DNA of 64,000 bases from Chloroflexota bacterium (GCA_036741355.1 DAINSK010000008.1:19757-83756); one strand, 5' to 3'. Numbered from the stretch's first letter, positions 1-64,000 are shown. A program made the numbers and translations. Notes: generated from the sequence alone by a model not told the origin.

Positions 1-281
1 CCCACAAGCTTGCGCAGAGAGTGATCGAAGAGGCCGGTTACGGCGAACACTTCGGCCATGGCCTTGGGCATGGCATCGGACTTCAGGTCCACGAAGCACC
101 GCGCCTTGCCCCGAAATCCACTTCTGTGCTTCAGGAGGGGCAGGTGTTCTCCGTCGAGCCGGGCATCTATCTGAGCGGCTGGGGCGGTGTTCGCATCGAG
201 GACCTGGTGGTCCTGGAGAATGGCCGCTGCCGCGTTCTCAGCAAATCGCCAAAGATCCGATTGTCAGGAGTCACTGCATGA
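1..281 (+). CDS. Xaa-Pro aminopeptidase / M24 metallopeptidase, C-terminal fragment; the 5' end lies outside the window
   Basis: The translation ends ...HGLGHGIGLQVHEAP...GIYLSGWGGVRIEDLVV, which are the M24 (pita-bread fold) metal-ligand motifs. The ORF is open to base 1. Confidence 0.8.
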   Translation, partial: HKLAQRVIEEAGYGEHFGHGLGHGIGLQVHEAPRLAPKSTSVLQEGQVFSVEPGIYLSGWGGVRIEDLVVLENGRCRVLSKSPKIRLSGVTA

Positions 282-841
282 TTACGCCCGGCGAACTGAA
301 GCGAGGCATCGCCATCGAACTCGACGGCAAGCTATATACCGTCTTGAGCTACGAGCACAACAAGGTCGGCAGGGGCAGCGCCCAGATCCGCATCAAGCTT
401 CGCGACGTGCGCGCCGGCCACACCATCGACCGAACCTTCCAGGCGTCCGAAAAATTCGTGAGGGCCCGTATCGACAAATCGCCGATGCAGTTCCTCTACG
501 AAGAGAACGGCCTTTATTACTTCATGAACGCGGCAACCTACGACCAGATTGCGCTTACCAAGGATCAGGTTGGCGACGCGCTCATGTACCTGAAGGAAAA
601 CGAGACCTGCGAAGTGCTGACCCACGGAGACGACGCCATCGGGATCGAGCTACCGACGTCGGTCAGTCTGAAGGTCGTGGACACCGAGCCCGGCTTCAGA
701 GGCGACACGGCCACGGGCGGCAATAAGCCGGCCAAGCTGGAGACCGGGCTGACTGTGCAAGTACCGCTTTTCATCAAGGAAGGCGATACGCTCAAAGTAG
801 ACACCCGCACCGGCGATTATCTGGAGCGCGTAGCGCAGTAA
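278..841 (+). CDS. efp: elongation factor P
   Basis: 187 aa. KRGIAIELDGKLYTVLSYEHNKVGRGSAQIRIKLRDVRAGH plus KVVDTEPGFRGDTATGGNKPAKLETG is the canonical EF-P sequence. It overlaps the upstream stop by 4 nt. Confidence 0.95.
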   Translation: MITPGELKRGIAIELDGKLYTVLSYEHNKVGRGSAQIRIKLRDVRAGHTIDRTFQASEKFVRARIDKSPMQFLYEENGLYYFMNAATYDQIALTKDQVGDALMYLKENETCEVLTHGDDAIGIELPTSVSLKVVDTEPGFRGDTATGGNKPAKLETGLTVQVPLFIKEGDTLKVDTRTGDYLERVAQ

Positions 842-866
842 AGCCTGACACGGAGCCGATCCCGCC

Positions 867-2054
867 ATGGTCGTGCTGACCGTCGAGCAGGCCCTCGGCT
901 ACCTCCGAGAGCTGTTCGAGACCAACCCCACGCTCAGCGATCTCTGGATCATGGGCGAAATCTCGAACCTAACCCGCTCATCAGCGGGCCATATCTACTT
1001 CACGCTGAAAGACGGCGCGGGCCAGATTCGTTGCGCGTTCTTCAAGCGCCAGAACGTGGGCGTGACGCTGGAGCACGGACAGCAGGTGCTGGCCCATGGA
1101 CGCGTCTCCATTTATGAGCAACGCGGTGATCTGAACTTCATCGTCGATTTTGTCCACTCGCAGGGCGCCGGCATCCTCCATGCGCAGTTCGAGCGCCTGA
1201 AGCAGGTACTCGAGTCCGAGGGTCTGTTCGACACGTCGCGCAAGCGGCCGCTCCCCGCCTTCCCTCGACGTATCGGCGTCGTCACCTCGCCGGCCGGTGC
1301 GGTGCTCCACGACATCTGCACCGTGATCGGGCGGCGCTGGCCACTCGCGGAGATCATGGTCGCACCCACTCCCGTGCAAGGGGACGCCGCGGCGCCCGCG
1401 ATCGTCGCCGCCCTGCAAGCGCTCAACGAGCGCGCAAGCGTGGATGTGATCATCGTCGCGCGCGGCGGTGGCTCACTCGAAGAGCTGTGGCCCTTCAACG
1501 AGGAGCAGGTGCAACGCGCGATCTACGCCAGCCGCGTTCCCGTCGTGTCGGCAGTCGGGCACGAGACCGACTTTACGCTCGCCGATTATGTCGCCGATCT
1601 CCGCGCCCCAACGCCGTCCGCGGCGGCCGAAATGGTGGTTCCAGACCAGATCCATGTTGCAATGCGACTCGGGTCGCACGTTGCAACACTCGAATCGTGC
1701 GTGCGTCATGAGCTGGAAAGCAATCGCGACCGGTTGGACCGTGTGGCGGACTACATCGAGCTAGCCGCCCCGGATCTGAAAGCGATCGACGAACGGCTGT
1801 CCGCCCTACACGTTCAGGCATGCAACCAGGTGAAAAAGGCGCTGTCAGGAGGACGAGCATTGGTGGAGCTGCGGGTTCTGGCGTTGACCACGCTTAATCC
1901 GCTGGCAGTGCTGGAACGCGGTTACGCCGTCGTGCACCATGAGGGTGGTGCACTTGTGGCGAGGGCATCCGAAGCCATCCCGGGAGACCGGCTGTCGGTG
2001 CGGCTGCGAGACGGTTCGTTTGCCGCTGAAGTGAAGGAACGGCATGGTGACTGA
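867..2054 (+). CDS. xseA: exodeoxyribonuclease VII large subunit
   Basis: 395 aa. An N-terminal OB-fold region (IMGEISNLTRSSAGHIYFTLKD) and the conserved XseA core (GVVTSPAGAVLHDI...IIVARGGGSLEELWPFNEE...VGHETDFT). Confidence 0.92.
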   Translation: MVVLTVEQALGYLRELFETNPTLSDLWIMGEISNLTRSSAGHIYFTLKDGAGQIRCAFFKRQNVGVTLEHGQQVLAHGRVSIYEQRGDLNFIVDFVHSQGAGILHAQFERLKQVLESEGLFDTSRKRPLPAFPRRIGVVTSPAGAVLHDICTVIGRRWPLAEIMVAPTPVQGDAAAPAIVAALQALNERASVDVIIVARGGGSLEELWPFNEEQVQRAIYASRVPVVSAVGHETDFTLADYVADLRAPTPSAAAEMVVPDQIHVAMRLGSHVATLESCVRHELESNRDRLDRVADYIELAAPDLKAIDERLSALHVQACNQVKKALSGGRALVELRVLALTTLNPLAVLERGYAVVHHEGGALVARASEAIPGDRLSVRLRDGSFAAEVKERHGD

Positions 2055-2280
2055 GCAAGAGACCTTCGAGTCGGTCTATGCACACCTGGAAGAAACCGTT
2101 CACCGTCTCGAAAACGGTGGTCTACCGTTGGATGAGTCAATCGCGCTCTTCGAATATGGTATGGGCATGGCCAAACGCTGCCGAGAACTGCTGGACGGAG
2201 CCGAGCTTCGCATTACCACGCTAACGGAGGAATTCCGTTCGGCGGGTCCGCCTGCTCCCGAGGACGCCGACCTTTGTTGA
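2044..2280 (+). CDS. xseB: exodeoxyribonuclease VII small subunit
   Basis: 78 aa. FESVYAHLEETVHRLENGGLPLDESIALFEYGMGMAKRCRELL is XseB-like. An 11-nt overlap with xseA suggests translational coupling. Confidence 0.88.
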   Translation: MVTEQETFESVYAHLEETVHRLENGGLPLDESIALFEYGMGMAKRCRELLDGAELRITTLTEEFRSAGPPAPEDADLC

Positions 2281-2290
2281 GCGCCAGAAC

Positions 2291-2959
2291 ATGGGCATGA
2301 TTCGCGCCGACCTGCACAGCCATACCCACTTTTCCCGCGACGGCCTGACCACGCCCGAGCAATACGTCCAACAGTCCGTTGAACACGGCATCACCTGCGC
2401 CGCGGTCAGCGACCACAACAACATCGACGGTGCGATCGCCGTACGCCGCCTCGCTCCATTCAAGGTCATTGTCTCGGAGGAGATCCGTTCCACCGAGGGC
2501 GAGATCATCGGCTATTTCCTGCACGACCCCGTACCAAAGCGTTTGACGCCGGAGGAGACGGTTCGCGCCATCCGCGAACAGGGTGGAATTGTTGGCGTGC
2601 CGCATCCGTTCGATCGTTGGCGCGACTCGCCGCTCAAAGAGGCGGCCCTAGCCCGTATCGCCGACCAGGTAGACGTCATCGAAGTCTTCAACGCACGTAA
2701 CATGCAGCAGCAGGACAACTTGCGTGCCGCGCGATACGCCAAAGAGCGCGGAATGCTGCAGTCGGCCGGGTCCGACTCACACCATCACAGCGAAATCGGA
2801 TCCGCGTGGGTGGAAATGCCGGACTTCGACTCTCCGCAAGAATTCCTCGAGTCGTTGCGCCGGGGAACGATCCATGGGAGCCTGAGCAGTCCTTTCGTCC
2901 ACCTGCTCAGCACCGTCGCCAAGCTAAAGTTCAAGCTCGGCCTGAGTCCTGCGCGGTGA
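2291..2959 (+). CDS. PHP-domain metal-dependent phosphoesterase
   Basis: The N-terminus ADLHSHTHFSRDG and the later SDHNNI and GVPHPFDRW motifs are PHP (polymerase/histidinol phosphatase) metal ligands. Confidence 0.75.
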   Translation: MGMIRADLHSHTHFSRDGLTTPEQYVQQSVEHGITCAAVSDHNNIDGAIAVRRLAPFKVIVSEEIRSTEGEIIGYFLHDPVPKRLTPEETVRAIREQGGIVGVPHPFDRWRDSPLKEAALARIADQVDVIEVFNARNMQQQDNLRAARYAKERGMLQSAGSDSHHHSEIGSAWVEMPDFDSPQEFLESLRRGTIHGSLSSPFVHLLSTVAKLKFKLGLSPAR

Positions 2960-2966
2960 TCTCCGT

Positions 2967-3776
2967 ATGAATTCACTTCGCATTGGATGGTTCTCCACCG
3001 GGCGTGGACCGGGGTCGCGCGCCCTTCTCCGGACGGTTGGAGAAGCGATCGCGGGTGGATTGCCGGTAGAAATCGCCTATGTCTTCTGCAACCGCGCACC
3101 CGGCGAGGACGACAATACGGACGAGTTCTTTGGACTCGTTCACTCGCTGAACCTACCGCTTGTTACCCTGTCATCGGCGGGATTTCGCCGGCAAGCGGGC
3201 GGCAAGGTCGTCCGCAAAGGCGATCCGCTGCCACGGTGGCGGCTGGACTTCGACGGTCGGGTTCTACAACTCGTCGAGCCGTTTGCTACCGACCTTGGCC
3301 TGCTCGCGGGGTACATGTTGATCTTCGGCCCGGCTGCCTGCGAACGGCTGCTCCTGCTCAACCTGCACCCCGCGGTGCCCGGCGGGCCGATAGGAATCTG
3401 GCAGGACATCGTTCGCCAACTGATTGAAGCGCGAGCGGATCGGAGCGGCATCTCCATCTTTCGCGCCGTGCCGGAAGTCGATACCGGCCCGTCCGTTTCG
3501 TACTGCACGTACTCACTCCGCGGCGAGGGAATCGACGGCCTCTGGGAACGCTCCTCTACCCTGCCACGCGAGCAACTGTGGTCGCCGGCCGCCGAGGAGA
3601 TGCCGCTCTTTCAAGAGATCCGCCGCCGTGGCGCCACCCGTGAACCACCGCTGATCGTCGAAACGCTCCGCGCCCTGGCCGAAGGACACGCCGATCCATC
3701 CGGCGAGAATCCGCCGCTGGACCTGACAGCACACGTCGAGGGCGCGCTGGAAGGGCAATTACGACCGGAAGAATGA
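2967..3776 (+). CDS. formyltransferase-domain protein (PurN/Fmt-like fold, divergent)
   Basis: The LLNLHPAVPGG motif corresponds to the PurN N-x-H-P-S-L-L-P catalytic motif, with a downstream VDTGP Asp. The long C-terminal extension is atypical. Confidence 0.55.
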   Translation: MNSLRIGWFSTGRGPGSRALLRTVGEAIAGGLPVEIAYVFCNRAPGEDDNTDEFFGLVHSLNLPLVTLSSAGFRRQAGGKVVRKGDPLPRWRLDFDGRVLQLVEPFATDLGLLAGYMLIFGPAACERLLLLNLHPAVPGGPIGIWQDIVRQLIEARADRSGISIFRAVPEVDTGPSVSYCTYSLRGEGIDGLWERSSTLPREQLWSPAAEEMPLFQEIRRRGATREPPLIVETLRALAEGHADPSGENPPLDLTAHVEGALEGQLRPEE

Positions 3777-3808
3777 CTCGGTGCGGGCTCCACATACTTC
3801 GCGATGAA

Positions 3809-3837
3809 TTGTGGGCCCGCGGTAGCGTAGCTATAAT
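3809..3837 (+). promoter_or_regulatory. candidate sigma-70 promoter (TTGtgg, 17-nt spacer, TATAAT) for the zinc-ribbon gene
   Basis: A perfect TATAAT at about 3832-3837 with a TTG-containing -35 seventeen nt upstream. A GGAGA RBS sits 8 nt before the ATG at 3877. Confidence 0.4.
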
Positions 3838-3876
3838 CGGTTCAGCCTGGCCGCCAACGCTCGCCCGGAGAACTTC

Positions 3877-4203
3877 ATGAACTGTCGATCCTGCCACGCC
3901 CGCCTCCAGTTCAATGACAACTACTGTCGAAAGTGCGGCGCGGCGGTCGATATCGTCGACGTCGAGGTCATTCGAACCTCACAATCGAGGCAGGTTTCCA
4001 CCATTCGCGCTGCCGCGGTGCCGGTCGTGGCCCAGGGAGCGACGGTAATCTTGGCCGGAACGCTGTTGCGCTTCGCCATTCGCCAGTTTCTCGGGCGGCA
4101 CGAAGCCATTGGACGAAGCCTCATACCGTTCGGCCGTCGCGGTGCGCCCGCCGGCGACGTCGTAGAGGAAGTTCTCTACTATCGTCGCTCGCGCGCCCGC
4201 TAA
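3877..4203 (+). CDS. small zinc-ribbon protein with one predicted TM segment
   Basis: MNCRSCHARLQFNDNYCRKCG carries a CxxC...CxxC ribbon, followed by a hydrophobic stretch AAAVPVVAQGATVILAGTLL. There is a good RBS and promoter upstream. Confidence 0.55.
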   Translation: MNCRSCHARLQFNDNYCRKCGAAVDIVDVEVIRTSQSRQVSTIRAAAVPVVAQGATVILAGTLLRFAIRQFLGRHEAIGRSLIPFGRRGAPAGDVVEEVLYYRRSRAR

Positions 4204-4218
4204 GAAAGAACGGTTTCC

Positions 4219-5217
4219 GTGCCTTCAAAGCAGCCTTCCCGCCGGCATGCCATGCCGGCGAAGCGCACCACGCCGGCAACGAGAGCCGCGATGCCGCCCC
4301 GCGTGAACCGGCCGAATGCGTCGGCGCCCACTCGAGCGCGCCAGGGATCGCAAAAAGCAACTGCGACGCGCCCGCCGGAAAAGCTTCTAACCAGACCCGC
4401 GGCAGTCCGTTCCAATGCAGCAGGCGTGATTCGCTTGCAGAAGATTCTCGCCGATGCGGGAGTCGCGTCACGGCGGGCCGCGGAACGGCTGATCCTCGAC
4501 GGCTCCGTGACCGTCAACGGCCGGGTAGTCACCGAGCTCGGGTCGAAAGCGGACCCGGCTGCGGACGACGTCCGCGTCTCTGGACGGAAGCTCGAAGGTC
4601 CGTCAGCCATGGTCTACCTTGCGCTCAACAAACCGGTTGGCTACGTCACGACCGCCAGCGACGAGTATGGGCGGGCAACGGTGCTTGACCTCTTGAAGGA
4701 CATCCCGGCGCGCGTCTTCCCGGTCGGTCGCCTGGACCGCGAGAGCGAAGGCCTGCTCTTGGTTACGAACGACGGCGACCTCACGGCGCGCCTGACCCAT
4801 CCGCGCTATGCCGTGGAAAAGCAGTACCACGTGTTCGTCAAGCCAGCTCCTGAGCCGGATGTGTTGGAACGGCTGCGCAAGGGCGTGGTCGTCGAAGGGC
4901 GGCGAACTGCGCTCGCCGGAGTCGAAAAGCTCATCCCCGAAGGTGGGGGCGCCTGGCTGCGGGTGACGATCCACGAGGGCCGCAATCGCCAGATTCGCTT
5001 GATGTGTCGGGCCGTCGGGCTGGAGGTCCAGCGGCTGATCCGCATGCGTATGGGGCCGATCGAGCTTGGCACACTGACGCCGGGTCGGTTTCGAGCCCTT
5101 TCGTCGCGAGAAGCCGCAACGCTCAAGGCAGAGGTCGGCCTAGCCGTCCAGCCGGCGCCACGCCCGACGCGCGCCAACCGCATGCCGGGCATGCGCCGGC
5201 GCGAAAAAAAGAGCTGA
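4219..5217 (+). CDS. rluB: 23S rRNA pseudouridine synthase, RsuA/RluB family (S4 domain plus PsuS catalytic domain)
   Basis: The S4 motif is IRLQKILADAGVASRRAAERLI and the catalytic motif is FPVGRLDRESEGLLLVTNDGDL. There is an Arg-rich C-terminal tail. The N-terminal 69 codons are basic and low-complexity, so an alternative GTG start at 4426 is possible. Confidence 0.85.
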   Translation: MPSKQPSRRHAMPAKRTTPATRAAMPPRVNRPNASAPTRARQGSQKATATRPPEKLLTRPAAVRSNAAGVIRLQKILADAGVASRRAAERLILDGSVTVNGRVVTELGSKADPAADDVRVSGRKLEGPSAMVYLALNKPVGYVTTASDEYGRATVLDLLKDIPARVFPVGRLDRESEGLLLVTNDGDLTARLTHPRYAVEKQYHVFVKPAPEPDVLERLRKGVVVEGRRTALAGVEKLIPEGGGAWLRVTIHEGRNRQIRLMCRAVGLEVQRLIRMRMGPIELGTLTPGRFRALSSREAATLKAEVGLAVQPAPRPTRANRMPGMRRREKKS

Positions 5218-5365
5218 GCCAAGTCCGGCGCAACAATCGCTAACCACTGGCATCAACGCGAAAGCTGCGCTTACTGCGCCCGTGCCATGAAGCAGACAGC
5301 TGCTAACCGGTGAGTCACACCGTTCGATTCAAAATGAGCATGCGCAATTCATCGATCACAACCGG

Positions 5366-6127
5366 TGTGCACTCGTTGCATCCGTCCCTATACTTGGTGG
5401 AGCGAGTTGGAGGCGCGGCCTCCGGAGGAGCAGCGCCGCGAGCACCGCGATCGCCATTGACGGCCCCGTCGCCTCGGGGAAAAGCAGCGTGGGCAGCCGC
5501 GTCGCCGTCCTCATTGGCTGGCCCTTCGTCGACACCGGCACCATGTACCGGGCGATCACCTGGCTAGCGCTGCAGCGCGGAACCGATTTGGCGGACGCGC
5601 CAGGGCTGGCACACATTGCAAGCCAGGCGAAAATGCAGGTGCTTCCGCCTGCGCCCGGCGATAAGGAATACGCGACGGTCATCGTCGACGGGCAGGACGC
5701 AACCCCGTACCTGCGAACGCCACAGGTGGAGCAGGCGGTGTCGACCGTCTCGGCCGTGCCCGAAGTTCGGCGCAGCATGGTCGGATTGCAACAATCGTTG
5801 GTGGCGCATCACCCGGTGGTGATGGCGGGCCGGGACATCGGCACCGTCGTACTGCCCGATGCCCGCCTCAAGCTCTACCTCGAGGCCTCCCCTGAAAGGC
5901 GCGCCGAGCGCCGCGCGGCGGAACTTGCTCGACTCGGCCTGGCCAGAACCTTCGGCGATGTGCTGACAGAAACCCTGGAGCGCGACCGATTGGACAGCGG
6001 CCGCGCCGACTCTCCCTTGCGTCCCGCCGCCGACGCAATCATTATCCACACGGATTCCCTGAACGAAGACGAGGTTGTTGCGCGAATTCTCGATCTCGCC
6101 CGATCGGCGCTCGGCGTGAAGGTGTAG
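5366..6127 (+). CDS. cmk: cytidylate kinase
   Basis: A P-loop IAIDGPVASGKSSVG is encoded at about 5450-5490, upstream of the first start in the ORF track (5489). The only in-frame canonical start upstream of it is GTG 5366. The remainder matches Cmk (TGTMYRAITW..., DGRDIGTVVLPDA). Confidence 0.8.
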   Translation, partial: CALVASVPILGGASWRRGLRRSSAASTAIAIDGPVASGKSSVGSRVAVLIGWPFVDTGTMYRAITWLALQRGTDLADAPGLAHIASQAKMQVLPPAPGDKEYATVIVDGQDATPYLRTPQVEQAVSTVSAVPEVRRSMVGLQQSLVAHHPVVMAGRDIGTVVLPDARLKLYLEASPERRAERRAAELARLGLARTFGDVLTETLERDRLDSGRADSPLRPAADAIIIHTDSLNEDEVVARILDLARSALGVKV

Positions 6128-6133
6128 GGCCGT

Positions 6134-6895
6134 ATGGCAGACGGCGCCTCGACTGTTCAACGCCCGATGCCCCGTTGGGCGCAGGCGCCCTTTTACTGGC
6201 TGACGACGCGGCTGATGCGGCTCGTACTGCGGACATTTGGCCGCTGGGAAGTGCGCGGGCGCGCGAACGTGCCGCGTACCGGAGCGCTGCTGGTCGTGAG
6301 CAACCACCTCCACAACGCCGACCCGCCCGTGCTGGGCGCCAGCATCACCAACCGGCGAGTTCACTTCATGGCCAAGGCCGAGCTGTTTCAAAAGGGCCCG
6401 CTCAGCCTCCCGATCCGGCTCTTTGGCGGGTTCCCGGTGCGGCGCTTTGAGGCCGACCTGCGGGCGCTGCGGACCGCACAGGATCTGCTCCAGGCGGGAG
6501 AGGCGATCGGCATTCTCCCCGAGGGCCACCGTAACCGTGATGGACTCGGAATGCAGCAGGCATACCCGGGCGCGGCGCTGATCGCGCTCAGGACCGACGC
6601 GACGATCCTGCCGGTCGGCATTACCGGTACCCAGCAGATACGCAGCCTCGGCATCTTGCTCAAGCGCCCGCGCATCACCGTCACGATCGGCGAACCATTC
6701 CGCTTGGAGCACTCCGGAAAGGTCAACGGCGCGGTTGTTCGAACGGCGACGGAGACGATGATGAGGCGCATTGCGAACCTGTTGCCAGAGGAGTACCAGG
6801 GCGTCTGGTCGGCGTTTGCTATCAAAGACAAAGAGCTCGCAGCCATCCGGCTTGGCCCGGAGTCCGAGACGGGCACTGACATCAAAGTGCGTTAA
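6134..6895 (+). CDS. plsC: 1-acyl-sn-glycerol-3-phosphate acyltransferase
   Basis: The acyltransferase motifs are the HX4D-like VVSNHLHNADPPVL, GFPVRR and ILPEG. Confidence 0.85.
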   Translation: MADGASTVQRPMPRWAQAPFYWLTTRLMRLVLRTFGRWEVRGRANVPRTGALLVVSNHLHNADPPVLGASITNRRVHFMAKAELFQKGPLSLPIRLFGGFPVRRFEADLRALRTAQDLLQAGEAIGILPEGHRNRDGLGMQQAYPGAALIALRTDATILPVGITGTQQIRSLGILLKRPRITVTIGEPFRLEHSGKVNGAVVRTATETMMRRIANLLPEEYQGVWSAFAIKDKELAAIRLGPESETGTDIKVR

Positions 6896-6906
6896 GCTGT
6901 TTGTAG

Positions 6907-8376
6907 ATGACTGTTCAGCTTGTAGACATCCAAGGATCTCTGCCCAACGCGCCCATTTCCGTCCTCCCTAAAGGCAGCGGGATCGGCGGATTGGTAGACG
7001 CTGTCAAGCCGGGAAGCCTGGCTGACGAGGCTGGGCTGCGGCCCGGCATCCGTGTGCTGGCCGTAAACGGACACGGACTCCGCGATGTAGTCGACTACCA
7101 GTTCTACGCTTCAGAGGAACGCGTGGAACTCTCGATCGACGGCGACGGCCGCCCCTACACGGTCGCAATCGACAAGCACCCCGATGAGGATATCGGTCTC
7201 TCTTTCGACGCCGCGACCTTCGACGGCACTCGTATCTGCGCAAACAAGTGCTTCTTTTGCTTCCTCAAGGGTCTCCCCAAAGGGCTCCGCCGCACGTTGT
7301 ATGTCAAGGACGACGACTACAGGCTCAGCTTTTTGCACGGTAACTTCGTCACGCTCACAAACCTTACGGACGAGGATTGGCAGCGCCTCGACGAGCAGCG
7401 GCTCAGCCCGCTCAACGTCAGCGTGCACGTCACCGATACGGCGCTCCGCCGATCCATGCTCGGCTACCCGGAAGCCGACGACATCATTGAACAGCTGCAG
7501 CGGCTCGGTTCACTCGGAATCCGTTGTCACACGCAGATCGTGCTCTGCCCGGGCGTCAACAATGGCGAGTATCTCGAGCGCAGCGTCCGCGACCTCGCGG
7601 CTCTGTATCCGACCGTGCAGTCGATATCGGTCGTGCCGGTCGGCGCCACGATGCAGTACGAAGAACGCATGACGGCGATCGGCAAAGATAACGTGGACGC
7701 CTGCGACCCCGACTTCGCCCGCGCCATCGTCAAGCAGGTGAAGCCGTGGCAATTGGAGTTTAGGCGTCGCTACGGAGCTACGCTCGTCTATCTGGCCGAT
7801 GAATACTACCTGACTGCGGGTGCAAAAGTACCAGGCGCGGTCCTGTATGATGGCTTCGAGCAGTACGAAAACGGCATCGGCATGACGCGCCGCCTGCTGG
7901 ACGACTGCCACCTTAGCCTGCGCAAGATTGCAAGACACGGTCTAACGTTCCGGACGCAGAGCGTGACGATCGGGTGCGGCTCGCTCATCGCGCCTACCAT
8001 GGCGGCGCTCGCGGGCGAGGTTGCACAAGCTACGGGACTGCGATTCGACGTGGTGCCGATCGAAAATACGCTCTTCGGACCGCGAATCAATGTTTCGGGC
8101 CTGCTGGGAGCCGGCGACGCGATCGGTGCGCTCCGCGCCACTGACCCTGGCGAGATCGTCTTCCTACCGCGGACGTCGCTGGATTACTTCGGGCGTCATT
8201 TTCTCGATGATGGCCGGCCAGCTGACGTCGAACGCGCGATCGGCCGGCCGACAGCCTTCGCTTCCACGTGGAGCGAGTTGCTCGATCAGGTCATCGACTT
8301 CCAGAGGCAATCCTACATTTTGGAGCCGGGTTCCGGCCGCTCGACGAACGGAAAGTCCTGGTCTATCGTCGCCTGA
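6907..8376 (+). CDS. PDZ domain plus radical-SAM-like (DUF512 family) protein
   Basis: An N-terminal PDZ (GLRPGIRVLAVNG) is followed by CANKCFFC, which is a CxxxCxxC motif. The overall architecture matches DUF512 proteins. Confidence 0.7.
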   Translation: MTVQLVDIQGSLPNAPISVLPKGSGIGGLVDAVKPGSLADEAGLRPGIRVLAVNGHGLRDVVDYQFYASEERVELSIDGDGRPYTVAIDKHPDEDIGLSFDAATFDGTRICANKCFFCFLKGLPKGLRRTLYVKDDDYRLSFLHGNFVTLTNLTDEDWQRLDEQRLSPLNVSVHVTDTALRRSMLGYPEADDIIEQLQRLGSLGIRCHTQIVLCPGVNNGEYLERSVRDLAALYPTVQSISVVPVGATMQYEERMTAIGKDNVDACDPDFARAIVKQVKPWQLEFRRRYGATLVYLADEYYLTAGAKVPGAVLYDGFEQYENGIGMTRRLLDDCHLSLRKIARHGLTFRTQSVTIGCGSLIAPTMAALAGEVAQATGLRFDVVPIENTLFGPRINVSGLLGAGDAIGALRATDPGEIVFLPRTSLDYFGRHFLDDGRPADVERAIGRPTAFASTWSELLDQVIDFQRQSYILEPGSGRSTNGKSWSIVA

Positions 8377-8421
8377 GCAATCGTTATAGTTTATTCATGG
8401 AAAGTGTAAGAAGGGACGGCT

Positions 8422-10275
8422 ATGTGCGGAATCATCGGCTATGTGGGCAGCGAGCAGGCGGCGCCCATCCTGCTGCACGGGCTGTCAGAACTCGAGTACC
8501 GTGGCTACGACTCTTCGGGCATCGCCGTGCTGGACGGCGACCACATAGAGGTGGAGAAGCGCGCGGGGAAACTCGGGGTGCTGAGATCAGCCGTCGAGGG
8601 CATGCAGCCGGTTGGGACAGTCGGCATCGGCCACACGCGTTGGGCCACGCACGGCGGCGTTACCGATAAAAACGCTCATCCGCACCGCGACTGCACCGGC
8701 GACGTGGCTGTCATTCACAACGGGATCGTCGAAAACTTCGTTGCCCTGCGCGCCGAACTGCAGGATGCCGGCCACATCTTCATGTCAGAAACAGACACCG
8801 AGGTCGTCTCTCACCTGATCGAGTATTATCTGAACCTGGAAGAGCCACTTCTGGAAGCGACGCGGCTGGCCGTGAACCGTCTGGAGGGCGCGGCCGCGCT
8901 GGTGGTGGTCTCCAGTCGGGAGCCCGACCAGATCATCGGCGCGCGCATCAGCAATGCGGGCGCGGTGGTGGTGGGCTATGGCGAGGGCGAGATGTTCGTT
9001 GCGTCCGACCTGCTCGCGCTGCTGAAACACACGCGGCGAGTAGCCTATCTCGCCCATGGAGAATTGACGAAGCTGACGCGCGATGGTGCGACGTACATCG
9101 ATTCCAGCGGTGCGCCGGTCGTGAAGCAGCCGGTCACCGTTCCATACGACCCGGTTTCTGCTGAAAAGGGCCTCTACCGGCACTTCATGCAGAAGGAGAT
9201 TTTCGAGCAGCCCAGCTCCCTGACGTACACCATTGGGCAATACGCTGATATCGAGAACAACCAGATCAGGTTTGAAGGGGTACCGTTCACGCCTCAACAG
9301 GTCGCGCGCATTCGGCGGGTCGTCCTCGTAGCGATGGGCACCAGTCTGCACGCTGCGATGATTGGTCGATGCTACTTCGAGCGCATTTCGCGCATCCCGG
9401 CCGAAGTGGACAACGCAAGCGAGTTCCGCTACCGCCGTCCGGTGATCGGCCCGGATACGCTGGTCGTTTCAGTGTCCCAGTCGGGTGAAACGGTTGACAC
9501 TCTTGCGGCGATGGAGGAGGCGGGGCGGCACAAGGCGCTGCAAATAACGATCTGTAACGTCGACGGCGCGCAAACCACGCGTGTCGCCGATGGAGCGATC
9601 CTGACGCGCTGCGGTCTGGAAAAGGCCGTCGCCAGTACAAAGACCTACGTCGCATCGATCGCGGTCCTGTACATGCTCTCGGCCTGGCTGGGGTCGCGGC
9701 AGGGAACGCTGGACGGAAACAGACTCCAGGACCTGCTTGCCGACCTGATACGCGTCCCCAACCAGGTAGCGCGCGTCCTCGAAGCCTCCGAGTCGCCGGA
9801 CGGACCGTATGCCGATCTGGTACGAAAGTACGGCAACCAGAAGAACGCGCTATTCCTTGGGCGCGGGCTGCAGTACCCGGTTGCGATGGAGGGCGCGCTA
9901 AAGCTCAAAGAGATCAGCTACATGCACGCTGAGGGATATCCGGCGGGCGAGATGAAGCACGGACCGATCGCGCTGATCGACCGTGAGATGCCGGTGATCG
10001 TCCTGGCTCCGCGTGACAGTCTGTACGAAAAGATGTGTTCAAACATCCAGCAGATCCAGGCCAGGAAGGGCCGAACCATCGCAATAGGCACGGAGGGCGA
10101 GCAAGAACTTCAGACAATGGCCGAGGACGTGATCCTCGTGCCCCAGACCTCGGAGCTCCTGCTCCCGATTATCACCAGTATCCCCTTGCAACTGCTTGCT
10201 TATGCGATCGCAACCGCGCGCGGCAACGACGTGGATCAACCCCGCAACCTCGCGAAGACGGTTACGGTGGAGTAG
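8422..10275 (+). CDS. glmS: glutamine--fructose-6-phosphate aminotransferase (isomerising)
   Basis: 617 aa. The Ntn Cys start MCGIIGYVG, two SIS domains and a C-terminal ...KTVTVE. Confidence 0.97.
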   Translation: MCGIIGYVGSEQAAPILLHGLSELEYRGYDSSGIAVLDGDHIEVEKRAGKLGVLRSAVEGMQPVGTVGIGHTRWATHGGVTDKNAHPHRDCTGDVAVIHNGIVENFVALRAELQDAGHIFMSETDTEVVSHLIEYYLNLEEPLLEATRLAVNRLEGAAALVVVSSREPDQIIGARISNAGAVVVGYGEGEMFVASDLLALLKHTRRVAYLAHGELTKLTRDGATYIDSSGAPVVKQPVTVPYDPVSAEKGLYRHFMQKEIFEQPSSLTYTIGQYADIENNQIRFEGVPFTPQQVARIRRVVLVAMGTSLHAAMIGRCYFERISRIPAEVDNASEFRYRRPVIGPDTLVVSVSQSGETVDTLAAMEEAGRHKALQITICNVDGAQTTRVADGAILTRCGLEKAVASTKTYVASIAVLYMLSAWLGSRQGTLDGNRLQDLLADLIRVPNQVARVLEASESPDGPYADLVRKYGNQKNALFLGRGLQYPVAMEGALKLKEISYMHAEGYPAGEMKHGPIALIDREMPVIVLAPRDSLYEKMCSNIQQIQARKGRTIAIGTEGEQELQTMAEDVILVPQTSELLLPIITSIPLQLLAYAIATARGNDVDQPRNLAKTVTVE

Positions 10276-10298
10276 GCAGCTGCGCGGCCATGGGCCGC

Positions 10299-11849
10299 TC
10301 ACGCTGACGGCTCCGTAAGCGTGGCCGGGCCGCTGATGCAGACAAAGATGGCGTCCAGCCGGTTCAAGGTCGGCAGGTCGCTGGCCTGGGTCGCGCCCGG
10401 GAAGTATCCGCGGTAGCGGCCGCTACTCGGGTCCGAAAGCTTCCATATGCTAAGCAGCGATGCCTGCGGGCTGATGCCGTTGACCAGCGTGCCGGTAGGC
10501 GTATTATCCGCGAACGTGGATGGTACGTTGTTACAGCCGGCGGTAAGTGTGACGGTCCTGGATCCGCCGCTGATCGCCACCGAGGTCGTGGCTGCCACCG
10601 CGGCACCACTCGAATCCGTAACTGTTGCAACGGCTGTGTAGGTCCCGTTGGTGTTGTAGGTGTGCGAGGCGTTCGCGCAAGGGGCGCTGCTGTTGTTGTC
10701 GCCAAAGCTCCAAACGCAGGAGACGATGGTAGCGCCGGAATTCGTCGTGCTCGCGGTGGCGTTGAACGCGATCGGCGTGCCGCTGCTGCCCGTGTACGGC
10801 CCGCCCGTATTCGCCGTGACGCCGTTCGCCGTCGCGGTATTAGTGCCCGCTGTGCCGCCGCTCGAGGTGCCGCTCGAGGTGCCGCCGATCGTAGCTGTAG
10901 TCGTAGCCGAGCACGACTGGCTCGAGGAATCGGTTGCCGTCAGCGTAACGGTGTACGTTCCGGCCGCCGTGTAGGTATGGCTCGGGGACTGTCCGGATCC
11001 AGTGGTGTTGTCGCCGAAGCTCCATGAATACGAGCTGATCGTGGCCCCGGTGTTGAACGTCTGGGCGAAACCGCCGAAGCTGACGGGCTGATTGACTGCA
11101 CCGGTGTAGGGACCATTCGGCGCCACACGGACACTGCCGTTACAGGTCTGGCTGCCGCTGCCGCCCGTGCCCGTGACCGTCACGGTGACCGCGCCGCAGC
11201 CTACTCGACCGATTGAATCCGTGACCGTCAGTGTTACGAGATCGGTCCCGGTCGTGGAGTACCCGTGACTGGTTGTCGCGCCGATGCCGCTGCTGCCGTC
11301 ACCGAAGTTCCATAGGTAAGTGGCGGTGCCGGCCGCGCCGCTGACGCTAGAACTGAAGTTGACCGGTGTATTGACGGGCACATTGGTCCCATTCGCAATC
11401 ACGTTCACGGTGATCGGGTTCCCGGCAGTGGGGTTGCAACTCCCGGTAGTACCGCCGCTTCCGGTAATGGTCGCCGTGGTCGACACGCTGCCACCATTGC
11501 CGCATGAATCCTGCGCCTGAAACTGCACGATGTATGTTCCGGCCGTCGTGTATGGGTGAGTAACGCTTTGACCGCTGGCCGTTGTGGTATCGCCGAAAAC
11601 CCACGTAAAGGTTGGAGTACTGCACGGCGAACCGCCGGTCACGCTACCAAACATTGTAACCGCGTTGCCCGTCGTTCCCGTATATGGTCCCGTGGTTGCG
11701 ACTGTCAACGTCGCGGCGTGCACCGGTCGCGTCACGTGTGTACTTGCGAACAGAACCACAACCAACGGCGCCGCCCACAACAGTCGCCGGAGCAGCCGCA
11801 CGCCCGGTCCTTCAATAGTGGTTCCAGCGCCGGATGAAAGTCGACTCAT
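10299..11849 (-). CDS. secreted Thr/Gly/Ser-rich protein with four or more PKD-like repeats and a unique C-terminal domain
   Basis: A signal peptide (LLWAAPLVVVLFASTHV) is followed by repeated GPYTG...F..S....WxFGDG..S....H.Y...G.Y.V.L.V.D units. The start is probably M11 of the ORF (11849), though 11879 is possible. Confidence 0.7.
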   Translation of the reverse strand: MSRLSSGAGTTIEGPGVRLLRRLLWAAPLVVVLFASTHVTRPVHAATLTVATTGPYTGTTGNAVTMFGSVTGGSPCSTPTFTWVFGDTTTASGQSVTHPYTTAGTYIVQFQAQDSCGNGGSVSTTATITGSGGTTGSCNPTAGNPITVNVIANGTNVPVNTPVNFSSSVSGAAGTATYLWNFGDGSSGIGATTSHGYSTTGTDLVTLTVTDSIGRVGCGAVTVTVTGTGGSGSQTCNGSVRVAPNGPYTGAVNQPVSFGGFAQTFNTGATISSYSWSFGDNTTGSGQSPSHTYTAAGTYTVTLTATDSSSQSCSATTTATIGGTSSGTSSGGTAGTNTATANGVTANTGGPYTGSSGTPIAFNATASTTNSGATIVSCVWSFGDNNSSAPCANASHTYNTNGTYTAVATVTDSSGAAVAATTSVAISGGSRTVTLTAGCNNVPSTFADNTPTGTLVNGISPQASLLSIWKLSDPSSGRYRGYFPGATQASDLPTLNRLDAIFVCISGPATLTEPSA

Positions 11850-12022
11850 GCCGCACCCCCTGCGAGGATTTCCGCCCAAGCGTATAGCAACTATAGCCGT
11901 TATACCATAACGACGCGTTGGAGTCAGGTGTCAGACGGGATCTTTACGAGCTGAATTATGTCGAATTGTAGACAAACTGTCGATGCATTCGCGATCATAT
12001 CGCTCAAGGGATTGAGACGGCT

Positions 12023-13135
12023 ATGGGCACTACAGCAGTCGAAGACGCCGAAAAGCGGCAGCATTTTACCACGGTTCGCGAGATGCTCGACGCGCGTGAA
12101 CGTGCTCTGTCGCCGTTCGCCGCCCGCGGAGCGACCAGCCGTGGACGCGAGCGCCCCGAGCCCCCGTCGCCGTTGCGAACCGAATATCAACGCGATCGCG
12201 ACCGGATCTTGCATTCGAAGGCCTTTCGCCGGCTGAAGCACAAGACGCAGGTCTTCATCGCCCCGGCCGGTGACCACTACGTCACACGCATGACCCACAC
12301 ACTGGAAGTGGCGCAGATCGCGCGCACGATTACCCGCGCCCTCAACCTCAACGAGGATCTCGCCGAAGCCATCTCCCTGGCGCACGACATCGGCCACGCC
12401 CCGTTCGGACACGCCGGCGAGGAGGCGCTCGCCGATCTGCTCGGCTTGAGTTGGCGGCACAACGAACAGGGAGCCCGCGTCGTCGAAAAGCTCGAGAATA
12501 ACGGGCGGGGCCTGAACCTGACCTGGGAAGTGCGGGAAGGGATCGTTAAAAGCTCAAAAGTGCGCGAGGATATCTTTGCTGAGGCATGGGGCACCGCCTC
12601 GACGTTGGAGGGCCAGGCGCTCAAGATCGCCGACGCCGTCGCCTATCTCAACCACGACATTCTCGACGCGATTAGGGCGGGTCTTCTCACCGAGGAAGCG
12701 CTACCGGCTGACGTCATCCGGGTCCTTGGTTCGTCTCATGGCGACCGGATCAATACGCTTGTCAGCGACATCGTCAACGCGTCATGGCCTGCAACCGGCG
12801 AGGTGCCGGGCGTAACCGAGCCCGCAATTGCGATGAGCGACGAGGTGCGGCGGGTGACGAACGAGCTGCGCGAGTTCATGTTCGAAAACGTCTACCTGCT
12901 CGAAGAACGCCAGGCGGAAGTTCTGCAGGCGCGCGAGATTCTCGGCCATTTGTTCAGCTACTACGTACAGCATCCCGAACAGCTACCCGAAGGATTTTCG
13001 CTGCCTGACGATCCCCTCCGCCAGCGTGTTACCGACTACATCTCGGGCATGACCGACCGTTTTGCCATCCGGCTGGCGGCGTCGCTGGGCAGCAAACCGG
13101 CGCGACAGTGGCTCGACCGGAACATGGAGCTGTGA
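12023..13135 (+). CDS. dgt: dGTP triphosphohydrolase-like HD-domain protein
   Basis: YQRDRDRILHSKAFRRLKHKTQVF...HYVTRMTHTLEVAQIAR...LAHDIGHAPFGH are the HD motifs of dGTPase family proteins. Confidence 0.9.
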   Translation: MGTTAVEDAEKRQHFTTVREMLDARERALSPFAARGATSRGRERPEPPSPLRTEYQRDRDRILHSKAFRRLKHKTQVFIAPAGDHYVTRMTHTLEVAQIARTITRALNLNEDLAEAISLAHDIGHAPFGHAGEEALADLLGLSWRHNEQGARVVEKLENNGRGLNLTWEVREGIVKSSKVREDIFAEAWGTASTLEGQALKIADAVAYLNHDILDAIRAGLLTEEALPADVIRVLGSSHGDRINTLVSDIVNASWPATGEVPGVTEPAIAMSDEVRRVTNELREFMFENVYLLEERQAEVLQAREILGHLFSYYVQHPEQLPEGFSLPDDPLRQRVTDYISGMTDRFAIRLAASLGSKPARQWLDRNMEL

Positions 13136-13175
13136 TCCTTCACCGGCAACCGCACACTCCCAGGCCAGCCACCAT

Positions 13176-13868
13176 ATGACACTCGCCCAGCAGCGAATCC
13201 TCTGGGCCATGGCGTCCGCGGCCGGCATCCTGTTCATATTCTTGTTGGCAGTCATATTCATTGGCGGGAATGGCAAGAAGCGAGGCGGCATCGTCGAGAT
13301 TCGAACCGTTTCGAGCACACCCACCGCCGCGTCGAGCCTCGGCGCATCACCTTCACCGCGGGCGACCGCGCCGCGGCTTCCCACCTCTGTCCCAATTCTC
13401 GCCGCACCAACCGCTGCTCCTTTCGCAACACCAAGCCCCACGCCAACGCCTGCCCTGACTCCGTCGCCAACTCCTAGCCCAACGCCCGTGTCTCCGCCAG
13501 CTCCGACGCCCGCTGCCGGCCGCGGGCTCCCGGACCTTGTGCTGCAAGACTTCAGCGTCATCTCCGGCGGGTCGGGGGTGGGATTCATACAGGTGGTGAT
13601 CGGAAACGCCGGAGACGGGGATCTTGTGAGCCAACAGATCGAAATTATTGGCGTCGATCAAACAGACACCCAGGTGCTGCACACGACAACCGGCGCGGTG
13701 ACCATTTCCGCACGCGGCTCGTTGACCATTACAACCGGTTACAAGCCGGCCCAGCGCACCATGCTAACCGTAGTGATCAATCCAAACGGGACAATCCGCG
13801 AGGCCGATGCCCCACCGGGTTTCGGTGACCCGAACAATGCGCTAACCAAGACCGTTGTGCCACCTTAA
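13176..13868 (+). CDS. membrane-anchored protein with a Pro/Thr/Ser/Ala-rich linker and a C-terminal CARDB-like beta domain
   Basis: The protein has an N-terminal TM helix (ILWAMASAAGILFIFLLAVIFI), a PT-rich linker, and then LPDLVLQDFSVISGG...QVVIGNAGDGD. The ATG at 13176 avoids an overlap with dgt. Confidence 0.55.
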   Translation: MTLAQQRILWAMASAAGILFIFLLAVIFIGGNGKKRGGIVEIRTVSSTPTAASSLGASPSPRATAPRLPTSVPILAAPTAAPFATPSPTPTPALTPSPTPSPTPVSPPAPTPAAGRGLPDLVLQDFSVISGGSGVGFIQVVIGNAGDGDLVSQQIEIIGVDQTDTQVLHTTTGAVTISARGSLTITTGYKPAQRTMLTVVINPNGTIREADAPPGFGDPNNALTKTVVPP

Positions 13869-13963
13869 ACCGAGATGCAATCTCCGCCTCGCGAATTGTT
13901 AGAAACTCTGTCCAGGCCGTAACTTTCGCCGCCCCTCGGTGTTCTAACCGGTATGGGGGACGA

Positions 13964-15946
13964 ATGAACGATAACGCGATCGAAACCGTCCGCCAGCGCG
14001 TCGATATCGTCGAACTCGTCGGTGAGCAGGTCCAGCTACAGAAGTCCGGCCGAAACTTCAAGGCGAACTGCCCCTTTCACAGCGAAAAAACACCGTCGTT
14101 CTACGTATACCCCGAGCGCCAGACATGGCACTGCTTCGGCGCCTGCGCTACTGGAGGCGATGTCTTTTCGTTCGTAATGACTCGCGAAAACGCGGGATTT
14201 GGTGAGGCACTTCGCACGTTGGCCGAGCGAGCGGGGATCGTGCTGGAAAAGACGCGGCCTGATGAGAGCTCACAGCCACGGGACCGGCTGATCGCCGCAA
14301 ACGAGGCCGCGATCGCGTACTTTCGGCAAGCTTTGCAAGGCAGTTCCACCGGCGAAGAGGCTCGCACATACGTGTCGCGCCGCGGGCTCGACGCTCCGAC
14401 TGTCGCCGTGTTCGAGCTGGGGTTCGCTCCCGACGGCTGGGACAACTTGCGGAGTTATCTGCTGGGGAAGGGGTTCAGCGAGGAGGAGCAACTTGAAGCG
14501 GGTCTGTTGACCACGGGCGAACGCGGCAGCCCGTACGATCGCTTCCGCCGCCGGTTGATCTTTCCGATCCGCGACGACCGCGGACGCGCGGTGGGCTTCG
14601 GCGGCCGGGCGCTTGACGACGCCAAGCCAAAGTACCTCAACACGCCGCAAACGCCGCTGTTCGACAAAAGCAACATACTGTTCCTGCTTGATCGGGCGAA
14701 AGACGCGATCCGCAGCGCCGGCGAAGCGGTCGTGGTGGAAGGGTACCTGGACGCAATCACCGCCCATCAGTTCGGCTACGCCAACGTCGTGGCTACGCTG
14801 GGCACCGCGATCACTGAGCGGCACGTGCAGCTACTGAAGCGGCTGAGCCACAAGGTCACGCTCTGCATGGATGCCGACGCCGCCGGCCAGGACGCTGCGC
14901 TGCGCGGAGAAGAGGTGGCGCGGACGCTCAGGCTCGACGATGGCGCGATGACCGAGGCCGTAGTGGCGTGGGACGGGCTGGTGCGCGTACAAGCACGGTC
15001 GCCCATAGAGCTACGGGTGTTCACGGTGCCGTCCGGCAAAGACCCGGACGAGGCGATCCGCGAAGATACGGTTGCTTGGCCGGCGTGGGTGGCGGCGGCG
15101 ATGCCGCCCTTTGAGTTCCGCCTCCGACGTGAGGAGGATCGGACAAACATGAACGATCCGCGGGCGCGTGTCGAACTTGCGGACCGGATGCTGCCGCTGT
15201 TGCTGCAAATAGGCGACCCGGCGCTGCAGGCTTCGTACATCGCAAAGCTGGCGGGAAAGGCCGCCGTCAGCCCTGAGACGTTGCGGGCGAGATTGCGCAC
15301 CCTCTTGCCAAACAAAGCCGCCGGACAGCCGTTGCCGGCGCGTGAGCGCGTCTCTCGGCCGCTGGAGAGGCCGGAATCCGCACAACGGCGAGAAGACAAG
15401 GTGGAGGCATTTACGCTGGCGCTGCTGTTGAGACACCCCAACCTTCGCGAAGCCGGCGAGGCTCTGGCAGTGGCGATGTTTCATGAGTCGGCTCACCGCG
15501 AAATATTTGCAGCGTGGCGGCGGTCGGCTGAGCTTGATGCCGCGTCGTTGCCCGAAGAGCTGCGGTACGTTTACTCGAATTTGCTGGAGCAGCGAATTCC
15601 GCCGTTCGATGCGCCTTCTGCCGAGCTGGCGCTGATCGACGCCGTACAGCAACTCCGTATGCGGCAGATCGGCGAACAGAAGCGGCTCGTAACCGCCGAG
15701 CTGGCGGAAATGCAATCGGAAGTGGGCCCGCAGGCTGCCACCGGACGTGCGATGGAATGGGACCGCGCTACTTCGGCCACGACTGACCATGAAAGTGAGC
15801 CGTCGCTCGCAATCGCCAGTCACATGCGGGCCGACGAATACCTGATGCGTGAGCTCCACGCGCTCGAGTGGGAGAAACGCACGCATCGGACACCCCGTTG
15901 GGCCGGGGCGGACGTGGACCGCGAAAACTCGGCGCAACAGAGCTGA
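13964..15946 (+). CDS. dnaG: DNA primase
   Basis: A zinc-binding CPFHSEKTPSF...WHCFGCATGGD region is followed by a TOPRIM domain (EGYLDAITAHQFG). Confidence 0.95.
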   Translation: MNDNAIETVRQRVDIVELVGEQVQLQKSGRNFKANCPFHSEKTPSFYVYPERQTWHCFGACATGGDVFSFVMTRENAGFGEALRTLAERAGIVLEKTRPDESSQPRDRLIAANEAAIAYFRQALQGSSTGEEARTYVSRRGLDAPTVAVFELGFAPDGWDNLRSYLLGKGFSEEEQLEAGLLTTGERGSPYDRFRRRLIFPIRDDRGRAVGFGGRALDDAKPKYLNTPQTPLFDKSNILFLLDRAKDAIRSAGEAVVVEGYLDAITAHQFGYANVVATLGTAITERHVQLLKRLSHKVTLCMDADAAGQDAALRGEEVARTLRLDDGAMTEAVVAWDGLVRVQARSPIELRVFTVPSGKDPDEAIREDTVAWPAWVAAAMPPFEFRLRREEDRTNMNDPRARVELADRMLPLLLQIGDPALQASYIAKLAGKAAVSPETLRARLRTLLPNKAAGQPLPARERVSRPLERPESAQRREDKVEAFTLALLLRHPNLREAGEALAVAMFHESAHREIFAAWRRSAELDAASLPEELRYVYSNLLEQRIPPFDAPSAELALIDAVQQLRMRQIGEQKRLVTAELAEMQSEVGPQAATGRAMEWDRATSATTDHESEPSLAIASHMRADEYLMRELHALEWEKRTHRTPRWAGADVDRENSAQQS

Positions 15947-15984
15947 AGGTACGGGCCGAGGGTACAAAATGCGTTGGTGGTTCC

Positions 15985-16014
15985 TTGTATGGGTATTGAG
16001 TAGAGAGGTATGAT
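15985..16014 (+). promoter_or_regulatory. candidate promoter for rpoD (TTGTAT, 18-nt spacer, TATGAT)
   Basis: An AT-richer patch lies between dnaG and rpoD. The -10 element overlaps the first ATG of the ORF track (16010), which argues that rpoD starts at 16037. Confidence 0.35.
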
Positions 16015-16036
16015 AGTTGTGCCGAAGAACAAGAAC

Positions 16037-17656
16037 ATGAGCCGTACGGATATCCTGGAACGTACCGAGGACCGGCGCGCGACCCTCTCGCCGTCTGACG
16101 GTCCACAAGGCCGCGAATCCACGCGAACCAAGCCGAAACTCGAGTTGCTTCAGCCTGATGAGAATGGACCCGGTGCGGCGGACTCCCTGATAGCACCGCT
16201 GCTGTCGAGCCGTGCCAAGGCCGCGGTGCTCGCGCCACTGGACGACATCGCCGAGCCGGACGTCATTCCGGGCAAGCTCGAGGAAGAGGAGGAGGAGGAA
16301 GAGGAAGAGGAAGAGGAAGTGCCCAGGAAGGGTATAGAGGCCGGCCTCCCTCTCGAAGAGCAGGAAGGGATCGACGATCCCGTCCGCATGTACCTGCGCG
16401 AGATTGGCAAGGTGTCGCTGCTTTCTGCCGACGACGAGAAGCGACTCGCCCGGCAGATGGAGGAAGGCAAGCACATCACCCGGCTCGAGCAGAGCTGGCA
16501 GCAGAGTATGGGCCGTCCCGCCCGGACGGCAGACGTGGTCTACATGCTCTTCATGGAGCTTGCCGACCTCGAGCCGATCATGAAGTCGATCATGGAATAC
16601 GCCGGCACGACTGCGAAGGACCTCGCCGGTATTATCGGCGACACGGCGCTGCGCAAGGTCATCGACGGCGAAATGGACCTGGAGGCGGCCGAGAAGGTTC
16701 GCCAGGACCACGGCTACCCGCAGGACGAGCAACTGCTGGCAGAGCACGCGATCGTCAGGCTCTCGATCGTTACCCATATCCTCAACCCAGACCTCGTCCG
16801 CGGGGTTCAGGACGCGGTTGGTCCGAAGGTTTCGCTCTTGCCGCCTCCGAACGACCTGCCGCAGCGGATAGTCGAGCATCCGAAGGCGCTCAAGCCGTTT
16901 GACGAACTGCTGCGCCGCCTGGACGACGAAGGCGCGCGTGCAGAAAAGCGACTAACCGAGGCCAACCTCCGCCTCGTTGTCTCTGTGGCAAAGAAGTACA
17001 TCGGTCGTGGCATGTCGCTGCTCGACCTCATCCAGGAAGGCAATATTGGCCTGATTCGGGCGGTCGAGAAGTTCGACTACCGCAAGGGCTACAAATTCAG
17101 CACGTACGCGACGTGGTGGATCCGACAGGCGATCACGCGCGCGATCGCCGACCAGGCACGGACGATCCGCATCCCCGTGCACATGGTTGAAACGATCAAC
17201 AAGCTGGTTCGTGTCAGCCGCAGGCTTGTGCAGGAGTATGGTCGCGAGCCGACAAGCGAAGAGATCGGACGCGGTATGGAAATCACGCCCGAGAAGGTGC
17301 GCGAAATCATCAAGGTTTCGCAGGAACCGGTGTCCTTGGAGACGCCGATCGGCGAGGAAGAGGACAGCCACCTCGGCGACTTCATCGAAGACCACGGCGC
17401 TCTGGCGCCGGCCGACGCCGCTTCGCACCAACTGCTCAAAGAGCAGGTCGAGGACGTGCTGGCATCGCTAACCGGCCGCGAGCGCCGGGTGCTGCAGCTT
17501 CGATTCGGTCTCGAAGACGGCCGCAGCCGCACCCTCGAAGAGGTCGGACGGGAGTTCGGCGTGACGCGCGAGCGCATTCGCCAGATCGAGGCCAAAGCAC
17601 TCCGCAAACTGCGCCATCCGTCCCGGTCCAAGAAGCTGAAGGATTATTTGGATTGA
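16037..17656 (+). CDS. rpoD: RNA polymerase primary sigma factor (sigma-70/RpoD)
   Basis: Regions 1.2 to 4 are present ([51 protein letters not shown]; region 4 [30 protein letters not shown]). The acidic 1.1-like region has a 20-residue Glu run. Confidence 0.95.
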
Positions 17657-17680
17657 AACCAGATGGGGGTTAGCCAACCA

Positions 17681-17899
17681 ATGCCGCTCTACGAGTATTA
17701 CTGCCCGTCTTGTCAGGCAAAGTTTGAGAAGCTTCGGTCGATGGCGTCCGCTGACGAGTCGGTGCGCTGCAATGCAGGCCACGAAGGGGCACGGCGCCTG
17801 ATCTCGGTCTTTGCCGTCAGCGGCCGCTCCGGAGAGCAGGAGACGCTGCCCGCCGCGGGCGGCTGCTGCGGTGGCGGCGGCTGCTCCTGCGGGCGGTGA
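17681..17899 (+). CDS. FmdB-family zinc-ribbon protein
   Basis: MPLYEYYCPSCQAKFEKL...VRCNAGH is a CxxC...CxxGH ribbon. It has a Gly/Cys-rich tail CCGGGGCSCGR. The start at 17681 follows the family consensus (MPxYEYxC), though the ORF can extend to 17663. Confidence 0.75.
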   Translation: MPLYEYYCPSCQAKFEKLRSMASADESVRCNAGHEGARRLISVFAVSGRSGEQETLPAAGGCCGGGGCSCGR

Positions 17900-17948
17900 A
17901 CCTCACCCCCTTCCCCTCTCCATCCTTGCGGATGGAGAGGGGCGATCC
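17900..17948. repeat. GC-rich palindromic repeat, copy 1 (left terminal inverted repeat of a MITE-like unit)
   Basis: The sequence is cctcacccccttc followed by a perfect 13-bp hairpin cccctctccatcc-ttgc-ggatggagagggg and then cgatcc. It starts 1 nt after the fmdB-like stop. Confidence 0.7.
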
Positions 17949-18000
17949 TGTTGCGCTGGAACGGACTGGTGGGAATGCGTGAAGATCGTTGTAGCCCCAC

Positions 18001-18392
18001 GTGGTGAGGGGAAGGGGGCCTGACGCCCGCAGTTATTTGCGCAGGCAGCAAACGACCGCGGAACAGACTTTCTGGGAAATGGTGCGGGATCGCCGCTTCG
18101 CCGGGTTCAAGTTTCGACGCCAGTATGCAATTGCCGCTTCATCACGGACTTCTACTGTGCAGAGTTGAAACTTGCCGTCGAGTTAGACGGCGAGGTCCAT
18201 AAGTCGCTCGCAGAACGCGACCGTGCCCGCAATGCCCTAATTTCCGATCACGCGAACCGGGTAGTACGCATTACCAACGACGAACTACTCGCAGATCCAC
18301 CAGCGGTCCTCGCAAAGCTACTCGCACTGTCAGGGCAACCAAGGATCGCCCCCTCTCCATCGCTTGGCGATGGAGAGGGGGATGGGGGGTGA
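18001..18392 (+). pseudogene. DUF559 (Vsr-like endonuclease fold) gene disrupted by a -1 frameshift
   Basis: Frame 1 reads ...RRQQTTAEQTFWEMVRDRRFAGFKFRRQYAIA and then hits a stop. Frame 3 continues ITDFYCAELKLAVELDGEVHKSLAERDRARNALISDHANRVVRITNDELL. Joined, these are the DUF559 consensus (FKFRRQ...PIG.YIVDFYC...ELDG), so a 1-nt deletion near 18150 is implied. Confidence 0.65.
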
Positions 18393-18394
18393 GG
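18343..18394. repeat. GC-rich palindromic repeat, copy 2 (inverted orientation relative to copy 1; right terminal inverted repeat)
   Basis: The sequence is ggatcg followed by a perfect 15-bp hairpin ccccctctccatcgc-ttg-gcgatggagaggggg and then gatggggggtgagg. Its reverse complement aligns with copy 1 along its entire length. Confidence 0.7.
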
Positions 18395-19207
18395 TTATCT
18401 TCCGCTGCTAACGAGCGGTAGATCTGGCGTGTGGTCGATTTCGGCTTCTGGCTTCTCTGCGGGCGGGACGGCCGCAATGGCCGGATGCGCATGGCGACGC
18501 AGGAAGACGAACGATGCGGCGCCGATGATCAGCGATTCCAGCACCGTCATTCCCGCGATCAGCAGCGTCGCGTCCTGCCAAAAGCCCTCGGGGAACATTT
18601 GCACAAGGTGATCCCGCGCCGGATCCAGTTGCCAGTAGTTGTTTCCGAAGCTCAGCTCGTGAAAGCGCAGAAAGAGTGAATCGAAGCTGCCGGTGGCTGC
18701 CAGCACGCCAAATGCCACGATGAGAACGACCGTCACCAGGCAGGTCTGCAACGCGCGCCTTGCGAGCGCCTCGAAGCCCTCTTCCTGCCCCCATACGAAG
18801 ACGCCGACGACGTAGGCGGCGACCAGGAAAAGGGCGATCGCCTCAACCGCGTACACGGCTCGCACGAGGCTCTTCACATCGTGCATGTGGAGAACCTCTT
18901 TCGAATTGAACAGCGGCACCACGTTCCCCGATTGGTCGTGGACCTTGGTGCGCAGGTAGTCGTCCGAGTTGAGGAAATAGGCGCGGATGTCCCGCGTTGC
19001 GTCGATCAGGTCCGACCGCGAGATGTGCGCGACCGAAGGGACATCGTAATGGTCGATGCTATACTGGTAGACACGTTGTTCGCTGAAAGCGAAACGAACG
19101 TTCGTGGTGAGGAGCGCCAACGGCAGCGCCACGAAGAACAAGGCGCGGACGTTCCAGCGCAGTAGACGCCCGGAATTCACTGCCCTCAGCACCGACCCTC
19201 TCTTCAC
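18395..19207 (-). CDS. integral membrane protein (N-terminal TM anchor, an extracytoplasmic domain, three C-terminal TM helices); function unknown
   Basis: Hydrophobic segments are ALFFVALPLALLTT, AIALFLVAAYVVGVFVW, LVTVVLIVAFGVLAA and ATLLIAGMTVLESLIIGAASFVFL. The ORF extends to 19294 but would then overlap the divergent 19239 gene. A GTG at 19207 is proposed as the start. Confidence 0.5.
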   Translation of the reverse strand: MKRGSVLRAVNSGRLLRWNVRALFFVALPLALLTTNVRFAFSEQRVYQYSIDHYDVPSVAHISRSDLIDATRDIRAYFLNSDDYLRTKVHDQSGNVVPLFNSKEVLHMHDVKSLVRAVYAVEAIALFLVAAYVVGVFVWGQEEGFEALARRALQTCLVTVVLIVAFGVLAATGSFDSLFLRFHELSFGNNYWQLDPARDHLVQMFPEGFWQDATLLIAGMTVLESLIIGAASFVFLRRHAHPAIAAVPPAEKPEAEIDHTPDLPLVSSGR

Positions 19208-19238
19208 CGCCGTTATCCTATCACAGGGGTGAACGCAC

Positions 19239-20702
19239 ATGCCCATCACCGTGATCGGGCTCGGCCCCGGCGATCCCGGCCTCCTGACCCTCAATGCTCA
19301 ACGCGCGCTCGCGTCCGCGGAAACTGTGTGGCTGCGTACCGCTCGCCACCCGGGCGTCGATTCGCTACCCATCGGGCCCCGCTACGAGAACTTTGATGGG
19401 CTTTACGATTCGCTCGACAGCTTCGAATCCGTATACGCGGCCATCGTTCAGAACCTGCTTAGTGCAGCCGCAGACGGCGACGTCGTATACGCGGTTCCTG
19501 GTGATCCGCTCGTAGCAGAAGCGACCGTCCGCGGGCTGTTAGACGCGGCGCGGTCCGGCGGACCAGAGGTGCGGCTCATCCCCGGAGTAAGCTTTGTCGA
19601 GGCAGTGCTGCACATGCTCGCACTCGATCCTTTGGAGCACGGGCTCCAGATCGTCGACGCACTGGAGCCGTTCGCGGACCCAACCCGGCCGGCCCTGTTC
19701 GCCCAGGTACACGGCCGGCGCGTCGCCTCGCACCTCAAGATTGCGCTCTTAGATCGCTATCCGCCGGCGCATCGCGTCAAACTGGTGAGCGCCGCGGGCG
19801 TGTCCGGCGAAGAACGCGCGGACGAACTAGAGCTTGCAGAACTGGACCGCAACGAACTGTCCGGTCACCTATCCACGCTGTACGTGCCCGCGCTGCCACT
19901 CGAAGAGAACCGCCGCACTTTTGGCGGCGTGCAAGCGATCGTTCACCGCCTCTACGCCCCCGGCGGCTGTCCGTGGGATCGAGAACAGACCCACGAGACG
20001 CTGAAGCCGAACTTGCTCGAGGAGGCCTATGAGGCGCTGCAGGCGCTGGACGAAAACGACCCGCACGCCTTGAGCGAGGAGCTGGGAGACCTGCTGCTGC
20101 AGATCGCGCTCCACACGGAGATTGCCGAAGAGGCAGGCGAGTTCTCGTACGGGGACGTTTTCGAGTCCATTGCCGGCAAGCTGATACGCCGCCACCCGCA
20201 CGTCTTCGGCGACGTGAAAGCCGACAATGCCGAAGCCGTGATCGCCAACTGGCAAAGGACGAAAGAGGCCGAGAAGGCGGAGCGTGCGGCGGCCATCGGC
20301 GGCGACACCGAGCCCGAATCACTGCTGGCGGGAGTGCCGAGGGCGATGCCGTCGTTGGCCTACGCCCAGGCCGTCCAGGGCCGAGCGGCCGCGGTCGGTT
20401 TCGATTGGCCGAAGGTAGAAGACGTGCTCGACAAACTCAGCGAAGAGGTCGCGGAGCTACGCCGAGCGGCAAACCACACCGAACGGCTCGACGAGTTCGG
20501 CGACGTGGTCTTCGTTCTGGCCAACCTGGCCCGCTGGCTGAAGATCGACGCCGAGGAAGCCGGAAGGATGGCTGGGGCGAAGTTCTACCGGCGCTTCTCA
20601 GCAGTTGAACACCTGGCGCGCGCCGAGGGAAAGCGGCTCTCGGAGATGACCCTTACTGAGGTGGACGCTCTGTGGGACCAGGTCAAACAAGCCGAGGCGT
20701 GA
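19239..20702 (+). CDS. mazG: MazG-family NTP pyrophosphohydrolase fused to an N-terminal tetrapyrrole-methylase-like domain (YabN-like)
   Basis: The N-terminus ITVIGLGPGDPGLLT is a TP-methylase fold. The C-terminus HRLYAPGGCPWDREQTHETLKPNLLEEAYE...LGDLLLQIALH is MazG, and a second MazG repeat follows. Confidence 0.85.
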   Translation: MPITVIGLGPGDPGLLTLNAQRALASAETVWLRTARHPGVDSLPIGPRYENFDGLYDSLDSFESVYAAIVQNLLSAAADGDVVYAVPGDPLVAEATVRGLLDAARSGGPEVRLIPGVSFVEAVLHMLALDPLEHGLQIVDALEPFADPTRPALFAQVHGRRVASHLKIALLDRYPPAHRVKLVSAAGVSGEERADELELAELDRNELSGHLSTLYVPALPLEENRRTFGGVQAIVHRLYAPGGCPWDREQTHETLKPNLLEEAYEALQALDENDPHALSEELGDLLLQIALHTEIAEEAGEFSYGDVFESIAGKLIRRHPHVFGDVKADNAEAVIANWQRTKEAEKAERAAAIGGDTEPESLLAGVPRAMPSLAYAQAVQGRAAAVGFDWPKVEDVLDKLSEEVAELRRAANHTERLDEFGDVVFVLANLARWLKIDAEEAGRMAGAKFYRRFSAVEHLARAEGKRLSEMTLTEVDALWDQVKQAEA

Positions 20703-20867
20703 GCGGATACTTCATTTGGCTTACGCGATCATTCCGACTTGCTTCCCTTTTGTAAGTCTTTGTAAGCCGGTTGTCATTGCGGAGCCGCACGCGACGTGGC
20801 TACACTGACCGAATAGGAGGCTATTCCGGCTAGAGCCGGTTGGCCTCGAGAGTGGAGGACGAACGAC

Positions 20868-21443
20868 ATGGTCACCAAGCAGGATGTAGTCACACCGCAG
20901 CGCTTTGCTTCGGCGATGACCTATCAGCAATACATCGATCAGATCGGTCAGAACAAAGACGAGTTCACGTCAAACTACGCGGGAACGGCTGTTCCGCAGG
21001 AACTGAAGCAGCGGCTGCAGGCACTGGTTGCAAAGCCGAACGGACCGAAAAAGGTCCTGGTACTCGGCGAAGACTGGTGCCCGGACGTCTTCCGCGGCAT
21101 GCCGGTCGTCGCCCGCATCGCCGAGGCCGCGGGCATGGAAATGAAGGTGATGCCTCGCGACCAGAACCTCGACGTCATGAACAACTACCTCAACAAGGGC
21201 GAGTTCCAGTCGGTTCCTACCTTGCTTTTCTACACGAAGGACATGGAGCTTATCCTGGCATGGCACGAGCGCCCGCAGAAGGCGAACGACGAGATGCCCG
21301 AGATGCGCAAACTATACGAAGGCCGCTCGCGCGAAGAGGCCATGCCGGACATTAAGAAGTTCCGCGCTGGACCGATCTGGGCCGGCTGGCGCCAGGCCAC
21401 GATTGAAGAGATCACGAGGCTACTGGAAGAAAAAGTAGCCTGA
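20868..21443 (+). CDS. thioredoxin-fold protein with a single-Cys WCPD motif
   Basis: VLVLGEDWCPDV is a Trx-like fold in which the CxxC motif is reduced to a single C. The protein is 191 aa with no signal peptide. Confidence 0.55.
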   Translation: MVTKQDVVTPQRFASAMTYQQYIDQIGQNKDEFTSNYAGTAVPQELKQRLQALVAKPNGPKKVLVLGEDWCPDVFRGMPVVARIAEAAGMEMKVMPRDQNLDVMNNYLNKGEFQSVPTLLFYTKDMELILAWHERPQKANDEMPEMRKLYEGRSREEAMPDIKKFRAGPIWAGWRQATIEEITRLLEEKVA

Positions 21444-21466
21444 CGCCCAAGTACGCGCGGAATACG

Positions 21467-21506
21467 ACAGCCGGTCTCGCAAAAGGGGCCGGCTGTTTTT
21501 GTTTCA
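21467..21506 (+). terminator. Rho-independent terminator between convergent genes
   Basis: An 8-bp GC-rich stem acagccgg/ccggctgt is followed by tttttgttt, 24 nt after the stop at 21443. Confidence 0.5.
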
Positions 21507-21511
21507 CCGAA

Positions 21512-22378
21512 TTAGCCCGGGCCGGCCCGCGGAACCGCGGGCGGAGGCGCCGCGACCGTGTAGCGGATGCCCGCGGCGTCAAACGCCTCGGTCAACCGGC
21601 GCCGGTACTCGAATCCGACCTTGGCCTGCGCGCCCGGGCGCACCTTGCCGATCATGCGCAGCGTGACCCCCTTTTCATCGATCGACTCGATCCGTACCGG
21701 TTGCGGTGGTTCCAGCACATCGGCGCTTATATTTGGGTCGTCGGTCAGCGCTGTCCCCGTTTGGGCTGCGATCTTGATCGCTTGTTCGAGGTTTGTCGCG
21801 TGCGAAATCAGTACGGCGACGCTCACGCCTGAATAACCGCGCGTTAAATTAGTGGAAACCTGGATCGAGCTATTCGGCACCGAGTGAACGCTGCCGTCGA
21901 CGTCGCGGAGCACCGTACGCCGCAAGGTGATGTCTTCGACGATGCCCGACACGCCGGCAATTGTGACAGAGTCTCCGCGGCGATACTGGTTTTCGCCCAA
22001 GATGAAGATGCCGTTGATCGTGTCCTTTACCATGCTCTGGGCGCCGAGGCCGATCGCAATGCCGCTGATGCCGAGCCCGGTGATCACCGGCGCAATGTTG
22101 TATCCGACCTCGCTCAGGACAATGAAGATGCCAATCAAGAAAATCCCGGCTATCGCCAGCCGCACGAGCACGTGGCTCAGCGTCTCGGCGCGCTTCTCGA
22201 GCTCGGGGCGGTCCGGCTCCAACGCGTTCCGGTAGACCGAACGGCGCACTGCCTTGGGCACCGCGTGCTGCAGGATTTGCTTTGCTGCGACCATGGCGAT
22301 CACGATCGCCAGGACACGCAGTCCGTGCGTCGCAAACCAATCCCCGACGCTGGTGCGGGTCAGCCGGACGGCGAGCAT
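21512..22378 (-). CDS. mscS: small-conductance mechanosensitive channel (MscS family)
   Basis: The TM3 and beta-domain signature is GLGISGIAIGLGAQSMVKDTINGIFILGENQYRRGDSVTIAGVSGIVEDITLRRTVLRDVDGSVHSVPNS. Confidence 0.88.
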   Translation of the reverse strand: MLAVRLTRTSVGDWFATHGLRVLAIVIAMVAAKQILQHAVPKAVRRSVYRNALEPDRPELEKRAETLSHVLVRLAIAGIFLIGIFIVLSEVGYNIAPVITGLGISGIAIGLGAQSMVKDTINGIFILGENQYRRGDSVTIAGVSGIVEDITLRRTVLRDVDGSVHSVPNSSIQVSTNLTRGYSGVSVAVLISHATNLEQAIKIAAQTGTALTDDPNISADVLEPPQPVRIESIDEKGVTLRMIGKVRPGAQAKVGFEYRRRLTEAFDAAGIRYTVAAPPPAVPRAGPG

Positions 22379-22392
22379 GTACGAGCCGAACA

Positions 22393-24681
22393 CTACGCGT
22401 TACCCGAGACGGCGACCTTTTCCAACGGCGCAAAGCTCAGCAACAGTTTCTTGATTCCCAGCTCTCCCTTGAACGCGACCGTCACTTCGACGTCTCCGTC
22501 TCGCGGCGTCGCCGTAATCACGATACCCTGACCGAACTGCGCGTGACGAACGACGTCACCCTTTTCGTATGCGCACACTGCATCGTCGGTTTCCGGCTCC
22601 GGCGGACGGGTGGCGAACGAGACGATCCGCTCGCGTACGCGCCGCGGTCCGGAATATTGTGCTTCTGCGCGGCTGCGCGTCGTCGTAAGCGACACAGGGA
22701 TATCGCGCAAGTAGCGCGACGGGTCGTTGTACGTCGCCGAACCCCAACTTGCCCGGCGAAAGGCGAAGGACAGGTGCAGACGCTCACGGGCACGGGTGAT
22801 ACCGACGTAGCACAGCCGCCGCTCTTCCTCCATCTGCTCGGGGTCGTCGGCAGAACGAGAATGGGGCAACAACCCCTCCTCCATGCCGGTGATGAACACG
22901 ACCGGGAATTCGAGACCCTTGGCCGCGTGCAGGGTTATTAACGTCACCGCGTCCTGCCGTTGATCAAGTTCGTCGACGTCCGAGACGAGCGCGACATCTT
23001 CGAGAAAAGCGGCCAGCGCCGATAGCGGCACGATGTCCTCGGATGGCGCCGCGTCCGGCCCGCGCTCATTGCCGATCTCTTCGACGGCCTTGTCATACTG
23101 CATTGCCAGTCCACCGAGCTCTTCGACGTTCCGCCAGCGCTCTTCACCGTCATCGAAGCTGTCGATAAGAAAGCGCTGGTAGTCGATCCGTTCCAGCACC
23201 TCTTTCAACAGGACTCCAACAGGCTCCCGTTCGGCCAGTTCGATGAACTCGTTGAGCATGCGCACAAAGTTCACCAGCAGCCGCGCGGCACGGGTGTTGA
23301 ATGGCGGCGGCGTCCCTGTCGGTGCATCGCTTAAACCCTGGTCGCGGTCGTGCAACACCTGCAATGCGTAGTATGGCGGCACGCCGAGCTCCTTCGCCCA
23401 TGCCGCCAGGTCGCTTAACGTTGAAGCACCGATACCGCGAGATGGTGTGTTGATGGCCCGCGCCAGGCTGATACCGTCACGGGGATTGTTGATCAGGCGC
23501 AGGTAGGCGAGGACATCCTTCACCTCGCGTCGCTCGTAGAATCGTGTGCCCCCGATCAGCCGGTAACGAGTACCGGACCGTACCAGCGCCTCTTCCAGCA
23601 CACGGGACTGGGCGTTCGTGCGGTACATGACGGCGAAGTCTCTTGGCCGCCGGCCGGAACGCAACCCCGCGGCGATCTCACGCACCACGTACGCTGCTTC
23701 GCCGTCGTCGTCCATCGCTTCAAAGATGGTTACGGGCAGCCCCTTCTCGTTCTCGGTCCACAGCCCTTTTTCGCGCCGCGTGCCCGATGCAGCGATGACG
23801 CCTTGTGCCGCGTCGAGGATGTTTTGCGTCGAGCGATAGTTTTGCTCGAGCAGGACGGTTCTGGCGCCGGGAAAGTCGTGTTCGAAATTGAGGATGTTGC
23901 GGATATCGGCTGCCCGCCAACGATAGATCGACTGGTCTGGGTCGCCCACGACGCAGATGTTCCCGTGACCTTGCGCAAGTTGGCGCATCAACGCGTACTG
24001 GACGATGTTCGTATCCTGAAACTCGTCCACGAGTACGTACAAGAAACGGTCCTGGTACTTCTTCAGCACCTCCGGCGCCACGACGAACAGGTCGAGGGTT
24101 CTTGTGAGCAGGTCGTCGAAGTCGACAGCGTTGTGCTGTTCCAACGCAGCCTGGTACCCACGGTACGACCGGGCGACGATCTCCTCAAAATAGGAGCTGA
24201 CCGCGCGTGAATACTCTTCAGGGCCGCAAAGCTCGTTTTTCGCTTTTGAAATCGCGCTCAGCACCGCGCGCGGGTTCGTTTGCTTCGGGTCGACGCCGAG
24301 CTCCGCGCAAACCCGCTTGACGATGTTGAGCTGGTCGCCGTCGTCAAAGATCGCGAAGTTGCGGTTGAGGCCAATGGCCGCGCCTTCCACTCGCAAGATG
24401 CGCGCACAGACCGAATGGAACGTTCCCAGGGTTACGTCGCGGGCGGTCGCGCCGAGAAGCGCCTCAACGCGCTCGCGCATCTCGCGGGCCGCCTTGTTCG
24501 TGAAGGTGACCGCCAGAATGCGCCACGGTCGCACGTCGCGATCGGCGACCAGGTACGCGATGCGGTGGCTGATGACCCGCGTCTTGCCGCTGCCCGGACC
24601 GGCGAGAATCAGCAGCGGACCCTCCACCGAGGTGACGGCCTCACGCTGGCGGGGATTCAAACCCGCGAGGAGCGCTTCCAT
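22393..24681 (-). CDS. pcrA: ATP-dependent DNA helicase PcrA/UvrD
   Basis: The Walker A is LILAGPGSGKTRV. The remaining UvrD-family motifs are present (TFTNKAAREM, VLVDEFQDTN, VGDPDQSIYRWR, QNYRST, VTLMTLH-like LITLHAAKGLEFPVV) and there is a C-terminal Tudor-like tail. The ATG at 24681 gives the canonical MEALLAGLNPRQ start. Confidence 0.93.
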   Translation of the reverse strand: MEALLAGLNPRQREAVTSVEGPLLILAGPGSGKTRVISHRIAYLVADRDVRPWRILAVTFTNKAAREMRERVEALLGATARDVTLGTFHSVCARILRVEGAAIGLNRNFAIFDDGDQLNIVKRVCAELGVDPKQTNPRAVLSAISKAKNELCGPEEYSRAVSSYFEEIVARSYRGYQAALEQHNAVDFDDLLTRTLDLFVVAPEVLKKYQDRFLYVLVDEFQDTNIVQYALMRQLAQGHGNICVVGDPDQSIYRWRAADIRNILNFEHDFPGARTVLLEQNYRSTQNILDAAQGVIAASGTRREKGLWTENEKGLPVTIFEAMDDDGEAAYVVREIAAGLRSGRRPRDFAVMYRTNAQSRVLEEALVRSGTRYRLIGGTRFYERREVKDVLAYLRLINNPRDGISLARAINTPSRGIGASTLSDLAAWAKELGVPPYYALQVLHDRDQGLSDAPTGTPPPFNTRAARLLVNFVRMLNEFIELAEREPVGVLLKEVLERIDYQRFLIDSFDDGEERWRNVEELGGLAMQYDKAVEEIGNERGPDAAPSEDIVPLSALAAFLEDVALVSDVDELDQRQDAVTLITLHAAKGLEFPVVFITGMEEGLLPHSRSADDPEQMEEERRLCYVGITRARERLHLSFAFRRASWGSATYNDPSRYLRDIPVSLTTTRSRAEAQYSGPRRVRERIVSFATRPPEPETDDAVCAYEKGDVVRHAQFGQGIVITATPRDGDVEVTVAFKGELGIKKLLLSFAPLEKVAVSGNA

Positions 24682-24905
24682 ACAGAATTTCACCCGGTCA
24701 CGAGGCGCATATAGACGTACAAAAGGCCGCGAACCGGCCGCCTGCATACGAGCCGATATCGGGCCACTACTGTAATATGGTAACACGTCGGGATGGCCTG
24801 GACCGCGTTCGCGTTTCGTCTATCGCGACCGTACGATATAATCCGGCGCAGGTTACAGCGCCCACGCGGGTCGATTACCGCGGCCACCCCGGAGCGAGGA
24901 ACTGC

Positions 24906-25499
24906 ATGGTCTCCTGGACACAGCCCGGCGCGGGAACGCTCGCCGTTTCATGGCCGGGTGGTAGCTGGCAGGACACGGCAAAACTCGCCGGAGCGCTGGT
25001 CGCGACCTACATCGTCGTTCTGTGGGTTGCGGCGCTGATCTGGGTATACCGCGATATCCGTGACCGGTCGCGTGACCCGTTCTACCACGCTGTCGCCGTC
25101 TTCGTCGTGCTGGTCTTCAACCTTCCCGGCCTGTGGCTGTACTTGATCCTGCGCCCTAAGGTGACGCTCGCCGAAGCCTACGAGCGCACGCTCGAAGAAG
25201 AGGCGCTGCTGCAGGAGTTGGAAGACCAGAAAGGGTGTCCCACCTGCCACCGGCGGGTGCTGGATGAGTACATCGTCTGCCCAACCTGCACGACCCAACT
25301 GAAAGAGCCGTGTCCGCAGTGCGCCAAGCCGCTGAGCTACTCGTGGGCCGCATGCCCCTTTTGCGCGACGCCGCGCCGGCAGCGCAGCCGCACCGGCGGC
25401 GACGAAGAGGCAACCGTGCCACTTCCCCGCATTCCGGCGACGACTTCGCAGACCACCCAGCCCCTGCGCGCCGGCCCCGTCGTGCCGAGACCGGAGTAA
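24906..25499 (+). CDS. membrane protein with a C-terminal double zinc-ribbon
   Basis: Two TM helices are followed by CPTCHRRVLDEYIVCPTC...CPQCAKPLSYSWAACPFC. The ORF extends 5' to 24777, but the ATG at 24906 is preferred. Confidence 0.55.
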   Translation: MVSWTQPGAGTLAVSWPGGSWQDTAKLAGALVATYIVVLWVAALIWVYRDIRDRSRDPFYHAVAVFVVLVFNLPGLWLYLILRPKVTLAEAYERTLEEEALLQELEDQKGCPTCHRRVLDEYIVCPTCTTQLKEPCPQCAKPLSYSWAACPFCATPRRQRSRTGGDEEATVPLPRIPATTSQTTQPLRAGPVVPRPE

Positions 25500-25514
25500 G
25501 CGCCTTCGCGCCGA

Positions 25515-25551
25515 CCTAACCCCCGGCCCCTTCCCTAAAGGAGGGAAGGGG
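25515..25551. repeat. GC-rich palindromic repeat, copy 3 (variant hairpin)
   Basis: The sequence is cctaacccccgg followed by the hairpin ccccttccct-aaagg-agggaagggg. Its flank is related to copies 1 and 6. Confidence 0.55.
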
Positions 25552-25594
25552 AGCTTATAGTCGGTAGTTGGTGAAGCATTTCGGAGCAGAACCA

Positions 25595-26137
25595 ATGCCA
25601 CGCCTTGAACCTCCGACCCGCGAGGCGCTCTTGCCTGTAGACCAGGCAATTTGGGACGAGATCGTCGGCTCACGCGGCCGGGTAATCGGGCCCTATCTGC
25701 CGCTGATGAAGATGCCAGCGCTGGCGCAACGGGTGGCGGCGCTCGGCGAACAGTTGCGCTTCCATTCATTGCTGCCCGCCGCCGACCGCGAATTGGCGAT
25801 CCTGGCGACCGGCCGGGAGGTCGGCGCGAAGTTTGAGTGGGCCGCGCACGAACCAATCGCCCGTCGCGAGGGAACGCGATCGGAAGCAATCGAAGCCGTT
25901 CGGAGCCAGGGTCCGCTCGATGCCCTGAGCGGCCGCGAACGATTGATCATCACCGTCGTCCGCTCGCTCTACCGAGATCACACCCTCTCCGATACGCTGC
26001 ATGCCCAGGCGATTAAAGACCTCGGCGAGCAGACGCTTGTAGAGCTGGTAACGCTCACCGGGTTCTACGGCCTGATCGGTTTTGTACTCAACGCGTTCGA
26101 GATACCGCTTCCTGAAGGGGCACAGCAGCCGTTCTGA
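25595..26137 (+). CDS. carboxymuconolactone decarboxylase (AhpD-like) family protein
   Basis: Weak CMD-family resemblance (EWAAHEPIARREG; an all-helical profile). Confidence 0.5.
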   Translation: MPRLEPPTREALLPVDQAIWDEIVGSRGRVIGPYLPLMKMPALAQRVAALGEQLRFHSLLPAADRELAILATGREVGAKFEWAAHEPIARREGTRSEAIEAVRSQGPLDALSGRERLIITVVRSLYRDHTLSDTLHAQAIKDLGEQTLVELVTLTGFYGLIGFVLNAFEIPLPEGAQQPF

Positions 26138-26202
26138 CTATTTTCTTGAATCCGGGAATGACGGCTTCCGAAGAGACAATCCTAAGAACCTTGGAGTAAA
26201 AG

Positions 26203-26760
26203 ATGCTTCTGCGGATCCCCGCCGCCCTTGCGATCCTCGTCGTCGTCCTCGTTTTCAGCGGACCTCCTGCGCTGAACGCTCAGCCCGCACCAGCCAGGAG
26301 CCCGGCAGCAAGAGCGCTGAGCCAGTACATTGCGCCGAACTATCCGCCGAGCCTGTACGACGAGGTAACCAACACAGATTATGTCGAAGCTCGGCCGGAA
26401 CTCGCGGACGCCGTGGCTGCCTTCGGGCGAATTACCGGCGTCGAGACGGATCACCTGAACCTGGGCGACGGCCATTCCAACGGCGTGCTCACGATCGACC
26501 TTTTCGATTCTCCCGCGGATGCCTGGGCTTTCGGACAAGCGTTTGTCGCGGCTGAAGACCCCGGCGAAGACCTGGCCGACCTTAGTCTGGGGGACGCTAG
26601 TCTCGGCAGCGATACGTTTATTGTTTTTCAACGGGGACGCGTCTTCGTCACGCTCGTTACGATCTCGGAGTACCAGGCGGGCAGTATCTACACGACAGAC
26701 CTGTTGAACATCGCGGGCCTCGTGGACGCCCGCATCGTCGCAGCGCCACCAGGGGATTAG
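26203..26760 (+). CDS. secreted hypothetical protein
   Basis: A signal peptide (ALAILVVVLVFSGPPALNAQPAP) is present. No recognisable domain. Confidence 0.45.
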   Translation: MLLRIPAALAILVVVLVFSGPPALNAQPAPARSPAARALSQYIAPNYPPSLYDEVTNTDYVEARPELADAVAAFGRITGVETDHLNLGDGHSNGVLTIDLFDSPADAWAFGQAFVAAEDPGEDLADLSLGDASLGSDTFIVFQRGRVFVTLVTISEYQAGSIYTTDLLNIAGLVDARIVAAPPGD

Positions 26761-26851
26761 ACCAGTTTGCTGTGCGTGGTTCGGGTTGGCAACGTGCGCG
26801 GACGTCCGACGCAGTGGTATTAGATCTGAGCTTAACCTGCCCGAACCGGAG

Positions 26852-27802
26852 CTACTTCAGCGCCGCGTCCACCACGGACCAGTCGACCCGGTCCTTGAGC
26901 AGTTCGGTTATACGCTCGAGCTTGCGCTCGCTGCCGAAGCGCGACTGCTGGAAGATGCCGGCCAGGCTATCAACGGTTGCACGCGTATCGGAAGGGGTGA
27001 GCATCACCGCCACCTCCTCGCTGGAGGCGCGGTCGAGCGTGTAGGGACTCGGCGAAATACCGCCGGTGAGGATCAGGCAGTCGGTATCGGTCGCGAGCGC
27101 CGCGAGCTGCAGATCGGTCTTGTCGCTGCGGGTGATCACTGCTTTGTGACCCCGCCGGGAGAAGTATGCATTACTGGAGTCGGTGGTGATCGGGCCGATC
27201 ATCAGCTCTTCGATGACCTGGTCCTCGGCCTCGTCGCCGAGCAACATCTCGGCCTTCAACGTGTCGGCAAGCTCGCCAATCGTGGGTGAATAGAGCACCC
27301 GGTCTTCCGGGATCGCGACGATCAACGGTAGAGCAGCCTCGTCCATCGCCGACTCCGCCGCCAGCATGAACCCCTGCGGCACCGCCGTGATGACCAGACC
27401 GAGAAAGCGCGGGCCAAGGTCGAGCGCCATGTTTTGCAGTTGAAGCGTGGCGTCCTCATTCGGCACGCCACGGTGCACGACGATAACGGCGGCATCCAGC
27501 GTTGATGCCGGAGCATTCGCGCCGGCGCCTGCGGGTGCCTCTATGACGGCAAAGCCGTCTTCGGCAAGCTGCGCGACGGAGGCCTCGGCGCCGTCCAGCG
27601 GTAGAGGGAGTCCACCGCGGCCGCGGGCGCCGGGCAGCGTCGCGAAATAGCCGGCGTCGGCAGTCGCCGCCGAGTCGCCGGTGCCCCCAAGGCGAACCCC
27701 GACGACGCGGCGCCCTTCAAAAGCCAGCCGCTGAACCAGCGCGGCCGCGATAGCGGTTCGCCCCGAGCGCGGCTGCAATGAGGCGATGAGCAAGGCCCGC
27801 AT
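26852..27802 (-). CDS. DRTGG-domain protein with an N-terminal CobQ/Pta-N-like P-loop-like domain
   Basis: AVITRSDKTDLQLAALATDTDCLILTGG is the DRTGG motif. The N-terminus RALLIASLQPRSGRTAIAAAL resembles the Pta N-terminal / dethiobiotin-synthetase-like fold. Confidence 0.55.
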   Translation of the reverse strand: MRALLIASLQPRSGRTAIAAALVQRLAFEGRRVVGVRLGGTGDSAATADAGYFATLPGARGRGGLPLPLDGAEASVAQLAEDGFAVIEAPAGAGANAPASTLDAAVIVVHRGVPNEDATLQLQNMALDLGPRFLGLVITAVPQGFMLAAESAMDEAALPLIVAIPEDRVLYSPTIGELADTLKAEMLLGDEAEDQVIEELMIGPITTDSSNAYFSRRGHKAVITRSDKTDLQLAALATDTDCLILTGGISPSPYTLDRASSEEVAVMLTPSDTRATVDSLAGIFQQSRFGSERKLERITELLKDRVDWSVVDAALK

Positions 27803-27985
27803 CGCGTGTGACTCCAGCGGCAATCTGCACGGCGCTCCGCGCCGCTGCCCGAAGTATACCAACGCCCCGAATACAGGCTAGCAGCGGGGACGGTCATCAT
27901 ATTACGGGTCCGCCATACTCAAACACCGGATCGCCACCTCGGCCAACCAGCACCACGACTGCCGACTTCCGACTGCCCACCCCGC

Positions 27986-28014
27986 TTGCAGTTGCCCGGC
28001 GGCTTTCCGATAAT
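27986..28014 (+). promoter_or_regulatory. candidate promoter for tRNA-Phe (TTGCAG, 17-nt spacer, GATAAT)
   Basis: A consensus-like -35/-10 pair with a 17-nt spacer, 56 nt upstream of the tRNA 5' end. Confidence 0.35.
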
Positions 28015-28070
28015 AACCGGGCAGCCGGTCGCACCTCGACCGCCCCGCAACGGCGCAACGCCCACCACAC

Positions 28071-28146
28071 GCCAAGGTAGCTCAGTCGGTAGAGCATGCG
28101 ACTGAAAATCGCAGTGTCGGCAGTTCGATTCTGCCCCTTGGCACCA
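28071..28146 (+). tRNA. tRNA-Phe (anticodon GAA)
   Basis: A cloverleaf with acceptor GCCAAGG/CCTTGGC, D-arm GCTC-AGTCGGTA-GAGC, anticodon arm TGCGA-CTGAAAA-TCGCA, T-arm GGCAG-TTCGATT-CTGCC and an encoded CCA. Confidence 0.9.
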
Positions 28147-28404
28147 GGGATCATGCGTGGAATCCGGCCGTTTGGCCAGAAGGGGTAATCTCGGGAGCCG
28201 AAGCGTAGGAGTGTCTGAGTTGCGGACTTCGTGTACCAGGCACCGGCCTCGCGCGGCGACGTTACAGCTGCCGGCAGAGAAGCCGATCACCGCGCGGCTC
28301 GGGGGGCCGCCCCGGCCCTTACGCGCCCGACATCGACGACGGCGTGAAGTCCGTCCCTTCCAGGAGTCGGGTCTGCTGGCGATGAAGCAGGTGGTCAAGA
28401 AGTG

Positions 28405-28468
28405 GTGAGGGAGGCGCGGCCCTCACCCCTCTTATCCCCTCTCCCAATACTGGGCGAGGGGACGATCC
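28405..28468. repeat. GC-rich palindromic repeat, copy 4
   Basis: A gtgaggg...ccctcac mini-hairpin, then the hairpin cccctctccca-atac-tgggcgagggg (one G:T position), then acgatcc. Confidence 0.6.
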
Positions 28469-28570
28469 AGCACGGGGACGACGCACCCCGTGGAACGGCT
28501 CGAACGGCTGTCGAGCGCCTAACCGCGGCTGTCCGGAATGCCAATAGCGCCCGGAGTCGGCAACCAGAGA

Positions 28571-28620
28571 CCGCCTCCCTCGCCCAGGATTGGGAGAGGG
28601 AGGACGGGAGCGTGAGGGCC
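28571..28620. repeat. GC-rich palindromic repeat, copy 5 (inverted orientation relative to copy 4)
   Basis: The hairpin cctccctcgccca-ggat-tgggagagggagg followed by ...cgtgagggcc. Its reverse complement matches copy 4, including the ggccctcac flank. Confidence 0.6.
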
Positions 28621-28652
28621 GTACGGTGCTACCGTAAAGTAGATGAGAACGG

Positions 28653-29027
28653 GTGGGTAAAGGAACTAGGGGACGCGGCGTGGTATCGAGCGGGGTAAAA
28701 GTAGTCGTAGAGCCGTCGGAGGGGCCGCTGGCGGAAGCGGTGCGCCGGCTGGTCGATCTGTTCCGGCCGGAGCGGATCTACCTGTTCGGCTCGCAGGCGC
28801 GCGGCGACGCGACCGAAGACAGCGACTACGATCTGATGGTCGTCGTACCCTCTGATGACGAGCCACGCTACCGCCGGGCCCAACGCGCGTACGGCGTTCT
28901 CTACGAAGTCGATCTGCCGGTCGACGTCCTGGTGCTCACGCACGACGAATTCGAACGACAAGCGCCGGTCGTCGCCTCACTCCCCGCAACGGTGCTGCGG
29001 GAGGGGCGGCTACTGTATGCGGACTGA
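28653..29027 (+). CDS. nucleotidyltransferase-domain protein (MNT-type, antitoxin-like)
   Basis: LFGSQARGDATEDSDYDLMVVV is the GS-x9-13-DxD polymerase-beta NTase motif. The 5' end is a GTG at 28653; a GTG at 28680 is an alternative. Confidence 0.7.
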   Translation: MGKGTRGRGVVSSGVKVVVEPSEGPLAEAVRRLVDLFRPERIYLFGSQARGDATEDSDYDLMVVVPSDDEPRYRRAQRAYGVLYEVDLPVDVLVLTHDEFERQAPVVASLPATVLREGRLLYAD

Positions 29028-29160
29028 GTACGCGGGCGAGTTTCGCTATCCCGGAGACGAGGACGTTCCTTCGATTGAGTCGACGAATGATGCGCTGGCT
29101 TTTGCCCGTCAGATCGTCCAGTTCGTCACTCTGCGCCTGCCGCCCGAGGCATCGGCGTGA
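29017..29160 (+). pseudogene. truncated HEPN-domain gene (only the C-terminal 47 aa remain)
   Basis: MRTEYAGEFRYPGDEDVPSIESTNDALAFARQIVQFV matches the C-terminal helix region (..RYP...p..eea.eal..A..iv.fv) of HEPN partners of MNT NTases. Its ATG overlaps the NTase stop by 11 nt, as in HEPN/MNT pairs, but about 70 N-terminal residues are missing. Confidence 0.5.
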
Positions 29161-29695
29161 ACCTGGCCGAGCTGCTGGCGGAGGATCTTGTCGTCTGGAT
29201 GAACGCGGTTCCGGACGGCGTGCCAAGGCGCGTGCTGCTCTGGCTGGACCCTGAGTCCACGTTTATACGAATGTTCGCGCCGGTGAGCCGGGCCCTCGCC
29301 GTACAACACGTTCGCCTGCTGCGACTGGAGCCGCCGGGGGGACAGCTCACCAATACGACTTTACCGTGCAGGCGGTGAACCAGAACCCGGCGAAGGAAGG
29401 CGCCGAAACGGCGCTTGCCTTCTTCATCTCGATGGTCTCAGCGCTGCTCGACCGTCGGCCCGACCCGACCACGGTGGTGGTCGGCGAGATGACCGTGCGC
29501 GGGTTGCTGCAGAAGGTCAGCAGCCTGCCCGAGCGCTTGCAATTAGCGTTGGAGGCCGGTGCAAAGCGAATCCTCATACCCAGTGAGAACAAACGCGACA
29601 TCGCCGACGTACCCGACGAAGTACTCAACAAGCTGCAGCCCGTCTTCTACACCGACCCGATGCACGCCGCCATCCGCGCGATGCGGCTCGAGTGA
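29157..29695 (+). pseudogene. Lon-like (S16) protease remnant: frameshifted fragments, with the catalytic Ser replaced
   Basis: The 29366..29695 ORF encodes KEGAETALAFFISMVSALLDRRPDPTTVVVGEMTVRGLL...ALEAGAKRILIPSENKRDIADVPDEVLNKLQPVFYTDPMHAAIRAM. This aligns with the Lon proteolytic domain (KDGPSAGVTMATAL...MTGEITLRG...AHRAGIKTVLIPEENKRDLEEIP) but has E in place of the active-site S and no upstream AAA+ module. The preceding 29157..29378 ORF is in another frame. Confidence 0.55.
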
Positions 29696-29872
29696 CCGAG
29701 TCCAGCACCCGGTTACCAGTTGCCGTGTCACGGAGAATGGGGTTACCAGGATAGACACAGCGAACGATAGTACGTCCAAACCGCTTGACAAATGATCTGA
29801 ATCTCTGAAAATCGGATATGCAACTTTACATGTCGCGCGGTCTCCCACGGACCTCGAGCAAGGTAGCGGGAT

Positions 29873-30226
29873 ATGAGCACTAGACCAGGTGAGCCTCCAA
29901 GCTTTATCACCACACGCATGGGCAAGCGAGGCACGCTCGTCATCCCTGCCGGCTTGCGCCAACAGATTGGGCTTGAAGCGGGCACTCCTGTTGTCGCCGA
30001 GGCACGAGACGGCGGCGTCTTCATTCGCCCCCTGGTCGGACGCGCCATCTCGTCCAAGCGGCGCCGCGCCGTCCTCGATGCGGCCAATCGTGCGTATGCG
30101 GCCCTGCGCGACAATCACAGCGCATGGGCGGCGGAGCAGACTGAGCGTACTGTATGGGATAGTTTTGCCTCGGAGACGCTGCCGCAGGACGTGTGGTCTG
30201 TGGATGACTCCCTCCCAGAGAAATAA
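29873..30226 (+). CDS. AbrB/MazE-like (SpoVT-AbrB swapped-hairpin) antitoxin-like protein, orphan
   Basis: MGKRGTLVIPAGLRQQIGLEAGTPVVAEARDGGVFIRP is a typical looped-hinge-helix DNA-binding fold. No cognate toxin gene lies downstream. Confidence 0.6.
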   Translation: MSTRPGEPPSFITTRMGKRGTLVIPAGLRQQIGLEAGTPVVAEARDGGVFIRPLVGRAISSKRRRAVLDAANRAYAALRDNHSAWAAEQTERTVWDSFASETLPQDVWSVDDSLPEK

Positions 30227-30375
30227 CGCCGCGCCACAACTTTTCCCAACGCGCCCGTCGCTCCAGGAATGAAGTTGTTGCTGGCGAAGGAACCATCGCG
30301 CTCCGGTGCGTGCGCGCGGTATCCTCGTTCGTGATGCCACACCCACGGCGCGTTTCCGGTAAGGATGGCGAGGCA

Positions 30376-30882
30376 ATGAAAGTATTCGACGCGGTGCGCA
30401 CCCTGACCGCTGTCCGGCGCTACACGGACCAATCCATCCCCGCTGACCTGGTGCGCCGCATCATGGAGTCCGCCTGGCTCACCGGCAGTTCCCGCAATGG
30501 CCAGCCGTGGCACTTCATCGCCGTGCAGGACAAAGCGATGCTTCGGCAGTTGGGCAACCTCGCGCGCACCGGGCCGTACATCGCCGACGCGGCGCTCGCC
30601 GTAGTCGTGGTCATGGAGGAGTCCGTATACAACGTGTCCGACGCCAGCCGTGCAGTGCAGTCCATGATGCTGACGGCCTGGGACGAGGGCGTGGCCTCGA
30701 ATTGGGTCGGCTTCGACAATCTGGAGTGGGCCAACGGCGTGCTGGAGATTCCGCCCGAGCTCAAGGTGCTGGCCATCGTACCGTTTGGTTATCCCCAGGT
30801 GCGCCTGGGACGCGGCAAGAAGGACCGCAAGCCATTAGCGGAGGTCGTGAGCAGTGAGCGGTACGGACAACCGTTTACGTAG
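30376..30882 (+). CDS. nitroreductase-family protein
   Basis: SSRNGQPWHFIAVQD is the (S/N)-x-x-N-x-Q-P-W-x-F FMN-binding motif. The C-terminal portion is EGVASNWVGF. Confidence 0.8.
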   Translation: MKVFDAVRTLTAVRRYTDQSIPADLVRRIMESAWLTGSSRNGQPWHFIAVQDKAMLRQLGNLARTGPYIADAALAVVVVMEESVYNVSDASRAVQSMMLTAWDEGVASNWVGFDNLEWANGVLEIPPELKVLAIVPFGYPQVRLGRGKKDRKPLAEVVSSERYGQPFT

Positions 30883-30927
30883 CCGCTGTGGCACCGAACG
30901 CAGCATGGAGACGGCTTTGGGCGGGCG

Positions 30928-31278
30928 TTATGGCAAGGTCGCATCAGCAAACGACCATTCCTTGTCGGTGTAGCGAAAGAGGATCTCCTGCGCCCGTTCC
31001 TCGTCGCTTGCCCGAACGCGAACGACAAGCGTGTTACATTGCCAGATGTTGCGCAGGAACTGGCTGGCGTGCTGGGTTCCCATGTCGGAGAGGATTAAAG
31101 CGTGCGCTTCGATGAGGATCACGTTGGTTGTGACTGACCGGTAGTGGGCATTGATGATATTACCAAGGATAGCACGGGCGTTGTCGTGATTGTCATCGCG
31201 ACGGTTGAGTAGAGCGCCATAGGAAGAGCTGTCATGGAAGACGCGGCGGAAACGAAGTGACCGGGGAAGGGCAACCAT
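30928..31278 (-). CDS. PIN-like toxin (VapC-like) of a type II TA pair
   Basis: 116 aa with a C-terminal ...WSFADATL (a PIN-like terminal Asp). The start is 4 nt from the stop of the upstream small gene. The assignment is tentative. Confidence 0.45.
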   Translation of the reverse strand: MVALPRSLRFRRVFHDSSSYGALLNRRDDNHDNARAILGNIINAHYRSVTTNVILIEAHALILSDMGTQHASQFLRNIWQCNTLVVRVRASDEERAQEILFRYTDKEWSFADATLP

Positions 31279-31281
31279 AGG

Positions 31282-31599
31282 TTATTTCGGGCGGTAGGCG
31301 CGAGCTAAAGCCTCATGCTTCTTGCCAGAGACGCCACCAGGAGTCTTACCCTCGCCGATGCTAATCAACCGAAAGAGCGCGTCATCGGGCTTGAGAATGC
31401 CGGTCTTGCGGCGGGCTCGGGGCTTTTGCGGTTGCCGGTTGAGACGCTCGTCAGCGTCGACTTGCTGCAGCGGAGCGATGGAAAGCGGCTTGCCCTCGAC
31501 ACGAACGACCTGCCGCTTGCCGCTCCTGGCAACGGCTTCAGCAGTCAGCATGAACTCTACCGCTGAAATAGTGTCTGGGCGGCCAGCTTCCCGAGTCAT
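31282..31599 (-). CDS. antitoxin-like small protein (VapB-type partner)
   Basis: 105 aa, basic, encoded immediately upstream of and coupled to the PIN-like gene. There is an AT-rich promoter patch upstream. Confidence 0.45.
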   Translation of the reverse strand: MTREAGRPDTISAVEFMLTAEAVARSGKRQVVRVEGKPLSIAPLQQVDADERLNRQPQKPRARRKTGILKPDDALFRLISIGEGKTPGGVSGKKHEALARAYRPK

Positions 31600-31820
31600 A
31601 TCTGTTTAACCTCGCGAACATATCTTACCAGATCGTTGAAAGTCATTTCTATGCAAGTCGTGATAGAAGCTCATGTACGGCCTTATGGTGTGTGAACCGC
31701 ATATAAAACTCATGAGTCGTCTAGAGGATCTCCAACCGCCCGCCTAGCTGCCCGTCCTTCGCCTCTCCGGTGCGCGCCCTCGTCCTGTACACTGGGCGGA
31801 GTTTATGTCCGGAGGCAGCG

Positions 31821-33920
31821 ATGAGCGACCCGTCCAGACTGTGCCGCCTTTCCTTGTTGTTGGCCGTGCTCCTGCTCGGCGCAGCGTGTAGCGGCACCAA
31901 TAACGCGAAAGAGGCACCAACCGGCACCGTTGCCGCCCGAGCCTCTTCGACCGTAAGCACCGGCAAAGTCCAGCCAACACAGTCCGCGACCAGCGCCAAA
32001 GTCCAGCCAATCCAGACGTCGACCGGCGCCGCCGCCTCGGGCCGCCTCGGTGGCCAGACGAGTCCCTCACCGGCGGCGCAGCAAACTCGTTCGGCGGCGC
32101 AACCGGGGCAGGCGCAGTGGACCGTCCTCGTCTACATGGCTGCCAACAACAACCTCGAAGGGTCTACGCTCCTGAACCTGCTGCAGATGGCGGACGCCGC
32201 GTCGTCGCCGCAGGTGAACGTCGTCGCACAGATAACACGCGACCCCGCCTCGGACATCACCGACGACATCGGCAACCTTGGGTCGTTCACAACAACAAAG
32301 CGCGTGCTGGTGCAACACGGTCGGTTCGTCGAGCGCGACGACCTGGGAAAGGTGAACTCCGGCGACCCGGCAACGCTCGCGGACTTCATCTCCTGGGGCG
32401 AGCGCACCTATCCGGCGCAGCACTATATGCTCGATCTTTCCGACCACGGTGGCGCCTGGCAGGGCTGCTGCGAAGACGACACGTTCAAGAACTTCATGGG
32501 CCTGGGTTCGCTTCAGCGGGCGTTCAAGCAAGGTGGCGGAGCGCCGCTCGACATTATCGGCTTTGACGCATGTTTGATGTCGAGCGTCGAGGTGGGGCTG
32601 GCGCTGCAGCCGTACGGCTCCCTATTAATAGGGTCGGAGGAGAGTGAACCGGGGTTGGGTTGGGACTACACGGCATTTCTGAGCGCGCTGGCCGGCAACC
32701 CCAGCATGAGCCCCAAAGCCCTCGCCCAGACGGTTGCCGATACGTACCTGGCGGGGCTCACAGACAAGGCGCCCGACGAGGCGCTGTATTCGACGTTCAG
32801 CGTCACCGACCTCCAGCAGTTGACCCCCGTTGGCACGACCACCGCTGCTTTCATGAGCGCGTTGAACAGGTACGTCAACAATGGCACGCAGTCGAACTTG
32901 CCCGAACGTCTGACGCGCTTCAGCCAGGTGTTTTTGCAGGCGGAATTCGAGACGCCGGCCTTCGGTTCCACGGGTCCCGGCGACCTTGGAATATCCTTGG
33001 ACCTTGGCATCCTTGCGCAGAACGCGGCCGTCGAATCGGGGTCGCCAGAGGTACAAAAGGCTTCCGCTGACCTCAAGCAGGCACTGAGCCGGGCCGTCGT
33101 CTACAACATCACCGGCAAGGGATATGCGGGGATGCCCCCGAGCGGCATCTCGATCGCCACGCTCGCCACCGGTGACACCCACAAGAAGGACGTCAAGGCC
33201 TACAGCAATCTCACGTTTGCCGCTCCGACGGGCTGGCTCGCCCTTGTCCAGGAGTTCGACACGGCGGTCGCCGCCGCATCGGACCTGGGCGCGCAGCCGA
33301 CCGTCGCGAGCCTGCAAACATCAGCTCGCTCCATTAGTAGAGGCGCGACCGCAACCATTAGCGGGCAGGTGCGCGACGACCTGGTTGTGACCGACGTAAA
33401 ACTGAGCGTGACGACGGCGCTGAACGGACAGGATGTGCAGATCAGCCAGGATAACCGTGTAAAGCACCTTGGCAAGCGGATCGACTTCACGTACGACTTT
33501 GACGGCCGCGGCTGGTATATGACTGACGGGAAAGTGAACGAGCTGGCATACAGCGAGGACTGGCGCCCCGGTCAGCGGATCGTCTTCGGGACGTACCGGC
33601 AAGTCCCACAGGATGATGGTGACGAGGCCTACCTGCTCATTGATGAGGCGTCGGGCCGGATACTGCAAGCATTCGACATTGAAGGCGACCTGGGCCTGCT
33701 CGGAGCCCTGCTCCCTGGCCCCCGTTCGACGTTCTCCCCATACGTCTTCGATGCCAGCGACGAAGTGACCGAGATTCCACTTGACCCGGTGAACCTCAAG
33801 ACGGCGAAATTCACTCGTTCGCCGTTACCGGCGGGGAAATACAGCATCGTGGTCGATGCTGACAACATCAGCGGCAACAGCGTTTCAGACTCGGTCTCGG
33901 TCACGGTTACCGGGCCGTGA
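31821..33920 (+). CDS. clostripain-family (C11) cysteine peptidase lipoprotein
   Basis: A lipobox LLLGAAC is followed by WTVLVYMAANNNLE...HYMLDLSDHGGAW...IGFDACLM. This includes the C11 catalytic His (DHGG) and Cys (FDAC). Confidence 0.8.
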   Translation: MSDPSRLCRLSLLLAVLLLGAACSGTNNAKEAPTGTVAARASSTVSTGKVQPTQSATSAKVQPIQTSTGAAASGRLGGQTSPSPAAQQTRSAAQPGQAQWTVLVYMAANNNLEGSTLLNLLQMADAASSPQVNVVAQITRDPASDITDDIGNLGSFTTTKRVLVQHGRFVERDDLGKVNSGDPATLADFISWGERTYPAQHYMLDLSDHGGAWQGCCEDDTFKNFMGLGSLQRAFKQGGGAPLDIIGFDACLMSSVEVGLALQPYGSLLIGSEESEPGLGWDYTAFLSALAGNPSMSPKALAQTVADTYLAGLTDKAPDEALYSTFSVTDLQQLTPVGTTTAAFMSALNRYVNNGTQSNLPERLTRFSQVFLQAEFETPAFGSTGPGDLGISLDLGILAQNAAVESGSPEVQKASADLKQALSRAVVYNITGKGYAGMPPSGISIATLATGDTHKKDVKAYSNLTFAAPTGWLALVQEFDTAVAAASDLGAQPTVASLQTSARSISRGATATISGQVRDDLVVTDVKLSVTTALNGQDVQISQDNRVKHLGKRIDFTYDFDGRGWYMTDGKVNELAYSEDWRPGQRIVFGTYRQVPQDDGDEAYLLIDEASGRILQAFDIEGDLGLLGALLPGPRSTFSPYVFDASDEVTEIPLDPVNLKTAKFTRSPLPAGKYSIVVDADNISGNSVSDSVSVTVTGP

Positions 33921-34118
33921 ACCAGGCGCGCGGACATCCCTGAAAGTGGCGCAGTCACGTCGCGTCAAGCGCTGATATCTGGGAGGGCCCTTCCAGCATT
34001 GGGTGCGGCGCCCAGGCGCTCGAAGGCGATCTGGGCCGCCTGAAGCTCCATCTCGGACGCATCGCGCATTGCTGCGTGAGATTAAACTAGCGCATTATCA
34101 ACCACAGGAGGCATATCA

Positions 34119-34403
34119 ATGTACGCGGTAATTCGACGTTACAAGAACCCGAAGCTGATCGGGGCCCTGGAACAACGACGTGCCGAAGTTGAAGCAGTCA
34201 TCCGTCCCGTACCCGGATTTGTAGCGTACTACCTCATCAAGTCGGGTGACGGCGGCACGTCCGTCACGGTGTGCGATGACAAAGCAGGAACTGACGCCTC
34301 AATCCAGCGGGCGGCGGAGTGGATTCGGAGCAACCTCCCAGACGCCGCTGGCGCCCCGCCCGAGGTCACGGAGGGCAACGTGATCCAGGAATTCACCCGG
34401 TAG
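34119..34403 (+). CDS. small ABM/Dabb-like (ferredoxin-fold) protein
   Basis: 94 aa. MYAVIRRYK...GFVAYYLIKSGDGGTSVTVCDDKAGTD fits an antibiotic-biosynthesis-monooxygenase-like fold. Confidence 0.45.
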   Translation: MYAVIRRYKNPKLIGALEQRRAEVEAVIRPVPGFVAYYLIKSGDGGTSVTVCDDKAGTDASIQRAAEWIRSNLPDAAGAPPEVTEGNVIQEFTR

Positions 34404-34472
34404 ACCGCCGGGTTCCGCTCAGGTTGGCATTACTACCAGCAACCGCGCAGCAAACAACGGGTATCCCGCGCT

Positions 34473-34511
34473 AATGGAACAGGCTCGCCATCTCGGCGGG
34501 CCTGTTCCATT
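34473..34511. promoter_or_regulatory. perfect 12-bp inverted repeat (aatggaacaggc / gcctgttccatt) with a 15-nt loop, upstream of the LLM oxidoreductase gene
   Basis: Seen directly in the sequence. No U-tract follows. It could be an operator or an RNA hairpin. Confidence 0.3.
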
Positions 34512-34615
34512 GCCGCGATCCGGCGCGGCGTCCCGTAAGTCTCGTGGTAGCATGGTTCCCGCTACGACGGCGGTCCCGGCCGCAGCCTGACGTCTCCCAA
34601 CGTGGATCGAAGACC

Positions 34616-35641
34616 ATGCAATTTGGACTGCTGTATGACTTTCGGAATCCGTCTCGGTGGCGGGTATCGAACGAGCGGCTATACGCGCAGACGATCGAGC
34701 AGATGGTGTACGCCGAGCAGCTTGGCTTTGATTCCGTCTGGATCTCGGAGCATCACTTCGTGGACGACGGCTACTGTCCATCGTTGTTGACCATGGCTGC
34801 CCACGTGGCAGCGCGCACGAGCCGTGTTCGAATCGGCACGTCCGTGCTGCTCCTGCCGTTCCACGATCCGCTGAGGGTGGCAGAAGACGCCAACACGGTG
34901 GACATCCTGTCAGGTGGACGGCTGGACCTGGGCATTGGGCTCGGATATCGCGCCGAGGAGTTCGAGGCGTTCGGCTTCCCGCGCCGTCAGCGTCCCGCGC
35001 GTTTCGAAGAGAACCTCGCCATCCTGCGCAACGCCCTCGCCGGTGAGCCGTTCACCCATGCGGGGCGCTATCATCGCATCGAACGCCCGATCACCGTTAC
35101 CCCACCGGGAATCCAGCAGCCGGCGGTACCGATCTGGTGCGCGGCATCGAGCCTTCCCGCGGCGCAGCGGGCGGCGCGAGAAAAGCTGCACCTGACGATC
35201 CGCGGTAGCCGCGACGTGTACGACGCCTGGGCAGACGGGCTGCACGTCCAGGGCGAGGATGTGGCGCAGTACCAGTGCGTCACGCGCCGTTCGTTTTATG
35301 TAACCGACGATCCCGAGCGGGCCTGGCGCGATCTCGGCCCGCACGTCCGCTACCAGACCGAGGCGTATGACGAGTGGGGTGCGGCGGGTCTGCAGGCCAC
35401 CACGGACGCTCAAGCCGAACTCGAGCGACGCGCGAGGCAGACCTGGATGATCGGTAACGCGGAAGAGGTCGAGGCGATGATCCGCGCCTACCACGAGCGG
35501 TTGCCGTTCACCCAATTACTCAGCTTCGGCGTCCCGCCGGGGTTGGAGCCGGAGATGATGAACCCGGCGCTGGAGCGGTTCGCCCGCGAGGTGATGCCAC
35601 GGCTTCGCCAGAGCGACGAGCAACCGGTCACCGCCCGGTGA
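34616..35641 (+). CDS. LLM-class flavin-dependent oxidoreductase (luciferase-like monooxygenase)
   Basis: MQFGLLYDF...QLGFDSVWISEHHF...LGIGLGYRAEEFEAFG are the LLM motifs. Confidence 0.85.
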   Translation: MQFGLLYDFRNPSRWRVSNERLYAQTIEQMVYAEQLGFDSVWISEHHFVDDGYCPSLLTMAAHVAARTSRVRIGTSVLLLPFHDPLRVAEDANTVDILSGGRLDLGIGLGYRAEEFEAFGFPRRQRPARFEENLAILRNALAGEPFTHAGRYHRIERPITVTPPGIQQPAVPIWCAASSLPAAQRAAREKLHLTIRGSRDVYDAWADGLHVQGEDVAQYQCVTRRSFYVTDDPERAWRDLGPHVRYQTEAYDEWGAAGLQATTDAQAELERRARQTWMIGNAEEVEAMIRAYHERLPFTQLLSFGVPPGLEPEMMNPALERFAREVMPRLRQSDEQPVTAR

Positions 35642-36440
35642 ATCGCGGCGGCCTCTTTTCCCGAAAAGCGGCCAATCCCTCCTGCAAATCTTCCAGCTCG
35701 CGCCCCTGCACCACCGCAGAGCCCTGGTGCCAATAGGCGCCGTCGGGATCTTTGTCCCAACCGGAATAGACCGCATTTTTGGTCAGACTGATCGCCGCGG
35801 TCGGCCCGGAGGCCAGCCGGCGTGCAAGCTCGTCCACGGCGTCGTCGAGCTCACTTGCATCGACTACCCTGGTGGCGAGGCCGAGACGCAGCGCCTCGGC
35901 GGCGTCCAGCGGTTCGCCGAGCAGCGTCATCTCCATCGCGACGCCGACGCCGACGTACTGCTGCAGGAGGTTCGTGCCGGTGGCCAGACCGCGCTGGATG
36001 AACGGCGTCGCCATGCGCGCGTCACGGGCCATGACCCGGAAATCGGCCGCCAGCGCCAGGTTGAAGCCGGCGCCGTATGCAAAGCCTTGGATACGGGCGA
36101 CGATCGGCTGGGGCAATTTCCGCATCAGGCGAACGGTGCTGGTCCAACGGCCCGGCCCGGCGACGTAGTGCTTGATCGGGCCGGCCCGTCGCTGCGACAC
36201 CGCCTCATCAGGAGCTCGTTCCCGCCCAAGCTCGTCGCCCGCGCAAAACGCCCGCCCGGCGCCCGCAAGCACGATCGCGCGGATGGTCGGATCATTCTCA
36301 CAGCGCGCGAACACGTCGTAGAGTTGCAATCCCAACTCATGGTTGATGGCGTTGAGCTTCTCGGGCCGGTTCAGCGTTATACGCGCTACCGCTCCGGCCT
36401 GCTCGAACATGAGGATCTGACCATCGGTGGGTGCGTTCAT
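35628..36440 (-). CDS. enoyl-CoA hydratase/isomerase (crotonase) family protein
   Basis: VARITLNRPEKLNAIN...AIVLAGAGRAFCAGDEL...ARIQGFAYGAGFNLALAADFRV is the crotonase oxyanion-hole signature. Confidence 0.88.
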   Translation of the reverse strand: MNAPTDGQILMFEQAGAVARITLNRPEKLNAINHELGLQLYDVFARCENDPTIRAIVLAGAGRAFCAGDELGRERAPDEAVSQRRAGPIKHYVAGPGRWTSTVRLMRKLPQPIVARIQGFAYGAGFNLALAADFRVMARDARMATPFIQRGLATGTNLLQQYVGVGVAMEMTLLGEPLDAAEALRLGLATRVVDASELDDAVDELARRLASGPTAAISLTKNAVYSGWDKDPDGAYWHQGSAVVQGRELEDLQEGLAAFREKRPPRFTGR

Positions 36441-36576
36441 ACGATAGGCTCCAGTCGTTGATGAAGACTAACGCGTCAATAGTAAATCCTTGCGGCGGCG
36501 ACGTGGCCGGGTGCACCCGTGCTCCGTGGCAACAGTACGCTCTGAGCATGTAGCATGGGACGGCCCCGGAGGAGTT

Positions 36577-37686
36577 ATGCGCCGTACGGTTACGATGGTC
36601 CTTTCCTCGATTTTGGTCTGCACCGTTCTTGGCGGAGGCAGCCGTTCCGGAGCCGCCGCAGCCAGCCACGGAGAACCGCGCCGCGTTCGCGTGATTATTT
36701 CAACCGATATCGCAACTGGCCTTCAGGGCGGGTGGCGCGGCGGAATCAACGATATCGACGACGGGCTGGCCGTCGCGATGGCGCTGTCCGACCCTGCCCT
36801 GGACGTCCGGGGCATCGTGCCGACGTTCGGTAACAACGACCTGGGGCCGGAGATGGTGGTCGCCGAGCGTCTCGTCCACGACCTTTTAGGCTCCTCGGTG
36901 CCCATTTATCCCGGCGCCGCCGTTCCGCTGTCCGACCCACAGGTCGCCTGGTTCGACGGCACCGCGGTCACCGAGTCGTGCGTGAACGACGGCGTCCGCT
37001 TCATGGCGTCGGAGTTGCGGCGCGGTCCCGTCACCGTGCTGGCGCTCGGCCCGCTGACCGATGTCGCCTGCCTGGTGCAGAATTTCCCGCGTGAGGCGAA
37101 CAATATTGCCGAAGTCGTATCGATCATGAGGCGAGCGCCCGGGCAGAGCTTCGCCATCGGTCCGATTTCGGGTCTCACCGACTTCAATCTGGCCAGGGAT
37201 CCGCGGGCTGCGCAGATTGTGTTGGAAGAGTCGGCCGTGCCGTTGACGTTTCTCACCTTTGCGCTGACCAGCAGCGCCTTCGTCCCGAGCAGCGCCATCG
37301 AAGCCCTCCGCGGTAACCCATCGCCGTTGGCGCGCTTCGTGGTCGACAGCGCCGATCCGTGGGTCGCGTTCTGGCAGAAGACCTTCCGAGAGGACGGGTT
37401 CCACCCTTGGGACCAGAATGCGGTCTATTATCCCGCCCACCGCGACACGTTTTTGTGCGTGCAGGCACAGCCCCAGTTCGTGCGCTGTCCGAGCGACCCG
37501 TATCACAGCGACGCCGACAACCCCTGCGCCGGTCACGGACCGGGACAGCCGACGAGCCTGGACAGGGAATCCGCGCAGCTCTGGTTGACAGCGGATACAG
37601 GTGGCCGGGCGACCATGTGCAGCGCCTACGCGAGCGATACTGCAAGGCAAGCCTTTCTCAACGCTACCGTCGCCTTCCTGGATTGA
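36577..37686 (+). CDS. secreted inosine-uridine-preferring nucleoside hydrolase family protein
   Basis: VIISTDIATGLQGGWRGGINDIDDGLAVAMAL is the IUNH DXDXXXDD-type Asp cluster, preceded by a signal peptide. Confidence 0.75.
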   Translation: MRRTVTMVLSSILVCTVLGGGSRSGAAAASHGEPRRVRVIISTDIATGLQGGWRGGINDIDDGLAVAMALSDPALDVRGIVPTFGNNDLGPEMVVAERLVHDLLGSSVPIYPGAAVPLSDPQVAWFDGTAVTESCVNDGVRFMASELRRGPVTVLALGPLTDVACLVQNFPREANNIAEVVSIMRRAPGQSFAIGPISGLTDFNLARDPRAAQIVLEESAVPLTFLTFALTSSAFVPSSAIEALRGNPSPLARFVVDSADPWVAFWQKTFREDGFHPWDQNAVYYPAHRDTFLCVQAQPQFVRCPSDPYHSDADNPCAGHGPGQPTSLDRESAQLWLTADTGGRATMCSAYASDTARQAFLNATVAFLD

Positions 37687-37716
37687 TAGAGAGACGACAC
37701 CATCACCGGCTTCCGG

Positions 37717-38493
37717 CTACTCTCCGGTCTGGGGCACGAGCACATACGAGGCGATGGTGGCCTTGCCGAGGTCTGAATACGGGAACTCGAAGTCGTCACC
37801 CTGGTGCGGTGAAAACGCGTTTTCTTGGAAGACGGCCTGGCCGGCCCGCACGACCTTGCCGGCCGAGTCATAGAACGTGGCGACCAATTCCGGCGAATTG
37901 ATCGTGGATCCGGTCGTGTTGGTGAGCTTTCCCGCGAGCGAGTAACCGCCTTTTGTCGTCGTGGTGACCTTTTCGCCGCTGACCACCAGTCCTTGCACCG
38001 GCTGTTGATCGGTCGGTTCACCCTCGGCAGTGAGATCGTATGACCCGACCTTCGCCTTGAGCTTCTTACCATCGCCAAAGACGAAGTAGAACGGCGTCCG
38101 TTCGCCTGCCGGTGTCATATTGCGCATACCGGTCGTCTCGGTCGTAGACTGCGCCACTGGTTTCTTGTTCGAATCGAACAGGGTCACGTGGATCGTGATC
38201 TCGCCGGCCGCCGTACTGGTATTGTTTCGGACCTCACCGTAGATCTCGTACGAGTCATTGGTGGCCAGGTTATCGGTGGAGCTGAGCACCTCAAACGACG
38301 GCGCACCGGGCGCCGGAGATGAGCTGACGTCCACAGACGAGGACGACCCGTTTTGCGCCGTGGCGACACTTGCCTGCGAACCCTGCGCCGTCGCGTTTGA
38401 TGGCGGAGCTTTCGAGGCTGCGCTCTTTCCCCCGCCACAGGCCGCTGCCAGGCCCAGAACCGTAACGATAGCCGCCAACGCCACAGCGCGCAT
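37717..38493 (-). CDS. lipoprotein, function unknown
   Basis: A lipobox LGLAAAC is followed by a Ser/Thr-rich linker and a beta-rich domain. Confidence 0.5.
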   Translation of the reverse strand: MRAVALAAIVTVLGLAAACGGGKSAASKAPPSNATAQGSQASVATAQNGSSSSVDVSSSPAPGAPSFEVLSSTDNLATNDSYEIYGEVRNNTSTAAGEITIHVTLFDSNKKPVAQSTTETTGMRNMTPAGERTPFYFVFGDGKKLKAKVGSYDLTAEGEPTDQQPVQGLVVSGEKVTTTTKGGYSLAGKLTNTTGSTINSPELVATFYDSAGKVVRAGQAVFQENAFSPHQGDDFEFPYSDLGKATIASYVLVPQTGE

Positions 38494-38648
38494 CGCGACC
38501 CTCCCCTGCCAGGCTGAACGCGTGAAACTTTTTGCTTACCAGACCAGTATTCAACAACTTTCGGCGGTTTCCGAGAACACAAACGGTAAAGCCGTGAAAG
38601 CCGATGGTGAAGGGAACTGGACTCTGACGATTCAATAGCTGGGACGCC

Positions 38649-38688
38649 GTCAAACCCGTCGATGCTGTGAACGTTCGACGGGTTTGAC
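38649..38688. promoter_or_regulatory. perfect 13-bp inverted repeat (gtcaaacccgtcg / cgacgggtttgac) with a 14-nt loop, in a divergent intergenic region
   Basis: Seen directly in the sequence. It lies between the divergent lipoprotein gene and the MFS gene. It is a candidate operator or leader hairpin. Confidence 0.3.
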
Positions 38689-38902
38689 CGTCGCCGGCGT
38701 CACAACTATCCTGAACGAGTCCTGCGCGCTACCGCAGGCACACCTATTGAGGCAGACATGATCGGCGTCTTCAGGTCGTATTTCCAGCTTCACATCATCG
38801 CCAGAGCCTCAGCCGCGCACGAGCCTGGCGGCAGTCTGCCCATTTTCACCTCCTAGTCCGCTCCAGGTCCGAACCCGCAGACCGCGCAGGCCATCGCCAG
38901 CG

Positions 38903-40201
38903 GTGGTCTTTCCGTACGTGGAGCGGCCGAAGGGGGCTCACTTGGACGGCGCACAACATACTGACCTGGGCGTGGCCGCCACAACACCGCCGGCCTCGCT
39001 GTGGCGCAACCGCGATTACCTCGTCTTGTGGTGCGGACAGGGCGTCTCGAATATCGGCTCACAGGCCTCCGCGTTGGCGTTGCCGCTGTTGATGCTCGCG
39101 CTCACGGGTTCGCCCGCGCAGGCGGGGGTTCTCGGCGGTCTGCGCGGACTTGCATATGTGCTTTTTGGACTTCCCGCTGGGGCGCTTGCGGACCGCTGGA
39201 ATCGGAAACGCGTGCTGGTCGTTTGCGACCTGGGGCGCGCGATCGCAATGGCGAGCATCCCGATTGCGATAGTCGCCGGTCACCTGTCGGCGCCGCAGCT
39301 TTACCTCGTCAGCTTTGTCGAAGGCACGTTGTTCATTCTCTTTGGACTCGCCGAGACGGCCTGTGTCACGCGCGTGGTGCCGGCGGCGCAACTGCCGGCC
39401 GCAATTGCCCAAAACCAGGCGAGCGATGCGACGTCGACTCTCGTTGGACCGCTGATCGCCGGCACACTCTATAGCATCAGCCGAGCGCTTCCGTTTGTGG
39501 CCGATGCGGTTTCCTACACGTTTTCGGTAGTGTCGATCCTGTTTATCCGTACACGGCTACAAGCGAACCGGACCAGGTCGGAGCGCCGGCTAAGAACGGA
39601 GATAGGCGAAGGCGTGCGCTGGATCTGGCGACGCCCGGTGTTACGGCTGCTGATATCGCTCAACGGTGGAATCAACATCATTTTCGGCGGCTGGACGTTG
39701 GTGCTCATTCAGCTTGCGCAGCGCCAGGGAGCAAACGCGGCGACGATCGGGTTGATTTTCGCCGGCGGCGGGGCCGGCACCGTTCTCGGCGCCGTGCTCG
39801 CCCCGGTATTTCAGCGCCGGTTTACCGTGAACCAGATTGTGATTGGTGTGGCGTGGCTGTTCGCGATCACCTGGCCGCCCCCTGCGCTCGCGCCGAACGC
39901 GCTCACACTCGGCATCGTCAACGCCGTCGGCTTCTTTTTCGTCCCGATCACCAGCGGCACGCAACTCAGTTACCGGCTGTTGCTGGTACCCGACGCACTG
40001 CAGGGCCGCGTAAACAGCGTTTTCCGGTTGACCGGATTCGGCGGCGGCGCGTTGGGATTTCTGATAACGGGGCTGCTGCTTCAGTGGTACGGCCCCGTCG
40101 CAGCGGTTTGGATCACGTTTGTGCCGGCGGTCGCGCTTGCCCTCGCGCCGACGTTGAACCGGTCCCTGCGTGGAGTCGGCAAGATCTCGACCGTGGCGTG
40201 A
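38903..40201 (+). CDS. MFS transporter
   Basis: 12 predicted TM helices. MFS signature-like GLPAGALADRWNRKRV. Confidence 0.8.
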   Translation: MVFPYVERPKGAHLDGAQHTDLGVAATTPPASLWRNRDYLVLWCGQGVSNIGSQASALALPLLMLALTGSPAQAGVLGGLRGLAYVLFGLPAGALADRWNRKRVLVVCDLGRAIAMASIPIAIVAGHLSAPQLYLVSFVEGTLFILFGLAETACVTRVVPAAQLPAAIAQNQASDATSTLVGPLIAGTLYSISRALPFVADAVSYTFSVVSILFIRTRLQANRTRSERRLRTEIGEGVRWIWRRPVLRLLISLNGGINIIFGGWTLVLIQLAQRQGANAATIGLIFAGGGAGTVLGAVLAPVFQRRFTVNQIVIGVAWLFAITWPPPALAPNALTLGIVNAVGFFFVPITSGTQLSYRLLLVPDALQGRVNSVFRLTGFGGGALGFLITGLLLQWYGPVAAVWITFVPAVALALAPTLNRSLRGVGKISTVA

Positions 40202-40252
40202 AGCTCAAGGTGGATATAAATGCGATACTGAATCGCCAGCCAATCTTGAAGT

Positions 40253-40882
40253 GTGCCTATGCGAGCCGGTCCCCGACACCAAGATGAACTAGCCCCGGTC
40301 GCAGGACCGGCGATAGTTCGGCGGCAGTTTCTCGCGTTCGCCGCTGCCGGCGTCGCGGCGCTCGCGGCTTCGTGCAGCGGCGAGACCAGAAAGCAGCCGG
40401 CCCAGCCGGTGGCGCCCTCCGGCGGATCTGCCGCGGCAGGAACCCCCACTGCTGCTCCGAGCCCGGAGGTACAGCGCTTCCTGGCGCTGGCCGCTCTGCT
40501 TACCGGGGTACCCCAGCAACAGCTGGACTCCGCCGCCGGTCAGCGATACCTAACTGCACTTCAGACGCCTCCAGTTGGGGGGATGCCCGTCGATCAACTC
40601 GAACAGGCGGCCGGCGTCTCCGGATCGGTGGCGCCAGCGTTCGCCGACCTCACAAGCAAGGGTGTCCTCGCTACGACCCCCGCCAAGACGACGGCCCAGG
40701 CAGTCGCGGAGCTGTGGTACAGCGGACAGGTGCCCGCCCTTTCCGGCAGCGGCAGCCCCGGCAGCGCCACTTCCGTGGTTGCCTACGCCAACGCGCTTGG
40801 ATGGAAGGCGCTGACGTTTGCCGGCGCGCCCGGCACCTGCGGCGGCCCGTTCGGTTTCTGGAGCGCGCGGCCGTCAGCATGA
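40253..40882 (+). CDS. gluconate 2-dehydrogenase subunit-3-family protein (Tat-exported small subunit of a membrane sugar dehydrogenase)
   Basis: A twin-arginine motif RRQFLAFAAAGVAALAAS. Encoded immediately upstream of a GMC flavoprotein, as in GADH-type operons. Confidence 0.65.
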   Translation: MPMRAGPRHQDELAPVAGPAIVRRQFLAFAAAGVAALAASCSGETRKQPAQPVAPSGGSAAAGTPTAAPSPEVQRFLALAALLTGVPQQQLDSAAGQRYLTALQTPPVGGMPVDQLEQAAGVSGSVAPAFADLTSKGVLATTPAKTTAQAVAELWYSGQVPALSGSGSPGSATSVVAYANALGWKALTFAGAPGTCGGPFGFWSARPSA

Positions 40883-40934
40883 CGCCTCCCCGTTTTCAGA
40901 CCTTAGATCAGCGAATCTAAACGAGGGACTACCA

Positions 40935-42566
40935 GTGGCGAACCAGTATCAGGCGGACGTCGTGATCGTGGGCGCGGGACTTGCCGGCGGGCTTGCCGCA
41001 TATGTGCTGGCCGGGGCCGGCGCCAAAGTTCTCGTGCTGGAATCGGGTCCAACGCGCGATCGCAGCCAGGCGCTTCAGACCTTCACGCAAACGCCGAATG
41101 ATCTAAAGGGTTTGCCGGAAGCGCCGTATCCGGAGGTCCCGTACGCGCCAAAGCCATCGACGATAGACCAGCAGCGCTATCTCATTCAGCAGGGGCCGGA
41201 CATGTTCCGGAGCACCTACGAGCGCCAGGTCGGCGGCACAACCTGGCACTGGCTCGGCTCGTCGTTTCGCCTCGTTCCCAACGACTTCAACGTGCGGGCG
41301 AGTTACGGGGTCGGCATGGACTGGCCGCTGTCGTACAGCGACCTGGAAAAGTGGTACGGCACGGCGGAGAATGAGTTGGGGGTTTCCGGCGATGACAGCG
41401 AAGACCTCGGAGTCAAACGCAGCAGCCCGTATCCAATGCCGCCGATCCCGAAGAGTTTTCTCGACCAGCAGGTCGCGGCGGCGGCGAAGGGGCTCGCATT
41501 GGTCGTCTCGACCACGCCCGCGGCCCGAGCATCGCAGATCTACGACGGCCGGCCGCCCTGCTGCGGCAACCACCTGTGTATTCCCATCTGCCCAATCCAG
41601 GCGAAATACGACGCGACGGTCCACACCGCCAAGGCGCAGAAGAAGGGCGCTCAGATCCTCGACCAGGCGATCGCGTATGGCGTAGACGTAGATTCGAGCG
41701 GCAAGGTGAGCGGCATCCGCTTCAAGCGCCCCGACGGCACGCAGGCGACAGCTACCGGCAAGGTCTACGTCATCGCCGCGCACGCGATCGAGACGCCGAA
41801 GCTGCTGCTTATGTCACGCAGCGCCGCGCTGCCCAACGGCGTCGCGAACTCGAGCGGCCAGGTGGGGCGAAACCTGATGGACCACCCGACGCTGTTGAGC
41901 TACGCGCTCAGCAGACAGCCTGTGTACCCTTACCGCGGCCCGCTCTCGACGTCGGGAATCGAGAACCTCCGGGATGGGGAGTTCAGGAAGTCGCGCGGAG
42001 CGTTTCGCATCGAGATCGGCAACGATGGCTGGTCGTGGCCTGTCGGAAGTATGACCCAGATCGCCGCCGACCTGATCGCAAAGCAAGGGGTGCTGGGACC
42101 GCAGCTCGTGCAGATGCTCAACGACCAGGCATCGCGCCACATTCGCATGGCGAGCCTGGTCGAGCAACTCGGGGATCCGAATAACCGTGTCTCGGTGGCG
42201 TTCGACCAGGTGGACGCGATCGGTATCCCGCGGCCGGTGATTCAGTACAAGGTGAGCCAGTACACCCTGGACGGGATGGCTGCCGCGCGTGAGACACACC
42301 AGCAGCTCTACCAGGCGATGGGCGCAACCCAGGTGCAGTTCGTCGATGGCTACCAGGGAGCCGGACACATCATGGGCACCTACCGCATGGGAGCGGACGC
42401 GAAGAGCTCGGTCGTCGACGCCAACCAGCGCTCGCATGACCACCAGAACCTGTATTTGCTGGGCAGCGGCGTTTTCCCCAGCTCGGGTTGCTCTAACCCG
42501 TCGCTCACGATCGCGGCGCTGGCGCTGCGCGCGGCCAATACGATTAAGGCGGACCTGCACAAGTAG
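40935..42566 (+). CDS. GMC-family FAD-dependent oxidoreductase (dehydrogenase large subunit)
   Basis: ADVVIVGAGLAGGLAA is the FAD-binding GxGxxG motif. The GMC C-terminal motifs are present (GTYRMGAD...VVDANQRSHDHQNLYLLGSGVFPSSGCSNPSLTIAALALR). A GTG at 40935 with a GAGGGA RBS avoids an overlap with the upstream gene. Confidence 0.85.
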   Translation: MANQYQADVVIVGAGLAGGLAAYVLAGAGAKVLVLESGPTRDRSQALQTFTQTPNDLKGLPEAPYPEVPYAPKPSTIDQQRYLIQQGPDMFRSTYERQVGGTTWHWLGSSFRLVPNDFNVRASYGVGMDWPLSYSDLEKWYGTAENELGVSGDDSEDLGVKRSSPYPMPPIPKSFLDQQVAAAAKGLALVVSTTPAARASQIYDGRPPCCGNHLCIPICPIQAKYDATVHTAKAQKKGAQILDQAIAYGVDVDSSGKVSGIRFKRPDGTQATATGKVYVIAAHAIETPKLLLMSRSAALPNGVANSSGQVGRNLMDHPTLLSYALSRQPVYPYRGPLSTSGIENLRDGEFRKSRGAFRIEIGNDGWSWPVGSMTQIAADLIAKQGVLGPQLVQMLNDQASRHIRMASLVEQLGDPNNRVSVAFDQVDAIGIPRPVIQYKVSQYTLDGMAAARETHQQLYQAMGATQVQFVDGYQGAGHIMGTYRMGADAKSSVVDANQRSHDHQNLYLLGSGVFPSSGCSNPSLTIAALALRAANTIKADLHK

Positions 42567-42672
42567 GACCGGCGGAGTATCGCACTAACGCCTCCTGTGG
42601 GGGACGCTTGTCCAGCAGGGGACGGCTTCTATGTCGGTTCTGGGGCGTCCGCACGGTGCTGTCGCGGCCATC

Positions 42673-44070
42673 TCATTCAAGCACACGGACCGCCATGTCT
42701 TGGCGGCCAGACGGTATGCGCCGCTGCAGCGAAGATCGGCCGTCTTGGGTCGTGAGCACGGTTCCGCCGCTGCCGACCAGCACTCCGTCCACCATGATCA
42801 CGTTGCCGCCGGCCATCGACAGGGCCGCGTGGCCGCGTTCGAGGTCGAGAACGGTAACGTCGGCGTCTGCTCCGGGACCCAAATGCCCCTTGCTGTGGCA
42901 GCCGATCATCGCCGCGCCGTTAGTGCTGGCTTTTCGCACGAACTCTTCGAGCGTGAGCGCGCCAAATCGAACCAAGGGCAACCCCTGTTCGACGATCGTG
43001 TTGCGCGGGATGCCGCCGCCGTCAGTGCTCAGCGCGTCGATCGAGAACCGGCCGTCAGCTTCTTTGGCTACAGCCAGCGCGATCGCGGCCCCCGGCGGGT
43101 TAACAGCAAAACTGAGGCCGGCGTTGGTGCCGGCCTCCCTCCAGGCGCGCTCGCCGGATTCGCCGCAGAGCAGCTGAGTCTCGGCACCTGCCGTCGTCCA
43201 AACATTGGCCCAGCCGGCGACGATCGCCGAATCCAAGCCCGCCTCGGTGGCGTCGAAGCCCCCCATGCGCAGGCAGGTTCGCGTCACGCGGCTCACCGGC
43301 AGACCATCCTCACAGGAGCCGCTGGTGCCGTTCAACGACGACAGGTACGACTCCGACCGGGCGCCGGGCGCCGCACGCAGCGCGGCCAGTGCACGCTGGC
43401 ACTCTGCCAACGGGTCCGTTACCTGGCCGCGGCAGTACGAGTTGATGTGGGCGATGTGAACCGGCAGACCGTCGGCGACGCGCACGACCTCCTCGAGTCC
43501 CTCGATGTCGCTGCCGTGCTCGGTCGAGCCGGCATGAACGGCGACATACGCTCCCCGGCGATGCGCGGCGGCGATCGTCCGATTGAGGCAGCCCGGCGTA
43601 ATCGGATAGTGGCCGCCAACGCACTTCACGCCTATGGCTCCGTCGCGAAGGGATGCGGCGATGAAACGTTCGACTTCCGCCGCGCCGGGATCCGGGCTCG
43701 ATACGGTTCGGCCGGGAAGCACGGCGCGCAGGAACGCGACGTTGAGCCCGGCGCCCACGGCTTCAATGCCGTTCATCAACTCCCCGGCCTCGCCTGAGAG
43801 ATCGAGAGCGGTCGTGACGCCGACTCGCGCCATCATCCGGTGGCCGTTGCGACCTTCAAGTCCGATCCCGGAGACGTGGGCGTGCGTGTCGATAATGCCG
43901 GGCATCACCATTCGCCCGGTCACATCGATCACCCGTGCGGTTCCGACAGCCGTCAGTGCAGGGCCAACAGCGGTGATGCGGCCGTCCTCAATTTCGACGT
44001 CAAGGAGTCCGTCGACACCGTTCGCCGGATCGACCACGCGCCCGCCGGCCAGCACCGTTCGCGGGTTCAC
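42673..44070 (-). CDS. amidohydrolase-superfamily metallohydrolase
   Basis: MPGIIDTHAHV is the HxH metal motif. The protein has an N-terminal composite beta-sandwich and the remaining amidohydrolase fold. Confidence 0.75.
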   Translation of the reverse strand: MNPRTVLAGGRVVDPANGVDGLLDVEIEDGRITAVGPALTAVGTARVIDVTGRMVMPGIIDTHAHVSGIGLEGRNGHRMMARVGVTTALDLSGEAGELMNGIEAVGAGLNVAFLRAVLPGRTVSSPDPGAAEVERFIAASLRDGAIGVKCVGGHYPITPGCLNRTIAAAHRRGAYVAVHAGSTEHGSDIEGLEEVVRVADGLPVHIAHINSYCRGQVTDPLAECQRALAALRAAPGARSESYLSSLNGTSGSCEDGLPVSRVTRTCLRMGGFDATEAGLDSAIVAGWANVWTTAGAETQLLCGESGERAWREAGTNAGLSFAVNPPGAAIALAVAKEADGRFSIDALSTDGGGIPRNTIVEQGLPLVRFGALTLEEFVRKASTNGAAMIGCHSKGHLGPGADADVTVLDLERGHAALSMAGGNVIMVDGVLVGSGGTVLTTQDGRSSLQRRIPSGRQDMAVRVLE

Positions 44071-44177
44071 TTATGCGACCTCCGCATGCCAAGTAGCTAC
44101 AGATGGGGCGCGCTGAACAAGAGATAGCATAGGACCGCCTGCGATGCGACTGGCTTGAAGCGCTCGGAGTTACCGGC

Positions 44178-44252
44178 GCCCCCTATCTCCCCAGCCCTCT
44201 TTCCCCCAATACTAGGGGCAAGAGGGGCGGAAGGGCACGGGGGTTAGGGGGC
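44178..44252. repeat. GC-rich palindromic repeat, copy 6 (composite)
   Basis: ccctatctccccagccctctttccccc-aatact-aggggcaagagggg, plus an inverted partial copy of the copy-3 flank (cggaagggcacgggggttagggggcc). Confidence 0.55.
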
Positions 44253-44258
44253 CGGATC

Positions 44259-45605
44259 ATGACGCAAACGGCGGGCGTAGAAAGCCACCTCTTCGGGCGT
44301 TCCGCGGCGCGACCGGCACCGCGAGTGACGAGAGCCGAAGGTGTCTGGATCGAGACCGAAGACGGGCGGCGCATACTGGACGGCTCATCGGGTGCGCTGG
44401 TGGCGTCGATCGGGCACGGCGTGACCGAAGTGATCGAGGCGCAGCGGGCACAGGCCGAGTCGGTCAGCTACGTTCACGGCACGCATTTCACCGTCGATGC
44501 ACAGGAGTTGCTCGCCGAGCGGCTGTCCGCACTCGCTCCCGGTGACCTCGACCGCGTATATCCGGTCTCCGGCGGATCGGAAGCCAACGAGTCGGCGATG
44601 AAGCTAGCACGGCAGTACTTCCTCGAAACCGGACGACCGTCCCGTCACAAAGTGATCGCCCGCTGGACCAGCTACCACGGCAACACGCTCGGGGCGCTGT
44701 CGCTGTCCGGCCACGTCGCGCGCCGGCGCCAGTACACGCCGATGCTGTTGGACGAGCCGCACATTCCGCCGTGCTACTGCTACCGCTGCCCCTTCGACCT
44801 CGAATACCCATCGTGCGGCGTCAAGTGCGCCCACGCCCTCGAAGATGAAATCAAGCGCCAGGGACCCGAGTACGTCGCCGCATTCATCGCCGAGCCGATC
44901 GTCGGCGCCGCGGGCGGCGCACTGACGCCGCCACCTGACTACTTCCCGATCATCCGCGCGATCTGCGACCGCTATGAAGTGTTGTTCATCGCCGACGAGG
45001 TGATGACCGGCATCGGGCGGACCGGCAAATCCTTTGCGGTGAACCATTGGAACGTGGTGCCCGACGTCATAACGACCGGCAAGGGAGTCAGCGGCGGCTA
45101 TGCGCCTCTCGCCGCCATGATCGTGCGGCGGCCAATCTACGAAGCGATCGCAAACGGCAGCGGCGCCTTTGTCAACGGCTTTACTTATGGCGGTCACGCG
45201 CCGTCCATGGCTGCCGGCGCTGCCGTGTTGAAATACGTGGCCGACCACGACCTCGTGGCGAACGCTGCTCGCCGCGGCGCGTATCTCGCAGCAAAGCTCG
45301 AGCCCTTGCGCTCGCGTCGGATCGTCGGCGACATCCGCGGCATGGGCCTGATGTGGGGGATCGAGTTCGTCCGCGATCGAGCAACCAAGGCGCCGTTCCC
45401 GCGTTCGCTGCAGATCGCGGAACGCGTCGGCGCTATCGCCTTCGAGCGCGGCCTGATCATCTATCCGGGCTTCGGAAACGCCGATGGCGTCGACGGAGAT
45501 CAGATCCTCATCGGTCCGCCGCTCGTCATCACGGAAGCCGAGATCGACCTGCTCGTCGAGATGCTGACCGCCGCGATTGACGAGGTAGACGCTTCCGTGC
45601 CCTGA
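44259..45605 (+). CDS. class-III (omega) aminotransferase, PLP-dependent
   Basis: SGGSEANESAMKLAR...FIADEVMTGIGRTGKSFA are the PLP-lysine region and the class-III motifs. Confidence 0.88.
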   Translation: MTQTAGVESHLFGRSAARPAPRVTRAEGVWIETEDGRRILDGSSGALVASIGHGVTEVIEAQRAQAESVSYVHGTHFTVDAQELLAERLSALAPGDLDRVYPVSGGSEANESAMKLARQYFLETGRPSRHKVIARWTSYHGNTLGALSLSGHVARRRQYTPMLLDEPHIPPCYCYRCPFDLEYPSCGVKCAHALEDEIKRQGPEYVAAFIAEPIVGAAGGALTPPPDYFPIIRAICDRYEVLFIADEVMTGIGRTGKSFAVNHWNVVPDVITTGKGVSGGYAPLAAMIVRRPIYEAIANGSGAFVNGFTYGGHAPSMAAGAAVLKYVADHDLVANAARRGAYLAAKLEPLRSRRIVGDIRGMGLMWGIEFVRDRATKAPFPRSLQIAERVGAIAFERGLIIYPGFGNADGVDGDQILIGPPLVITEAEIDLLVEMLTAAIDEVDASVP

Positions 45606-45715
45606 CGCAGCCGCACGGCGCTTGCGACGTATGTTGACAAGGGCGTTACACTTTCACAGAATGTACCGGTGCCCCATAGCGGCAATCCTAGAACGAAGTG
45701 TGAAGGGAAGCGGCA

Positions 45716-46849
45716 TTGATATCTCACAGCGCTGGGGTGCCGAAGCGCCTTTTACGTCCCCAGCTTCTGGCCTGCCTGGCGTTTGTGCTGGCGGTTGCCG
45801 CGCTACCTTTCCATCATCGAACCGCACACGCGGATGTCGCATCCGACACGGTCCACTACCGCGCGGGCTGGAACCTTGTGGCCGCACCGACCGGAACCGT
45901 GCTGGAAAAAGCGACCGGGCAGCAGTTCGCATTCGGTCCCGGTTCAAGCGATTACCAGCCGGTCCGCCGCGGTGAGATCATCGCCGGTCGGGCGGTGTTT
46001 GCGTTCTTTCCTCAGGACACCGACCTTAGCCTCGGCCGAACCGCGTCTGAGTTCACCCGCACCATATCTAGGCCGGATCAGTGGACGCTGATTGGCAATC
46101 CAAGTTCGTCTGTGACGCTGCAGATCACCGGCGCTGACGCCGCGCTCGCGTACGACGCAAGTCGCGGCTACTACGCGGTGACGGAACTAGCGCCTGGTCA
46201 GGGCGCCTGGGTAATTTCTCACGGCGGCACTGACATCGAAGTCGGAAAGGCGGCAAACGGATCGCTGTCGGAGAAGGTGCGCAGCCTGCAGGCGGGCCTT
46301 ACGCAGGACGCAACCGACGTATCGAACTTCGCCGCCCTGCCTGCTGTAGCAGATGAGCTGTTAAAAGCGCACGACTACGGCCAAGTGCAACAAGCGATGG
46401 ACGACGTGCGCGCCGCATTCGAGGACGGACTGCGGCTGGAGCACAGCGCGCCGCTCAGCGGGATCACCGCCGTTCAACTCGACGGGTTGGTGCGGGTACG
46501 CGAAGCGCTGGCGCGTGCGCAGGACGCTGTTTCGGCCGGCGATCTCGATAGCGCGAACCGTGCCGTGAACGAAGCACAGGCGGTAGGCCAGGCGTCGGAA
46601 GACGATGGCGTTGCAGTCGCGCGGGCCCGTGGGACCAGCGGATCGCTTCGATTCGCAGGTGCGCTGCTTTCGCTCGTTCAGGACGCGCCCACTCCCGCCA
46701 ACCTTGCCGCGTACGGTGCATTGTGCCTCGCCGCTCTTCCGGCCCTGGGGATGGCGCTGCCGCCGCAGCCGCCCTTTGTCCAGGTAGTCGTAGCAACACT
46801 TACCGGAGCACCGATTCCGCCCGCGGCCGGTGCGTCACCGGCCCCGTAA
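45716..46849 (+). CDS. secreted hypothetical protein with a Pro/Ala-rich C-terminus, terminated by an in-frame TAA
   Basis: A signal peptide (LLACLAFVLAVAALP). The ORF ends ...PIPPAAGASPAP*. The same frame continues open for 117 more codons (46850..47203). Confidence 0.55.
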   Translation: MISHSAGVPKRLLRPQLLACLAFVLAVAALPFHHRTAHADVASDTVHYRAGWNLVAAPTGTVLEKATGQQFAFGPGSSDYQPVRRGEIIAGRAVFAFFPQDTDLSLGRTASEFTRTISRPDQWTLIGNPSSSVTLQITGADAALAYDASRGYYAVTELAPGQGAWVISHGGTDIEVGKAANGSLSEKVRSLQAGLTQDATDVSNFAALPAVADELLKAHDYGQVQQAMDDVRAAFEDGLRLEHSAPLSGITAVQLDGLVRVREALARAQDAVSAGDLDSANRAVNEAQAVGQASEDDGVAVARARGTSGSLRFAGALLSLVQDAPTPANLAAYGALCLAALPALGMALPPQPPFVQVVVATLTGAPIPPAAGASPAP

Positions 46850-47314
46850 GTAACGACGCCTTCGCCGCAGGCAATCGCGCCCGCCGTTCCCGCTGCTCCG
46901 ACCACGCCACCGGTCACATGTGTCAACGGCGGCCTCATTCTTGCGCCGAACGCGGCCCTGGCGGGGGTCGTGACGACCGTGCTCTTTCAGTTCCAGGGGC
47001 TCGATCGCAATTCGCCCTTCAACGCCTTTGTCGGGTCCAGTCGTGCCGTCTTCGGAACGACGGACAATTCCGGCAGCAGTAGCGGCAATCTGGTTGTGCC
47101 GCCACAATCGACCACCGGTACTATCTCAGTCTTCATCGCGACCCATGACCGGTGCGCGCAGGCTCCGTTTACGGTCCTGCCGCCCTCGCGTACCGGCCAG
47201 TAAGGCTCCGCCGATAGCCAGAACCCCTATGTACAGCCAGTGGACCTTCCGCGTCGTCCAGGTTGCCTATTTCAAGCCAACGGTTGATCTTACGCTTCGA
47301 GTTTGTGATAGTTA

Positions 47315-47953
47315 TTGCGACCGACGCGTCGGTCGGTTTTTGGAGGGTCGGCGTTGGCCGAAGAGCAGGTACGCGGGCGCGAGCGCAAACAGCGAATCCT
47401 CGACGCGGGCATTGCCGTCTTCTCTCGGAAGGGCTACCGAGCCTCGGCCGTAGACGACATTGCCGCGGAGTCGGAAACCTCCAAGGGCGGAGTCTACTTC
47501 CACTTCCCGAACAAGGAGTCGATCTTCCTCGCGCTGCTCGAGCAGATGGGCGACATGTTGCTCCGCAAAGTCGAAGAGGCGATGCGCGGCGAGCCCGATC
47601 CGGTCGCGCGCGGCGACGTTGCCCTCTGCACCGTGCTCGAAACGTTTGGCCAGCACCGCTCGCTCGCGCGCTTGTTTCTGGTCGAGGCGATGGGCGCCGG
47701 CCGCGAATTCAACGCCGCCATGTTGGACCAGCACACCCGGTTCGCCGCACTCATCAAGCGTCACCTCGACGACGCAGTATCCCGTAACGCCATACCGCCG
47801 CTCGATGCCGACATCGCAAGCGTGGCCTGGTTCGGGGCGGTCAACGAAGTTACGACTCGCTGGTTGTTCACCGGCCGTCCCGAGCGGCTGGAAGACGTCT
47901 ATCCCACGCTGCGTGTCTTATTGGCGCGAAGCGCAGGCGTCCCTAATCCATAA
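47315..47953 (+). CDS. TetR/AcrR-family transcriptional regulator
   Basis: ILDAGIAVFSRKGYRASAVDDIAAESETSKGGVYFHFPNKESIF is a TetR HTH. The start is a TTG. Confidence 0.85.
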   Translation: MRPTRRSVFGGSALAEEQVRGRERKQRILDAGIAVFSRKGYRASAVDDIAAESETSKGGVYFHFPNKESIFLALLEQMGDMLLRKVEEAMRGEPDPVARGDVALCTVLETFGQHRSLARLFLVEAMGAGREFNAAMLDQHTRFAALIKRHLDDAVSRNAIPPLDADIASVAWFGAVNEVTTRWLFTGRPERLEDVYPTLRVLLARSAGVPNP

Positions 47954-47970
47954 CCATAAGGAGATCCCGG

Positions 47971-49077
47971 ATGTCCCGAGTCGTTCGCCTCTCGGTTCTG
48001 TTGCCGGTCATCGCAATCTCGCTCGCATGCAGCTCGAACGCCAACAAGGCATCCAAGAGCCCGGCCGCCGCGCCGCGATCTGGCTCTCCGGTCGCCTCGT
48101 CTGCGAACGGCGTCGCCCCGGCGTCGCTTACCAAAGTTACTGTGGGTTACATACCGATCCTGATTTATGCACCGTTCTTCGTCGCAATCGATCGCGGCTA
48201 CCTCCGCGATCAGGGCATTCAGGTCGACTTGCAGGCGCTCGCCGGTGGAGCAGACATGTTGACCCAGACCGCCGCGGGCAACTTCGACATCGGCGCGGGG
48301 GGGATCGGCTCGGCGTACTTTAACCTTGCCGCACGGGCGAAGAGCCTCAACCAGCCGCAACCGATGCGTATCGTCGCTCCGTTGCACGCCGAAAAGCCGC
48401 CGCTTGCAACGCCGCTGGTTGTAGGAAAGAAGGCCTTCGACGAAGGGCGAATCAAGACAATCGTCGACCTGAAAGGCAAAAAGGTGGCGATCAACGCGCC
48501 GGGAGCCGCCACCGAATACTGGCTCGAGAAAGCGCTCAACGCGGGAGGTCTGACGTCGAAAGACGTCGAAGTGGTCAACATTCCCTTCCAGAACGTCGCC
48601 GAGGCGCTCGATTCCGGGGCCATTTCGGGAGCCATGCTCGGTGAGCCGTTTGCCACGCAAGGCGTCCACGACGGACAGGTTCACGTGCTGAACAACTCCT
48701 TCCTGGATGGCGACCAGCCCACGGCCGTGTACTACAACAGCGACTGGGCGGCGAAACATCCGCAGCTTGCCGAGGGCTTCATGGTTGCCTATCTGAAGGC
48801 GATACGCGACCTAGAACGCGGCGGCTGGAGGGATCCGGCAACGTTGGCGATCATCGCCAAGTACACCAACCTCCCCACGGATACGATCGCGGCGGCCGCG
48901 CGGCCCTATGGCGATCCGAACGGCACCGTGAACATCGCCTCGCTGCAGAACCAGCAGACCTTTTTCAAACAGCAGGGGCGGCTGACATACGACCAGACGC
49001 TGGACATCCCATCGTTGATCGACTCGAGCTACGCGCAGGCGGCGGTGAAGACCCTTGGAACGTTCGCTCCTCGCTGA
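47971..49077 (+). CDS. ABC transporter substrate-binding lipoprotein (NMT1/SsuA/TauA-like, NitT/TauT family)
   Basis: A lipobox SLACSS and an SBP fold (VTVGYIPILIYAPFFVAIDRGY). Confidence 0.8.
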   Translation: MSRVVRLSVLLPVIAISLACSSNANKASKSPAAAPRSGSPVASSANGVAPASLTKVTVGYIPILIYAPFFVAIDRGYLRDQGIQVDLQALAGGADMLTQTAAGNFDIGAGGIGSAYFNLAARAKSLNQPQPMRIVAPLHAEKPPLATPLVVGKKAFDEGRIKTIVDLKGKKVAINAPGAATEYWLEKALNAGGLTSKDVEVVNIPFQNVAEALDSGAISGAMLGEPFATQGVHDGQVHVLNNSFLDGDQPTAVYYNSDWAAKHPQLAEGFMVAYLKAIRDLERGGWRDPATLAIIAKYTNLPTDTIAAAARPYGDPNGTVNIASLQNQQTFFKQQGRLTYDQTLDIPSLIDSSYAQAAVKTLGTFAPR

Positions 49078-49882
49078 CGCGCCGCCCGCGGCACTGACCG
49101 GCACGGTCAAGGTACGGGTCCGCAACCTGCACAAGCGATACCAGGGCGGCGCGGGAACGATCGAAGCGATCGAATCGCTCGATCTGGATGTTCGCCGTGG
49201 CGAGATCTGCACCGTTGTCGGTCCCAGCGGCTGCGGCAAAAGCACGCTGTTGCGCATCCTCGCGGGGCTCGATCTCCCGTCCGCAGGATCCGCAGAGGTG
49301 CTCGACCGGCAACGGCGTCTTCCGACCGCGACCGTTTTCCAGGGAGTGTCGCTCTTCCCCTGGTCTACCGTCGAGAGTAACGTCGCCTACCCGCTGTGGG
49401 CCGCCGGAGCCGGACGGAAACAACGGCGGCAGGCGGCTCTCTCGGCGCTGACGAGAGTCGGTCTCGAAGGTTTTGCCCGTGCTTATCCCGCGCAGCTCTC
49501 CGAGGGGATGCGCCAGCGGGTTGCGATCGCGCGGGCGCTGGTGGCGGACGCCGACGTGCTGCTCATGGACGAGCCGTTCAGCGCCCTTGATGAGCCGACC
49601 CGGCTGCTATTGCAGGAGGAGTTGCAACAGCTACTCGCGGAAAGCGGACAAACGGTAATCTTCGTCACCCACAGCATCGATGAAGCAGTGCTGCTCGGCG
49701 ACAGGGTGGTCATGCTCAGTGCGAGGCCGGCGCGCCTTCAGGCCGAGTTTGCCGTGCCCTTCGAGCGTCCGCGGCGCTTCGAGCACCTGCGCCGCGATCC
49801 GCGTTTCGGCGAGCTGACCGCGGAGATCTGGGAGCAGCTACGCGGGCAAGTAACGGCGATGGGCGGCTCCGAATGGCACTGA
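49055..49882 (+). CDS. ABC transporter ATP-binding protein (NitT/TauT family)
   Basis: The Walker A is GPSGCGKST, the signature is LSEGMRQRVAIARAL and the Walker B is LLMDEPFSALD. Confidence 0.92.
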   Translation: MERSLLADAPPAALTGTVKVRVRNLHKRYQGGAGTIEAIESLDLDVRRGEICTVVGPSGCGKSTLLRILAGLDLPSAGSAEVLDRQRRLPTATVFQGVSLFPWSTVESNVAYPLWAAGAGRKQRRQAALSALTRVGLEGFARAYPAQLSEGMRQRVAIARALVADADVLLMDEPFSALDEPTRLLLQEELQQLLAESGQTVIFVTHSIDEAVLLGDRVVMLSARPARLQAEFAVPFERPRRFEHLRRDPRFGELTAEIWEQLRGQVTAMGGSEWH

Positions 49883-50640
49883 CCAGACTGCGGGGCTTTG
49901 CGCTCGCCGTTCTCACACCGCTTGCACTTGCAGTAATGTGGGAGATCTTGAGCCGTAGGGCGGTTCTGAACCCGCTCTTCTTCCCACCGCCTAGCACGGT
50001 CGTGCGGTCGTGGGTACGGCTGATCCAGCGAGGCGGACTGCTGACCGACGTCCGCATCAGCACGGCGCGACTCCTCGCCGGGTTCGTGCTCGGTGCGGTA
50101 CCTGGCGTGGCGCTCGGCATGGCCATGGGTTTGTGGTCACCGGTGCGGACGGCTTTCCTTCCCACGGTTACGGCGCTTTACCCGATCCCTCGCATCGCCA
50201 TCCTGCCGCTTGTGCTCGTCGTCTTTGGCATCGGCGAGTCGGGGAAGCTGTTCATGGTCGGCTTCAGCGTCTTTTTCCTGATGCTGCTGGAGACACTCGC
50301 CGGCGTCCGGCAGATAGAGCCGGTGATGCTGGATGTCGCCCGTTCCGTGCGGGCTTCGCGCTGGCGGCAATACCGTTCCGTGGCGCTGCCCGGCGCTCTG
50401 CCTGCGATCTTGTCGGGGGCGCGCATCTCGCTCGGCTTCGCCTTGATCGTAATCGTCGGAACCGAGTTCCTGGCAGCGAATCGCGGTGTTGGGGCGCGTA
50501 TCTGGCAGTCTTACCAGGTGCTCGATATCGATTCGCTCTACGCCGGACTGGCGACCACCGCGCTGATGGGGTGGGCGCTGGCTGCAACGGTGAGCGTCGT
50601 CGAACGGGTCGTCATGCCATGGCGAAGCAGGGCGCGCTGA
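49873..50640 (+). CDS. ABC transporter permease (NitT/TauT family)
   Basis: Six TM helices and an EAA-like loop. It overlaps the ATPase stop by 10 nt. Confidence 0.85.
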   Translation: MALTRLRGFALAVLTPLALAVMWEILSRRAVLNPLFFPPPSTVVRSWVRLIQRGGLLTDVRISTARLLAGFVLGAVPGVALGMAMGLWSPVRTAFLPTVTALYPIPRIAILPLVLVVFGIGESGKLFMVGFSVFFLMLLETLAGVRQIEPVMLDVARSVRASRWRQYRSVALPGALPAILSGARISLGFALIVIVGTEFLAANRGVGARIWQSYQVLDIDSLYAGLATTALMGWALAATVSVVERVVMPWRSRAR

Positions 50641-51551
50641 CTGTGGCCATCGCCGGCACTCCTGTACACACCTGGTATCGCGCCACCCGTCCGCGCACGC
50701 TCAGCGCGTCGGTTGTGCCCATGCTGGCCGGTACCGCGCTGACATTGCACGCGCACTTTCATGTGTTCCGTTTCGTTCTGGCGCTCCTGGGCGCGGTTGC
50801 AATCCAGGCGGCGACCAACATGCTCAACGAGCACTACGATCACGTCCAGGGGCTGGACCTTACGCGCGTGAGACGTCAGGACATGGTGGTGCAGACGGGC
50901 GAGGTTGGCCATCGCACGCTGCTATGGGGCGGCATCGCGATGATGGCCGCGGGTTCTGGGTGCGGGTTAGTGTTGGTCTTTCTGACTGGGCCATCGCTTT
51001 TGGTGCTTGGACTATTGAGCGTCCTGGCGGCGTATGCCTACACTGCCCGGCCGATTGCGTTGGGCTACCGCGCCCTCGGCGAGGCAACCGTATTTATCTT
51101 CATGGGACCCGCCATCGTAATGGGTGCCTACTTCGTTCAGACGGGAGTTTGGTCCGGGCGGGCGTTCCTGCTGTCGGTGCCGATCGGCATGGTGGTCACC
51201 GCCATTCTGCACGTCAACAACGTACGCGACATGGGGGACGACCGCGCAAACGGCAAACGTACGCTCGCCAATCTGCTCGGGCGTCGGATAGCCGGTTACG
51301 AATATGTGCTGCTGACCGTTGGCAGCTATCCGGTGCTCGCCGCGCTGATCGTCACCCGCGTACTGCCCTGGCCATGCCTGATTGCCCTGATCTCGCTCCC
51401 CGTGGCGCTCCGTCTTTCGCGCCTGCTCACCCGAGAATCGGCCGTCCTCGCCCTCGACCGCGTCATGGTCGGCACAGCGCGCCTGAACCTGCGCTTCGGC
51501 CTGTTGATTACCCTCGGGCTGATAGCCGATGCAGTGCGTCAGGGCGGTTGA
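50619..51551 (+). CDS. menA: UbiA-superfamily prenyltransferase, MenA-like (1,4-dihydroxy-2-naphthoate polyprenyltransferase-like)
   Basis: WYRATRPRTLSASVVPMLAGTAL...ATNMLNEHYDHVQGLD (an NDxxD-type motif)...HVNNVRDMGDDRANGKRTLA (the second Asp-rich motif). It overlaps the permease stop by 22 nt. Confidence 0.75.
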   Translation: MAKQGALTVAIAGTPVHTWYRATRPRTLSASVVPMLAGTALTLHAHFHVFRFVLALLGAVAIQAATNMLNEHYDHVQGLDLTRVRRQDMVVQTGEVGHRTLLWGGIAMMAAGSGCGLVLVFLTGPSLLVLGLLSVLAAYAYTARPIALGYRALGEATVFIFMGPAIVMGAYFVQTGVWSGRAFLLSVPIGMVVTAILHVNNVRDMGDDRANGKRTLANLLGRRIAGYEYVLLTVGSYPVLAALIVTRVLPWPCLIALISLPVALRLSRLLTRESAVLALDRVMVGTARLNLRFGLLITLGLIADAVRQGG

Positions 51552-51553
51552 CC

Positions 51554-51590
51554 GCTATCTCTCCCGACCTCTCTTTCCCCGCTATACTTG
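51554..51590. repeat. GC-rich repeat, copy 7 (half element)
   Basis: ctatctctcccgacctctctttccccgctatact is nearly identical to the left half of copy 6 (ctatctccccagccctctttcccccaatact). There is no inverted partner. Confidence 0.45.
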
Positions 51591-51607
51591 ATGCAATCCT
51601 TACCTGA

Positions 51608-52777
51608 ATGCGAGGCGATGTGGCGACGATTGCTCAGGCGACGGGGGTCGGAGTTGGCGCTTGGCGGGAGGCTCTGGACGGAGCGATCGCCGGCGCCGGC
51701 GCGGTTGAGGCCGCGGACATTACCTTCCTGTTCGCCCACTCGTCGTTCGCCCCGCACTTCGGCGAGATTGCTGCGACTGCCAACGAGAAGCTCGGCGCTA
51801 AACACGTGATCGGCTGCGCAGGGCAAGGACTCATCGCCACGGGCCGTGAGATCGAGCACGAACCTGCGATCGTCGTCATGTCCGTTCGCGTCCCAAACGG
51901 CACGTTTACGCCAATTCGGCTCGAAGCAGGCCGCCCCGCACTTCCCATTGATCGGCCGGACGGCGTGACCGCCTGGCTGTTATTCGGCGACCCGTACACC
52001 CTTGACGGTGAATCAACTCTTGAGCGGTTCAACGAAGCGTATCCCGGTCTGCCCGTCATCGGCGGGATGGCGTCTGCCAACGAAGGACCGCGTAACACCG
52101 CCGTGTTCCTAGATGGAATCGCCTACCCGGATGGCGCGGTGGCAATTGCAATAGGAGGCGATGCGGGTATCCATATCACGGTCTCTCAGGGCTGCCTGCC
52201 AATCGGTCAGCCATGGATTATCACGAGCGTCAGGGACAACCTGATCGAGACGATCGCGGGGCGGCCGGCCGTCGAAATGCTGACCGATACGCTGCGCGGG
52301 CTCGACGAAGAGACACGCCGCCGCGCACAGGCCAACCTGCTCGTCGGTCTTGCCATGGACGAATACCGCGACCAGCACGGCATGGGAGACTTCCTGATCC
52401 GGAACCTCCTGGGCTATGAAAAGGAGACCGGCGCGCTTGCCATCTCTGCTCTGCCACAATCCGGCCAGACTGTGCAGTTTCAATACCGCGACGCACGCGC
52501 CGCCGGAGAGCACTTACGACAGCAGTTACTGACGCTGCGCGAGCGGATGGGAGGCGCGAAGGCTTCGGCAGCGCTGCTTTGCAGTTGCAACGGCCGCGGC
52601 TCGCAACTGTTTGGACCGATCGACCATGACCCTACAGCCATCGCCGAAGCTTTTGGCGACATCCCCGTCGCCGGCCTTTTCTGCGCAGGCGAGATCGGCC
52701 CCGTCGGCGCGCGCAACTTTCTACACGGCTTCACAGCGACGATCGCGCTGTTTAGTGAACGCCCAACGGGCTCCTGA
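51608..52777 (+). CDS. FIST-domain (FIST N plus FIST C) sensory protein
   Basis: ITFLFAHSSF...VIGCAGQGLIATG...PVIGGMASA (FIST_N) and a C-terminal ...ALLCSCNGRG...AGLFCAGEIGP (FIST_C). Confidence 0.75.
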   Translation: MRGDVATIAQATGVGVGAWREALDGAIAGAGAVEAADITFLFAHSSFAPHFGEIAATANEKLGAKHVIGCAGQGLIATGREIEHEPAIVVMSVRVPNGTFTPIRLEAGRPALPIDRPDGVTAWLLFGDPYTLDGESTLERFNEAYPGLPVIGGMASANEGPRNTAVFLDGIAYPDGAVAIAIGGDAGIHITVSQGCLPIGQPWIITSVRDNLIETIAGRPAVEMLTDTLRGLDEETRRRAQANLLVGLAMDEYRDQHGMGDFLIRNLLGYEKETGALAISALPQSGQTVQFQYRDARAAGEHLRQQLLTLRERMGGAKASAALLCSCNGRGSQLFGPIDHDPTAIAEAFGDIPVAGLFCAGEIGPVGARNFLHGFTATIALFSERPTGS

Positions 52778-52826
52778 TTTCCGTCCGGTTCGGGTCATAT
52801 AGACTGAAGACGCCGCAACGGTGCAG

Positions 52827-53297
52827 TTATCCCGGCAGAAACCAGCGCCGAAACTGCTCGTCGTTCTCGAAGCGCGGAACGTTGCCGGCCTCCGGATCGC
52901 GGGAACGGTACTCGCGTTCGAACTGCTCGTAGCTCATCGGCGTCAGCCGCACGGTGCCAGCCGGCTCGTCTTCACGCACGAATTCGAAGAGGTCATCCGC
53001 GTCGGCCGTGATATTTAGGACCGTGAACGTTCTCGAAGCATGATCGTCCTCCCAATGAATGACGACCCGCTGATCCCAGTCCTGGCAAAGTAAGAACGGA
53101 TGCACGGCGACCCCTTCCGTTCCAGCCGCCGATTCCACGAGGAGCACGTTGCGTCGCTCGGCCGGCCCGGCAACGGCGGGCATGTAGGTGCTCGGATATG
53201 TCAGCCCACGCAGGCTATCCATCGTGGTCATGATGGCTGGTCCCTCCGTTCGCATCGAGAATCCCGGGCGGCCCTGAGCCGGCTGGCCCCCCAGCAA
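52827..53297 (-). CDS. hypothetical protein
   Basis: 156-aa ORF with a TTG start, convergent with the FIST gene. No recognisable domain. The high-GC background lowers confidence. Confidence 0.35.
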   Translation of the reverse strand: MLGGQPAQGRPGFSMRTEGPAIMTTMDSLRGLTYPSTYMPAVAGPAERRNVLLVESAAGTEGVAVHPFLLCQDWDQRVVIHWEDDHASRTFTVLNITADADDLFEFVREDEPAGTVRLTPMSYEQFEREYRSRDPEAGNVPRFENDEQFRRWFLPG

Positions 53298-53395
53298 CTC
53301 AAACCAATGCTACGCGGCACTGCCGCAACTGCCGTTGAAGTGACAATATAGAGATGCCACTCCAATGTCTTGCGTCATCTACAGGAGCCTCCGTC

Positions 53396-54982
53396 ATGAC
53401 GGGTAACGCTTTCCCAACCCATTTTCTCGATCGCGCTTTTTCGCTCTACCCGCGCAAAGAAGGCATCGTTTGCGGCGACCAACGATTCACCTATCACGAG
53501 TTCGGAGAACGCGTCAGCAGGCAGTCGCACGCCCTCGCAGCGCTGGGCGTGCGCCAGGGCGATCGCGTGGCATACCTGGGCGCCAACTGCCACCGCCTGC
53601 TGGAAGCGTACTACGGCGTGGTGCAGATGGGTGCGATCTTACTGCCACTTAACATCCGCCTGACCCCCAAGGATTTCCTTTTCATTCTCAACGACGCCGA
53701 GGTAAGCACGCTCCTCGTCGAGCGCGCGATGGCCGATCTGATAGAGCCCATTCGGTCACGGGCCGCGACTCTGAAGCACCTCGTCCTGCTCGGCGAAGGC
53801 AGAACAGACCTGGACGGTTCGGATTACGAGCAGATCCTTGCCGCAGCACCAGACCACCCGTTTCCGCGGCCGGAGATGGGTGAAGACGACACGGCCGAAA
53901 TCTTCTACACGAGCGGCACTACCGGCAACCCCAAAGGCGTGATGCTAACAAACCGCAATCTTTACGCCAACGCGATGAATTACATCTGGGCGTCTCAGCT
54001 CACGGATGCCGACGTGCAGTTGCACACCGTGCCGCTCTTCCACGTCAACGGCTGGGGAACGCCCCATGCCGTCACCGGCACGGGCGGCAAGCACGTTATG
54101 ATCCGCTCGTTCGTGCCCCAGCAGGTATTCGAGCTCGTGCAGCGCGAGCGCGTAACGCTTTGCGCGATGGTCCCAACGATGATCAACGTACTCGTCAACT
54201 CGCCCGACCTGCCGAACTACGACTTTTCGTCGGTCCGCAGACTGGTATCCGGCGGCGCACCCACTCCATGGGCGCTGGCCCGGGAGGCGAGCGAAAAGCT
54301 GGGCGTGGAGTTTGTCGTCGGCTACGGCTTGACCGAAACCTCTCCGGTCCTGACGATGTCGCTCCTCAAAAGCGAGCTGAAACACCTGCCTCCTGAAGAG
54401 CAGGCGAAAATCCAGGTCAAGACTGGGCTCCCGGTGATCGGCTGCGCCGTGAAAGTCGTGCGTGAAGACGGCCACGAAGTGCACCACGACGGCGAGGAAG
54501 TCGGCGAGATCGTCGCACGAGGCGACAACGTGATGAAGGGGTACTGGCGGCGGCCGGAAGAGACGGCGGAGACGCTCCGCGGCGGCTGGTTGCATACCGG
54601 CGACCTGGCGACGGTTGACGGTAACGGGTACATCAACATCGTCGACCGCGGTAAAGACATCATCATCTCGGGCGGCGAAAATATCTCGTCGGTCGAAGTA
54701 GAAGATGCGCTCTACGAGCATCCGGCGGTGCTCGAGGCGGCGGTCATAGCCAAACCCGACCCGCGCTGGGGCGAGGTTGTACACGCGATCGTGGTGCTGA
54801 GGCCGGGCGCAACCGCAACCGAGCAGCAGATCATCGAGCACGCGCGCGGACGCCTCGCGCACTTCAAGGCGCCGAAAGGCGTGGACATCGTTGAATCGTT
54901 GCCAAAGACCGGAACCGGCAAAGTCCAGAAAAATGTCCTGCGCGAGCAGTACTGGACAGGGTACGAGCGCAGGGTCCACTAA
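53396..54982 (+). CDS. acyl-CoA synthetase / AMP-dependent ligase (ANL superfamily)
   Basis: IFYTSGTTGNPKGVMLTNRN is the AMP-binding motif I. The later motifs GYGLTETS, TGDLA, and GGENISS...E...KGVDIVESLPKTGTGKVQK are present. Confidence 0.9.
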   Translation: MTGNAFPTHFLDRAFSLYPRKEGIVCGDQRFTYHEFGERVSRQSHALAALGVRQGDRVAYLGANCHRLLEAYYGVVQMGAILLPLNIRLTPKDFLFILNDAEVSTLLVERAMADLIEPIRSRAATLKHLVLLGEGRTDLDGSDYEQILAAAPDHPFPRPEMGEDDTAEIFYTSGTTGNPKGVMLTNRNLYANAMNYIWASQLTDADVQLHTVPLFHVNGWGTPHAVTGTGGKHVMIRSFVPQQVFELVQRERVTLCAMVPTMINVLVNSPDLPNYDFSSVRRLVSGGAPTPWALAREASEKLGVEFVVGYGLTETSPVLTMSLLKSELKHLPPEEQAKIQVKTGLPVIGCAVKVVREDGHEVHHDGEEVGEIVARGDNVMKGYWRRPEETAETLRGGWLHTGDLATVDGNGYINIVDRGKDIIISGGENISSVEVEDALYEHPAVLEAAVIAKPDPRWGEVVHAIVVLRPGATATEQQIIEHARGRLAHFKAPKGVDIVESLPKTGTGKVQKNVLREQYWTGYERRVH

Positions 54983-55019
54983 GCGGGCAGTAGGCAATAG
55001 GCAGTGGTGGGGACGTCAC

Positions 55020-56606
55020 TTACCTGCGCAGATCCGGATCCGTCTGGGTGGCGCGAGTTCGGATCGTATAGACGCCGTCGCCGCTCAGCACGCCCCCACG
55101 CGAAAAAAGCCGGCCGTTCTCCCAGTTCGAGAGACCGAGTTCTGGCCGGCCGAGCGCGTACTGGCCGTCCACCCAACGCGTAAAACCGTTGCCGACAAAC
55201 GGCGCGTCGATGCGCTCAAAGAAGCGCTGCTCGGCATCCGAGTCAGCGCTAATGAAGCTGGCAGCCAGACGGGGACTGCGCGTGTTGAAGAGCGAAATCG
55301 CTTCGTCGACGGCGTCGACGATGACTAGAGTCACTTCCGGTGACTCTTCCCATTCCCACTCTCGGCCGATCTGCTGGGCCGAAAGCGTCTCCGCCCGCGG
55401 CTCTTCGACATCGCCCTCGGCGCGGCGTAACGTCACCGACGTGCTGAACCAGCCTTCGGGAACGTAGCATTCGCCGCCCGCGACCACATGCAGCTTGCAG
55501 CCGTGGTCCCGGCGCTCGCCGGCCTGGAGCAGACTCTCGAGGAACGCGGGAACGAGGTCCCCCACGCGATCTCTCGGGATGCAGCAGACGTTGAGCGTGT
55601 TGCAGACTTTGCGATCGAGCGAGTTGTAGACGGCCGCGGCGAACCGCTCCACAGGGGCCGTCGAGTCGGCAACGATCCAGGCGCCGCCGGTACCGTGGAC
55701 CGATACGGAAATCCCTGTCTGTCGAGCGACGCTCGCGAGCTGGGCCACGGCGGCGCCCGATCCGCGTGCCACGGCGAGCGCCAGCCTTCTATCCGAGAAC
55801 ATCGCCCAACCGGCGGCGTGGTCGGCGCTATCGACGAGCGAAGCGGCGCCCGCTGGAAGCCCGGCGGCTTCAAGCGCGGGATCGAGCGCGTGTTCGACGA
55901 TTGCACGTGCGGTGCCCAGCGCGTCGCTGCCGATACGAAAGACGACCGTATTGCCGTTACGCAGCACGCCGGTCGCGTCCGCAAAAACGTTGGGACGGCC
56001 CTCGAAAACGTAGCCGATCACGCCGAGTCCGGCGATCACCTGCTCGACGGTCAGCCCCTCGCGCTGCACGGTTTCAATGACCTTGCCGCGCTGCGTCGGC
56101 GCATCGCGCCACTCTCGCAGCCCGGCGACCATATCGCCGCGCATTTTGTCCGAAACCGCCAACCTGGTTGTCGAACGTCCGCGCTTCCGCGCGCTCTCTA
56201 CGTCACGTCCGTTAGCCGTCGATATCTCGGCCCACACGCTGTCATCCTGGAGGAGCAACGCGAACTCTTCGAAAAAGCGCGTAATAGCGTCGTCGCCGAC
56301 CAGATTCATACCAGCAAATGCTTGTTGGGCGCGGAGCACGGCCGCCGACGCCACCTCTTGCTGCTCGAGGGGGATGAGCAACACGTCGCCGCTCTCCTCC
56401 ACGACAAGCAACCGGTCTCCCGGGCGGAATCGCATCGCGATCGGCGCCGGAACAAAGGTGACTTTGTCGCCGCCGTACACGATCGGCATGCCCGCCGCTA
56501 CTTCGGTCAGCGCCACGGTGTTGGTCATGGAGTCTCGACTCGGCCGCCCATATTGCGGCCATGCCAGTTTATAGAAATCTAACACCGTTGCCATGCTTGC
56601 CACCAC
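55020..56606 (-). CDS. glutamate-5-semialdehyde dehydrogenase (ProA)-like aldehyde dehydrogenase with an N-terminal extension of about 100 aa
   Basis: IGYVFEGRPNVFADATGVLRNGNTVVFRIGSDAL matches the ProA core (IGVIYESRPNVTVDAA.L.LKSGNAVILRGG). There is a Cys region VCNTLNVCCI. The N-terminal 100 aa (GDKVTFVPAPIAMRFRPGDRLLVVEESGDVLLIP) resembles an AbrB/swapped-hairpin-like beta domain. Confidence 0.6.
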   Translation of the reverse strand: MVASMATVLDFYKLAWPQYGRPSRDSMTNTVALTEVAAGMPIVYGGDKVTFVPAPIAMRFRPGDRLLVVEESGDVLLIPLEQQEVASAAVLRAQQAFAGMNLVGDDAITRFFEEFALLLQDDSVWAEISTANGRDVESARKRGRSTTRLAVSDKMRGDMVAGLREWRDAPTQRGKVIETVQREGLTVEQVIAGLGVIGYVFEGRPNVFADATGVLRNGNTVVFRIGSDALGTARAIVEHALDPALEAAGLPAGAASLVDSADHAAGWAMFSDRRLALAVARGSGAAVAQLASVARQTGISVSVHGTGGAWIVADSTAPVERFAAAVYNSLDRKVCNTLNVCCIPRDRVGDLVPAFLESLLQAGERRDHGCKLHVVAGGECYVPEGWFSTSVTLRRAEGDVEEPRAETLSAQQIGREWEWEESPEVTLVIVDAVDEAISLFNTRSPRLAASFISADSDAEQRFFERIDAPFVGNGFTRWVDGQYALGRPELGLSNWENGRLFSRGGVLSGDGVYTIRTRATQTDPDLRR

Positions 56607-56692
56607 AGACGCCGACCGGCCGGCTGCAGTCGCCGGGCGTTCGATCGGGTTCGCTTTATGAAACGCAAACAGGGTGCTTCTGTTACAAAATA

Positions 56693-58303
56693 TTAATGTC
56701 GTTCGTATACGATGGTACCCGACGAAACGGTCAACTCCACGGGAACATCGCGCACTTCCGTGGCCGGTACCTGCTCGAGGTCTGCTCCGAGGACGACGAG
56801 GTCCGCCAGCTTGCCCGGCTCGATCGTGCCCTTCTCCCTTTCCGCGAACTCTGCGTAGGCTGGATTGGCGGTATACATGCGCAGCCCTTCGGCCAGCGTG
56901 ACCCGCTCATCGTCTCCGCACGTTTGACCGGCGCGTGTCAGCCGCAACAGGGCGCTCTGCAGTCCGTGCAGTGGGCGGTAGTCGGTGACCGGCGAATCGC
57001 TCGACCCACAAACGTGAACGCCGCGTCTCAGCAGGCTTTTCGCCGGAAACATGGTGCGCACACGCTCTGGTCCGTAGTTCGACAGGTAGCCGTCTCCGAA
57101 CTCCCAGAAGAACGCCAGCTGCATGGCGGGACTGACGCCCAGGTGCTCGATACGCTCCTGCAGGTCGGGAGGGCAGATGGCGCAGTGTTCGATGCGGGGC
57201 CGCGGATCCGCCCGCGGAACGGCGTCGAAAGCGCGCTCCAGCGCCGTTAGCCCGGACTCGATCGCGCGGTCGCCCACGGCGTGCATCGTGCACTGAAAGC
57301 CGGCGCGGTGTGCGCGATCCATGAACGCGTCGAGCTGTTCCTGCGTCCAATATAGGATGCCGCGGTCTTTGCCGGTCGGGTCGGAACTGTACGGTTGACG
57401 CGTCGCGGCGGTCGGCCCTGATGAAGAACCGTCGGTCATCACTTTGAATGCGCCCAGCCGAAGGCGCCGGTCGCCGAATCCCGTTTGTAGGCCTGTTTCG
57501 AGGAACCTCAGTCCTTCGTCGGTACCAAGCGCGACCCACACCATGTAGTAGAGCCGGACCATCAATTCGCCTGCCCGGTTCAACTGTTGCAGCGCCGGCA
57601 GCTCCGGACCGGCCATCGCGCCGGCATTGTGGACACTCGTCAAACCGGCAGCCAAATAGTCGGCGTTTGCCATCCGCAGCCCCTCGAGCATCTCGTCGAG
57701 GCCGAGGCCGCTCACGGCCTGAAGCGGACCCTGGGCGGCGTCATACGCCACGCCGAGGTTGCGTCCGCCTTCCCGATCGTATCGGCCGCCGGGTGGGTCA
57801 GGAGTCCCGTCGTCAATGCCCGCCAGCGCGAGCGCACGGCTGTTTGCGGCGACAATGTGGCCGCAGGTGCGTGTAAGCAGCACCGGATGCTCGGTTGTCA
57901 CGGCGTCGAGGTCGAAGCGGTTGGGGTGGCGCCGCTCCTCGAGGTTCAAGTGGTTGTACCCCTGGCCGCGGATCCACGTTCCCGGCGGCAGGAGCGCAGC
58001 TTTTTGGTGCACTGCCTCCTGCAGCGCCTTGATGCTGCCCATTCCTTCAGCCTTGCAGTCGATGCCGAGCCTGCTAGCGCCATACGAGCCGAAGTGGGCA
58101 TGCGCGTCGATCAGGCCGGGGGTAAGGGTTCGGCCTCGCAGGTCGATGCCCGCGCCGCGGGCCAGCGACCGTATCTCAGCATCGCTTCCAACAGCCAGGA
58201 TGCGGTCGCCTCGAATCGCGACCGCTTCCGCCACGCGATTTCTGCGATCAACCGTGTGGACCCGGCCGTTAAAAAAGAGCAGGTCGGCCTTGTCAGCATC
58301 CAT
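56693..58303 (-). CDS. amidohydrolase-3-family metal-dependent hydrolase
   Basis: LTPGLIDAHAHFGSYG is the HxH motif. The C-terminus DHPVLLTRTCGH and the remainder match the Amidohydro_3 architecture. Confidence 0.8.
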   Translation of the reverse strand: MDADKADLLFFNGRVHTVDRRNRVAEAVAIRGDRILAVGSDAEIRSLARGAGIDLRGRTLTPGLIDAHAHFGSYGASRLGIDCKAEGMGSIKALQEAVHQKAALLPPGTWIRGQGYNHLNLEERRHPNRFDLDAVTTEHPVLLTRTCGHIVAANSRALALAGIDDGTPDPPGGRYDREGGRNLGVAYDAAQGPLQAVSGLGLDEMLEGLRMANADYLAAGLTSVHNAGAMAGPELPALQQLNRAGELMVRLYYMVWVALGTDEGLRFLETGLQTGFGDRRLRLGAFKVMTDGSSSGPTAATRQPYSSDPTGKDRGILYWTQEQLDAFMDRAHRAGFQCTMHAVGDRAIESGLTALERAFDAVPRADPRPRIEHCAICPPDLQERIEHLGVSPAMQLAFFWEFGDGYLSNYGPERVRTMFPAKSLLRRGVHVCGSSDSPVTDYRPLHGLQSALLRLTRAGQTCGDDERVTLAEGLRMYTANPAYAEFAEREKGTIEPGKLADLVVLGADLEQVPATEVRDVPVELTVSSGTIVYERH

Positions 58304-58434
58304 CACAGTCTCGCGTGGCATGTCTTAACCTCCCAGAGTCGTCGGGAATCCGGTCCAGCAAGCATAGTCCGCGGTAGTAGACAGTAGGCAAGTCGTTGCC
58401 TTGCCCGGCTGCTCCCATTTATGATCCCTGCGTT

Positions 58435-60627
58435 ATGCCACTGACCCCCGTCTCCGATCAACAAATTCGCGAAGAGCTAAGCTCGACGTTTGGGTACTCG
58501 AGCTTCCGGCCGCTGCAGGAAGAGATCGTACGGTCGATCCTTGACGGCCGCGACGTCTTCGTCCTCATGCCCACCGGCGGCGGCAAGTCGCTGTGCTACC
58601 AGTTGCCCGCCCTGCTGCAGGACGGCCTGACCGTGGTCGTCTCGCCGCTCATCGCGCTGATGAAGGACCAGGTAGATGTCCTTCACGAGCTTGGCGTGCC
58701 GGCCACCTTCATCAATAGCTCGCTGGACTCCAGGGAGATCTCCAGGCGACAGGCAAAAGTAGCGCGGGGCGAGATAAAGCTGCTTTACGTCGCGCCCGAA
58801 CGGCTCATGCTGCCTGCCTTCCTGCACCTGCTCGCCAACACAAAGTTACGTTGTATCGCCATCGACGAGGCGCACTGCATCTCTGAGTGGGGGCACGACT
58901 TCCGCCCCGAATATCGCGAACTGACGCGCCTGCGGCGCCTCTTTCCTTCCGCCACCTTTGCCGCCTTCACGGCCACGGCTACGCAACGCGTCCAGGCCGA
59001 CATCGTGCAGCAGTTGGGGCTGCAGGGCGCCGCTGCCTTTCGCCGCAGCTTCAACCGACCAAATCTGTTCTACGAGGTGCGGCCGAAAAAGGACGCCTAC
59101 CGTCAATTGCTGTCCTATCTCCATCAGCGTGGGCGCGCGTCGGGCATTATCTACTGCCAGAGTCGCGCGGGCACCGAGACGTTGGCGGCAAAGCTGCATT
59201 CCGCCGGCTTCAGCGCAACCGCCTACCACGCGGGACTCGAGGCAAACGACCGAAGACGGCGACAAGAGGCGTTCATCCGCGACGACGTCGCGATCGTGGT
59301 GGCGACCATCGCCTTTGGCATGGGCATCGATAAGCCCGACGTGCGCTTTGTCGTTCACTACGACCTCCCGAAGAACCTCGCCGGCTTCTACCAGGAGAGC
59401 GGACGCGCCGGCCGGGATGGCGAGCCGAGCGACTGCATCCTCTTCTATAGCTACGGCGACGTGATGAAATACCAGCGTTTCATCGACGAAATCTCGTCGC
59501 CGGTCGAGAAGGACGTTGCCCGTCGTCAACTAAAACAGATGGCCGACTGGGCCGCGAACGCCGTCTGCAGGCGACGAGCCCTGCTTGCCTATTTCGACGA
59601 ACAGTTCGAAGGGCAACCCGACCCGTGTTGCGACGTATGTCGCGAGCCGGCTGAGATACGGCCCAGCGTCGATCGAACCGAACTGGTGCGCTTGTTCCTC
59701 GATTGCGCGCGTCGCACCGGCGAGCGTTTTGGTGCGGCGTACCTGGTCGGAATCCTGCGCGGCTCTCGCGATGAACGGGTACAGCGGCTACGGCACGATA
59801 CGCTTCCCATGCACGGAGCGGGACAAAACGTTTCCGCGGACGAGTGGCGTCACCTGGTAGACCAGGTGCTCGCCGAACGTTACGCACGCCGCGCTGAAGA
59901 CGACTACAACGCGATCAAAATCACCGAGCGGGGCCGGAGCGTGCTGGCCGGCGACGAGCAAGTTCTGCTCGCACAGATGCCGAAGGGCCGCAGCTATACA
60001 ACCGGCAGTGACGGCGGGCCGGTCGTCAACGCCGACCTGTTCGAGGAGCTACGTGGCCTTCGCAAACGTCTGGCCGACCAGCATCAGGTGCCGCCGTACG
60101 CGGTGTTCCACGACGCTACTCTGCGCCAGATGACCGCAACACTTCCAGGAAGTCGGGACCAGTTCCTGCGCATCCAGGGCGTCGGCGCGGCCAAAGCGAA
60201 CACCTACGGCGGGGCGTTTCTCCAAACGATCGAGGAGTACGTGAAACGCACCGGCGCACGGCCGGTCGCAACAACGGCAGTGGCTCCGGAAGCGCCGAGG
60301 GTCCGGCGGGAGCCCGGAGGAATGACCCCCACGGTTCGAACAACGCTCCGCATGTTCGACGAAGGGCACAGCCCGCTCGCGATCGCCGCGGCGCGCGGGC
60401 TCGGGCTCTCGACGGTGGAAAGCTATCTGGCCGAGGCGATCGAGGGCGGCGACCTGGCGGATATCGACCGGCTCGTTAGTCCGGCCAAGCGCCTACGAAT
60501 CGAAGCCGCGATTGCCGAACTGGGACCGACGGCGTTAAAACCGCTTCTGGAATATGTCGGCGACGGATACAGCTACGGTGAGCTCAAATACGTGCGCGCG
60601 GCACTGAAACGGTTCTCAGGGCAATAG
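58435..60627 (+). CDS. recQ: ATP-dependent DNA helicase RecQ
   Basis: FGYSSFRPLQEEIV...VLMPTGGGKSLCYQLPAL...IDEAHCISEWGHDFRPEY. Zn-binding C-x-C-D-x-C, RQC, HRDC and an extra C-terminal helix-rich domain. Confidence 0.93.
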   Translation: MPLTPVSDQQIREELSSTFGYSSFRPLQEEIVRSILDGRDVFVLMPTGGGKSLCYQLPALLQDGLTVVVSPLIALMKDQVDVLHELGVPATFINSSLDSREISRRQAKVARGEIKLLYVAPERLMLPAFLHLLANTKLRCIAIDEAHCISEWGHDFRPEYRELTRLRRLFPSATFAAFTATATQRVQADIVQQLGLQGAAAFRRSFNRPNLFYEVRPKKDAYRQLLSYLHQRGRASGIIYCQSRAGTETLAAKLHSAGFSATAYHAGLEANDRRRRQEAFIRDDVAIVVATIAFGMGIDKPDVRFVVHYDLPKNLAGFYQESGRAGRDGEPSDCILFYSYGDVMKYQRFIDEISSPVEKDVARRQLKQMADWAANAVCRRRALLAYFDEQFEGQPDPCCDVCREPAEIRPSVDRTELVRLFLDCARRTGERFGAAYLVGILRGSRDERVQRLRHDTLPMHGAGQNVSADEWRHLVDQVLAERYARRAEDDYNAIKITERGRSVLAGDEQVLLAQMPKGRSYTTGSDGGPVVNADLFEELRGLRKRLADQHQVPPYAVFHDATLRQMTATLPGSRDQFLRIQGVGAAKANTYGGAFLQTIEEYVKRTGARPVATTAVAPEAPRVRREPGGMTPTVRTTLRMFDEGHSPLAIAAARGLGLSTVESYLAEAIEGGDLADIDRLVSPAKRLRIEAAIAELGPTALKPLLEYVGDGYSYGELKYVRAALKRFSGQ

Positions 60628-60635
60628 GAAAGGCA

Positions 60636-60974
60636 GTGACAATGGCAAAGATTCCGTATGTGCTGGAAATGGGCATGGGCGTTGACGTCCACGGCGGCGA
60701 CTCTACCAAGGCCGCGTGCCGTGCCGTTTCAGACGCGATCCGCCACTCGAGCCTGCCATTGTTGCAAGAAGTTCGCAGCCGCGGCGGGAAAATGTACGTG
60801 GACGTTACGGTTGGTGTGCCGGACCCGATCAACGTGGACACCGATACGGTGAAGCGCGAGCTGCCGCACGGAGAGATCACCGTGCGCGCCGTGGTGGGAG
60901 GCCTGCAGGTGCCCCATGGCGACATGGTCATCGCCTGCGCTGCCATCGTCGTCAGTGTGGAGTATCCAGAATAG
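60636..60974 (+). CDS. Lin0512-family small protein
   Basis: MAKIPYVLEMGMGVDVHGGDSTKAACRAVSDAI...GEITVRAVVGGLQVPHGDMVIACAAIVVSVEYPE matches the Lin0512_fam pattern. Confidence 0.55.
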   Translation: MTMAKIPYVLEMGMGVDVHGGDSTKAACRAVSDAIRHSSLPLLQEVRSRGGKMYVDVTVGVPDPINVDTDTVKRELPHGEITVRAVVGGLQVPHGDMVIACAAIVVSVEYPE

Positions 60975-61151
60975 CGCCAATTGCCGCTGCACGAGTAATT
61001 CCACACCTGGCTAGTCGTACTCCTTACGCGGATCGTCCGGCCCTTGCGCGTTATAGCGATCGATGTGTTTGAGAGCGCAGTCTGGGATCGGTGGATAGGC
61101 GCTGCTTTTCGGGCGTAACTCCCCGAATCCATCACAGTAAGGAGGGATTAC

Positions 61152-61649
61152 ATGCTAAACAGGCATGAATCAACAGGCGTTTCCGAACGAGAGGTGATTG
61201 GGCCGCCGTGGAGCCCAGCACAGATCGTCGCGCTCGTGTTCGGGGTCTTTTACCTGATCCTTGGCGCACTGGCCCTGGCGCGAGGCGGCGTTTCCGCGGA
61301 CGGGTTTACTACCACACACGTGAACGTGATGGGATTCGACCACACGCCGCTGCTCGGTATGATCGAGTTTGCCTTTGGTCTGCTCATGATCATGGCGGGT
61401 GCCGTTCCCGGCGCCGGGCGCGGCATGATGGCATTCCTGGGTACGCTCGCTCTCGGATTCGGCGTCGTCGTTCTCGCCGCGTCCGCGTCGCTGTATGACA
61501 CGCTCGGCGTACATGAAGCTAACGGCTGGCTCTACCTGATAACCGGTGTGATTACCCTCGTGGCCGCTATTGCTGCTCCAATCATCTTCAGCGGATCGCG
61601 GCACACGGTTGCCTATGACCACGACGTAGCCAGTTCCGCCCGACACTAA
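61152..61649 (+). CDS. small integral membrane protein (four TM helices)
   Basis: Hydrophobic helices are IVALVFGVFYLILGALALA, LLGMIEFAFGLLMIMAGAV, MMAFLGTLALGFGVVVLAA and WLYLITGVITLVAAIAAPIIF. There is a strong RBS AAGGAGGG. Confidence 0.6.
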   Translation: MLNRHESTGVSEREVIGPPWSPAQIVALVFGVFYLILGALALARGGVSADGFTTTHVNVMGFDHTPLLGMIEFAFGLLMIMAGAVPGAGRGMMAFLGTLALGFGVVVLAASASLYDTLGVHEANGWLYLITGVITLVAAIAAPIIFSGSRHTVAYDHDVASSARH

Positions 61650-61652
61650 TTA

Positions 61653-61688
61653 GGAGCCGCCCGCCGCTACTCCGCGGCGGGCGGCTCC
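61653..61688. terminator. perfect 15-bp GC palindrome (ggagccgcccgccgc-tactcc-gcggcgggcggctcc) between convergent genes
   Basis: Seen directly in the sequence, 4 nt after the stop at 61649 and overlapping the last codons of the minus-strand gene. No U-tract follows. Confidence 0.35.
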
Positions 61689-61954
61689 CGTTCGTGCTGA
61701 CGGTGCTCCACCAGTCCCCTGACCTCCGCGGCGCCATCGTCGGTTTTGACTCGCACCGTGAAACGCGAGGGAGTCACATTCGGGCCGTGGTCGTGGTCGT
61801 GCTCGATGAGCTGGCGAATCTGCTGCGCCAGGCGCTCGGGTGACGCTGGCTGATGTGGCACGTCCTGCCATTCGACCGTCACAAAGTAGACTTGATGCTC
61901 GGGCCACGGAGGCGAGGGCGCACCCTCGCCGGCATCAGGCGTGGGTTGGCTCAT
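61667..61954 (-). CDS. hypothetical small protein
   Basis: 95-aa ORF, convergent with the membrane protein. No recognisable domain. Confidence 0.35.
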   Translation of the reverse strand: MSQPTPDAGEGAPSPPWPEHQVYFVTVEWQDVPHQPASPERLAQQIRQLIEHDHDHGPNVTPSRFTVRVKTDDGAAEVRGLVEHRQHEREPPAAE

Positions 61955-62124
61955 AGACGGCTCCCTGCCAGTAACGTGACTATCGCGGCGATGACCTCGC
62001 CATTCTACGAGTGTTGTGCACGCCGTGCCACCGGTGTATCTCCCTCCGTAATGGTCGCAATACCAACGTGCTGCTGACCGTCGTCGGCGGCGAGGTCGTT
62101 TTCGAGGGCTGACTACCGGACGTG

Positions 62125-62769
62125 TCAGATTGTGTTGATAGCCCGCGCCGCCAGTACGCCGATGACGACGAGTGATATGAGGCCTTGAACCATCATCAGC
62201 AGCTTTGCCCGTTGGGAGAGTACCAGCGTGTCCGTCGGGCTGAATGCGGTGCTCGTGTTGAACGCCAGGAACATATAATCCAGGAAGTGCGGCATCCAGG
62301 CGTGCAGACGTTCGGACGGATCCTGCTGAAACTGCGGGAAGACAAAGTCCTGGCTGTGATAATTGTCCATTCTCCGCGCCCGCGGTCCACCGCCGTCGAT
62401 CTCCCAGTACCAGCAGCCGAACGCCAGGACGTTCGCAACCCAGATCAGGGCTGCCTGTTTCAGAAGGTCTTCACCAGGAATTTTGCTGGACGGGAGACGC
62501 GTCACCAGAAAGAACGCGCTCAAGGCGACCGCGACAGTAACCAGGCCCGTCGCTGCGTGCCCCAGCCAGTGCGAGGTGTCTGTTCTCCCAAGCTGGTGAA
62601 ACAGCAGCAGGACGACGACGAGCAGTCCGACGGCCGCAAGCATCAGCCAGGGCGGACCCAGCCGCAGCCGTGAAGGCAGCGCCATATACATGAGACTGAT
62701 GGCGACCAGCGCAATGGCCGCGGGCCAGCGGGGAACCACCGGATGCCGAAATTCGCGAACGAACGACAT
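62125..62769 (-). CDS. DUF1345-like integral membrane protein
   Basis: Four TM helices and a conserved-looking WYWEIDGGGP...FLDYMFLAFNTSTAFSPTD segment. Confidence 0.5.
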   Translation of the reverse strand: MSFVREFRHPVVPRWPAAIALVAISLMYMALPSRLRLGPPWLMLAAVGLLVVVLLLFHQLGRTDTSHWLGHAATGLVTVAVALSAFFLVTRLPSSKIPGEDLLKQAALIWVANVLAFGCWYWEIDGGGPRARRMDNYHSQDFVFPQFQQDPSERLHAWMPHFLDYMFLAFNTSTAFSPTDTLVLSQRAKLLMMVQGLISLVVIGVLAARAINTI

Positions 62770-62817
62770 GGCCCGTGCCTCTGTGGTGCAGTGTTGTTCA
62801 GGCGTCGCTAATCCCGG

Positions 62818-63963
62818 CTAACCGCCGGCGATGGGCGTGCCCGCAAAGCGCGGCATGACTTTGGTCTGGAACAACTCGAGCGAGCGCATGATCTTTGCAT
62901 GCGGCACCAGGCCGTTATATTGCCAGGCGAACAGCCATTGCACCGGCGTTGCGGCGAGCATCCGCTCCATCTGGCGCGTCACGGTGTCCACAGAGCCTAC
63001 GAGCAGTAGCCCCTGCTCCATCATTTCTTGCGGGGTCAGCCGCTGCCCGTTGCGTTCGGGGTCTTGCAGCACGTCGCCGAAGTGGAATGGCGCAAACCAG
63101 GCCGCTCCACAGAACGCGGCACCGTGGCTCCACATTTCCATCGCCTCCGCGTCAGTCTCGGCGACGATCACGTCGCGCAAGACGCCCAGCCCTTCGCCGG
63201 GTTGAAGCTCACGGCCGTTCTTGTCCGCCTCATCGCGATAGATCTCGTACAGCCGGTTCTGCAGGCCGACGTACATCGGCGGCAGGATGGCGGTCACGCC
63301 CTCGCGCGAGCACCAGCGGATCGTGTTCTCGCTCGACGCGAACGGCTGGAAGATCGGCGGATGCGGCTGCTGAACCGGTTTAGGCACAATGCCGATCTGG
63401 CGCACGATGTTGTCCTCGCCCAGCCCCGCGCCCCAGCTGCGCGTCGCCTCCAGATCCCAGGGCGTCCCGTCGGGCGGAATCTGCCAGTACTTGCCATGGT
63501 ACTCGAGCATGTCCTCAGTCCAGGCGCGCTTGATGATGCGGAAGTGCTCCTCGAACGCCTCGCGGTTTGCCTGGTCGATGGCGTCGTGTTGGCCGGGAGT
63601 GGCGCCGTGAATGCCGTGCAACTGCTGCGCCATCACGTCTACCCACCGCCGCTGGTAGCCACGCGCGAAGCCGGCGTTGGCGCGGCCCCCGCTCATATGG
63701 TCCAACATGGCGATATCTTCCGCGACACGCAGGGGGTTCTGCGCGGGCAAGACGATGCCAAGCTGACCGACGCGGATGCGTTTTGTGTTCAGCGCGACGA
63801 ACAGGTCCAGCATCACCGGGTTGTTAGAAAGCTCGAAGCCCTCGATGTGGAAATGGTGCTCGGTGAATGAGATCGAGTTATAGCCGAGATCGTCGGCGAG
63901 CTGCGCCTGCTCTTTGACCTCGGCGAGCATCCGCTGATAGAGGTCTCGGCGCAGACCGGCCAT
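62818..63963 (-). CDS. LLM-class flavin-dependent oxidoreductase (luciferase-like monooxygenase)
   Basis: LGYNSISFTEHHFHIEGFE...RIRVGQLGIVLP are the LLM TIM-barrel motifs. The start is at 63963. Confidence 0.8.
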   Translation of the reverse strand: MAGLRRDLYQRMLAEVKEQAQLADDLGYNSISFTEHHFHIEGFELSNNPVMLDLFVALNTKRIRVGQLGIVLPAQNPLRVAEDIAMLDHMSGGRANAGFARGYQRRWVDVMAQQLHGIHGATPGQHDAIDQANREAFEEHFRIIKRAWTEDMLEYHGKYWQIPPDGTPWDLEATRSWGAGLGEDNIVRQIGIVPKPVQQPHPPIFQPFASSENTIRWCSREGVTAILPPMYVGLQNRLYEIYRDEADKNGRELQPGEGLGVLRDVIVAETDAEAMEMWSHGAAFCGAAWFAPFHFGDVLQDPERNGQRLTPQEMMEQGLLLVGSVDTVTRQMERMLAATPVQWLFAWQYNGLVPHAKIMRSLELFQTKVMPRFAGTPIAGG

Positions 63964-64000
63964 CCCCTGCTCAATCTCTTCTCGGGAACCAATGGATGGG

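Follow-up and report, generated by a model that had tools for sequence, protein, structure and literature searches.

A gene-less inverted pair of BoxC/PIT/TM repeats in a Chloroflexota genome and its possible relationship to DUF559 nuclease cassettes

Introduction

BoxC/PIT repeats were reportedly described by Bachellier et al. in the 1990s and by Hoyne and Maher in 2000. To our knowledge, they have been orphan repeats since the 1990s, without a known origin or function.

The motif, first named BoxC and later the PIT element, follows the published TM pattern CCCTCNCCC N3-6 GGGNGAGGG N3 GGGNGAGGG (Holder et al., 2015; PMC4666352), and ITxF allowed a second loop of 1-6 nt. Table 1 of that work gives the 'TMECO' units of E. 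coli K-12, 23 in number and exemplified by CCCTCGCCCCTTTGGGGAGAGGGTTAGGGTGAGGGG. It includes CCCTCGCCCC..GGGGAGAGGG..GGGTGAGGGG, which bears the same G·A mismatch as the units studied here; this mismatched 'mm' type, with G·A at the same position, is the commonest in E. coli. At five E. coli loci two units occur in inverted configuration. Copy number varies from 1 to 29 per E. coli strain and Salmonella has none, while the strict TMECO pattern was found in 262 proteobacterial genomes and G/C-rich motifs of the TM kind are very abundant in Cyanobacteria (PMC4666352). In vitro the unit can adopt either a fold-back hairpin or an intrastrand triplex. A triplex in vivo was not observed by Holder et al., who also saw no connection of TMECO with mobile elements, and no functional class emerged from the neighbouring genes. 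The PIT elements of E. coli are without promoter or terminator activity, purine-motif triplexes cannot form in RNA, and TM loci in E. coli have been tied to local genomic instability (PMC4666352).

Here we describe two inverted pairs of such units in a window of 64,000 nt, i.e. the whole stretch of DNA that was analysed, from an uncultured Chloroflexota bacterium (GCA_036741355.1, DAINSK010000008.1:19757-83756). Among the sequences compared with the window, several JGI and ENA metagenomes contained contigs identical to it, and the closest named relatives of its RpoD were from Dehalococcoidia and Chloroflexota MAGs. An earlier note, made from the sequence alone, had described one of the pairs as a hairpin repeat that may function as transcribed RNA.

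Results

Layout of the mini element

The features of the window that are discussed below are collected in Table 1. The two hairpins of the gene-less mini element, CCCCTCTCCCA-ATAC-TGGGCGAGGGG on the left and CCTCCCTCGCCCA-GGAT-TGGGAGAGGGAGG on the right, were mutually reverse complementary at 23 of 24 positions (24-nt arms, 96%, with 116 nt between them according to the repeat finder). When up to three mismatches were allowed, the 24-mer occurred in the window at just these two places, on opposite strands, and 0 occurrences were expected in shuffled sequences. The outer flanks were inverted as well, with GGCCCTCAC at 28418-28426 and GTGAGGGCC at 28612-28620. The imperfect inverted ends, consisting of terminal box, hairpin and CGATCC, measured ∼45-50 nt each. 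Both the inverted pair and the shared ggccctcac flank had been noticed earlier and were borne out. The 13-nt fragment that abuts the left end was complementary to 28572-28584 at 12 of 13 positions and looks like a truncated additional TM arm. A 98-aa ORF running through the element (28402-28698) was without a Pfam match, in agreement with the earlier description of the spacer as non-coding.

The core CCCCTCTCC was matched five times in the window against 0.67 expected, and the other four matches were the sister hairpins at 17913-17942 and 18349-18381, which supports the proposed kinship with the copies upstream. In total, the regex search recovered four complete TM units, arranged as two inverted pairs in 64 kb, and there were two TM fragments, instead of the seven copies that had been counted previously. 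All window units lay outside recognisable genes, save for the overlap with the DUF559 stop codon.

Table 1. Coordinates of the repeat units and neighbouring features in the window.
Feature	Position	Strand	Evidence and remarks
TM-flanked DUF559 cassette	17900..18395	+	Regex and sequence reading; ACCTCACCCCC ... GGGGGGTGAGGT
Cassette TM unit 1	17901-17941	-	Regex
Cassette TM unit 2	18351-18394	+	Regex
DUF559 gene (Vsr-like PD-(D/E)xK nuclease)	18001..18392	+	Pfam PF04480 matches both halves
Degenerate TM fragment in cassette	18003-18018
tRNA-Phe	28071-28146		Rfam
13-nt fragment GGTGAGGGAGGCG	28404..28416	+	Inverted-repeat finder; abuts left end of mini element
Gene-less mini element, whole	28418..28620	none	∼203 bp; inverted termini GGCCCTCAC ... 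GTGAGGGCC
Left TM (BoxC/PIT-type) unit	28420..28460	-	Regex match, fold and exact pattern match; read on - as CCCTCGCCC-AGTATT-GGGAGAGGG-GATAAGAG-GGGTGAGGG
Left third box	28420-28428		Read on + strand
Left hairpin	28436-28461		Read on + strand
Central spacer, non-coding	28462..28573	none	Alignments with DUF559 cassette; starts (A)CGATCC, ends GGCAACCAGAGACCGCC, with GGCAACCA at 28559-28566
Right TM unit	28577..28618	+	CCCTCGCCC-AGGATT-GGGAGAGGG-AGGACGGGA-GCGTGAGGG
Right hairpin	28574-28603
Right third box	28610-28618		One base degenerate
Nucleotidyltransferase (MNT-type)	28680-29027		Pfam; short possible HEPN remnant
Lon_C-only fragment	29366-29695		Pfam
MazE/AbrB antitoxin	29873-30226		Pfam
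Further small ORFs, minus strand	30940-31600

Assignment to the BoxC/PIT/TM family

Read on the G-rich strand, each end of the mini element consisted of three blocks, CCCTCGCCC, a loop, GGGAGAGGG, a second loop and GGGTGAGGG; the third block of the right copy was GCGTGAGGG, one base off. The first loop was 6 nt long in both units (AGTATT and AGGATT), within the 3-6 nt of the family rule. The second loop measured 8 nt (GATAAGAG) on the left and 9-11 nt on the right, where the family rule has exactly 3 nt, and because of this longer loop the strict published regex gave no match in the window. With a second loop of 8-11 nt both ends matched the pattern, and 200 Markov resamples produced 0 matches. 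The three-block match places the window units in the BoxC/PIT/TM family, an assignment that is, on sequence comparison, close to certain. The earlier note had allowed that its copies might turn out to be a known REP/BIME-like family, and this is indeed what they are (PMC4666352). The mini element is therefore one copy of a known, widespread bacterial repeat and an ordinary feature of the genome.

The window units share with BoxC/PIT/TMECO the order CCCTC(T/G)CCC, loop, GGGAGAGGG, loop, GGGTGAGGG, as well as the G·A mismatched variant. Also common to both are the intergenic location in either orientation, the multiple copies, often in close inverted pairs, and the abundance in Cyanobacteria and also in Enterobacteria. 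They differ in the second loop, which has 8 and 11 nt in the window, typically ∼5 nt across phyla and 3 nt in TMECO, and in the third box of the right copy (GCGTGAGGG). Further, the third boxes of the window pair are outermost and enclose a ∼113-nt spacer, whereas those of the E. coli pairs are innermost and ∼16 nt apart, and the host is an uncultured member of the Chloroflexota, while strict TMECO units were reported from proteobacterial genomes. What is new here is the longer second loop and the pair with its third boxes outermost; the family itself is known.

Folding and conservation of the units

Each hairpin folded far better than its dinucleotide shuffles (z of -4 to -5.7), and the whole element folded as one long hairpin with a z of about -5 against shuffles. 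The stems contain a single odd pair; read on the + strand, the left copy has T·C there and the right copy has G·A, and ViennaRNA placed this pair in a 1x1 internal loop on both strands. The G:T position that the earlier note had seen in both hairpins is thus absent.

Covariation of the pairing was judged by anchored regex and pair counts. Loci were anchored on the third box alone and not selected for the hairpin. In these loci, the 8-9-bp core CCTCTCCC/GGAGAGGG was essentially invariant, i.e. the TM core is conserved at the level of sequence, beyond pairing alone. The G·A variant was present in 9 of 105 distinct units of this set. Around the core, pairing was maintained by different sequences. 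Where the arms lay far apart, the intervening bases were nearly always self-complementary and left loops of 3-5 nt. In the right hairpins of the mini elements all local pairs were kept (11/11) even where the sequence had drifted from that of the left hairpin, with which the cross pairing reached only 8-9 of 11.

Some units contained an extra short hairpin in the second loop, of varying and covarying sequence. These inserts, such as GGCGC-TTC-GCGCC or GACC-GAA-GGTC, were situated between the main hairpin and the third box and defined a sub-family (loci L034, L013, L002, L005, L040, L065, L069 and L092, and L131, L151, L152, L148, L129 and L144). An insert in the second loop whose ends are held together would be tolerable in a fold-back, triplex-like architecture; the inserts are compatible with such a fold, without proving one.

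The stable hairpins could be taken to indicate a transcribed structured RNA, be it a small RNA, a cis-regulatory element or a terminator, in which the hairpins act as RNA. That the element is neighboured by a tRNA gene on one side and by a toxin-antitoxin-type nucleotidyltransferase gene on the other might agree with this. The search for compensatory changes that had been suggested earlier was also positive, since stem pairing is kept across copies and the changes affect both the stems and the second-loop inserts. Such changes imply that a single-stranded fold matters and fit any such fold, RNA included, but they do not tell an RNA from a DNA strand. The argument from G:U pairing, on which the transcribed RNA had been proposed, fails because the position concerned is occupied by T·C on one strand and by G·A on its complement, and the 9-mer core is conserved beyond what pairing alone would need. 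Moreover, no promoter-like site was detected, terminator-like sites were absent between 27900 and 28900 (0 on either strand), no T-run follows either hairpin, and with respect to the genes beside them the units point either way. At the gathering score, tRNA-Phe was the sole feature of the whole window to pass an Rfam search. Between 28150 and 28700 (E <= 10) the best Rfam match scored 19.7 bits against a cut-off of 40 and belonged to an unrelated family; the best sub-threshold matches were to unrelated eukaryotic families with E >= 0.14. Together with the inactivity of PIT elements as promoters or terminators and the impossibility of purine-motif triplexes in RNA (PMC4666352), this makes a function as RNA very improbable.

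Surroundings of the element

The element was said to lie immediately 3' of tRNA-Phe. It is downstream of this gene, but 271 nt separate it from the last base of the tRNA (28146). The region downstream of tRNA-Phe (28150-31600) is a patchwork typical of a decayed island. In one strain variant (L210) a 7-nt insertion (CGTAAAC) and a G>A exchange at 28348 fuse the ORF 28157-28408 with the ORF of the mini element, which was called as a 182-aa 'gene'; this gene is almost certainly spurious.

The position 271 nt 3' of a tRNA, where a patchwork of toxin-antitoxin genes and gene fragments begins, might point to an attachment-site scar or an island boundary. In other samples, contigs (L211 and L212) break off within the tRNA; this suggests a content that varies between strains and could be read in the same way. 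However, the element does not resemble the 3' end of the tRNA, the pair is inverted and not direct, and the identical architecture is found at many unrelated loci. Only 2 of 227 TM matches were located within 500 bp of a tRNA, and both belong to the same cassette, so the adjacency to tRNA-Phe is incidental. An attachment scar at tRNA-Phe was rejected on these grounds; we regard it as the least probable of the explanations weighed here, and as hardly credible.

Distribution across genomes

The exact hairpin CCTCTCCCAATNCTGGGCGAGG (a 22-mer with one N) was present in at least 116 stretches of GTDB species representatives. Among the matches listed, the hosts were Chloroflexi/Thermomicrobiales, Armatimonadota, Cyanobacteria, Gemmatimonadota and a deltaproteobacterium. 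The in-register form common to these listed matches was GCCCTCACCCCC-(3-6 nt)-CCCCTCTCCCAATNCTGGGCGAGGGG, and the second loop of the cross-phylum relatives was mostly ∼5 nt long or a covarying hairpin insert. Again among the matches listed, single MAGs contained tens of TM copies, and many exact-hairpin matches lay at contig ends in some MAGs, with none in others. The E. coli unit was found in all complete E. coli genomes (5426/5426), at a median of 19 places.

Fifteen complete elements of 137-235 bp, with the same layout of ends plus spacer as 28418-28620, were identified in other MAGs, namely one Chloroflexi MAG and several Thermomicrobiales and Armatimonadota MAGs. In these, the terminal box and a hairpin preceded a lineage-specific interior, and the second hairpin and an inverted terminal box followed it. 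The flanks of 18 complete elements revealed no common direct repeat, no target-site duplication and no clean boundary; in one MAG the inverted symmetry extended further outward past the element ends. Strain variants, collected by exact-protein look-ups of neighbouring genes, all carried both units unchanged, and no empty site was found among them. A phage-borne origin was considered and rejected, as viral contigs gave 1 match in 2.9 million and plasmids one weak 44-nt match.

The sister unit and the DUF559 gene

The second inverted pair of the window encloses a DUF559 gene (Table 1). Compared with the intact copies in L118 and L198, this gene is split by a 1-base frameshift (a deletion) near 18143, and its stop codon lies within the GGTGAGG box. 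The frameshifted sequence was 100% identical in seven independent assemblies, and the frameshift is therefore genuine and not a sequencing error; the local DUF559 is either a true pseudogene or an unusual frameshifted gene. Intact DUF559 relatives, 73% and 68% identical, were found in cassettes with the same ends and other neighbours (an unrelated ORF, a tRNA-Ser). The intact cassette that most resembles that of the window is located ∼70 nt upstream of tRNA-Ser(GCT) (L118, 510-598; L198, 1094-1182) and is thereby a second case of a placement beside a tRNA.

The strain variants L202 and L203 are mosaic between 15500 and 20200, with flanks that differ by 2-7% and an identical 2.4-kb block (∼16250-18700) that contains the rpoD core, a Zn-ribbon gene and the DUF559 cassette, in strains that are otherwise 97% identical. 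This mosaic indicates recent recombination in the population. One boundary of the recombination block lies near the right end of the cassette. As the cassette is inside the identical block, its apparent 100% conservation is not cassette-specific. Elsewhere in the window, the primary sigma factor (16010-17656) has an unusual run of 13 glutamates in its N-terminal region, and three direct copies of a 48-nt segment with ∼300-nt spacing and 60-73% identity at 10691-11338 are probably a repeated domain in a coding region.

The mini element and the cassette have the terminal box, the hairpin and the CGATCC inside the left hairpin in common. Next to the right hairpin, on its inner side, both have GGCAACCA..GA.CGCC, and in the cassette this sequence forms the 3' end of the DUF559 ORF. 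The similarity between spacer and cassette is short, comprising 8 identical bases plus context. These common parts lend support to the earlier description of the mini element as a miniature version of the unit upstream.

The relation of TM units to DUF559 was examined in 80 loci returned by a metagenome search with an alignment of the core domain only. A TM unit was present within 300 bp of DUF559 in 42 of the 80 loci, at stereotyped distances. TM density was 1.04 per kb near DUF559 and 0.10 per kb in the remaining flanks, which is a raw 10-fold enrichment with coding and intergenic sequence pooled and, as a rough estimate per intergenic region, one of 4-5-fold. N- or C-terminal tails encoded by TM sequence, such as PSPPSGERVRVRG and PSPQPSPPMGERE, were found in 75 of 120 DUF559 homologues. 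Both orientations of the TM pair occurred around DUF559, with the third boxes distal or proximal. Conversely, among the matches listed just 3 of the 116 hairpin-selected loci had a DUF559 gene, a low share that is expected if most copies are non-autonomous. The association of TM units with DUF559 is thus both statistical and architectural. No description of it was found in the searchable literature on DUF559, ycjD, BoxC and TMECO/PIT, and the link is apparently unreported.

The ycjD locus of E. coli

In the examined region of E. coli K-12 (NC_000913.3, 1351100-1351800), ycjD is the sole annotated DUF559 gene. Its stop codon is covered by a TM-like hairpin, and 168 nt downstream follows TMECO no. 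9. With 154 nt between them, these hairpins make up an inverted TM pair, inside which lies a 39-nt duplicate of the ycjD 3' end with 90% identity. The gene was present in 3378 of 5426 E. coli genomes and occupies the site at which the eefRABCD operon is missing (PMC12817139). Judged by its sequence, the arrangement of the ycjD locus is the same as that of TM units and DUF559 in the window.

Discussion

At 203 bp, non-coding and with inverted ends, the mini element falls within the definition of a MITE (<300 bp). As in Correia/NEMIS, ERIC, RUP or Nezha, its terminal inverted repeats are long and imperfect, the element as a whole folds to a long hairpin, and many copies with different flanks exist in related genomes. 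There is also a longer, gene-bearing relative, the DUF559 cassette, which shares the ends and sits in different contexts; its local copy is frameshifted. In contrast to MITEs, no target-site duplication was visible in the flanks of the 18 elements, the gene of the longer relative encodes a Vsr-like DUF559 nuclease and no known transposase, and the termini are conserved across phyla around a lineage-specific interior.

REP, BIME and REPIN sequences resemble the TM units in that they are short, imperfectly palindromic and conserve an asymmetric (mismatched) position, and REPINs also in forming inverted doublets with a short spacer. The REP/RAYT system further offers the precedent of one or few genes flanked by repeats, with many orphan copies elsewhere. 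However, TM and REP are unrelated in sequence, each REP family is confined to a species while the TM unit is nearly identical across phyla, and the gene seen next to TM repeats is a DUF559 with a PD-(D/E)xK fold and not a RAYT, which is a Y1, IS200-like transposase. Homing endonucleases of the Vsr fold (I-Bth0305I type) have been grouped with Vsr/DUF559 (PMC3424549). What the cassette has in common with these is that a small, free-standing gene for a nuclease of the Vsr/DUF559 clan behaves like a component of a selfish insertion. Those genes reside in group I introns of phage genes, whereas the window cassette has no intron or intein and is flanked by hairpin repeats.

We consider it probable, with some reservation, that the element at 28418-28620 represents the BoxC/PIT/TM family in a gene-less, MITE-like form that spread as selfish DNA and stems from a TM-DUF559-TM cassette. 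The element would be a small, non-coding interspersed repeat whose ends are inverted BoxC/PIT/TM units, each made up of a hairpin on the near-invariant core CCCTC(T/G)CCC / GGGAGAGGG and a third box GGGTGAGGG on the same strand. It may have arisen as an internally deleted, non-autonomous derivative of a cassette like that at 17900-18395, and its derivation by internal deletion is plausible. The units would spread or persist at the level of DNA, as selfish sequences, and a protein would recognise their folded or duplex ends. The obvious candidate for this protein would be the Vsr-like DUF559 nuclease. To the host the element is most likely useless, and at most it may be a structure-prone, rearrangement-prone spot in the variable island downstream of tRNA-Phe. 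Since the strain variants offered no empty site and the flanks no target-site duplication, we infer mobility rather than observe it, and mobilisation by DUF559 is likewise something we infer. We know of no demonstrated transposase or homing activity of DUF559 on TM repeats.

A more far-reaching proposal, which we put forward tentatively and hold to be possible rather than probable, is that TM repeats are the cis ends or homing targets of tiny, pan-bacterial selfish cassettes with DUF559 as their only gene, and that gene-less pairs are non-autonomous. Both the element at 28418-28620 and the BoxC doublets of E. coli would then be non-autonomous derivatives of such cassettes. On DNA that is extruded or single-stranded, the conserved G·A / T·C mismatch of the hairpin could in this case be what the mismatch-type, Vsr-fold nuclease reads.

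Alternatively, the TM units may be DNA sites that serve the host, for protein binding, as a structural element or as a programmed pause site for replication or recombination, and the link to DUF559 would be secondary. Their counterparts would be the REP/BIME sites to which gyrase, IHF or Pol I bind, and DUF559 would home into pre-existing TM pairs. We know of no candidate host protein for TM units. The conservation of three 9-mers and a mismatched position from E. coli to Chloroflexi points to a sequence-specific reader, and the two orientations of the pair around DUF559 fit insertion into TM pairs equally well. The linkage of E. coli TM loci with local genomic instability (PMC4666352) may also speak for such sites. 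On the other hand, a copy number of 1 to 29 per E. coli strain with none in Salmonella is typical of selfish repeats, and no functional class was found among the neighbouring genes (PMC4666352). The many contig-end copies in some MAGs and their absence from others, among the matches listed, argue in the same direction. Sites that serve the host are thus an unlikely explanation, and spread as selfish DNA is preferred.

For the window itself the finding matters little, as it adds another copy of a long-known interspersed repeat. The link to DUF559, which came from comparing the two pairs of the window, is an interesting lead. The BoxC/TM unit, hitherto best known from Enterobacteria and Cyanobacteria, is present almost base for base in Chloroflexota, Armatimonadota and Gemmatimonadota, as MITE-like elements of ∼140-240 bp. 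If DUF559 is the partner of the TM repeats, the origin of BoxC/PIT and the function of DUF559/YcjD would be explained together.
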